Part shown: in pieces, positions 1 to 35,721 of the stretch
Numbering within the stretch: position 1 is the first letter of the stretch
Layout of the letters: each line of letters starts with the position of its first letter
Source of the DNA: a virus
Lineage: Duplodnaviria > Heunggongvirae > Uroviricota > Caudoviricetes
Strand: one strand, 5' to 3'
Virus record (IMG/VR): IMGVR_UViG_2713896776_000006
DNA: 35,721 nt
Position numbers and translations under genes: made by a program
Notes under the pieces: generated by a model
Told to the model about the DNA's origin: nothing
The model's database searches: none
Seen by the model: the letters and a program-made list of their open reading frames with translations, nothing else

Positions 1-318
1 ATGAAAAAGATAGCTGCTATATCATTAATTAGTATTTTTATTATGTCTGGTTGTGCTGTGCATAATGATGAGACAAGTATCGGTAAATTTGGTCTTGCAT
101 ATAAAAGTAATATTCAGCGTAAACTCGATAACCAATACTACACCGAAGCCGAAGCTTCTTTAGCCAGGGGTAGAATATCTGGTGCAGAAAATATAGTAAA
201 AAATGATGCAACTCATTTCTGTGTTACTCAGGGCAAAAAAATGCAAATAGTTGAGCTGAAGACAGAAGGTGTAGGATTACATGGTGTCGCTCGTCTGACA
301 TTCAAATGTGGAGAGTGA
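1..318 (+). CDS. Small putative lipoprotein (host flank, left of prophage)
   Basis: 105-aa ORF with N-terminal signal-peptide-like hydrophobic segment and lipobox-like MSGC. Lies outside the att repeat. Size and position relative to yegQ/cyaR are consistent with E. coli yegR, but that is from memory of K-12 synteny, not verified. Confidence 0.55.
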   Translation: MKKIAAISLISIFIMSGCAVHNDETSIGKFGLAYKSNIQRKLDNQYYTEAEASLARGRISGAENIVKNDATHFCVTQGKKMQIVELKTEGVGLHGVARLTFKCGE

Positions 319-477
319 GAATATTTTTTGGTAAGCGTCAAATATGCGCGTTCTGGCTGTGCGTAGCCGGAACCTGTGGGAGCACGATGCCGATAAGTGA
401 AAGGCATCGTGCTATGAAGGAGGATTCTATCGATGTGGTCAATGGAAGACGGTTACCAGAGATAGGGCTTATGCATA

Positions 478-504
478 AAAAAATAAGCCCGTGTAAGGGA
501 GATT
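478..504. repeat. attL core: 27-bp direct repeat (aaaaaataagcccgtgtaagggagatt) identical to 34189..34215
   Basis: Exact 27-bp identity seen at both prophage ends; left copy is immediately adjacent to the integrase gene, as for P2 attP/int. Confidence 0.8.
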
Positions 505-583
505 TAGGGTGTCACCAGTAGGGGCTTTCAACGGTACAATGCGGGTTTGAGCGGCATAAATTACCACTGAAAGCCCTTAAACG

Positions 584-1597
584 TTACTCTACTGTGGACA
601 CTGTGTGGACACTCTCGGCCTCAGTACCACCTCTTAGCGGATTAAGAGAAATGGCGTCCTGAAGGTACTCTGGCGCAAAATGAGCGTAAACCATAGTTTG
701 CTCAATCCGCGTGTGACCTAGTATCCGTTGTAGCGTGATAATACTTCCTCCATTAATCATGAAATGAGTGGCAAAGCTGTGCCTTAGTGCATGTGTGGCT
801 TGCCCCATTGGCAAATCCGGTTTTATTGCTTTCATTGTTCGTCTGAAGCGAGGGTAATCAGCATCAGGGAATAAAAAACCTCGTTTGTTATCCGCGATCA
901 TTTTGGCAACAGCCTCTGAGATCGGGACGGTGCGTGGTTTGTTTGTTTTCGTTTTAACAAACGTGACGCGGTTATGGATGATATTTTCTGCTTTCAAACG
1001 AGCTGCTTCTCCCCAACGTGCTCCAGTACTCAGGCAAAGAATCGCAATCTTTTTGTTGTCGCCGTCAAGAGCAGCAAGCAGTAAGGCAATTTCTTCCTGC
1101 GTGAGATAGCCCGTGTCTGGTTTTTCCTCCTTAAGCCTTTTTGTCCCTCTGATAGGGTGCTCACCAAAGAATAACTCCGCTTCAATCAGGGCTGTAAACA
1201 TGCCGCTAATACATGTTAAATCACGATTGATACTCGAAGGTTTAATACCCTGACTTCTTCGGGTGGCGCAGTACTGGCTGATAAGCGATTTCGTAATTTG
1301 AAATGCGCATGGGTCATTCGTTATTTTTGTGAAGATTTCAATTTTTCCAAGATTAGATTTTCCATGCTCTTCGTGTTTACCCTTTAAATCCCACCAGATC
1401 TGTGTCAGCTCCGACAGACGTCGCTTGTCTGTTGGTTTTGATAGCCATTCTTTATTGTGGTGGTTGTACAACGTGTATTTCTCGAAAGCGACAGCTTCGC
1501 TTTTCTTATCAAACTTCCTACGGATGCGTTTTCCATTACGTCCAGTAGGGCGGATGTCCACTTCATATCGACCATCATCGAGTTTTTTGATTGCCAT
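584..1597 (-). CDS. int: Tyrosine integrase (P2 Int-like)
   Basis: 337-aa ORF adjacent to attL; C-terminal HxLRHxxAT...Y tyrosine-recombinase signature (ATHALRHSFATHF ... MVYAHF); same length as P2 Int. Confidence 0.95.
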   Translation of the reverse strand: MAIKKLDDGRYEVDIRPTGRNGKRIRRKFDKKSEAVAFEKYTLYNHHNKEWLSKPTDKRRLSELTQIWWDLKGKHEEHGKSNLGKIEIFTKITNDPCAFQITKSLISQYCATRRSQGIKPSSINRDLTCISGMFTALIEAELFFGEHPIRGTKRLKEEKPDTGYLTQEEIALLLAALDGDNKKIAILCLSTGARWGEAARLKAENIIHNRVTFVKTKTNKPRTVPISEAVAKMIADNKRGFLFPDADYPRFRRTMKAIKPDLPMGQATHALRHSFATHFMINGGSIITLQRILGHTRIEQTMVYAHFAPEYLQDAISLNPLRGGTEAESVHTVSTVE

Positions 1598-1712
1598 CAG
1601 AAAACCCTCCGAGTGGTGTGTTTTTTTGCGACTACTAATCGCTTTTTTCGTGGTGGCTGAAATTTAGCCACCAATAGTAGGCACTTGTGATGAATATATT
1701 CACGATGAATTG

Positions 1713-2012
1713 TTAACCAGTCTTTTGACCGGAGTGGGGCGACGTTGTTTCGTTTTGCCCAAAGTGTGCGAGAGCGGGCGCAATTTGCCCGGACTCAGGA
1801 GCGATCTGATTGGTCATGAACCATAAAGTGTATTTGGTGAATTGTGGGGTCTGCAGGATGTTCATCATGACATCTGTTGGAGGTGTTGAACGACCACTTT
1901 CATAGTAACTCAGCGTGCCATACGGAACCCCTGTTAAATCAGCAAGTTGTTGTCTGCTCAAATACTCTGATTTTCGCATTAAGACTATCTTCTCGCTTAT
2001 CGTGTTTGACAT
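1713..2012 (-). CDS. C: Immunity repressor (P2 C-like)
   Basis: 99-aa ORF divergent from cox, with HTH-like segment (LSRQQLADLTGVPYGTLSYYESG); same length and position as P2 C. Confidence 0.88.
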   Translation of the reverse strand: MSNTISEKIVLMRKSEYLSRQQLADLTGVPYGTLSYYESGRSTPPTDVMMNILQTPQFTKYTLWFMTNQIAPESGQIAPALAHFGQNETTSPHSGQKTG

Positions 2013-2015
2013 GGT

Positions 2016-2060
2016 GTTTAGATCTCAATAGTATTTGGTTTAGATGTAGATTGTTTAGTG
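2016..2060. promoter_or_regulatory. Divergent Pc/Pe promoter-operator region with direct repeats gtttagat (2016..2023, 2038..2045) and gtttagtg (2053..2060)
   Basis: 8-bp direct repeats 22 bp apart seen in the C-cox intergenic region; P2 C repressor is known to bind direct repeats flanking the early promoter. Exact operator boundaries not determined. Confidence 0.45.
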
Positions 2061-2126
2061 CTTGGATGTGGGCACTAAAAGGCATTATAAGACATTAAAC
2101 GCAATTCATGAGGGCTAGAGGACGAC

Positions 2127-2402
2127 ATGAGCAAGCAAGTAACACTCATGACTGATGCGATTCCTTATCAGGAGTTCGCAAAACTAATAGGAAAATCGAC
2201 AGGAGCGGTTCGTCGGATGATCGATAAAGGAAAGCTGCCTGTAATTGATATGACCGATCCACAATCAGCTTCAGGTCGTGCAGGTGAATATTGGGTATAC
2301 CTTCCGGCATGGAATAACGGACTAAAACTGGCTTATGAAAGCCGCCCTAAAGAGATTCGTGACGGCTGGTTGATGTGGTTAGGTCTCGGTGAACCACGTT
2401 AA
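2127..2402 (+). CDS. cox: Cox excisionase / early-promoter regulator
   Basis: 91-aa ORF, first gene of rightward early operon, divergent from C; same length as P2 Cox. Confidence 0.88.
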   Translation: MSKQVTLMTDAIPYQEFAKLIGKSTGAVRRMIDKGKLPVIDMTDPQSASGRAGEYWVYLPAWNNGLKLAYESRPKEIRDGWLMWLGLGEPR

Positions 2403-2412
2403 GGAGAACCGT

Positions 2413-2583
2413 ATGAATGAGCCTCGTTGTATTGCTCAGTTACTGCGTAACGAAAGCCCCAGGGCGATTGACTTCACCATCACCCACGGTAAGGGGCGTA
2501 AGGGTATCATTATCCGTACCAAAAAACAGAGTCCGTTAAAAAAGGCTCTGACCTTTCTGAAAAGCCGGAGGGTCTGGAAATGA
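2413..2583 (+). CDS. Small early protein (P2 orf78-like)
   Basis: 56-aa ORF starting at the ATG 6 nt downstream of AGGAG (2402..2406); sits between cox and B as in P2. Function unknown. Confidence 0.5.
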   Translation: MNEPRCIAQLLRNESPRAIDFTITHGKGRKGIIIRTKKQSPLKKALTFLKSRRVWK

Positions 2584-3080
2584 CAGTGATGACGCTTAAT
2601 CTCGTCGAAAAACAGCCAGCAGCTATGCGCCGGATAATTGGTAAGCATCTTGCCGTCCCTCGCTGGCAGGAGACATGCGATTATTATAATCAGATGATGG
2701 TACGCGAACGGCTAACGGTTTGCTTCCATGCGCAGTTAAAACAGCGTCACGCAACGATGCGTTTTGAAGAAATGAATGATGTCGAACGTGAACGACTGGT
2801 ATGTGCAATTGATGAATTGCGTGGGGCATTCTCAAAACGCCGTCAGGTTGGCGCAAGTGAGTATGCATATATTAGTTTTTTAACAGTCAGTCAGCGTCGT
2901 ACTTTATTTATGCATGCCGGATTGACTGAAAAAGAATTCAACCAGCCATACTGGCGAATTAATGAAGAATCATGTTACTGGCGTGATGCTTTATTCCGTG
3001 CATTACGTGAATTATTCAGCCTGTTTGAGTATGCACCGACAATTCTGACGTCGGTAAAACCAGAGCAATATCTGCATTAA
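2580..3080 (+). CDS. B: Replication protein B (helicase-loader-like)
   Basis: 166-aa ORF with GGAGGG SD upstream; same length and position as P2 gpB. Confidence 0.85.
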   Translation: MTVMTLNLVEKQPAAMRRIIGKHLAVPRWQETCDYYNQMMVRERLTVCFHAQLKQRHATMRFEEMNDVERERLVCAIDELRGAFSKRRQVGASEYAYISFLTVSQRRTLFMHAGLTEKEFNQPYWRINEESCYWRDALFRALRELFSLFEYAPTILTSVKPEQYLH

Positions 3081-3143
3081 GTAATTAACCAGAGTTTTTA
3101 ACGCACTTAATTGTGCGGGGCTTCTTTTTGCCTGGAGAAAGTC

Positions 3144-3368
3144 ATGCATACAGTTTCTGAAAATCAGTGCGGTAAATACGCATTACTGCTGCAACAGGCC
3201 AGAACCGAAGCACAGGCCGACGCAGCGACGCGCTTTTCTTCTCATCTTGACGCCATGATTCGCCACATCACAAAGGCGGAGTTATCCCGCGTGGAGATAG
3301 TCGAGCTGCTCAGTCAGGAGTCGGAAAAATTTCACAATATCGGATTGTCTCGCGGGGAGGTGCTTTGA
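3144..3368 (+). CDS. Early hypothetical protein (P2 orf80-like)
   Basis: ORF in early operon; start chosen at the ATG preceded by GGAGAAA. The six-frame track begins at 3111; start is uncertain. Confidence 0.45.
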
Positions 3369-3670
3369 TGTCCTGTTCTCGTTCAGTTGTATTACTGAAT
3401 AACGCCTTAAAAATCGCCGTTATGAGAAATGGCGATTTATCTCTTATTCAACTTGGTCTTGATAAAGAAAAACGCGAAATAACTGAGTCTGTTATCGCGA
3501 TTTATCAGAACGAATTAAATCTCCTGTCTGATGTGGTCAATTTACTTGTTAAACGCGCTGTATTTCACAAGCAAATCTCCTCCGTGGATGAACTGACGAA
3601 ATTAACGACAGAAATTGCCAGCTATTGCGCTGATGAATTTAAAAAACTTAACGACAAAAGGAGCTGGTAA
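3368..3670 (+). CDS. Early hypothetical protein (P2 orf81-like)
   Basis: 100-aa ORF from the first ATG, with GGGGAGG upstream; position conserved in P2 early operon. Confidence 0.5.
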   Translation: MSCSRSVVLLNNALKIAVMRNGDLSLIQLGLDKEKREITESVIAIYQNELNLLSDVVNLLVKRAVFHKQISSVDELTKLTTEIASYCADEFKKLNDKRSW

Positions 3671-3894
3671 TGCCGGACAACGTAGATTTTATTCAGGAAC
3701 AACAGGCTGAATTACTGGAGCGCCAGATTAACGCGGCAAGGGTAAAGCATTGCGGTGTTTCTGCGCTGGTTTGCGAAGAGTGTGACGCGCCAATACCTGC
3801 TGCCCGTCGTGCGGCTTATCCGTCAGCCACGCGTTGTGTTTCCTGCCAGTCAGTCTTTGAAGCAAAAAACAAACATTACCGGAGAACGTCATGA
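3670..3894 (+). CDS. TraR/DksA-family C4 zinc-finger protein (P2 orf82-like)
   Basis: 74-aa ORF with CxxC-N17-CxxC pattern (CEECDAPIPAARRAAYPSATRCVSC); GGAG SD upstream. Confidence 0.6.
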   Translation: MPDNVDFIQEQQAELLERQINAARVKHCGVSALVCEECDAPIPAARRAAYPSATRCVSCQSVFEAKNKHYRRTS

Positions 3895-4166
3895 GTATTC
3901 GTATTGAAATTGGCGAACGTTATGTCGTTACCAGTGACAGCTTTCAGTTTATTCTCCACGAGAAAAAGAGAGCTGAAAGCGGTAAAAACGCCGGTCAGGA
4001 ATGGCTGGCGGTGGTTGGTTATTACCCGAAATTAAGCCAGCTTGTTTCCGGCCTGATGCATCACGATATTCTGACCGGAAGCGCAAAGTCTTTTGCTGAT
4101 TTAAACGCGCAGGTTGAGCAACTCAGCAAGCGTTGTTCAGAGGCTTTTGGCTCATATGGCCGTTAA
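3891..4166 (+). CDS. Early hypothetical protein (P2 orf83-like)
   Basis: 91-aa ORF, GGAGAA SD; overlaps start of A as in P2. Confidence 0.5.
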   Translation: MSIRIEIGERYVVTSDSFQFILHEKKRAESGKNAGQEWLAVVGYYPKLSQLVSGLMHHDILTGSAKSFADLNAQVEQLSKRCSEAFGSYGR

Positions 4167-6432
4167 AGCCTCCGGGCGTTTTGTCCCTCCGTCAGCATTT
4201 GCCGCAGGCACCGGTGAGACGTTTACCGGTGCTTATGCATGGAACGCGCCACGCGAGGCCGTCGGGCGCGAAAGACCCCTTACACGTGACGAGATGCGTC
4301 AGGTGCAAGGTGTTTTATCCACGATTAATCGCCTGCCTTACTTTTTGCGCTCGCTGTTTACTTCACGCTATGACTACATCCGGCGCAATAAAAGCCCGGT
4401 GCACGGGTTTTATTTCCTCACATCCACTTTTCAGCGCCGTTTATGGCCGCGTATTGAGCGCGTGAATCAGCGCCATGAAATGAACACCGACGCGTCGTTG
4501 CTGTTTCTGGCAGAGCGTGACCATTATGCGCGTCTGCCGGGGATGAATGACAAGGAGCTGAAAAAGTTTGCCGCCCGTATCTCATCGCAGCTTTTCATGA
4601 TGTATGAGGAACTCTGCGATGCATGGGTTGATGCACATGGCGAGAAAGAATCGCTGTTTACAGATGAGGCGCAGGCGCATCTGTATGGTCATGTTGCTGG
4701 CGCTGCACGTGCTTTCAATATTTCCCCTCTCTACTGGAAAAAATACCGTAAAGGACAGATGACCACGAGGCAGGCATATTCTGCCATTGCCCGTCTGTTT
4801 AACGATGAGTGGTGGACTCATCAGCTTAAAGGCCAGCGTATGCGCTGGCATGAGGCGTTACTGATTGCTGTCGGGGAGGTCAATAAAGACCGTTCTCCTT
4901 ATGCCAGTAAACATGCCATTCGTGATGTGCGTGCACGCCGCCAGGCAAATCTGGAATTTCTTAAATCGTGTGACCTCGAAAACAGGGAAACCGGCGAGCG
5001 CATCGACCTTATCAGTAAGGTGATGGGCAGTATTTCTAATCCTGAAATTCGCCGGATGGAGCTGATGAACACCATCGCCGGTATTGAGCGTTACGCCGCC
5101 GCAGAGGGTGATGTGGGGATGTTTATCACTCTGACCGCGCCGTCAAAGTATCACCCGACACGTCAGGTCGGAAAAGGCGAAAGTAAAACCGTCCAGCTAA
5201 ATCACGGCTGGAATGATGAGGCATTTAATCCAAAGGATGCGCAGCGTTATCTCTGCCGCATCTGGAGCCTGATGCGCACGGCATTCAAGGATAATGATTT
5301 ACAGGTCTACGGTTTGCGAGTCGTCGAGCCACACCACGACGGAACGCCGCACTGGCATATGATGCTTTTTTGTAATCCACGCCAGCGTAACCAGATTATC
5401 GAAATCATGCGTCGCTATGCGCTCAAAGAGGATGGTGACGAAAGAGGAGCCGCGCGAAACCGTTTTCAGGCAAAACACCTTAACCGGGGCGGTGCTGCGG
5501 GATATATCGCGAAATACATCTCAAAAAACATCGATGGCTATGCACTGGATGGTCAGCTCGATAATGATACCGGCAGGCCGCTGAAAGACACTGCCGCGGC
5601 TGTTACCGCATGGGCGTCAACGTGGCGCATTCCGCAATTTAAAACGGTTGGCCTGCCGACAATGGGGGCTTACCGTGAACTACGCAAATTGCCTCGCGGC
5701 GTCAGCATTGCTGATGAGTTTGACGAGCGCGTCGAGGCTGCACGCGCCGCTGCAGACAGTGGTGATTTTGCGTTGTATATCAGCGCGCAGGGCGGGGCAA
5801 ATGTCCCGCGCGATTGCCAGACTGTCAGGGTCGCCCGTAGCCCGTCGGATGACGTTAACGAGTACGAGGAAGAAGTCGAGAGAGTGGTCGGCATTTACGC
5901 GCCGCATCTCGGCGCGCGTCATATTCATATCACCAGAACGACGGACTGGCGCATTGTTCCGAAAGTGCCGGTCGTTGAGCCTTTGACTTTAAAAAGCGGC
6001 ATCGCCGCGCCTCGGAGTCCTGTCAATAACTGTGGAAAGCTCACCGGTGGTGATACTTCGTTACCGGCTCCCACACCTTCTGAACACGCCGCAGCAGTGC
6101 TTAATCTGGTTGATGACGGTGTTATCGAATGGAATGACACGGAGGTCGTGAGGGCGCTCAGGGGGGCATTAAAACACGACCTGAGAACACCAAATCGTCA
6201 GCAAAGAAACGGAAGCCCGTTAAAACTACATGAAATTGCACCATCGGCCAGACTGACCCGGTCGGAAAGAATGCAAATTACCCGTATCCGCGTTGACCTT
6301 GCTCAGAACGGTATCAGGCCGCAGCGATGGGAGCTTGAGGCGCTGGCGCGTGGCGCGACCGTAAATTATTACGGGAAATATTTCAATTATCAGGTCGCTG
6401 ATGAGTGGCCTGGATTTTTGTTACCCATTTGA
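4156..6432 (+). CDS. A: Replication initiation protein A (rolling-circle nickase)
   Basis: About 758 aa from the first in-frame ATG (a TTG at 4147 would give 761 aa, the P2 gpA length); position after orf83; large basic replication protein typical of P2 gpA. Start uncertain by about 3 codons. Confidence 0.88.
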   Translation: MAVKASGRFVPPSAFAAGTGETFTGAYAWNAPREAVGRERPLTRDEMRQVQGVLSTINRLPYFLRSLFTSRYDYIRRNKSPVHGFYFLTSTFQRRLWPRIERVNQRHEMNTDASLLFLAERDHYARLPGMNDKELKKFAARISSQLFMMYEELCDAWVDAHGEKESLFTDEAQAHLYGHVAGAARAFNISPLYWKKYRKGQMTTRQAYSAIARLFNDEWWTHQLKGQRMRWHEALLIAVGEVNKDRSPYASKHAIRDVRARRQANLEFLKSCDLENRETGERIDLISKVMGSISNPEIRRMELMNTIAGIERYAAAEGDVGMFITLTAPSKYHPTRQVGKGESKTVQLNHGWNDEAFNPKDAQRYLCRIWSLMRTAFKDNDLQVYGLRVVEPHHDGTPHWHMMLFCNPRQRNQIIEIMRRYALKEDGDERGAARNRFQAKHLNRGGAAGYIAKYISKNIDGYALDGQLDNDTGRPLKDTAAAVTAWASTWRIPQFKTVGLPTMGAYRELRKLPRGVSIADEFDERVEAARAAADSGDFALYISAQGGANVPRDCQTVRVARSPSDDVNEYEEEVERVVGIYAPHLGARHIHITRTTDWRIVPKVPVVEPLTLKSGIAAPRSPVNNCGKLTGGDTSLPAPTPSEHAAAVLNLVDDGVIEWNDTEVVRALRGALKHDLRTPNRQQRNGSPLKLHEIAPSARLTRSERMQITRIRVDLAQNGIRPQRWELEALARGATVNYYGKYFNYQVADEWPGFLLPI

Positions 6433-6690
6433 GTAAAAATGCAGCGTGATTTTATATGCCTTTGAATGGATTATGCGAAGCGCCTCTAAGGCAGATGAGG
6501 AGCAATAGCATGCTGAAGTAGAAGGCTAAATTGTATTGAATCGCTAGCATGTAATTTAAGGCAGCTATTTGATTCGAGTCATAAAAGAGCATCTATTTCG
6601 GCTAATAAAACCATTGCGAGTGACCTTTTGTCGAAGCATAATTCATCTCGAGCGAAGTCTTGCTAGTCTTTCATCGGAATGATGACAGGC

Positions 6691-6723
6691 GCAAAAAAAC
6701 CACCCTGGCAGGTGGTTTTTTTG
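6691..6723. terminator. Bidirectional rho-independent terminator (accacc-ctggca-ggtggt between A-run and T-run)
   Basis: Seen directly: A7 - 6-bp GC-rich stem - 6-nt loop - stem - T7. Lies downstream of A (plus strand) and of the small minus-strand ORF. Confidence 0.6.
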
Positions 6724-6734
6724 TTTGAAGCATA

Positions 6735-6848
6735 CTAAAGAATAATACTTACATGGATATTACTGACGTTTACTGACAAACCACTTGGACTACCATATGG
6801 ATAGCCAAAGAGGGCCAGAACGAGAATGCAGTAATAGCACTTCTTCAT
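6735..6848 (-). CDS. Candidate small protein (37 aa, MKKCYYCILVLALFGYPYGSPSGLSVNVSNIHVSIIL)
   Basis: Not in the ORF track (<60 aa). Found by manual reverse-complement translation: AGGAGG SD 4 nt upstream of ATG, and the ORF ends about 12 nt before the terminator hairpin. Compact promoter-SD-ORF-terminator layout. Function unknown. Confidence 0.25.
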   Translation of the reverse strand: MKKCYYCILVLALFGYPYGSPSGLSVNVSNIHVSIIL

Positions 6849-7420
6849 ATCTCCTCCTGTAAGCAGAGGGCAATTTCCGCCGATATATGCGCTTCTGAGG
6901 CGGAGTTACTATTTAGCGAAGTCTTGCCCTGAAATAATGCTCTGTTTAAACGCAAAGTGATCTGGCATATCACCGAACAGAGAGCCTGAACAACACAACA
7001 TATAGTATGTCGTTGTTTCTGGTTGCATTTTATGTTGTGTAATACTGGTTTTGCATCAAGGATGTTTGAGCTTTTTTTGATATAGCTCAAAGTAAAAAGC
7101 AGGGACTACGGATGATAAGGTATTGAAAGCAATGTAAATTTTTTAAAGTTATTGGTGGCTAAAAAATGCACAGTTTCAATATGGCGGACTTAAATAAGCA
7201 ATTAAAAAAGTCATAAATATCACTAAAATCATGGTGTTACGTTTTTTTTGTGGGAGCTGCGGTGACGCTTAAGTTGATTTGTCATTAAATAAGCCGTGCA
7301 TGCAACAAGTGAATGTTTTTGCATGCGTCGGGGATGCCCGTTCCAGCTGCTCGCGGTCAGAGCTGGTGCGGATCCATAGTATCTATGCAACTGCATTAAA
7401 ACCGCCACATGAAGCGGGCG

Positions 7421-7439
7421 GGCGAGGCGGGGAAAGCAC
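7421..7439. other. Putative cos site (19-nt cohesive-end sequence ggcgaggcggggaaagcac)
   Basis: GC-rich 19-mer matching my recollection of the P2 cohesive end; located between A and Q where P2 cos lies in the prophage map. Recollection only, not verified. Confidence 0.45.
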
Positions 7440-7499
7440 TGCGCGTTAAAGATTTTATTATGGCTATTGACTTGCTTTGTGTTCAGAAATGAACTAACT

Positions 7500-9974
7500 A
7501 TGAAATCCCACTTAATTTATATGATAGGTTTTATAATGGATATTAATTTTACAGAGTTGATTATTAGCAAGCAAACTATTGATTATGCTAAACTAGTTAC
7601 AAATATTTGTTCTGGAAAGGCAATGTTGTTTTTGGGGGCGGGTTTCTCTAAAGAAGCTACGAATATTAATGATACTAATCCTTCTTCTTCAATAGAGCTA
7701 TCTCATATATTATGTGGTCTTTGTTCAATACCTAAAAATGATAATCTACGCTTTTCTTCTGATTATTACTTAGCAAAAAACTCGTCATTAAAATTAATAG
7801 AACTATTAATTTATAATTATTCTATAAAAACAACATCGGAGAACCAAAATATAATCGCATCGCTACCATGGAAACGTTGTTACACAACTAATTATGACCG
7901 ATGTTTTGAGATCGCAGCTGAATCATCCGGTAATAAATTCGAAACTATAGATCTTGAGCATAAAACAAAGGAATATTATAAGCGCAAGAATTTATGTATT
8001 CATCTTAATGGTTCAATTAATAATATTTCTACTGAAACGCTTGATGATTCATTCAAACTTTCTGATTCATCTTATTCAAGCCCTGACTCTTTTACTGACT
8101 CTGAATGGTTCTATTATTTTAAAAGAGATTTAGATAGGTGTGGCGCGATCGTTTTTATCGGTTATTCAATGTATGATATTGAAATAAAAAAAATCCTTTC
8201 TACCTTACCTCAATTAAAAGAGAAAACATTTTTTGTAACTAGTCTCAATCCTGATATCGAATTAGAATTTACTCTAGAAAAATTCGGTACCGTTTTGCCT
8301 ATAGGTTTGAGTGGTTTTGCCAATAGAATAAGAGATAATATTACTTCAGTATCAGAAGAGCAGGAGTATAAGCTACAGTCACTTTTTCTTCATGATATAA
8401 CCAATGAATCAAGTTCTATTAGAGATGAAGAGGTTGAAAAAATGTTGATGTATGGTGATTTGGATGATCATCATATTGATAATTTTATACTTGGTAATAC
8501 TAAGGTACCGTTTTTAGTAAAAAGAAGTGAAATTGATAAAGCTGTTTCATTAATTGAACAATCAAAAAATGTAATTATTTATTCGGCGCTTGGAAACGGA
8601 AAAACCATCTTATTGAAAGAGCTAAGGAGTGTTTTATCCGTCGGTGGTTATGATGTTTATACAGTGGCCGATATAGATGGTGATTTTATATCAGATATTG
8701 ACTATATAGCACAATCATCCATGAAAAATATCATATTACTTGATGGGTATGAGAAGAATCTTGAATTAATGGAACATGTGGGCAGAGCTGCTTACGAAAA
8801 TGTACTAATACTTGCTACTGCCCGTGTTGCAGATCATGAATATCACAGAGATGATTTGGAGCGCATAAAATTCAAATATTCTGAAATAAATATTGATATG
8901 TTAGATGAGGTAGAGTTAAAAGATTTTTCAAAAATAATAGATAACTTAGGTCTTTGGGGAGATAATGCAGGGCTTAGTGTAGAGCAAAAGGTAAGATATT
9001 TAGCTAATGAGAATAACAGTCAATTCTCAATTGCATTGCTTACTCTTTTGGAGTCGCCGCAAATAAAAAATAAGATAAGTGATTTAATTACCGGGATTAA
9101 AAAGAGTAAGAGTCATGAAAACACAATTATTTCAATTTGTCTTTGTCAAATACTTGGCATTGAAACGAATCGAGGGATTATATCTGATCTTGCAGGCAAT
9201 GATTTGATTTATGATCCGGATTTTACTAATAACAGTGCGTTTAAGGCAATATTTAATTTCCATGGCGGTAGGATCATTAACGGGTCTAGTTTATTTTGCA
9301 TACATCTAATAAAAAATAATTTCACTCCTACTGTTATTATAGAGCGAATGCTTACTATTGCATCAAGGTTTAATCAATTAAACTCTAAGGATTATGAACA
9401 GGATAGAATATTTAAAGCTATGCTCAGGTTTTCTTTTGTTGAGCAGCTGCTTCCTGAAAGTATGAAAATATCAACGCTACAACGATATTATGAAAAGTTA
9501 AAAATTGAAGTTCCATGGCTAAATTCAAACCCACACTTCTGGTTGCAATACGCAATGTGTTTTATTGCTTACAAAAATTACCCAAAAGCACAACAGTATA
9601 TTGACCAGGCATATGCGTTAGCTGAAAAGCGAGCAAAATATCACACGAACAATATTGATACCCAGCAAGCAAAAATATATTTGCTTTCAAGCGAAAAGAT
9701 ACCAGATGGTAATATTGTATTCTCTAATTTCGAAAAGGCAAACAACCTTCTTAGTAATTTGGATGTGGATATTTACTCTCTGAGGCAGTTTTCGAGATAT
9801 AAAGATTTTCATTTGTCAAATTACAATAAGCTATCGAAGAGTAATAAAGTTAAATATATGGAAGCATGTAAACAGTCTTTAAATAAAATATCTGAATATG
9901 AAGGAGATGGCGGCGTAAGTCAATCATATGTTGCTAAAGTGATTGAAATATTAAAGCATATTACAAAGGTATAA
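7500..9974 (+). CDS. Candidate anti-phage defence protein: N-terminal SIR2-like (SIR2_2-type) NADase domain fused to a P-loop NTPase and a C-terminal helical domain
   Basis: Long uninterrupted ORF (824 aa from the first ATG; track ORF starts at 7467 with TTG). SIR2-family motifs in canonical order: LFLGAGFS, CYTTNYD, IHLNGS, VFIGYSMYD. Downstream a Walker A-like SALGNGKT, Walker B-like NIILLDGYE, then ILATAR. Strongly AT-rich relative to flanking phage genes. Located at the P2 tin/old variable locus between cos and Q. Confidence 0.7.
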   Translation: MKSHLIYMIGFIMDINFTELIISKQTIDYAKLVTNICSGKAMLFLGAGFSKEATNINDTNPSSSIELSHILCGLCSIPKNDNLRFSSDYYLAKNSSLKLIELLIYNYSIKTTSENQNIIASLPWKRCYTTNYDRCFEIAAESSGNKFETIDLEHKTKEYYKRKNLCIHLNGSINNISTETLDDSFKLSDSSYSSPDSFTDSEWFYYFKRDLDRCGAIVFIGYSMYDIEIKKILSTLPQLKEKTFFVTSLNPDIELEFTLEKFGTVLPIGLSGFANRIRDNITSVSEEQEYKLQSLFLHDITNESSSIRDEEVEKMLMYGDLDDHHIDNFILGNTKVPFLVKRSEIDKAVSLIEQSKNVIIYSALGNGKTILLKELRSVLSVGGYDVYTVADIDGDFISDIDYIAQSSMKNIILLDGYEKNLELMEHVGRAAYENVLILATARVADHEYHRDDLERIKFKYSEINIDMLDEVELKDFSKIIDNLGLWGDNAGLSVEQKVRYLANENNSQFSIALLTLLESPQIKNKISDLITGIKKSKSHENTIISICLCQILGIETNRGIISDLAGNDLIYDPDFTNNSAFKAIFNFHGGRIINGSSLFCIHLIKNNFTPTVIIERMLTIASRFNQLNSKDYEQDRIFKAMLRFSFVEQLLPESMKISTLQRYYEKLKIEVPWLNSNPHFWLQYAMCFIAYKNYPKAQQYIDQAYALAEKRAKYHTNNIDTQQAKIYLLSSEKIPDGNIVFSNFEKANNLLSNLDVDIYSLRQFSRYKDFHLSNYNKLSKSNKVKYMEACKQSLNKISEYEGDGGVSQSYVAKVIEILKHITKV

Positions 9975-9975
9975 T

Positions 9976-10003
9976 AAAAAAGGCCGCTCTGCGGCCTTTT
10001 TTA
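9976..10003. terminator. Bidirectional rho-independent terminator between convergent defence gene and Q
   Basis: aaaaa-aggccgc-tct-gcggcct-tttttt seen directly after the defence ORF stop and after the Q stop on the opposite strand. Confidence 0.65.
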
Positions 10004-10007
10004 TAGG

Positions 10008-11042
10008 CTAATAATCCTCATCGCTAAGTTTGTAATTTTTAAAACATATTACTGATTCTCCTACCCAATGATTGACCTCACTGAGCCGGTTTTGGAGTGG
10101 AGTAAGTTCATTTCGCACGAATACTTTTGCCACTTTCTCAATATCACCCAGTGACCCGACATTCTCCGGCTTGCCGCCCATCAACTGAAAGGGGACGCGG
10201 TGTGCGTCCAGCAGGTCTGCGGCGCTGGCTTTTTTGATATTAAAAAAATCGTCCTTCGTTGCCACTTCACTGAGCGGGATAATTTTGATGCCGTCGGCTT
10301 TCCCCTGTGGGGCATAGAGAAACAGATTTTTAAAGTTGTTGCGGCCTTTCGACTTGACCATGTTTTCGCGAAGCATTTCGATATCGTTGCGATCCTGCAC
10401 GGCATCGGTGACGTACATGATGTATCCGGCATGAGCGCCATTTTCGTAATACTTTCGGCGGAACAGCGTGGCCGACTCATTCAGCCAGGCAGAATTAAGG
10501 GCGCTGAGATATTCCGGCAGGCCGTACAGCTCCTGATTAATATCCGGCTCCAGCAGGTGAAACACGGAGCCGGGCGTGAAGGCTGTCGGCTCGTTGAAGG
10601 ACGGCACCCACCAGTAAACATCCTCTTCCACACCACGGCGGGTATATTTTGCCGGTGAGGTTTCCAGTCTGATGACCTTACCGGTGGTGCTGTAACGCTT
10701 TTCCAGAAACGCATTACCGAACACCAGAAAATCCAGTACAAAGCGGCTGAAATCCTGCTGAGAAAGCCACGGATGCGGGATAAATGTTGAGGCCAGAATA
10801 TTACGTTTGACGTAAATCGGTGAGCTGTGATGCACGGCAGCACGCAGGCTTTTTGCCAGACCGGTAAAGCTGACCGGTGGCTCATACCATCTGCCGTTAC
10901 TGATGCACTCGACGTAATCCAGAATGTCACGGCGGTCGAGTACCGGCACCGGCTCACCAAAGGTGAATGCCTCCATTTTCGGGGCGCTGGCGGTCATTGT
11001 TTTTGCCGCAGGTCGCGGTGTTTTCCCTTTTTTCTTGCTCAT
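10008..11042 (-). CDS. Q: Portal protein
   Basis: 344-aa ORF, first gene of leftward late operon, stop/start overlap with P; same length as P2 gpQ. Confidence 0.93.
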   Translation of the reverse strand: MSKKKGKTPRPAAKTMTASAPKMEAFTFGEPVPVLDRRDILDYVECISNGRWYEPPVSFTGLAKSLRAAVHHSSPIYVKRNILASTFIPHPWLSQQDFSRFVLDFLVFGNAFLEKRYSTTGKVIRLETSPAKYTRRGVEEDVYWWVPSFNEPTAFTPGSVFHLLEPDINQELYGLPEYLSALNSAWLNESATLFRRKYYENGAHAGYIMYVTDAVQDRNDIEMLRENMVKSKGRNNFKNLFLYAPQGKADGIKIIPLSEVATKDDFFNIKKASAADLLDAHRVPFQLMGGKPENVGSLGDIEKVAKVFVRNELTPLQNRLSEVNHWVGESVICFKNYKLSDEDY

Positions 11043-12814
11043 CAGTAAAACTCCAGAATGGTGGATGTCAGTGGGGTGCTGATACCGGCGGTGAGTGGCT
11101 CATTTAACAGGGCGTGCATGGTCGCCCAGGCGAGGTCGGCGTGGCTGGCTTCCTCGCTGCGGCTGGCCTCATAGGTGGCGCTGCGTCCGCTGCTGGTCAT
11201 GGTCTTGCGGATAGCCATAAACGAGCTGGTGATGTCGGTGGCGCTGACGTCATATTCCAGACAGCCACGGCGGATAACGTCTTTTGCCTTGAGCACCATT
11301 GCGGTTTTCATTTCCGGCGTGTAGCGGATATCGCGCGCGGCGGGATAGAACGAGCGCACGAGCTGGAACACGCCGACACCGAGGCCGGTGGCATCAATAC
11401 CGATGTATTCGACGTTATATTTTTCGGTGAGTTTGCGGATGGATTCAGCCTGAGTGGCAAAGTCCATGCCTTTCCACTGGTGACGCTCAAGTATTCTGAA
11501 TTTGCCACCGGCCACCACCGGCGGTGCCAGCACCACGCATCCGGCGCTGTCGCCACGGTGTGACGGGTCGTAACCAATCCATACCGGGCGGGAACCGAAC
11601 GGATTGGCGGCAAAGGGTGCATAGTCTTCCCATTCTTCCAGCGTGTCGACCATGCAGCGTTGCAACTCCTCGAACGGGAACACCGACGCCTTGTCGTCAA
11701 CAAATTCACACATGAACAGGTTTTTAAAATCGTCGGCGCTGTTTTCGCGTTTGAGCTGTTCAATGTCGAACAGCGTGCAGCCACCTTTCAGGGCGTCCTC
11801 AATGGTGACAATCTGCCGCCACTGGCCGTCTGCACAGAGAAGCCCACCGGCAAGGGCGTTATGACTGACGTCGATTTCCACGCGTTCGGCGGCGCTGGCG
11901 CGTCCCCGGTTGAACAGTTCACCCGACCAGAACGGGTAGGCGTCGTGCGCCAGCGTGGACGGGGTGGAGAAATAGGTCGAGCGCAGGTGACTCTGTGAGG
12001 CCATACCTGATGCCACCTTACGCAGTACCTGAAAATTCGGGATCCAGAAAATCTCATCGACGTACAGGTCGCCGTTATGGCTCTGCGCGGTGTTGGAGTT
12101 GGTGCCGAGAAAAATCAGTTTTGCGCCGTTATTGCCCAGGACAATCGGGTCACCGGTCAGGTCAACGTCAACCAGCCGGGCAAAGGCGATGATGTATTCG
12201 CGGAACACATACGCCTGCGTTTTACTGGCCGACAGAAAAATCTGGTTATGACCGGTTTTCAGGGCGCGCAGCAGCGCCTCGCGGGAAAAATAAAACGTCG
12301 CGCCAATCTGGCGGGATTTCAGGATATCGCGGATGCGGTGCTCAAGCCCGGCGCGATACCAGTGCAACTGATAGTCGAAAGACTGCTCAAAGAAAATCTG
12401 CTCCAGCTTTTCGATGGCCTCGTCACTGAAAAAATTCTTTTTCGGTTTGCGACGCCCGCCTTTGTTGCGGTTAGCGACGTTCGGATTAAGGTCTGCCTCG
12501 TTGCCGGTCTGACTGTAGCGGTTGACCCGCGCCAGTCGTTCAATCTGGCGTCCCAGCAGGTCAATTTCCTTGAAGTCACCGCCGGTTTTCTGCGGTTTGA
12601 TGATGAGCTGGGTCAGCCGCGCTTCCAGACTCATTTCGACACGGCTGATGGGGGCAACGCTGTCCCAGCCGTCGCGCTGTTTCCAGCTCTGCACCGTCGG
12701 GCGTTTCATCTGCAACATGGCGGCAATCTGCGGCACGGAAAACCCCTGCCAGTACAGCAGCGCCGCCTGACGACGCGGATCGTGTAAAAGAGTGGTGTCT
12801 GTGGTGATGGTCAT
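11042..12814 (-). CDS. P: Terminase large subunit (ATPase)
   Basis: 590 aa from the internal ATG preceded by GGCGAGG (track ORF extends 10 codons further); same length as P2 gpP. Confidence 0.93.
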   Translation of the reverse strand: MTITTDTTLLHDPRRQAALLYWQGFSVPQIAAMLQMKRPTVQSWKQRDGWDSVAPISRVEMSLEARLTQLIIKPQKTGGDFKEIDLLGRQIERLARVNRYSQTGNEADLNPNVANRNKGGRRKPKKNFFSDEAIEKLEQIFFEQSFDYQLHWYRAGLEHRIRDILKSRQIGATFYFSREALLRALKTGHNQIFLSASKTQAYVFREYIIAFARLVDVDLTGDPIVLGNNGAKLIFLGTNSNTAQSHNGDLYVDEIFWIPNFQVLRKVASGMASQSHLRSTYFSTPSTLAHDAYPFWSGELFNRGRASAAERVEIDVSHNALAGGLLCADGQWRQIVTIEDALKGGCTLFDIEQLKRENSADDFKNLFMCEFVDDKASVFPFEELQRCMVDTLEEWEDYAPFAANPFGSRPVWIGYDPSHRGDSAGCVVLAPPVVAGGKFRILERHQWKGMDFATQAESIRKLTEKYNVEYIGIDATGLGVGVFQLVRSFYPAARDIRYTPEMKTAMVLKAKDVIRRGCLEYDVSATDITSSFMAIRKTMTSSGRSATYEASRSEEASHADLAWATMHALLNEPLTAGISTPLTSTILEFY

Positions 12815-12844
12815 GAATACCTCGCCGTGATGAATACACGGCAA

Positions 12845-12987
12845 GGCTACTGAGTCGCGCCCCGCGATTCGCTAAGGTGCTGTTGTGTCAGTGATAAGCC
12901 ATCCGGGACTGATGGCGGAGGATGCGCATCGTCGGGAAACTGATGCCGACATGTGACTCCTCTAATCACTATTCAGGACTCCTGACA
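12845..12987. promoter_or_regulatory. Divergent late promoter region (leftward Q-P operon and rightward O-N-M-L operon)
   Basis: Inferred from divergent gene arrangement identical to P2 PP/PO; I could not confidently place the Ogr-binding dyad by eye. Confidence 0.4.
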
Positions 12988-13842
12988 ATGGCAAAAAAAG
13001 CATCAAAATTCTTTCGTATCGGCGTTGAGGGTGACACCTGTGACGGGCGTGTCATCAGTGCGCAGGATATTCAGGAAATGGCCGAAACCTTTGACCCGCG
13101 AGTCTATGGTTGCCGCATTAACCTGGAACATCTGCGCGGCATCCTGCCTGACGGTATTTTTAAGCGTTATGGCGATGTGGTCGAACTGAAGGCCGAAAAG
13201 ATTGACGATGATTCGGCGCTGAAAGGCAAATGGGCGCTGTTTGCGAAAATCACCCCGACCGATGACCTTATCGCGATGAACAAGGCCGCGCAGAAGGTCT
13301 ATACCTCAATGGAAATTCAGCCGAACTTTGCCAATACAGGCAAATGTTATCTGGTGGGTCTGGCCGTCACCGATGACCCGGCAAGCCTCGGCACGGAATA
13401 CCTGGAATTCTGCCGCACGGCAAAACACAACCCCCTGAACCGCTTCAAATTAAGCCCTGAAAACCTGATTTCAGTGGCAACGCCCGTTGAGCTGGAATTT
13501 GAAGACCTGCCTGAAACCGTGTTCACCGCCCTGACCGAAAAGGTGAAATCCATTTTTGGCCGCAAACAGGCCAGCGATGACGCCCGTCTGAATGACGTGC
13601 ATGAAGCGGTGACCGCTGTTGCTGAACATGTGCAGGAAAAACTGAGCGCCACTGAGCAGCGCCTCGCTGAGATGGAAACCGCCTTTTCCGCACTTAAGCA
13701 GGATGTGACTGACAGGGCGGATGAAACCAGCCAGGCATTCACCCGCCTGAAAAACAGCCTCGACCACACCGAAAGTCTGACCCAGCAGCGCCGCAGCAAG
13801 GCCACCGGCGGTGGCGGTGACGCCCTGATGACGAACTGCTGA
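12988..13842 (+). CDS. O: Capsid scaffolding protein
   Basis: 284 aa from MAKKASKFF; same length as P2 gpO; coiled-coil-rich C-terminus. Confidence 0.9.
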   Translation: MAKKASKFFRIGVEGDTCDGRVISAQDIQEMAETFDPRVYGCRINLEHLRGILPDGIFKRYGDVVELKAEKIDDDSALKGKWALFAKITPTDDLIAMNKAAQKVYTSMEIQPNFANTGKCYLVGLAVTDDPASLGTEYLEFCRTAKHNPLNRFKLSPENLISVATPVELEFEDLPETVFTALTEKVKSIFGRKQASDDARLNDVHEAVTAVAEHVQEKLSATEQRLAEMETAFSALKQDVTDRADETSQAFTRLKNSLDHTESLTQQRRSKATGGGGDALMTNC

Positions 13843-13900
13843 CCGGCGTCAGTCAGTCCGGGAAAACCTTCACGATTAACCCTTAATTTCAGGAAAAACT

Positions 13901-14974
13901 ATGCGCCAGGAAACCCGCTTTAAATTTAATGCCTACCTGTCCCGTGTTGCCGAACTGAACGGCATCGACGCCGGTGATGTGTCGAAAAAATTCACCGTTG
14001 AACCGTCGGTCACCCAGACCCTGATGAACACCATGCAGGAGTCCTCTGATTTTCTGACCCGCATCAACATTGTGCCGGTCAGCGAAATGAAAGGGGAAAA
14101 AATTGGTATTGGTGTCACCGGCTCCATCGCCAGCACCACAGACACCGCCGGTGGCACCGAGCGTCAGCCGAAGGACTTCTCGAAGCTGGCGTCAAACAAG
14201 TACGAATGCGACCAGATTAACTTCGATTTTTATATCCGCTACAAAACGCTTGACCTGTGGGCGCGTTATCAGGATTTCCAGCTCCGTGTCCGTAACGCCA
14301 TTATCAAACGCCAGTCCCTTGATTTCATCATGGCCGGTTTTAACGGCGTGAGGCGTGCCGAAACCTCTGACCGCAGCAGCAATCCGATGCTGCAGGATGT
14401 GGCGGTCGGCTGGCTGCAGAAATACCGCAATGAAGCCCCGGCGCGCGTGATGAGCAAGGTTACTGACGAGGAAGGTCACACGACCTCTGAGGTCATCCGC
14501 GTGGGTAAGGGCGGTGATTATGCCAGCCTCGATGCACTGGTGATGGATGCGACCAACAACCTGATTGAGCCGTGGTATCAGGAAGACCCTGACCTTGTGG
14601 TGATTGTGGGGCGTCAGCTACTGGCGGACAAGTATTTCCCCATCGTCAACAAGGAGCAGGACAACAGCGAGATGCTGGCCGCTGACGTCATTATCAGCCA
14701 GAAACGCATCGGTAACCTGCCGGCGGTACGCGTCCCGTACTTCCCGGCGGATGCGATGCTCATCACGAAGCTGGAAAACCTGTCCATCTACTACATGGAT
14801 GACAGCCATCGCCGCGTGATTGTGGAAAACCCGAAACTCGACCGCGTGGAGAACTACGAGTCAATGAACATTGATTACGTGGTGGAAGACTACGCCGCCG
14901 GTTGTCTGGTGGAAAAAATTAAGGTCGGTGACTTCTCCACACCGACTAAAGTGACCGCAGAGCCGGGAGCGTAA
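13901..14974 (+). CDS. N: Major capsid protein
   Basis: 357-aa ORF following O; same length and order as P2 gpN. Confidence 0.93.
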   Translation: MRQETRFKFNAYLSRVAELNGIDAGDVSKKFTVEPSVTQTLMNTMQESSDFLTRINIVPVSEMKGEKIGIGVTGSIASTTDTAGGTERQPKDFSKLASNKYECDQINFDFYIRYKTLDLWARYQDFQLRVRNAIIKRQSLDFIMAGFNGVRRAETSDRSSNPMLQDVAVGWLQKYRNEAPARVMSKVTDEEGHTTSEVIRVGKGGDYASLDALVMDATNNLIEPWYQEDPDLVVIVGRQLLADKYFPIVNKEQDNSEMLAADVIISQKRIGNLPAVRVPYFPADAMLITKLENLSIYYMDDSHRRVIVENPKLDRVENYESMNIDYVVEDYAAGCLVEKIKVGDFSTPTKVTAEPGA

Positions 14975-14977
14975 CCG

Positions 14978-15721
14978 ATGACGAGTCCCGCACAGCGCCA
15001 CATGATGCGGGTCTCGGCAGCGATGACCGCGCAGCGGGACGCCGCCCCGCTGCGACATGCAACTGTCTATGAGCAGATGCTGGTCAAGCTGGCCGCAGAC
15101 CAGCGCACACTGAAAGCGATTTATTCAAAAGAGCTGAAGGCCGCGAAAAAACGCGAACTGCTGCCGTTCTGGTTGCCGTGGGTGAACGGCGTACTGGAGC
15201 AGGGCAAAGGTGCACAGGATGACATTCTGATGACAGTCATGCTGTGGCGTCTGGATACCGGCGATATTGCCGGTGCGCTGGAGATTGCCCGTTATGCCCT
15301 GAAGTACGGTCTGACCATGCCGGGTAAACACCGCCGCACCCCGCCGTACATGTTCACCGAGGAGGTGGCGCTCGCGGCCATGCGCGCCCACGCTGCCGGT
15401 GAGTCTGTGGATCCCCGCCTGCTGACGGACACCCTCGAACTGACCGCCACGGCTGACATGCCTGATGAAGTGCGCGCAAAGCTGCATAAAATCACCGGTC
15501 TGTTTCTGCGTGACGGTGGTGATGCCGCCAGTGCGCTGGCGCACCTGCAACGTGCGACACAGCTCGACTGTCAGGCCGGCGTCAAAAAAGAGATTGAACG
15601 GCTGGAGCGGGAGCTGAAACCGAAGCCGGAGCCGCAGCCCAAAGCGGCCACCCGTGTCCCGCGTAAGACCCGGAGCGTGACACCGGCAAAACGTGGACGC
15701 CCGAAAAAGAAAGCCAGTTAA
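14978..15721 (+). CDS. M: Terminase small (endonuclease) subunit
   Basis: 247-aa ORF with basic C-terminal tail; same length and order as P2 gpM. Confidence 0.9.
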   Translation: MTSPAQRHMMRVSAAMTAQRDAAPLRHATVYEQMLVKLAADQRTLKAIYSKELKAAKKRELLPFWLPWVNGVLEQGKGAQDDILMTVMLWRLDTGDIAGALEIARYALKYGLTMPGKHRRTPPYMFTEEVALAAMRAHAAGESVDPRLLTDTLELTATADMPDEVRAKLHKITGLFLRDGGDAASALAHLQRATQLDCQAGVKKEIERLERELKPKPEPQPKAATRVPRKTRSVTPAKRGRPKKKAS

Positions 15722-15820
15722 CAACCGAATGCGCCCCGCGCCAGGGCGGCACGCCGGTCAGTGAGGGTGAATCACCTGACACTGCACCGGCGTCCACCGC
15801 CCGACTTTTCAGAGGTAGTC

Positions 15821-16330
15821 ATGATGACGCTGATTATTCCGCGAAAGGAGGCTCCTGTATCCGGTGAGGGTACGGTGGTCATCCCGCAACCGGCAGGCGA
15901 CGAGCCGGTGATTAAAAACACGTTCTTTTTTCCCGATATCGACCCGAAGCGCGTCCGGGAACGTATGCGCCTTGAGCAGACCGTCGCCCCCGCCCGTCTG
16001 CGTGAGGCCATCAAGTCAGGCATGGCGGAGACGAATGCGGAGCTGTACGAGTACCGCGAACAGAAAATTGCCGCCGGTTTTACACGTCTGGCGGACGTCC
16101 CGGCGGACGACATCGACGGTGAAAGCATCAAAGTTTTTTACTACGAGCGCGCCGTGTGTGCGATGGCGACCGCGTCACTTTATGAACGTTATCGCGGTGT
16201 GGATGCCAGTGCGAAAGGCGACAAGAAGGCCGACAGCATTGACAGCACCATTGATGAGCTGTGGCGGGATATGCGCTGGGCAGTGGCGCGCATCCAGGAC
16301 AAGCCGCGCTGCATCGTGAGTCAAATCTGA
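15821..16330 (+). CDS. L: Head completion / stabilisation protein
   Basis: 169 aa from the ATG preceded by GAGG; same length as P2 gpL. Confidence 0.88.
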   Translation: MMTLIIPRKEAPVSGEGTVVIPQPAGDEPVIKNTFFFPDIDPKRVRERMRLEQTVAPARLREAIKSGMAETNAELYEYREQKIAAGFTRLADVPADDIDGESIKVFYYERAVCAMATASLYERYRGVDASAKGDKKADSIDSTIDELWRDMRWAVARIQDKPRCIVSQI

Positions 16331-16533
16331 TGAAGACCTTTGCGCTACAGGGCGACACGCTCGACGCCATTTGTGTCCGGTATTACGGGCGCACTGAGGG
16401 CGTGGTTGAGACCGTGCTCGCCGCAAATCCGGGACTGGCTGAACTGGGTGCGGTGCTGCCACACGGCACCGCCGTCGAACTGCCCGACGTTCAGACCGCG
16501 CCCGTGGCTGAAACTGTCAATCTGTGGGAGTAA
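16330..16533 (+). CDS. X: Tail protein X (LysM-like small protein)
   Basis: 67 aa from MKTFALQG, start overlapping the L stop (TGATG); same length as P2 gpX. Confidence 0.85.
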   Translation: MKTFALQGDTLDAICVRYYGRTEGVVETVLAANPGLAELGAVLPHGTAVELPDVQTAPVAETVNLWE

Positions 16534-16536
16534 CGC

Positions 16537-16818
16537 ATGACAGCAGAAGAAAAAAGCGTCCTGTCGCTTTTCATGATTGGGGTGCTGATTGTTGTCGGCA
16601 AGGTGCTTGCCGGTGGTGAACCCATCACCCCGCGTCTGTTTATCGGGCGCATGTTGCTCGGTGGTTTTGTCTCGATGGTTGCCGGTGTTGTTCTGGTGCA
16701 GTTCCCTGACCTGTCACTGCCTGCGGTGTGCGGCATCGGCTCCATGCTGGGTATCGCCGGTTATCAGGTGATTGAGATTGCCATTCAGCGCCGTTTTAAG
16801 GGCAGGGGGAAACCGTAA
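16537..16818 (+). CDS. Y: Holin
   Basis: 93-aa ORF with hydrophobic transmembrane segments, immediately upstream of endolysin; same length as P2 gpY. Confidence 0.85.
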   Translation: MTAEEKSVLSLFMIGVLIVVGKVLAGGEPITPRLFIGRMLLGGFVSMVAGVVLVQFPDLSLPAVCGIGSMLGIAGYQVIEIAIQRRFKGRGKP

Positions 16819-17315
16819 TGCCGGTTATTAACACGCATCAGAATATCGCTGCCTTTCTCGACATGCTGGCCGTGTCCGAAGGGACGGCGAATCATCCGCT
16901 GACGAAAAACCGGGGCTATGACGTGATAGTCACCGGACTGGACGGGAAGCCGGAAATTTTCACCGACTACAGTGACCACCCGTTCGCGTATGGCCGACCG
17001 GCGAAGGTGTTTAACCGTCGCGGTGAAAAATCCACGGCCTCCGGTCGCTATCAGCAGCTTTACCTGTTCTGGCCGCATTACCGCAAACAGCTTGCCCTGC
17101 CGGATTTCAGTCCGTTGTCACAGGACAGACTCGCCATTCAGTTGATCCGCGAACGCGGTGCACTGGATGACATCCGGGAGGGACGCATTGAGCGCGCCAT
17201 TTCACGCTGTCGCAATATCTGGGCGTCCCTGCCGGGTGCCGGTTACGGTCAGCGTGAGCATTCACTGGAAAAACTGGTCACCGTCTGGCGTACCGCTGGC
17301 GGCGTACCGGCTTAA
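16818..17315 (+). CDS. K: Endolysin (lysozyme-like)
   Basis: 165-aa ORF; conserved position after holin; same length as P2 gpK. Confidence 0.9.
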   Translation: MPVINTHQNIAAFLDMLAVSEGTANHPLTKNRGYDVIVTGLDGKPEIFTDYSDHPFAYGRPAKVFNRRGEKSTASGRYQQLYLFWPHYRKQLALPDFSPLSQDRLAIQLIRERGALDDIREGRIERAISRCRNIWASLPGAGYGQREHSLEKLVTVWRTAGGVPA

Positions 17316-17329
17316 ACGGAGTAAACACC

Positions 17330-17755
17330 ATGAAGAAATTATCCCTTTCACTGATGCTGAACGTGTCGCTGGCGCTGATGCTGGCACTGTCCCTGATTTA
17401 CCCGCAGAGCGTGGCCGTCAGTTTTGTCGCTGCCTGGGCGATTCTGGTGACGGTTATCTGTGTGGTTGCCGGTGGTGTCGGCGTGTATGCCACTGAGTAT
17501 GTGCTGGAACGCTACGGGCGGGAGCTGCCGCCGGAATCGCTGGCCGTGAAGATTGTCACGTCGCTGTTTTTGCAGCCGGTGCCGTGGCGCAGACGGGCGG
17601 CGGCTCTGGTAGTGGTGGTGGCGACGTTTATCTCGCTGGTCGCTGCCGGGTGGATTTTTACCGCGCTGATTTATCTTGTGGTGTCGCTGTTTTTCCGGCT
17701 GATACGTAAAGCCTGTCGTCAGCGTCTTGAGGGGCGGGAACTATGTCAAAGCTGA
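17330..17755 (+). CDS. lysA: Lysis regulatory membrane protein LysA
   Basis: 141-aa ORF with multiple hydrophobic helices; P2 order. Confidence 0.8.
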   Translation: MKKLSLSLMLNVSLALMLALSLIYPQSVAVSFVAAWAILVTVICVVAGGVGVYATEYVLERYGRELPPESLAVKIVTSLFLQPVPWRRRAAALVVVVATFISLVAAGWIFTALIYLVVSLFFRLIRKACRQRLEGRELCQS

Positions 17756-18168
17756 TGATTGTGCTGGTCGTGTTGCTATCGCTGGCGGTGGCCGGTCTGT
17801 TTCTGGCGAAGCATGAAAACGCCAGGCTGCGCGTCTCGCTGGACAGGGCGAACAATGTCGCCAGCGGGCAGCAGACGACCATCACCATGCTGAAAAATCA
17901 GCTTCATGTTGCGCTCACCAGGGCAGACAAAAACGAGCTGGCGCAGGTGGCACTGCGTCAGGAACTGGAGAACGCCGCGAAGCGTGAAGCACAGCGCGAG
18001 AAAACCATCACGAGGTTACTTAATGAAAACGAAGATTTTCGCCGCTGGTACGGTGCTGACCTGCCTGATGCTGTGCGCCGGTTGCACCAGCGCCCCGCCT
18101 GCACCGACGCCAGTGATTGTCGCCAACGCCTGCCCGAAAGTGAGTCTTTGCCCGATGCCGGGCAGTGA
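17743..18168 (+). CDS. lysB: Spanin inner-membrane subunit (Rz-like) LysB
   Basis: 141-aa ORF with N-terminal TM segment and coiled-coil; P2 order. Confidence 0.8.
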   Translation: MSKLMIVLVVLLSLAVAGLFLAKHENARLRVSLDRANNVASGQQTTITMLKNQLHVALTRADKNELAQVALRQELENAAKREAQREKTITRLLNENEDFRRWYGADLPDAVRRLHQRPACTDASDCRQRLPESESLPDAGQ

Positions 18169-18313
18169 CCCGGAGACGAACGGCGATTTAAGTGCCGATA
18201 TCCGGCAGCTTGAGAACGCGCTGGCACGCTGTGCCAGTCAGGTAAAAATGATTAAACACTGTCAGGACGAAAACGATGCTCAAACCCGACAGCCTGCGCA
18301 GGGCGCTGACTGA
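18023..18313 (+). CDS. lysC: Spanin outer-membrane lipoprotein subunit (Rz1-like) LysC, starting inside lysB in another frame
   Basis: 96 aa from MKTKIFAAGTVLTCLMLCAGC (lipobox LCAGC); embedded/overlapping arrangement as in P2 lysB/lysC. Confidence 0.7.
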   Translation: MKTKIFAAGTVLTCLMLCAGCTSAPPAPTPVIVANACPKVSLCPMPGSDPETNGDLSADIRQLENALARCASQVKMIKHCQDENDAQTRQPAQGAD

Positions 18314-18743
18314 TGCCGTCACGGTACTGAAAACTAACCCCGATATGCTGCGGATATTCGTGGATAACGGGAGTATTGCCTCCACACTGGCGACGTCGCT
18401 GTCATTCGAAAAGCGTTACACGCTCAATGTCATTGTGACCGACTTTACCGGTGATTTTGACCTGCTCATCGTGCCGGTGCTGGCGTGGCTGCGGGAAAAT
18501 CAGCCCGACATCATGACCACCGACGAAGGCCAGAAAAAGGGCTTCACGTTTTATGCAGACATCAACAATGACAGCAGCTTTGATATCAGCATCAGCCTGA
18601 TGCTGACCGAGCGCACGCTGGTCAGTGAGGTGGACGGCGCGCTGCATGTGAAGAATATCCCGGAACCCCCGCCGCCGGAGCCGGTCACCCGCCCGATGGA
18701 GCTTTATATCAATGGTGAACTGGTGAGTAAGTGGGATGAATGA
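18276..18743 (+). CDS. R: Tail completion protein R
   Basis: 155-aa ORF; P2 length and order. Confidence 0.85.
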   Translation: MLKPDSLRRALTDAVTVLKTNPDMLRIFVDNGSIASTLATSLSFEKRYTLNVIVTDFTGDFDLLIVPVLAWLRENQPDIMTTDEGQKKGFTFYADINNDSSFDISISLMLTERTLVSEVDGALHVKNIPEPPPPEPVTRPMELYINGELVSKWDE

Positions 18744-19188
18744 GTTTAAGCGTTTTGAAGACCGGCTGACCGGACTGATTGAGTCGCTGTCACCGTCAGG
18801 GCGTCGGCGACTGAGCGCCGAACTGGCGAAACGTCTGCGTCAGAGTCAGCAGCGCCGGGTGATGGCACAGAAAGCCCCGGACGGCACACCCTACGCACCA
18901 CGCCAGCAGCAGAGCGCCAGAAAAAAGACCGGTCGCGTTAAGCGAAAAATGTTTGCGAAACTTATCACCAGTCGTTTTTTGCATATCCGCGCCAGCCCTG
19001 AACAGGCATCAATGGAGTTTTACGGCGGGAAGTCACCGAAAATAGCCAGTGTGCATCAGTTCGGTCTGTCGGAAGAAACCCGGAAAGACGGTAAGAAAAT
19101 TGATTATCCGGCGCGTCCTCTGCTCGGCTTTACCGGTGAGGATGTGCAGATGATTGAAGAGATTATCCTGGCTCACCTCGACCGTTAG
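18736..19188 (+). CDS. S: Tail completion protein S
   Basis: 150-aa ORF; P2 length and order. Confidence 0.85.
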   Translation: MNEFKRFEDRLTGLIESLSPSGRRRLSAELAKRLRQSQQRRVMAQKAPDGTPYAPRQQQSARKKTGRVKRKMFAKLITSRFLHIRASPEQASMEFYGGKSPKIASVHQFGLSEETRKDGKKIDYPARPLLGFTGEDVQMIEEIILAHLDR

Positions 19189-19254
19189 TTGTGCCATTCC
19201 CGACACCTCATCGTCACATTGCCGCCGGTATGACCCGGCGGCATCCTTCCCGTT

Positions 19255-19890
19255 ATGAACACTCTCGCAAATATCCAGGAACTCGCGCGCGCACTGCGCA
19301 ACATGATTCGCACCGGCCTTGTCGTCGAAACCAACCTTAAAGCCGGTCGCTGCCGTGTGCAGACCGGCGGCATGTGCACCGACTGGCTTCAGTGGCTGAC
19401 CTGTCGTGCCGGGCGTTCGCGCACATGGTGGGCACCTTCCGTGGGGGAGCAGGTGCTGATTCTGGCCGTGGGCGGTGAACTTGACACGGCGTTTGTTCTG
19501 CCGGGGATTTATTCCAGCGATAACCCCGCGCCGTCTGCGTCGGCGGATGCCCTGCATATCCGTTTCCCTGACGGGGCGGTGATTGAGTATGAACCCGAAA
19601 CCAGTGCACTCACGGTAAGCGGAATTAAAACGGCCAGCGTGACGGCTTCTGATTCTGTTACTGCCACGGTGCCGGTGGTCATGGTGAAAGCGTCAACCCG
19701 CATCACCCTGGACACACCGGAGGTGGTCTGCACCAACAGGCTGATTACCGGCACGCTGGAAGTGCAGAAGGGCGGAACGATGCACGGCAACATTGAACAT
19801 ACCGGTGGTGAACTCTCATCAAACGGTAAGGTACTGCATACCCATAAACACCCCGGCGACAGTGGCGGCACAACAGGGGGACCTCTATGA
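19255..19890 (+). CDS. V: Baseplate central spike protein
   Basis: 211-aa ORF, first gene after the S-V intergenic (late promoter) gap; P2 length. Confidence 0.9.
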   Translation: MNTLANIQELARALRNMIRTGLVVETNLKAGRCRVQTGGMCTDWLQWLTCRAGRSRTWWAPSVGEQVLILAVGGELDTAFVLPGIYSSDNPAPSASADALHIRFPDGAVIEYEPETSALTVSGIKTASVTASDSVTATVPVVMVKASTRITLDTPEVVCTNRLITGTLEVQKGGTMHGNIEHTGGELSSNGKVLHTHKHPGDSGGTTGGPL

Positions 19891-20234
19891 CTGCGCGTTA
19901 TCTCGGAATGAATCGCAGTGATGGCCTGACTGTCACTGACCTTGAGCATATCAGCCAGAGTATCGGCGATATCCTGTGTACCCCCGTCGGCTCACGGGTG
20001 ATGCGTCGAGATTACGGCTCGTTGCTGGCGTCAATGATTGACCAGCCGCAGACTCCGGCGCTTGAGTTGCAGATTAAGGTCGCCTGTTACATGGCTGTGC
20101 TGAAATGGGAACCCCGCGTCACCCTGTCATCCGTCACCACTGAGCGCGGTTTTGACGGGCGAATGACGGTCACGTTAACCGGCCAGCACAACGACACCGG
20201 CCAGCCACTTTCGTTAACCATCCCTGTGAGTTGA
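19887..20234 (+). CDS. W: Baseplate wedge protein W (gp25-like)
   Basis: 115-aa ORF; P2 length and order. Confidence 0.9.
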   Translation: MTARYLGMNRSDGLTVTDLEHISQSIGDILCTPVGSRVMRRDYGSLLASMIDQPQTPALELQIKVACYMAVLKWEPRVTLSSVTTERGFDGRMTVTLTGQHNDTGQPLSLTIPVS

Positions 20235-20238
20235 AACC

Positions 20239-21147
20239 ATGCCGATTATCGACCTGAACCAGCTACCCGCACCGGATGTGGTCGAGGAGCTGGACTTTGA
20301 AACCATTCTTGCCGAACGCAAGGCGACACTGATTTCCCTTTACCCGGAAGACCAGCAGGAGGCGGTCGCCCGTACCCTGACGCTGGAATCTGAGCCTCTC
20401 GTCAAACTGCTGGAGGAAAATGCTTATCGTGAGCTTATCTGGCGTCAGCGTGTGAATGAGGCTGCACGGGCGGTGATGCTGGCCTGTGCAGCCGGTAATG
20501 ACCTTGATGTGATTGGTGCCAATTACAACACCACGCGCCTGATTATCACCCCGGCAGATGATTCGACCATCCCGCCGACACCGGCAGTGATGGAATCTGA
20601 CACCGATTATCGTCTGCGTATTCAGCAGGCGTTTGAAGGTTTAAGCGTCGCCGGGTCGGTGGGTGCCTATCAGTATCATGGCCGCAGTGCCGACGGGCGT
20701 GTCGCGGATATCTCTGTCACCAGTCCGTCTCCGGCCTGCGTCACCATCTCTGTGCTGTCACGTGAGAATAACGGTGTGGCATCCGAAGACCTGCTGGCTG
20801 TGGTGCGTAACGCCCTTAATGGCGAGGATGTCAGGCCGGTGGCCGACCGCGTGACCGTGCAGTCTGCCGCCATCGTTGAATACCAGATAAACGCCACGCT
20901 TTACCTTTACCCTGGCCCCGAAAGCGAACCCATCCGCGCTGCCGCCGTGAAAAAACTGGAAGCGTATATCACGGCACAGCACCGGCTGGGGCGCGACATC
21001 CGTCTGTCTGCCATTTATGCCGCTTTGCATGTGGAAGGCGTGCAGCGTGTCGAACTGGCTGCACCACTGGCCGACATTGTGCTCAACAGTACGCAGGCGT
21101 CTTTCTGTACAGAATACCGCGTCGTGACCGGAGGCTCGGATGAGTGA
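20239..21147 (+). CDS. J: Baseplate wedge protein J
   Basis: 302-aa ORF; P2 length and order. Confidence 0.9.
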   Translation: MPIIDLNQLPAPDVVEELDFETILAERKATLISLYPEDQQEAVARTLTLESEPLVKLLEENAYRELIWRQRVNEAARAVMLACAAGNDLDVIGANYNTTRLIITPADDSTIPPTPAVMESDTDYRLRIQQAFEGLSVAGSVGAYQYHGRSADGRVADISVTSPSPACVTISVLSRENNGVASEDLLAVVRNALNGEDVRPVADRVTVQSAAIVEYQINATLYLYPGPESEPIRAAAVKKLEAYITAQHRLGRDIRLSAIYAALHVEGVQRVELAAPLADIVLNSTQASFCTEYRVVTGGSDE

Positions 21148-21670
21148 TTCGCGACTGCTGCCGACCGGCTCATCACCGCTTGAGGTTGCTGCTGCAAAAG
21201 CCTGTGCGGAAATTGAAAAAACGCCGGTCAGTATTCGTGAGCTGTGGAACCCGGACACCTGTCCGGCAAATCTGCTGCCGTGGCTGGCGTGGGCGTTTTC
21301 GGTCGACAGGTGGGATGAAAAGTGGCCGGAAGCGACAAAACGCGCCGTTATCCGCGATGCCTATTTCATCCACTGTCATAAAGGCACTATCGGTGCAATC
21401 CGGCGTGTGGTGGAGCCGCTCGGCTATCTCATCAACGTGACGGAGTGGTGGGAAAACAGTGACCCGCCCGGCACCTTCCGGCTTGATATTGGTGTACTGG
21501 AAAGCGGTATCACAGAGGCAATGTATCAGGAAATGGAACGGCTGATTGCCGATGCCAAACCCGCAAGTCGCCACCTTATCGGCCTGAACATTATCCAGGA
21601 CATTCCCGGCTATCTGTATACAGGCGGTGTGGTCTGTGATGGTGATGTTATTACTGTTTATCCCGGATAA
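21140..21670 (+). CDS. I: Baseplate protein I
   Basis: 176-aa ORF; P2 length and order. Confidence 0.9.
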   Translation: MSDSRLLPTGSSPLEVAAAKACAEIEKTPVSIRELWNPDTCPANLLPWLAWAFSVDRWDEKWPEATKRAVIRDAYFIHCHKGTIGAIRRVVEPLGYLINVTEWWENSDPPGTFRLDIGVLESGITEAMYQEMERLIADAKPASRHLIGLNIIQDIPGYLYTGGVVCDGDVITVYPG

Positions 21671-21680
21671 GTGAGAAACA

Positions 21681-23975
21681 ATGAGCACGAAATTTAAAAC
21701 CGTTATCACTACTGCCGGAGCCGCGAAGCTGGCAGCCGCCACTGTTCCCGGCGGGAAAAAAGTAAACCTGTCTGCAATGGCCGTGGGTGACGGTAATGGC
21801 AAATTGCCGGTGCCGGATGCCGGTCAGACGAAACTGGTGCATGAGGTCTGGCGTCACGCTCTGAATAAAGTCAGCGTGGATAACAAGAATAAAAACTATA
21901 TCGTGGCTGAACTGGTTGTACCGCCCGAAGTGGGCGGCTTCTGGATGCGTGAGCTTGGCCTGTACGATGATGCGGGAACGCTAATTGCCGTGGCGAACAT
22001 GGCCGAAAGTTATAAACCCGCTCTTGCCGAAGGCTCAGGGCGTTCGCAGACCTGCCGCATGGTCATCATCGTCAGCAGTGTGGCCTCAGTGGAGCTGACC
22101 ATTGACACCACAACGGTGATGGCGACGCAGGATTACGTTGATGACAAAATTGCAGAGCATGAACAGTCACGACGTCACCCGGACGCCTCGCTGACCGCAA
22201 AAGGTTTTACTCAGTTAAGCAGTGCGACCAACAGCACGTCTGAAACACTGGCCGCAACGCCGAAAGCGGTAAAGGCCGCCTATGACCTTGCTAACGGGAA
22301 ATATACTGCGCAGGATGCCACCACGGCGCGAAAAGGCCTTGTTCAGCTCAGTAGTGCGACCAACAGCACGTCTGAAACGCTCGCCGCAACGCCGAAAGCG
22401 GTAAAGGCCGCCTATGACCTTGCTAACGGGAAATACACTGCACAGGACGCCACCACCGCGCGAAAAGGTCTTGTCCAGCTCAGTAGCGCCACCAACAGCG
22501 ATTCTGAAACGCTTGCGGCAACACCAAAGGCGGTTAAGACAGCGTATGACCTTGCTAACGGGAAATACACTGCACAGGATGCCACCACGGCGCGAAAAGG
22601 TCTTGTCCAGCTCAGTAGCGCCACCAACAGTGATTCTGAAACCCTCGCGGCAACGCCAAAAGCGGTGAAGTCTGCCTATGACAATGCTGAAAAACGTCTT
22701 CAGAAAGATCAGAACGGTGCGGATATTCCGGGAAAGGATACCTTCACGAAAAATATCGGTGCCTGTCGTGCTTATAGCGGCGCTTTGAGCACTGAAGCCG
22801 GAAACTGGACAACCGCTCAGTTTATTGAATGGCTGGATTCCCGTGGTGCATTTAATCATCCGTACTGGATGTGCAAAGGCTCCTGGTCATATGCAAATAA
22901 CAAAATCATTACGGATACCGGATGTGGTGATATCCACCTGGCTGGTTGTGTCGTCGAAGTCATGGGAACAAAATCTGCAATCACTATTCGAGTGACCACG
23001 CCGACAACATCAAGCGGTGGCGGTACAACCAGCGCGCAATTCACTTACATTAATCATGGGGACGGCTACTCCCCCGGCTGGCGTCGTGACTGGAATCGTC
23101 AGGGCGACGCAATGACCGGAACGATTAATCAGGATGGCGGAAGCCAGAATGCCTATATGTCTACGGCCTTATGTTCAGGCACCAGAGGCGGCAAAAAATA
23201 TCTCAGAAAGTTTCGTGGTGGAGAAGGAGACACTATCTGGCATGAAACAGTGCAGGGCGGGGTAATTCGCTGGGCGACAGGAAACTATGACGATCAGGAA
23301 GAATTATCACTCAGCTCCGCTTATGGTCTCCGTTCTAGAGGTGAAATTACATCACTCAGTGCTAATGGTCTGCGCATTGCTTATGGCAATTATGGATTCT
23401 TTATCAGGAATGATGGCGGCAGCACATATTTAATGCTGACGGCCTCTGGCGATAAATTTGGGACATGGAACGGTTTAAGACCGCTGACTATCAATAACGC
23501 TAATGGCGGAGTGTCAATGGGGCATGGCCTGAGTGTTACTGGTGATATTGCCTCAAGTACCAAAGTACGCGCCGGTAGCGGGAAAAAGTTCACGGTCAGC
23601 AGCAGTAATACATCCACGAAGGAAGCCGCATTCAATTTGTGGGGAAACTCAAGTCGTCCGGTGGTGGCTGAATTAGGTGATGATGCAGGCTGGCATTTTT
23701 ACAGTCAGAGAAATACAGATAACAGCATCACTTTTGCTGTTAACGGTCAGGTATCACCATCTAACTATAGTAATTTTGATTCCCGTTATGTACGCGATAT
23801 CCGGCTTGGGACTCGAGTTGTCCAGACCATGCAGAAAGGGGTGATGTATGAGAAAGCAGGGCACGTAATTACCGGGCTTGGTATTGTCGGTGAAGTCGAT
23901 GGTGATGACCCCGCAGTATTCAGACCAATACAAAAATACATCAATGGCACATGGTATAACGTCGCACAGGTGTAA
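21681..23975 (+). CDS. H: Tail fibre protein (longer than P2 gpH; contains internal tandem repeats)
   Basis: 764-aa ORF between I and G; conserved N-terminus, repeated SSATNS..TLAATPKAVK..YDLANGKY motif, divergent C-terminal (receptor-binding) half. Confidence 0.9.
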   Translation: MSTKFKTVITTAGAAKLAAATVPGGKKVNLSAMAVGDGNGKLPVPDAGQTKLVHEVWRHALNKVSVDNKNKNYIVAELVVPPEVGGFWMRELGLYDDAGTLIAVANMAESYKPALAEGSGRSQTCRMVIIVSSVASVELTIDTTTVMATQDYVDDKIAEHEQSRRHPDASLTAKGFTQLSSATNSTSETLAATPKAVKAAYDLANGKYTAQDATTARKGLVQLSSATNSTSETLAATPKAVKAAYDLANGKYTAQDATTARKGLVQLSSATNSDSETLAATPKAVKTAYDLANGKYTAQDATTARKGLVQLSSATNSDSETLAATPKAVKSAYDNAEKRLQKDQNGADIPGKDTFTKNIGACRAYSGALSTEAGNWTTAQFIEWLDSRGAFNHPYWMCKGSWSYANNKIITDTGCGDIHLAGCVVEVMGTKSAITIRVTTPTTSSGGGTTSAQFTYINHGDGYSPGWRRDWNRQGDAMTGTINQDGGSQNAYMSTALCSGTRGGKKYLRKFRGGEGDTIWHETVQGGVIRWATGNYDDQEELSLSSAYGLRSRGEITSLSANGLRIAYGNYGFFIRNDGGSTYLMLTASGDKFGTWNGLRPLTINNANGGVSMGHGLSVTGDIASSTKVRAGSGKKFTVSSSNTSTKEAAFNLWGNSSRPVVAELGDDAGWHFYSQRNTDNSITFAVNGQVSPSNYSNFDSRYVRDIRLGTRVVQTMQKGVMYEKAGHVITGLGIVGEVDGDDPAVFRPIQKYINGTWYNVAQV
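22200..22690 (+). repeat. About 3.7 tandem copies of a 132-nt (44-aa) repeat inside H
   Basis: Repeat unit KG(F/L)(T/V)QLSSATNS(T/D)SETLAATPKAVKAAYDLANGKYTAQDATTAR seen three times in full plus a partial fourth copy; period measured as 132 nt (22203 to 22335). Confidence 0.85.
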
Positions 23976-23978
23976 TTT

Positions 23979-24506
23979 ATGCAACATTTAAAAAATATTA
24001 CTGCGGGTAATCCAAAAACTGTTGCCCAATATCAACTGACAAAAAATTTTGATGTTATCTGGTTATGGTCCGAAGAGGGAAAAAACTGGTATGAGGAAGT
24101 AAGTAATTTTCAGGAGGACACGATAAAGATTGTTTACGACGAGAATAATATAATTGTCGGCATCACCCGAGATGCTTCAACGCTTAACCCTGAAGGTTTT
24201 AGCGTTGTTGAGGTTCCTGATATTACTGCCAACCGACGTGCTGATGACTCAGGTAAATGGATGTTTAAGGATGGTGCCGTGATTAAGCGGATTTATACGG
24301 CAGACGAACAGCAGCAACTGGCAGAATCACAAAAGGCAACTTTGCTTTCCGAAGCCGAATCCGTGATTTTGCCGCTGGAGCGCGCTGTCAGGCTGAATAT
24401 GGCAACAGATGAGGAGCGTAGCCGACTGGATGCATGGGAGCGTTACAGCGTTCTGGTCAGTCGTGTGGATCCTGCAAATCCTGAATGGCCGGAAATGCCG
24501 CAATAA
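23979..24506 (+). CDS. G: Tail fibre assembly chaperone
   Basis: 175-aa ORF immediately after H; same length as P2 gpG. Confidence 0.9.
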
Positions 24507-24752
24507 GTTGTATGAGCTCTGGTGTGAGCTTACATATCTATGGCACAGAGTAAAGACTAATCTGACAGTCCGCTCTGTGCCAGAAGCGGACCTTCCAACA
24601 AGCTATATAGGAGCTAAAAAATCCTCATTGATCCAGGCTTTGAGCTTGTAAATTACCATTCCTAAAAGTTACATAATAAGTTCTATAATGTGTAGCATGG
24701 ATGATTAATATAGTTGTTTTAAGTTAAGTCCCTACAGGATATGGAGTTTTTT

Positions 24753-25205
24753 ATGTTACAACAACTGGCCTGTGAGTTTTTTATTGAGTTTTCACGATAT
24801 GAATATTGCCTTAAGGCATGTGGGATTTTAATCAATGGAGGCCATTTAAAAGCTGACTGGAATGGATATTCCGATCAGGTGCGTGACGTTATCGAAAACC
24901 CGTCTACCCCTAAACTTAATGAAGCGATTCATTACTTCGAAGAGCATCCCCCTAAAAAACAGATTTACGGTGAAAAAGGGATCATGTGGTCGGAAAAACT
25001 ACCGAGTTCCCGGCACCGGGCTGAACTAATTTTACTGCTGGTCTGTCGAGTAAGAAACAATCTCTTTCACGGCGGAAAATTCAATGGTAATTGGTTTGAA
25101 CCGGAACGCAGTGAGCAGTTAATCCGGCACGCCCTCACCATCCTACGGGCCTGTGCGGAGAAACACGCCGGAGTGAAAGATGCCTATGAGAACAAACACT
25201 TCTGA
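24753..25205 (+). CDS. Cargo hypothetical protein with HEPN-like Rx4-6H motif (RVRNNLFHGG)
   Basis: 150 aa from the ATG preceded by GGAG with 6-nt spacer (track ORF starts 4 codons earlier). AT-rich. Only a single short motif supports the HEPN idea. Confidence 0.5.
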   Translation: MLQQLACEFFIEFSRYEYCLKACGILINGGHLKADWNGYSDQVRDVIENPSTPKLNEAIHYFEEHPPKKQIYGEKGIMWSEKLPSSRHRAELILLLVCRVRNNLFHGGKFNGNWFEPERSEQLIRHALTILRACAEKHAGVKDAYENKHF

Positions 25206-25311
25206 GACGGGTCACTGCTACAACCCAGCCCATAACGGCAACTCTGACAGAATCATTAAAGGTTACTAGTACATTAAAAGAAATCGCTAAAGCAGTCGGA
25301 TTTATGTCTAT

Positions 25312-25357
25312 GGGGAGCAGGTCAAGACGAAGCTAGCCCTGCTCCCCGTGATTTTTA
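25312..25357. terminator. Bidirectional terminator-like hairpin between convergent cargo genes
   Basis: 10-bp stem ggggagcagg/cctgctcccc with 16-nt loop, followed by gtgattttta. Confidence 0.5.
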
Positions 25358-25383
25358 TATACCCACCACGGAGGCATTAGGCC

Positions 25384-26109
25384 CTATTGCCTTTTTTTCA
25401 GGTCATCAAGAATGCTCTGCTTTTCGGCAACCAACATTTTGTACACATCATCATCACTTTTAAGATTAAATTTGAAATGCGATCGTCCCACAGATATGCC
25501 GGATACGCCTTCAATCCACATATCCTTGGCTATTTTTTCATCTGAGTCATCTAGGGCATTTTCAGAAATCTTATCAAGGGATGAGAGGATATCCCCATGC
25601 AACTGTAACAATTTTTTATATGTGATTGATGGCGAATTTTCCTTCCTCCGAGAGATCAAGCTTAGATCATTAATCTGGGCGTTAACGCGATCAATAATAC
25701 CAAAAACTCCTAAGCGAGCCTCAACTGACTTGCGCTCAGATTTATGTTTTGCGCCTGTTTGAAATAACAGCTCGGAGTTAATATACGAACCTAGATCATG
25801 TGCATCTTTCACCATGGTTCTAACACCCTCACTAAAGTGTGGGTATCCGATAACTAGCCCCCCCAGTAGTGGGATGATCTTACCGTAAGCGGTGATTTTC
25901 GCGATGATTGAGCCTTCAGAGAACTCAACTGTTATCTCTACCTCACTTCCAATAAAAAAAGGTATTCGGCTCTTCGCAAAGGCAGTTATTTGCTTCTCAA
26001 TCTCATTGATTCTTAGTTTCTTATCTTGAGGGGTCGCATTTTTTAACCACTCAGGATTAACATGAACATACGATTGAGAAATGATATTCCCTGATACATA
26101 GTTTGCCAT
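25384..26109 (-). CDS. Cargo hypothetical protein (241 aa), unknown function
   Basis: ORF with GGAG SD 5 nt upstream of ATG; AT-rich; no motif I can assign. Confidence 0.6.
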   Translation of the reverse strand: MANYVSGNIISQSYVHVNPEWLKNATPQDKKLRINEIEKQITAFAKSRIPFFIGSEVEITVEFSEGSIIAKITAYGKIIPLLGGLVIGYPHFSEGVRTMVKDAHDLGSYINSELLFQTGAKHKSERKSVEARLGVFGIIDRVNAQINDLSLISRRKENSPSITYKKLLQLHGDILSSLDKISENALDDSDEKIAKDMWIEGVSGISVGRSHFKFNLKSDDDVYKMLVAEKQSILDDLKKRQ

Positions 26110-26292
26110 TCTTACTCCATTAACAAGTTACTTTAGCCACCTAGTAATACCCCTAATTTCAGGAGATATCGATATCATTCGCAACGATTGACCTGTTCCC
26201 AGTTGATTGATACACGACATTGTGAGCAAGATCTATGGCAACTCAAGTACGAACGTCTGCTGATCGCTCAGAGCGGACGGCCTTCGTGGAAG

Positions 26293-27102
26293 TTAGTCTT
26301 GTTGTGGTGGCTCTTTCCAGCGCCATTGCAAGACATTCTCATCGCTGAGAATAAACAGTCCTGACCAAATTGCCGTCCAAAACTGGACATTCAGACACCA
26401 TGGGCGTGTCATAAACCAGCGTAACGGTTTTGCTTCAAACAGATGAATACCTTTTCGCGATGGTGAATATAACGGGGGGCGTCCCACTAACGGCAGACAA
26501 AAGCCCCATTTCCAATATTCAGCAATACGCCTTCGGGCAAATTCAATTGCATTACAGTTCCAGATGATACCCCAACGCCGTTTCCATGTATCATTGAGAC
26601 ACCAGTTTTGCATTAGCGAATATTTGGGCGAATTGTCAATAGATATACTTTCACCAGTCATTAAATTTATCGTGCAATATTTTAACTGGTACTGTTCAAC
26701 CGTAAATGCGAATCCATCATCTAGAATAAGTACATCAAGTGTAGGAATATTTGAAAGCGTTAATATTATCGGTGAGTTATTTACATCATGAATGCATAGT
26801 GTTTCTTGGTAGCGTAAGCCACTGCCAATGGCTTCAAAAACAAGTTCAACTTGTTGCAGTGGTTCCTCTTTGCTTCTGAAAGCAATACGTGAACAACGAG
26901 GTTCTTTATCTGTCAACTGAGCAAATCGTAGACTGTACTCCAAATAATTCCCTAAGGAATGCCAGCTCGCCCCTAGCCTGTGTCTCACTGCCCAGCGCTC
27001 ATGTGAGAGTTGATAAGTTTTTATCAGCATTATCTGGGTAAGAGTAGACCAGCATTTCTTCACTACTGTAACAATTGCACCAAAAGGAACAGGAAGTGAC
27101 AT
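26293..27102 (-). CDS. Cargo hypothetical protein (269 aa, Trp-rich), unknown function
   Basis: ORF upstream of and co-oriented with the 241-aa gene (183-bp gap); weak GGGG SD; AT-rich; start uncertain (alternative internal Met). Confidence 0.5.
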   Translation of the reverse strand: MSLPVPFGAIVTVVKKCWSTLTQIMLIKTYQLSHERWAVRHRLGASWHSLGNYLEYSLRFAQLTDKEPRCSRIAFRSKEEPLQQVELVFEAIGSGLRYQETLCIHDVNNSPIILTLSNIPTLDVLILDDGFAFTVEQYQLKYCTINLMTGESISIDNSPKYSLMQNWCLNDTWKRRWGIIWNCNAIEFARRRIAEYWKWGFCLPLVGRPPLYSPSRKGIHLFEAKPLRWFMTRPWCLNVQFWTAIWSGLFILSDENVLQWRWKEPPQQD

Positions 27103-27361
27103 TACTAAACCCCTACAAATATCAGATAATTAGGTTTTATATCATTTCAGTCAGTGTAATCAAATGATAATCAGGATTGGGGCTAATCTTGAACGCCACT
27201 AAAGATCGGCAACAATGGGGATCCAATGTTTCGTTAGTGATTTTTCGCATTAGCAGATACATGCTTACTTCCGCTCCTCGCTCAAAGCAGACTGTCAGAT
27301 TTGATAGCGTTTGGGCTATGTAAATTGTCAGTTGGAAAATGAGTGAGTGCAAATCAGGACA

Positions 27362-27388
27362 GGCGGGCGAATTGCCCGCCTTTTCTTT
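27362..27388 (+). terminator. Terminator-like hairpin (ggcgggc-gaatt-gcccgcc-tttt) upstream of FI
   Basis: 7-bp GC stem with 5-nt loop and T-rich tail seen directly; would insulate the FI late promoter from cargo-island transcription. Confidence 0.4.
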
Positions 27389-27484
27389 ATCTGTTGTTTC
27401 ATCCACTGACCAGCCAGGTCAAATAGCGTCTCATGCTCTGCACAACAGAAAATAGTTGCACCCATTAACCACGGAGTTAAACGG

Positions 27485-28675
27485 ATGAGTGACTATCATC
27501 ACGGCGTGCAGGTGCTGGAGATTAACGACGGCACCCGCGTCATTTCCACCGTATCCACCGCCATTGTCGGCATGGTCTGCACGGCCAGCGATGCGGATGC
27601 GGAAACCTTCCCCCTCAATAAACCGGTGCTGATTACCAATGTGCAGAGCGCAATTGCAAAGGCCGGTAAAAAAGGCACGCTGGCGGCATCGTTGCAGGCC
27701 ATCGCTGACCAGTCAAAACCGGTCACCGTTGTCGTGCGCGTGGAAGACGGCACCGGCGACGACGAGGAAACGAAACTCGCGCAGACCGTTTCCAATATCA
27801 TCGGCACCACCGACGAAAACGGTCAGTACACCGGACTGAAAGCCCTGCTGGCGGCGGAGTCGGTAACCGGTGTTAAACCTCGCATTCTCGGCGTGCCGGG
27901 ACTGGACACCAAAGAGGTGGCGGTTGCACTGGCATCAGTCTGTCAGAAGCTGCGCGCTTTCGGGTATATCAGCGCATGGGGCTGTAAAACCATTTCCGAG
28001 GTGAAAGCTTACCGCCAGAATTTCAGCCAGCGTGAGCTGATGGTCATCTGGCCGGATTTCCTCGCATGGGATACGTTCACCAGTACCACTGCCACCGCGT
28101 ATGCCACCGCCCGTGCGCTGGGTCTGCGTGCCAAAATCGACCAGGAGCAGGGCTGGCATAAAACGCTGTCCAACGTCGGGGTGAACGGTGTTACCGGCAT
28201 CAGCGCATCTGTATTCTGGGATTTGCAGGAGTCCGGCACCGATGCTGACCTGTTGAACGAGTCAGGCGTCACTACGATTATTCGCCGCGACGGTTTCCGA
28301 TTCTGGGGTAACCGTACCTGCTCTGATGACCCGCTGTTCCTCTTTGAAAACTACACCCGCACCGCGCAGGTGCTGGCCGACACGATGGCTGAGGCGCACA
28401 TGTGGGCGGTGGACAAGCCCATCACCGCAACGCTGATTCGCGACATCGTTGACGGCATCAATGCCAAATTCCGTGAGCTGAAAACAAACGGCTATATCGT
28501 GGATGCGACCTGCTGGTTCAGCGAAGAATCCAACGATGCGGAAACCCTCAAGGCCGGAAAACTGTATATCGACTATGACTATACCCCGGTGCCTCCTCTC
28601 GAAAACCTGACCCTGCGCCAGCGTATTACTGATAAATACCTGGCAAATCTGGTCACCTCGGTTAACAGCAATTAA
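27485..28675 (+). CDS. FI: Contractile tail sheath protein
   Basis: 396-aa ORF; same length and order as P2 gpFI. Confidence 0.95.
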   Translation: MSDYHHGVQVLEINDGTRVISTVSTAIVGMVCTASDADAETFPLNKPVLITNVQSAIAKAGKKGTLAASLQAIADQSKPVTVVVRVEDGTGDDEETKLAQTVSNIIGTTDENGQYTGLKALLAAESVTGVKPRILGVPGLDTKEVAVALASVCQKLRAFGYISAWGCKTISEVKAYRQNFSQRELMVIWPDFLAWDTFTSTTATAYATARALGLRAKIDQEQGWHKTLSNVGVNGVTGISASVFWDLQESGTDADLLNESGVTTIIRRDGFRFWGNRTCSDDPLFLFENYTRTAQVLADTMAEAHMWAVDKPITATLIRDIVDGINAKFRELKTNGYIVDATCWFSEESNDAETLKAGKLYIDYDYTPVPPLENLTLRQRITDKYLANLVTSVNSN

Positions 28676-28687
28676 GGAGCCTGACCG

Positions 28688-29206
28688 ATGGCAATGCCGC
28701 GCAAACTCAAGTTAATGAACGTCTTTCTGAACGGCTACAGCTATCAGGGCGTTGCAAAGTCCGTCACGCTACCAAAACTGACCCGTAAGCTCGAAAACTA
28801 TCGCGGTGCGGGGATGAACGGCAGCGCACCGGTAGACCTCGGCCTTGATGACGATGCGCTGTCAATGGAGTGGTCGCTCGGTGGCTTCCCGGATTCGGTT
28901 ATCTGGGAGCTTTACGCCGCAACCGGTGTGGATGCCGTACCGATTCGTTTTGCAGGCTCTTACCAGCGCGACGATACCGGCGAAACGGTGGCCGTCGAGG
29001 TGGTCATGCGTGGACGTCAGAAAGAAATCGACACCGGCGAGGGCAAACAGGGAGAAGACACCGAGTCGAAAATCTCCGTGGTCTGCACCTATTTCCGGCT
29101 GACGATGGACGGTAAGGAGCTGGTCGAAATCGACACCATCAACATGATTGAGAAGGTGAACGGCGTCGACCGGCTGGAGCAACACCGCCGCAATATCGGC
29201 CTGTGA
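28688..29206 (+). CDS. FII: Tail tube protein
   Basis: 172-aa ORF; same length and order as P2 gpFII. Confidence 0.95.
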   Translation: MAMPRKLKLMNVFLNGYSYQGVAKSVTLPKLTRKLENYRGAGMNGSAPVDLGLDDDALSMEWSLGGFPDSVIWELYAATGVDAVPIRFAGSYQRDDTGETVAVEVVMRGRQKEIDTGEGKQGEDTESKISVVCTYFRLTMDGKELVEIDTINMIEKVNGVDRLEQHRRNIGL

Positions 29207-29262
29207 TTTTCATCCGGTCAGCCTGGCTGACCGGTTAACCCCGATTCAGAAGTGAGAAAACC

Positions 29263-29538
29263 ATGAACAAAGAAAATGTGATTACCCTGGACAATCCGGT
29301 CAAGCGTGGTGAGCAGGTTATCGAACAGGTCACGCTGATGAAACCTAATGCCGGGACGCTGCGCGGTGTCAGTCTGGCTGCGGTCGCAAACTCCGAAGTC
29401 GATGCACTGATTAAAGTGCTGCCGCGCATGACGGCACCGATGCTGACCGAGCAGGAGGTCGCCGCACTGGAACTGCCTGACCTTGTGGCGCTGGCCGGTA
29501 AGGTGGTCGGTTTTTTGTCGCCGAACTCGGTGCAGTGA
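29263..29538 (+). CDS. E: Tail assembly chaperone E
   Basis: 91-aa ORF between FII and T; P2 length. Confidence 0.85.
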   Translation: MNKENVITLDNPVKRGEQVIEQVTLMKPNAGTLRGVSLAAVANSEVDALIKVLPRMTAPMLTEQEVAALELPDLVALAGKVVGFLSPNSVQ

Positions 29539-29690
29539 CGTTCCCGAAAAATCTCTCGGTCGATGACCTGATGGCGGATGTGGCAGTGATATTTCACTGG
29601 CCGCCATCAGAACTGTATCCCATGAGCCTGACCGAACTCATCACATGGCGCGAAAAGGCGCTCCGGCGAAGCGGAAACACGAATGAGTAA
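29263..29690 (+). CDS. Tail assembly chaperone E+E' (predicted -1 programmed frameshift product)
   Basis: TTTTTTG heptamer at 29511..29517 near the end of E; the -1 frame stays open to a TAA at 29688..29690 overlapping the T start, giving about 142 aa as in P2 E+E'. Confidence 0.6.
29511..29517 (+). promoter_or_regulatory. Slippery heptamer TTTTTTG (candidate -1 ribosomal frameshift site)
   Basis: Seen directly; conserved mechanism for tail chaperone pairs (P2 E/E+E', lambda G/GT). Confidence 0.6.
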
Positions 29691-32130
29691 CAATGTAAAA
29701 TTACAGGTATTGCTCAGGGCTGTTGACCAGGCATCCCGCCCGTTTAAATCCATCCGCACAGCGAGTAAGTCGCTGTCGGGGGATATCCGGGAAACACAAA
29801 AATCACTGCGCGAGCTGAACGGTCAGGCATCCCGTATTGAGGGGTTTCGCAAGACCAGTGCACAGCTCGCCGTGACTGGTCATGCACTTGAAAAGGCACG
29901 GCAGGAGGCTGAAGCACTTGCCACACAGTTTAAAAACACTGAACGTCCGACCCGTGCTCAGGCGAAAGTGCTGGAATCCGCAAAGCGTGCGGCGGAGGAC
30001 TTACAGGCGAAATATAACCGCCTGACGGATTCCGTTAAACGCCAGCAGCGGGAACTGGCCGCTGTGGGAATTAATACCCGCAATCTTGCACATGATGAGC
30101 AGGGGCTGAAAAACCGTATCAGTGAAACCACCGCACAGCTTAACCGGCAGCGTGACGCGCTGGCGCGTGTCAGTGCACAACAGGCAAAACTTAACGCAGT
30201 CAAACAGCGTTATCAGGCAGGAAAAGAACTTGCCGGAAATATGGCCTCAGTGGGCGCTGCCGGTGTGGGGATTGCGGCGGCGGGAACGATGGCCGGAGTT
30301 AAGCTGCTGATGCCCGGTTATGAGTTTGCGCAGAAAAACTCAGAATTGCAGGCCGTGCTCGGTGTGGCAAAAGATTCCGCCGAAATGGCCGCGCTCCGCA
30401 AACAGGCGCGCCAGCTCGGCGACAATACTGCCGCCTCGGCGGATGATGCTGCCGGTGCGCAGATTATCATTGCGAAAGCCGGTGGGGATGTTGATGCCAT
30501 TCAGGCGGCAACGCCGGTCACGCTGAATATGGCGCTGGCGAACCGCCGCACGATGGAAGAAAACGCCGCCCTGCTGATGGGGATGAAATCCGCCTTTCAG
30601 CTTTCAAACGATAAGGTCGCTCATATCGGGGATGTTCTCTCCATGACGATGAACAAAACCGCCGCCGATTTTGACGGTATGAGCGATGCGCTGACCTATG
30701 CCGCACCAGTGGCAAAAAATGCCGGTGTCAGCATTGAAGAAACCGCCGCAATGGTCGGGGCGCTGCATGACGCAAAAATTACCGGTTCAATGGCGGGGAC
30801 GGGAAGCCGTGCCGTGTTAAGCCGCCTGCAGGCACCGACGGGAAAAGCATGGGATGCACTGAAAGAGCTTGGTGTGAAAACCTCAGACAGCAAGGGAAAC
30901 ACCCGACCAGTATTTACCATTCTGAAAGAAATGCAGGCCAGTTTTGAGAAAAACCGGCTCGGTACTGCCCAGCAGGCTGAATACATGAAAACCATTTTCG
31001 GGGAGGAGGCCAGCTCAGCCGCCGCTGTGCTGATGACTGCCGCCTCAACCGGAAAGCTGGACAAACTGACCGCTGCGTTTAAAGCCTCAGACGGGAAGAC
31101 CGCAGAGCTGGTAAATATCATGCAGGACAACCTCGGCGGTGACTTTAAGGAGTTTCAGTCCGCTTATGAGGCGGTGGGGACTGACCTGTTTGACCAGCAG
31201 GAAGGCGCACTGCGTAAGCTCACGCAGACGGCCACAAAGTATGTGTTAAAACTCGACGGCTGGATCCAGAAAAACAAATCACTGGCGTCAACCATTGGCC
31301 TCATTGCCGGTGGCGCGCTGGCACTTACTGGCATCATCGGTGCCATTGGTCTTGTAGCCTGGCCGGTTATCACCGGCATCAATGCCATCATCGCGGCAGC
31401 AGGCGCAATGGGGGCAATCTTCACGACGGTTGGCAGTGCTGTTATGACGGCCATCGGGGCGATTAGCTGGCCGGTTGTGGCCGTGGTGGCCGCCATTGTC
31501 GCCGGGGCGTTGCTTATCCGTAAATACTGGGAGCCTGTCAGCGCATTCTTTGGCGGTGTGGTGGAAGGGCTGAAAGCGGCATTTGCGCCGGTGGGGGAAC
31601 TGTTCACGCCACTTAAACCGGTGTTTGACTGGCTGGGTGAAAAGTTACAGGCCGCGTGGCAGTGGTTTAAAAACCTGATTGCCCCGGTCAAAGCCACCCA
31701 GGACACCCTGAATCGTTGCCGTGACACGGGCGTCATGTTCGGGCAGGCACTGGCTGACGCGTTGATGCTGCCGCTTAGTGCGTTCAACAAACTGCGCAGT
31801 GGTATTGACTGGGTACTGGAAAAACTCGGTGTTATCAACAAAGAGTCTGACGCACTTGACCAGACTGCCGCCAGAACTCATGCCGCCACGTATGGCACCG
31901 GTGGTTATATTCCGGCGACCAGCTCTTATGCAGGCTATCAGGCTTATCAGCCGGTTACGGCACCGGCTGGCCGCTCTTATGTGGACCAGAGTAAAAACGA
32001 ATATCACATCAGTCTGACGGGCGGTACTGCGCCGGGGACTCAGCTCGACCGCCAGTTACAGGATGCGCTCGAAAAATACGAGCGGGATAAACGTGCGCGC
32101 GCCCGTGCCAGCATGATGCATGACGGTTAA
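29683..32130 (+). CDS. T: Tail tape measure protein
   Basis: 815-aa ORF, coiled-coil N-terminus and Gly/Ala-rich hydrophobic middle; P2 length. Confidence 0.92.
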   Translation: MSNNVKLQVLLRAVDQASRPFKSIRTASKSLSGDIRETQKSLRELNGQASRIEGFRKTSAQLAVTGHALEKARQEAEALATQFKNTERPTRAQAKVLESAKRAAEDLQAKYNRLTDSVKRQQRELAAVGINTRNLAHDEQGLKNRISETTAQLNRQRDALARVSAQQAKLNAVKQRYQAGKELAGNMASVGAAGVGIAAAGTMAGVKLLMPGYEFAQKNSELQAVLGVAKDSAEMAALRKQARQLGDNTAASADDAAGAQIIIAKAGGDVDAIQAATPVTLNMALANRRTMEENAALLMGMKSAFQLSNDKVAHIGDVLSMTMNKTAADFDGMSDALTYAAPVAKNAGVSIEETAAMVGALHDAKITGSMAGTGSRAVLSRLQAPTGKAWDALKELGVKTSDSKGNTRPVFTILKEMQASFEKNRLGTAQQAEYMKTIFGEEASSAAAVLMTAASTGKLDKLTAAFKASDGKTAELVNIMQDNLGGDFKEFQSAYEAVGTDLFDQQEGALRKLTQTATKYVLKLDGWIQKNKSLASTIGLIAGGALALTGIIGAIGLVAWPVITGINAIIAAAGAMGAIFTTVGSAVMTAIGAISWPVVAVVAAIVAGALLIRKYWEPVSAFFGGVVEGLKAAFAPVGELFTPLKPVFDWLGEKLQAAWQWFKNLIAPVKATQDTLNRCRDTGVMFGQALADALMLPLSAFNKLRSGIDWVLEKLGVINKESDALDQTAARTHAATYGTGGYIPATSSYAGYQAYQPVTAPAGRSYVDQSKNEYHISLTGGTAPGTQLDRQLQDALEKYERDKRARARASMMHDG

Positions 32131-32144
32131 GGAGGTGACGAAAA

Positions 32145-32624
32145 ATGATGCTCGCGTTAGGTATGTTTGTTTTTATGCGCCAGACGCTGCCACACCAGAC
32201 CATGCAGCGCGAATCAGATTATCGCTGGCCGTCAAATTCCCGTATCGGTAAACGGGATGCCTTTCAGTTTCTCGGTGTGGGTGAGGAAAACATGACGCTT
32301 GCCGGCGTGCTTTATCCCGAACTGACCGGCGGGAAGCTGACGATGACCACGCTCAGGCTGATGGCAGAGGAAGGCCGGGCGTGGCCGTTGCTGGATGGCA
32401 CCGGCATGATTTACGGCATGTATGTCATCAGCAGGGTGAGTGAAACAGGGAGTATTTTCTTTGCAGACGGCACACCCCGGAAAATTGATTTTACGCTGTC
32501 GCTCACCCGCGTTGATGAATCACTGGCCGCGCTTTATGGCGATATCGGTAAACAGGCGGAATCGCTCATCGGTAAGGCTAGCAGTATGGCGACCAGATTC
32601 ACGGGTATGACGGGGGCGGGATAA
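32145..32624 (+). CDS. U: Tail protein U
   Basis: 159-aa ORF; P2 length and order. Confidence 0.9.
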   Translation: MMLALGMFVFMRQTLPHQTMQRESDYRWPSNSRIGKRDAFQFLGVGEENMTLAGVLYPELTGGKLTMTTLRLMAEEGRAWPLLDGTGMIYGMYVISRVSETGSIFFADGTPRKIDFTLSLTRVDESLAALYGDIGKQAESLIGKASSMATRFTGMTGAG

Positions 32625-33787
32625 TGCTGGATGCGCTGACATTTGATGCAGGCAGTACGCTGACGCCGGATTACATGCTGATGCTCGACAGCAGGGATAT
32701 TACCGGCAATATCAGTGACCGTCTGATGAGCATGACCCTGACGGATAACCGGGGCTTTGAGGCTGACCAGCTTGATATTGAACTGAACGATGCCGACGGG
32801 CAGGTCGGGCTGCCGGTTCGTGGCGCTGTCCTGACGGTGTATATCGGCTGGAAAGGTTTTGCCCTGGTATGCAAGGGGAAATTCACCGTTGATGAGGTTG
32901 AACACCGGGGCGCACCGGATGTGGTCACCATCCGCGCCCGGAGTGCAGATTTTCGTGGCACGCTCAATTCCCGCCGGGAAGGCTCCTGGCATGACACCAC
33001 GCTCGGTGCGATTGTTGAGGCGATTGCCTCCCGTAACAGGCTGGAAGCCAGTGTCGCTCCGTCACTGGCCGGAATTAAAATCCCGCACATCGACCAGTCG
33101 CAGGAGTCTGATGCGAAATTCCTGACCCGTCTTGCTGAACGCAACGGCGGTGAGGTGTCGGTAAAAATGGGAAAACTGCTGTTTCTCAAAGCGGGGCAGG
33201 GGGTGACGGCCAGCGGTAAAAAAATCCCGCAGATTACCATCACCCGCAGCGACGGCGACCGTCATCATTTTGCGATTGCTGACCGTGGAGCCTACACAGG
33301 CGTAACGGCAAAGTGGTTACACACCAAAGACCCGAAGCCACAAAAGCAGAAGGTAAAACTGAAACGCAAAAAGAAAGAGAAACACCTGCGCGCACTGGAG
33401 CACCCGAAAGCGAAACCGGTCACGCAGAAGAAAGCGCCAAAAGTACCGGAAGCGCGCGAAGGTGAATACATGGCCGGTGAGGCTGACAACGTTTTTGCCC
33501 TGACCACGGTATATGCCACGAAAGCGCAGGCCATGCGCGCCGCTCAGGCGAAGTGGGATAAACTGCAACGGGGCGTTGCGGAGTTCTCCATCAGCCTGGC
33601 TACCGGTCGTGCAGATATTTACACGGAAACACCGGTCAAAGTGTCAGGCTTTAAGCGCGTCATAGACGAGCAGGACTGGACAATCACTAAGGTGACACAT
33701 TTTCTGAATAATAGCGGCTTCACGACGTCCCTGGAGCTTGAGGTCAGGCTTTCTGATGTGGAGTACGAAACAGAAGATGACGAGTGA
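32624..33787 (+). CDS. D: Tail protein D (late gene control / tail assembly)
   Basis: 387-aa ORF; P2 length and order. Confidence 0.9.
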   Translation: MLDALTFDAGSTLTPDYMLMLDSRDITGNISDRLMSMTLTDNRGFEADQLDIELNDADGQVGLPVRGAVLTVYIGWKGFALVCKGKFTVDEVEHRGAPDVVTIRARSADFRGTLNSRREGSWHDTTLGAIVEAIASRNRLEASVAPSLAGIKIPHIDQSQESDAKFLTRLAERNGGEVSVKMGKLLFLKAGQGVTASGKKIPQITITRSDGDRHHFAIADRGAYTGVTAKWLHTKDPKPQKQKVKLKRKKKEKHLRALEHPKAKPVTQKKAPKVPEAREGEYMAGEADNVFALTTVYATKAQAMRAAQAKWDKLQRGVAEFSISLATGRADIYTETPVKVSGFKRVIDEQDWTITKVTHFLNNSGFTTSLELEVRLSDVEYETEDDE

Positions 33788-33868
33788 TGTTTTTATTTTA
33801 TCTATTTGTTTTATAAGGATAAATTAACTAAAATGGCACCATCAACAAAACCGGAAGAGGTGCTCGCG

Positions 33869-34087
33869 ATGTTTCATTGTCCTTTATGCCAGCATGCCGC
33901 ACATGCGCGTACAAGCCGCTATATCACTGACACGACAAAAGAGCGTTATCACCAGTGTCAGAACGTGAATTGCAGTGCCACGTTCATCACTTATGAGTCG
34001 GTACAGCGATACATCGTGAAGCCGGGAGAAGTCCACGCCGTAAGGCCGCACCCGTTGCCATCAGGGCAGCAAATTATGTGGATGTAA
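33869..34087 (+). CDS. ogr: Ogr zinc-finger late transcription activator
   Basis: 72 aa from MFHCPLCQHAAHARTSRYITDTTKERYHQCQNVNCSATF (CxxC...CxxxxC zinc finger), GAGG SD; last phage gene before attR as in P2. Confidence 0.9.
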   Translation: MFHCPLCQHAAHARTSRYITDTTKERYHQCQNVNCSATFITYESVQRYIVKPGEVHAVRPHPLPSGQQIMWM

Positions 34088-34097
34088 TTACAAACAG

Positions 34098-34125
34098 AAA
34101 GCCCCTCAGTCGAGGGGCTTTTTTG
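34098..34125 (+). terminator. Rho-independent terminator after ogr
   Basis: gcccctc-agtc-gaggggc followed by tttttt, seen directly. Confidence 0.7.
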
Positions 34126-34188
34126 TCGATGTGGTCAATGTGTGGACGTGACCAGAAATAAATCCTTTTATTTCAATTTGTTGTACGT

Positions 34189-34215
34189 AAAAAATAAGCC
34201 CGTGTAAGGGAGATT
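34189..34215. repeat. attR core: 27-bp direct repeat identical to 478..504
   Basis: Exact identity with the left copy; overlaps the 3' terminator of the sRNA gene on the minus strand. Confidence 0.8.
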
Positions 34216-34275
34216 ACACAGGCTAAGGAGGTGGTTCCTGGTACAGCTAGCATTTTATGGGTTATGTTTTTCAGC
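34189..34275 (-). ncRNA. cyaR: CyaR (RyeE) Hfq-dependent sRNA
   Basis: Reverse complement reads gctgaaaaacataacccataaaatgctagctgtaccaggaaccacctccttagcctgtgtaatctcccttacacgggcttatttttt, which matches my recollection of E. coli CyaR, including the terminal hairpin and U-tract. It lies between yegQ and P2-like prophage DNA as in E. coli K-12. Recollection only, not alignment-verified. Confidence 0.6.
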
Positions 34276-34359
34276 GAAACGGATGATAACCTTAATAAAT
34301 GCAGCTGTATGTGATCGGTTTCTAAGAATTTTCCATCCGGGAAAAATAATCGAAATTAA

Positions 34360-35721
34360 TCACTTACCGTGTGGGTTACGCGTGGTTTCCCCGGAGAAAT
34401 TACGCATCAGCAGAGCGTAATTGAGCTCAAGATCCTGCGGGACCGGGAGCCACACAGTATAACCATCGCCTGGTGCGACCGGCATCGCTTCACCTTTGGC
34501 GTTTTCCATGTGCTCAAGGGTAAAGTTAATGTTGCCTTGCGGCGTCATCAGCTCAAGGCTGTCGCCAACGGAGAATTTATTTTTCACCGCTACCGCCGCG
34601 AGGTCCCCCTTGCGCTCACCGGTAAACTCACCAACAAACTGCTGGCGGTCAGAAACTGAATAACCGTATTCGTAGTTCTGATAATCGTCGTGAGTATGAC
34701 GACGCAGGAAACCTTCGGTATAGCCACGATGCGCCAGACCTTCCAGAGTTTCCAGCAGGCTGGTATCGAACGGTTTGCCCGCAGCGGCGTCATCGATAGC
34801 TTTACGGTAAACCTGTGCGGTGCGTGCGCAATAGTAGAAAGATTTAGTACGGCCTTCGATTTTCAGCGAATGCACGCCCATTTTGGTCAGGCGTTCTACA
34901 TGGGCGATGGCGCGCAGATCTTTCGAGTTCATGATGTAAGTGCCGTGCTCATCTTCAAACGCGGTCATATACTCGCCCGGACGCTGGGCTTCTTCGATCA
35001 TAAACACTTTGTCGGTTGGCGCGCCGATACCCAGCGTCGGCTCAACATTTTGCACCGGAATCGGCTCGTACTTGTGTACGATGTTGCCAACGTCATCTTC
35101 TTTCCCTTCCTGGACGTTGTACTCCCAGCGGCAGGCGTTGGTGCAGGTACCCTGGTTCGGATCGCGCTTGTTGATATAGCCAGAGAGCAGGCAGCGACCG
35201 GAGTAGGCCATGCACAGTGCGCCGTGAACGAAGATCTCGATCTCCATATCCGGCACCTGATTGCGGATCTCTTCAATCTCTTCCAGCGACAGCTCGCGAG
35301 AGAGGATCACGCGGGTCAGGCCCATTTGCTGCCAGAATTTCACCGTCGCCCAGTTTACGGCGTTAGCCTGCACCGAGAGGTGGATCGGCATTTCAGGGAA
35401 GTGCTCACGCACCAGCATAATCAGCCCTGGATCGGACATAATCAGCGCATCCGGCCCCATTTCCACCACCGGTTTCAGGTCACGGATAAAGGTTTTCAGC
35501 TTGGCGTTGTGCGGTGCAATGTTGACCACGACATAAAACTTTTTCCCCAGCGCGTGGGCTTCATTGATGCCGAGCTGAAGATTTTCGTGGTTGAATTCGT
35601 TGTTGCGCACACGCAGGGAGTAACGCGGCTGGCCCGCATAAACAGCATCTGCGCCATAAGCGAAAGCGTAACGCATATTTTTCAGCGTTCCCGCCGGGGA
35701 AAGGAGTTCCGGTTTAAACAT
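34360..35721 (-). CDS. yegQ: Peptidase U32-family protein YegQ (tRNA U34 hydroxylation, TrhP)
   Basis: 453-aa ORF, complete with its start at the window edge; sequence (MFKPELLSPAGTLKNMRYAFAYGADAVYAGQPRY...) recognised as E. coli YegQ; host gene outside the prophage. Confidence 0.88.
   Translation of the reverse strand: MFKPELLSPAGTLKNMRYAFAYGADAVYAGQPRYSLRVRNNEFNHENLQLGINEAHALGKKFYVVVNIAPHNAKLKTFIRDLKPVVEMGPDALIMSDPGLIMLVREHFPEMPIHLSVQANAVNWATVKFWQQMGLTRVILSRELSLEEIEEIRNQVPDMEIEIFVHGALCMAYSGRCLLSGYINKRDPNQGTCTNACRWEYNVQEGKEDDVGNIVHKYEPIPVQNVEPTLGIGAPTDKVFMIEEAQRPGEYMTAFEDEHGTYIMNSKDLRAIAHVERLTKMGVHSLKIEGRTKSFYYCARTAQVYRKAIDDAAAGKPFDTSLLETLEGLAHRGYTEGFLRRHTHDDYQNYEYGYSVSDRQQFVGEFTGERKGDLAAVAVKNKFSVGDSLELMTPQGNINFTLEHMENAKGEAMPVAPGDGYTVWLPVPQDLELNYALLMRNFSGETTRNPHGK

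What the first reader, a model, noticed from the sequence alone, without database searches (positions are those of the whole stretch)
24753..25205. 150-aa cargo protein carries an Rx4-6H (HEPN-like) motif
Seen in sequence: ...LLLVCRVRNNLFHGGKFNG... contains R-N-N-L-F-H, an Rx4H arrangement with a polar residue after the Arg, placed in the C-terminal third of a small protein. That is where the HEPN catalytic motif usually sits. Established knowledge: HEPN RNases are common toxins/effectors in abortive-infection and toxin-antitoxin systems. The assignment rests on one short motif, so it is a hypothesis only.
Basis: inference. Interest (0 to 1): 0.5.

Follow-up and report, generated by a model that had tools for sequence, protein, structure and literature searches.

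The report
Solo HEPN-type RNase gene in P2 prophage
A 150-residue protein carried as cargo in a P2-like prophage belongs to a large, unnamed family of stand-alone HEPN-type (RNA-cutting) domains that sit in phage-defence hotspots, so it is most likely a one-gene anti-phage RNase, though no experiment has tested this.

Summary

The gene lies in the P2 Z/fun slot between tail genes G and FI, in a repeat-bounded cassette. Homologues (about 2,000 clusters) have no conserved partner. They occur in P4 and P2 hotspots, beside restriction systems, as the last gene of one SPARDA lineage, fused to Mrr, and inside phage tail modules.

Best reading: a solo HEPN RNase working like HepS of Gifsy-1, from a different family. 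No curated model or paper covers it. Function is untested.

The parts
24479..24591 (.). Left inverted repeat of the P2 'Z-region' cargo slot. It overlaps the last codons of gene G. The repeat core is at 24559-24595.
   Evidence: 96% identical to the 'left inverted repeat' annotated in P2-EC30 and P2-EC67. The core pairs with 27270-27301 (32 nt, 84%) and with 26251-26278 (28 nt, 79%).
24684..24689 (+). Perfect TATAAT hexamer in the AT-rich G-to-A spacer. It is a possible -10 element without a good -35, so the promoter is unproven.
   Evidence: Read from the sequence. The consensus scan called no sigma-70 promoter upstream of the gene. The spacer has about 36-41% GC.
24743..24746 (+). Shine-Dalgarno-like GGAG, 6 nt upstream of the ATG at 24753.
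   Evidence: Sequence. It supports the 150-aa start, which RefSeq also uses.
24753..25205 (+). CDS of the 150-aa stand-alone HEPN-like protein (ORF-A; WP_001560595.1).
   Evidence: PHROG 19013, unknown function, E 4e-85. AF2 model pLDDT 89, pTM 0.86. Family of 1,995 representatives at 50% identity.
24801..24815 (+). Codons for E17-Y-C-L-K21, an E-x3-K motif. This is the second conserved HEPN hallmark.
   Evidence: E17 is invariant and K21 at least 90% conserved in 125 representatives. The Ex3[KR] motif is described for HEPN in PMC3710099. It is retained about 80-86 residues before the Arg in most of the divergent viral homologues, and it was not part of that search pattern.
24948..24998 (+). 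Conserved P66-P67-K-K-Q70 entry and a beta-hairpin (residues 69-80, with W79). This is the insert between the two helical hairpins.
   Evidence: P67 is invariant; P66, Q70 and W79 are at least 90% conserved. DSSP strands at 69-73 and 76-80. [quoted passage not shown]
25053..25070 (+). Codons for R101-N-N-L-F-H106, the predicted catalytic Rx4H motif. It is followed by G107-G108-K109.
   Evidence: At least 90% conserved. It lies at the C-terminal end of helix 89-108, before loop 109-116. It aligns with the catalytic R401/N402/H406 of Csx1-Crn2.
25312..25356 (+). Terminator-like hairpin (stem arms 25312-25326 and 25333-25347) followed by a T-tract. It ends the ORF-A transcription unit.
   Evidence: Inverted repeat I8. 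The stem is kept in both the MFE and centroid folds. The simple scan missed it, apparently because of the mismatches in its long stem.
25384..26109 (-). ORF-B, 241 aa, unknown function, convergent with ORF-A. It shares the same repeat-bounded cassette but is not an obligate partner.
   Evidence: PHROG 31894, no other family hit. Frameshifted in SCU-101 and EC14 while A is intact. Homologues occur without A. One distant locus has B next to A. The model has low confidence.
26251..26278 (.). Internal copy of the inverted-repeat core. It marks the right end of the [A+B] cassette.
   Evidence: I2. The A+B segment found outside P2 ends at window 26278 (H8-H12: query 58-1779).
26293..27102 (-). ORF-C, 269 aa, unknown function. 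It is a separate cassette and not part of the HEPN unit.
   Evidence: No family in any library. Absent from the UPEC132 G-A-B-FI slot. Present alone in another integrase-bearing island.
27272..27359 (.). Right inverted repeat of the Z-region. The core is at 27270-27301.
   Evidence: 93% identical to the annotated right repeat of P2-EC67 and P2-EC30. Pairs with 24559-24590.

Best explanation
ORF-A is a minimal, stand-alone member of the HEPN superfamily of metal-independent RNases. It is carried as a self-contained cargo gene, with its own ribosome-binding site and its own terminator. It lies in the repeat-bounded Z/fun slot of a P2-like prophage.

Proposed mechanism, by inference:
1. The protein is made in the lysogen and forms a homo-oligomer.
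2. Pairs of subunits bring two R101-N102-x3-H106 motifs together into a composite active site, with help from E17 and K21.
3. The resting oligomer is inactive or narrowly specific. This would explain why no antitoxin is needed.
4. On infection by another phage, a phage product switches it on.
5. It then cuts RNA (tRNA anticodon loops or other RNA), leaving 2',3'-cyclic phosphate and 5'-OH ends. Translation stops and the infection aborts.

This is the logic shown for HepS of prophage Gifsy-1, but ORF-A belongs to a different sequence family.

What is shown here: the gene, the conserved motifs, the predicted fold, the family's size, the lack of a fixed partner, and the defence-hotspot contexts. 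What is inferred: RNase activity, oligomerisation, the trigger, the target and the anti-phage phenotype.
For: **Motifs.** R101-N-N-L-F-H106-G-G-K and E17-x3-K21 are invariant or at least 90% conserved in 39 and in 125 homologues. These are the two motifs that define HEPN active sites (PMC3710099).

**Sequence.** Among 125 members, the only Pfam families matched by three or more are HEPN_Apea (4, best E 2e-4) and HEPN_Swt1 (3). Abi_2 (2) and HEPN_RiboL-PSP (1) also appear. The best PDB profile hits, Csx1-Crn2 at E 0.07-0.11, align R/N/H onto R401/N402/H406. That paper shows these residues form the RNase site.

**Context.**
- The P2 Z/fun slot is a known accessory and defence locus (PMC13586616). 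The cargo has 37-48% GC against about 55% in the flanks.
- A homologue lies in a P4 hotspot next to Hachiman.
- Others lie beside a Type ISP enzyme, a Type II R-M system plus a P4 integrase, and DUF4365.
- Homologues are the last gene after a SPARDA pair, after an R-M pair, after AbiEii-WYL and after PDC-S06.
- One representative is fused to Mrr_cat.

**No fixed partner.** The commonest neighbouring family occurs in 5 of 74 loci. ORF-B is frameshifted in strains where A is intact.

**Precedent.** HepS shows that a partner-less prophage HEPN can be non-toxic and trigger-activated (PMC13043305).
Against: - No experiment bears on this protein or on any family member. An accession search of the literature found nothing.
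- The window protein hits no Pfam, NCBIfam or PADLOC model, even at E up to 1-10.
- The PDB profile hits are below significance.
- No sigma-70 promoter was called upstream, so expression in the lysogen is not shown.
- Divergent homologues sit inside phage tail operons with overlapping start and stop codons. That implies late lytic expression, which fits a counter-defence or lytic-cycle role as well as it fits defence.
- About half of the bacterial homologues follow a close same-strand upstream gene (crude ORF calling). The family may therefore often act as an accessory rather than alone.
Confidence: 0.55

Rival explanations
1. Accessory RNase. The family is a plug-in subunit that serves neighbouring defence systems. 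It might, for example, make or trim guide RNAs for short Argonautes, or add collateral RNA cleavage to DNA-targeting nucleases. On this view the P2 copy is an orphan, or it works with ORF-B or with host systems.
For: - 35 of 73 loci have a same-strand upstream gene within 60 nt.
- Start and stop codons overlap or nearly overlap with a short pAgo in five loci. Two of those show the full DUF4365-APAZ / pAgo / A order.
- The same terminal position is seen after an R-M pair, AbiEii-WYL, PDC-S06 and DUF4365.
- One representative is a fusion to Mrr_cat.
- There is precedent: Agap-HEPN makes guide RNAs for AmAgo (PMC11162769).
Against: - The upstream partners are unrelated to one another, and none recurs in more than 5 of 74 loci.
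- The five pAgo cases are one clade (A proteins 71-95% identical, pAgos 81-99%), so they count as one event.
- 32 of 76 loci have no close same-strand neighbour.
- In this window the gene has its own RBS and terminator and no co-oriented partner.
- In the P4 hotspot it is convergent with Hachiman.
Confidence: 0.18
2. Phage-side function. The protein is a counter-defence or lytic-cycle RNase that benefits the phage. It might degrade host defence RNAs or host transcripts, rather than defend the lysogen.
For: - Two syntenic phage groups carry divergent members at fixed sites inside tail modules, co-oriented with structural genes and overlapping them.
- In this window the gene is co-oriented with late genes H and G, downstream of G, with no called promoter of its own.
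Against: - Most family members are in bacterial chromosomes and islands, next to restriction, Hachiman, pAgo and Abi genes, and in P4 satellites. That pattern is typical of defence cargo rather than anti-defence genes.
- The P2 Z/fun slot is documented as an accessory and defence locus.
- The viral loci were retrieved through the motif itself, so they are a selected sample.
Confidence: 0.12
3. Toxin-antitoxin pair. ORF-A is a HEPN toxin and the convergent ORF-B in the same cassette is its antitoxin or regulator.
For: - A and B move together as one repeat-bounded 1.7-kb segment in all 12 E. coli genomes that carry A.
- A B homologue (33% identity, E 1e-26) lies just upstream of a 37%-identical A homologue in a distant MAG.
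Against: - B carries the same 1-nt frameshift at codon 50 in SCU-101 and EC14, while A is intact and identical.
- B homologues stand without A in Rahnella, Pectobacterium and a metagenomic lineage.
- About 70 other A loci have no B.
- The two genes are convergent, so they are not an operon.
- No MNT-type nucleotidyltransferase partner is present.
Confidence: 0.05
4. Not a nuclease. The protein is a helical bundle with a HEPN-like motif that binds a ligand or a protein. It could be a regulator, or an inactive HEPN-derived adaptor.
For: - Foldseek finds no HEPN match.
- No curated HEPN model passes threshold.
- Some HEPN domains are non-catalytic.
Against: - Non-catalytic HEPN domains typically lose the Rx4-6H. 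Here R, N, H and the Ex3K are the most conserved residues across about 2,000 clusters.
Confidence: 0.1

Closest known systems
HepS ('HEPN Solo'), the abortive-infection protein of Salmonella prophage Gifsy-1 (PMC13043305; PDB 9OIJ/9OIK)
   Same: - Prophage-encoded, single HEPN domain, under 250 aa, with no partner or inhibitor gene.
- R-N-x3-H motif: HepS has R100/N101/H105 and this protein has R101/N102/H106.
- The neighbourhood analysis gives the same result: no co-occurring partner, and often on prophages (searches compared).
- HepS supplies a tested answer to how a solo HEPN avoids self-toxicity. It rests as an auto-inhibited tetramer that a phage tail-tip protein opens.
   Different: - HepS has at least 203 residues with the motif at mid-chain. 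Its N- and C-terminal strands form the trigger-binding sheet.
- This protein has 150 residues with only 44 after H106, and a conserved internal PPxxQ hairpin.
- I could not obtain the HepS sequence for a direct comparison, because LT2 Gifsy-1 lacks it.
- The host phage is a P2-like myovirus, not a lambdoid siphovirus. The trigger and the target are unknown here.
ApeA / HEPN_Apea (PF18739; Anantharaman et al. 2013)
   Same: It is the best-scoring curated HEPN family for members of this family (4 of 125, best E 2e-4). One source names a homologue 'Apea-like HEPN domain-containing' (P0024). ApeA genes are embedded in R-M operons, as some members of this family are.
   Different: ApeA proteins carry a beta-rich N-terminal domain of about 300 aa, whereas this family is the bare 150-aa domain. 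The window protein does not match PF18739 even at E 10, and it hits no PADLOC model.
HepT toxins of HEPN-MNT (type VII) toxin-antitoxin systems (e.g. PDB 7ae2, 8xdj, 5yep)
   Different: They are defined by an adjacent MNT nucleotidyltransferase that neutralises them by AMPylation. Here no MNT gene is adjacent, and none is conserved across the family. Only one of 74 loci has an AbiEii-type NTase upstream.
HEPN domains of the type III CRISPR ancillary RNases Csx1 and Csm6 (Csx1-Crn2, PDB 8y7f and others)
   Same: The local motif is the same, [VW]-R-N-x-x-x-H-G-G-[KR], and the alignment falls on the catalytic R401/N402/H406. The Csx1 family also has beta-hairpin inserts.
   Different: Those enzymes are multi-domain (CARF-HTH-HEPN) and are activated by cyclic oligoadenylates. 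This protein has no sensor domain, and the match is below significance (E 0.07-0.11).
Agap-HEPN, the guide-RNA-producing partner of the long Argonaute AmAgo (PMC11162769)
   Same: It is a HEPN RNase co-encoded with a prokaryotic Argonaute. One clade of the present family is translationally coupled to a short pAgo of SPARDA type.
   Different: Agap is larger (catalytic R262/H267) with an extra domain, and it is reported to have no BLAST-detectable homologues outside its pAgo clade. The association here is with short pAgo plus DUF4365-APAZ, it is a single lineage, and it is absent from the window.
fun(Z) and other cargo of the P2 Z/fun locus
   Same: It is the same slot between tail-fibre assembly gene G and sheath gene FI, bounded by the same inverted repeats. 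The slot is recognised as a hotspot of accessory and defence genes in P2.
   Different: The gene content is different. None of the 80 phage records that match the flanks carries this cargo (at most 11% of the query is covered).

Membership tests
HEPN superfamily (Anantharaman et al. 2013, PMC3710099) | Rx4-6H motif conserved across the family | tested here: met
   R101 and H106 are invariant in 39 sequences and at least 90% conserved in 125 representatives of 30-50% identity.
HEPN superfamily (Anantharaman et al. 2013, PMC3710099) | Residue immediately after the Arg is polar (mostly N, D or H) | tested here: met
   N102 is at least 90% conserved. Criterion quoted.
HEPN superfamily (Anantharaman et al. 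2013, PMC3710099) | Second conserved acidic residue, typically within an Ex3[KR] motif, upstream of the Rx4-6H | tested here: met
   E17 is invariant and K21 at least 90% conserved (E-Y-C-L-K). The motif is retained in most of the divergent viral members. In the model it lies on the first helix, whereas the reference places it on helix-2. Its spatial proximity to R/H could not be checked because coordinates are not exposed.
HEPN superfamily (Anantharaman et al. 2013, PMC3710099) | [quoted passage not shown] | tested here: met
   AF2 model (pLDDT 89): helices 2-22, 36-64 (broken), 89-108 and 117-137. The motif at 101-106 ends helix 89-108, and the loop is 109-116. A beta-hairpin insert lies at 69-80. 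This is a predicted structure, not an experimental one.
HEPN superfamily (Anantharaman et al. 2013, PMC3710099) | Structural similarity to solved or predicted HEPN domains (Foldseek) | tested here: not met
   No match with E of 0.001 or better in PDB or BFVD. Top hits have TM about 0.2-0.36 and are unrelated. The AFDB50 library was unavailable.
HEPN superfamily (Anantharaman et al. 2013, PMC3710099) | Significant match to a curated HEPN profile | tested here: not met
   The window protein has no Pfam, NCBIfam or PADLOC hit at E up to 1-10. Only sub-threshold hits were seen in 10 of 125 members, all to HEPN families. The PDB profile hit to the Csx1 HEPN has E 0.07.
HEPN superfamily (Anantharaman et al. 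2013, PMC3710099) | Metal-independent RNase activity dependent on R and H, acting through a dimeric composite site | not testable with these tools
   This needs biochemistry.
HepS family (PMC13043305) | Stand-alone HEPN protein under 250 aa, no conserved partner, often on prophages | tested here: met
   150 aa. No neighbour family occurs in more than 5 of 74 loci. P2, P4 and other phage contexts.
HepS family (PMC13043305) | Sequence homology to STM14_3211 | not testable with these tools
   The sequence could not be obtained. LT2 Gifsy-1 lacks it and no supplements are held. Indirectly, profiles A1 and A3 hit no HepS chain in the PDB at E up to 10, provided 9OIJ/9OIK are in that copy.
HepS family (PMC13043305) | Architecture: motif at mid-chain (R100-H105 of at least 203 aa), with terminal strands forming the trigger-binding sheet | tested here: not met
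   The protein has 150 aa with 44 residues after H106, and its C-terminus is helical.
HepS family (PMC13043305) | Auto-inhibited tetramer, activation by siphovirus J protein, tRNA anticodon cleavage | not testable with these tools
   Experimental properties.
ApeA / HEPN_Apea (PF18739) | Match to PF18739 above its curated threshold | tested here: not met
   No hit for the window protein at E up to 10. 1 of 39 and 4 of 125 members give weak hits.
ApeA / HEPN_Apea (PF18739) | ApeA-NTD1, a beta-rich N-terminal domain of about 300 aa | tested here: not met
   The protein is 150 aa in total. The family is mostly 150-170 aa.
HEPN-MNT (HepT/MntA) toxin-antitoxin | Adjacent minimal nucleotidyltransferase antitoxin gene | tested here: not met
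   The neighbours here are G, ORF-B and ORF-C, with no NTase. Across 74 loci only one has an NTase (AbiEii) upstream.
Short-pAgo SPARDA systems | Co-operonic short pAgo and DUF4365/REase-APAZ genes | tested here: not met
   Absent from the window. Present only in one alphaproteobacterial clade of the family: pAgo-A in L049, L054, L057, L060 and L064, with the full DUF4365-APAZ / pAgo / A order shown for L054 and L060.

The most novel reading that the evidence does not exclude
This is the founding window-level example of a very large, unnamed clade of minimal HEPN modules: about 2,000 clusters at 50% identity, spread across many bacterial phyla, with one Methanosarcinaceae MAG. These modules would act as portable, trigger-gated RNase effectors. 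They would work alone in prophage and satellite hotspots, and they would also be bolted onto DNA-targeting systems as an extra RNA-cutting arm. The latter would include a previously undescribed third component of a SPARDA short-Argonaute lineage and an Mrr fusion. If so, current defence-annotation tools miss a common single-gene immune module, and some SPARDA systems are three-component systems.
Probability: 0.3. Interest if true: 0.65.

Novelty: new member of a known kind. Interest (0 to 1): 0.45.

Why it matters
Solo HEPN proteins on prophages have only just been shown to be complete immune systems (HepS, 2026). This family is built differently and is much larger: 1,995 representatives at 50% identity, against 393 non-redundant HepS homologues. 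It is invisible to Pfam, NCBIfam and PADLOC.

If it is an active, trigger-gated RNase, three things follow:
- It would add a common single-gene module to the defence catalogue.
- It would explain part of the 'unknown' cargo that fills P2 and P4 hotspots.
- Its different architecture would offer a second test case for how a bare HEPN domain senses infection.

The SPARDA-linked clade would also make it possible to test whether some short-Argonaute systems use a dedicated RNase, as AmAgo does with Agap.

If the protein is inactive or purely accessory, the finding is an ordinary unannotated HEPN homologue.

Tried and rejected
**Searches that gave nothing**
- Pfam, NCBIfam and PADLOC on ORF-A, ORF-B and ORF-C gave no hits. 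PHROGs gave only families of unknown function.
- Foldseek of the model against PDB and against BFVD gave noise only. AFDB50 was not available.
- The first PDB profile search (A1) returned only spurious ubiquitin matches.
- A literature search for WP_001560595 and for 'Apea-like HEPN' found nothing.

**Readings rejected**
- Toxin-antitoxin pairing with ORF-B. B is frameshifted where A is intact, and B homologues occur alone.
- A conserved two-gene system. Clustering the neighbours of 74 loci found no recurrent partner.
- Rousset's P2 '3HP' three-gene system or any other PADLOC candidate. No PADLOC hit, and the three ORFs are separable modules.
- The newly named P4 systems Bandua, Aernus, Toga, Reve, Crouga and Hailong. 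None is a small solo HEPN.
- The pAgo association as a general property of the family. It is one clade.

**Attempts that failed**
- Getting the HepS sequence from LT2 Gifsy-1. No ORF there has R100/H105. The paper's supplements are not held.
- Predicting the ORF-B structure. Confidence was low (pLDDT 68), so no fold search was run on it.

**Caveats on my own analyses**
- The viral loci cannot be used to show motif conservation, because they were retrieved by the motif itself.
- The operon statistics come from crude longest-ORF calling and are approximate.
Full report
**1. The observation**

Window 24753-25205 (+) is an open reading frame of 150 codons plus a stop codon. It contains the quoted peptide LLLVCRVRNNLFHGGKFNG. 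R101-N-N-L-F-H106 is encoded at 25053-25070. A GGAG lies 6 nt before the ATG at 24753, and RefSeq annotates the identical CDS as WP_001560595.1, 'hypothetical protein'.

The motif by itself is weak evidence. An Rx4-6H occurs in 19 of the window's 38 long ORFs and in 77% of shuffles of this protein. Even the stricter R[NDH]x3H occurs in 6% of shuffles.

**2. Where the gene sits**

The window is a P2-like prophage. Gene H (tail fibre, 21681-23975) and gene G (Caudo_TAP, 23979-24506) lie upstream, and FI (tail sheath, 27485-28675) lies downstream. The 3 kb between G and FI has 37-48% GC, against about 55% in the flanks. It holds three ORFs with no Pfam, NCBIfam or PADLOC match:
- ORF-A, the finding, on the + strand.
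- ORF-B, 241 aa, 25384-26109, on the - strand.
- ORF-C, 269 aa, 26293-27102, on the - strand.

This is the P2 'Z/fun' slot, a recognised accessory and defence locus (PMC13586616). Eighty sequenced P2-type phages match only the flanks.

The inverted repeats annotated around this slot in P2-EC30 and P2-EC67 map to 24479-24591 and 27272-27359. A third copy of the repeat core lies at 26251-26278, between B and C. That is exactly where the A+B segment ends when it is found outside P2 (H8-H12). The cargo therefore consists of two repeat-bounded cassettes, [A+B] and [C].

ORF-A has its own terminator-like hairpin at 25312-25347 followed by a T-tract. No consensus promoter was called upstream. A perfect TATAAT at 24684-24689 lacks a -35 partner.

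The gene is rare in E. coli. It occurs in 12 of 5,426 complete genomes, all at least 99.6% identical. Its settings there are:
- P2 slots with C (the five genomes H1-H5; annotation checked for NCTC9100).
- P2 slots without C (UPEC132).
- Next to a Type II R-M system and a P4-type integrase (EC14).
- In a dynamin/patatin island (SCU-101).

**3. The family**

A word-seeded search found 625 homologues, nearly all 150-160 aa and unnamed. One source calls a member 'Apea-like HEPN domain-containing'.

An exhaustive profile search of 1.84 billion representatives found 1,995 proteins at E of 1e-3 or better and 1,489 at 1e-10 or better.

In 39 sequences of about 50% identity, the block R-x-R-N-N-L-F-H-G-G-K-F-N is invariant. 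In 125 representatives of 30-50% identity, the following stay at least 90% conserved or invariant:
- R101, N102, N103, L104, F105, H106, G107, G108, K109.
- E17 (invariant) and K21.
- P66, P67 (invariant), Q70, W79 and R119.

The family spans Proteobacteria, Acidobacteriota, Deinococcota, Bacteroidota, Planctomycetota, Chloroflexota, Bacillota and one Methanosarcinaceae MAG.

**4. Is it HEPN?**

The reference analysis (PMC3710099) defines HEPN by five features:
- (a) A conserved Rx4-6H.
- (b) A polar residue after the R.
- (c) Often a second acidic residue within an Ex3[KR].
- (e) An insert between helices 2 and 3.

All five are met here:
- R101...H106 and N102 satisfy (a) and (b).
- E17-x3-K21 satisfies (c).
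- The AlphaFold model (pLDDT 89, pTM 0.86) has helices at 2-22, 36-64, 89-108 and 117-137. The motif closes helix 89-108, and a beta-hairpin insert lies at 69-80. This satisfies (d) and (e).

Scanning the 125 members one by one against Pfam gives only weak hits. The only families matched by three or more members are HEPN_Apea (4, best E 2e-4) and HEPN_Swt1 (3). Abi_2 (2) and HEPN_RiboL-PSP (1) also appear.

The best PDB profile hits (E 0.07-0.11) are Csx1-Crn2 chains. They align VRNNLFHGGK with WRNSVAHGGR, which places R101/N102/H106 on R401/N402/H406. The structure paper shows these residues form the composite RNase site (PMC11317161).

Three points count against:
- Foldseek finds nothing in PDB or BFVD.
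- No curated model reaches threshold for the window protein.

I put superfamily membership at about 0.85. Catalysis is inferred from retention of the catalytic residues.

**5. Partners and context**

I clustered the four genes on each side of 74 family loci. No neighbouring family occurs in more than 5 of them. The family is therefore not half of a fixed pair.

ORF-B is not required:
- It carries the same 1-nt deletion at codon 50 in SCU-101 and EC14, while A stays intact.
- B homologues stand alone in Rahnella's main P2 hotspot beside a DprA-PRTase system, in Pectobacterium, and next to a PIN protein.
- One distant MAG does have a B homologue directly upstream of A (33% identity, E 1e-26). 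An occasional functional link cannot be excluded.

The contexts are those of defence cargo:
- The P4 hotspot: integrase, A, HamB, HamA, Delta, Psu.
- Next to a Type ISP enzyme.
- After DUF4365, at the ssrA integrase site.
- As the last, closely spaced gene after a C5-methylase plus HATPase restriction pair, after AbiEii-WYL, and after a PDC-S06 ABC ATPase.
- Fused to an Mrr_cat nuclease domain (P0131).
- In five alphaproteobacterial loci, translationally coupled to a short Argonaute. Two of these show the full order DUF4365/REase-APAZ, then pAgo, then A, which is a SPARDA-type system. These five are one clade (A proteins 71-95% identical, pAgos 81-99%), so they count as one acquisition.

By crude ORF calling, 35 of 73 loci have a same-strand upstream gene within 60 nt, and 32 of 76 have no close same-strand neighbour.

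In viral contigs, two syntenic phage groups carry divergent members at fixed sites inside tail modules. Those loci were retrieved through the motif itself, so they say nothing independent about motif conservation. Most of them do retain the Ex3[KR], which was not part of the search pattern.

**6. How it most likely works**

The closest tested analogue is HepS of prophage Gifsy-1 (PMC13043305). It is a single HEPN protein with R100/N101/H105 and no partner gene. It is made constitutively as an auto-inhibited tetramer. It is opened by direct binding of the siphovirus tail-tip protein J, and it then cleaves tRNA anticodon loops and aborts the infection.

By analogy, ORF-A would be a gated solo HEPN RNase protecting the P2 lysogen. 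That would explain how a toxin-type domain persists with no antitoxin.

ORF-A is not demonstrably a HepS family member:
- HepS has at least 203 aa with a mid-chain motif and terminal trigger-binding strands. ORF-A has 150 aa with 44 residues after H106.
- I could not obtain the HepS sequence for a direct comparison.

The main rival is an accessory role, as a plug-in RNase for neighbouring systems. Agap-HEPN, which makes guide RNAs for AmAgo, is the precedent (PMC11162769). A second rival is a phage-side or counter-defence role, suggested by the copies embedded in tail operons. The toxin-antitoxin reading with ORF-B and a non-catalytic reading are less likely.

**7. Novelty and verdict**

- The protein is a new, uncurated family within a known superfamily, and it fits a known functional concept (a solo prophage HEPN). 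I therefore rate it 'new member of a known kind'.
- The parts that may be new are the family's size, its absence from defence-annotation resources, and the three-gene SPARDA lineage.
- Nothing is known experimentally about this protein. A search for its RefSeq accession found no paper.
- Interest is 0.45. Confidence in the best explanation as a whole is 0.55.

Noticed in passing
window 24559-24595, 26251-26278, 27270-27301: Three copies of a roughly 30-nt inverted-repeat core divide the G-FI cargo into two cassettes, [A+B] and [C]. The A+B segment found in non-P2 islands ends exactly at the middle copy. This suggests cassette-wise exchange by recombination at these repeats.
   Followed up: partly
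window 25384-26109 (-): ORF-B (241 aa, PHROG 31894) belongs to a small enterobacterial family of unknown function with a strongly conserved N-terminal 160 residues. Homologues sit alone in Rahnella's main P2 hotspot beside a DprA-PRTase system, and also next to a PIN-domain gene. It may itself be a defence candidate. The AF2 model was poor (pLDDT 68).
   Followed up: partly
window 26293-27102 (-): ORF-C (269 aa) has no match in Pfam, NCBIfam, PADLOC or PHROGs. It also occurs alone in an integrase-bearing island in other E. coli strains (for example APEC E12049).
   Followed up: partly
L054 4134-7441; L060 4207-7447; also L049, L057, L064: In one clade of alphaproteobacteria, a SPARDA-type operon (DUF4365/REase-APAZ followed by a short pAgo) carries a family member as a translationally coupled third gene. 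I found no description of this in the SPARDA papers I searched.
   Followed up: partly
P0131 (349 aa): A natural fusion of an Mrr_cat restriction-endonuclease domain (residues 61-171, E 2e-20) to this HEPN-like domain (residues 201-348).
   Followed up: no
L098 3423-3935; L099 3396-3914; L118-L135: Divergent family members (about 28% identity, 166-200 aa) occupy fixed positions inside the tail-gene modules of two unrelated phage groups. In one group the gene lies upstream of the baseplate V/W/J genes and overlaps the preceding gene by 4 nt. In the other it follows the tail-tube genes and is followed by a reverse-oriented HTH gene.
   Followed up: partly
L014 7001-7450; L015 3777-4226: Copies that are 100% and 99% identical to the E. 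coli protein, together with ORF-B, occur in a Pantoea MAG and in Mangrovibacter yixingensis. This means either very recent cross-genus transfer or assembly contamination.
   Followed up: no
window 7467-9974 (+): The other classic P2 cargo slot, between replication gene A and the portal gene, holds an 835-aa protein whose N-terminus matches the ThsA-type SIR2 domain (PADLOC ThsA1, E 3e-12, residues 42-250). The prophage therefore carries a second, recognisable defence-type gene.
   Followed up: partly
window 21681-23975 (+): The tail-fibre protein H contains about four tandem copies of a unit of roughly 44 residues (…TAQDATTARKGLVQLSSATNS[TD]SETLAATPKAVK.AYDLANGKY…).
   Followed up: no
L053 5282-6955: The restriction-type protein upstream of a Polynucleobacter family member combines HATPase_c_3 with a C-terminal Hypoth_Ymh domain (PF09509). 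It sits after a C5 methyltransferase and directly before the family member.
   Followed up: no
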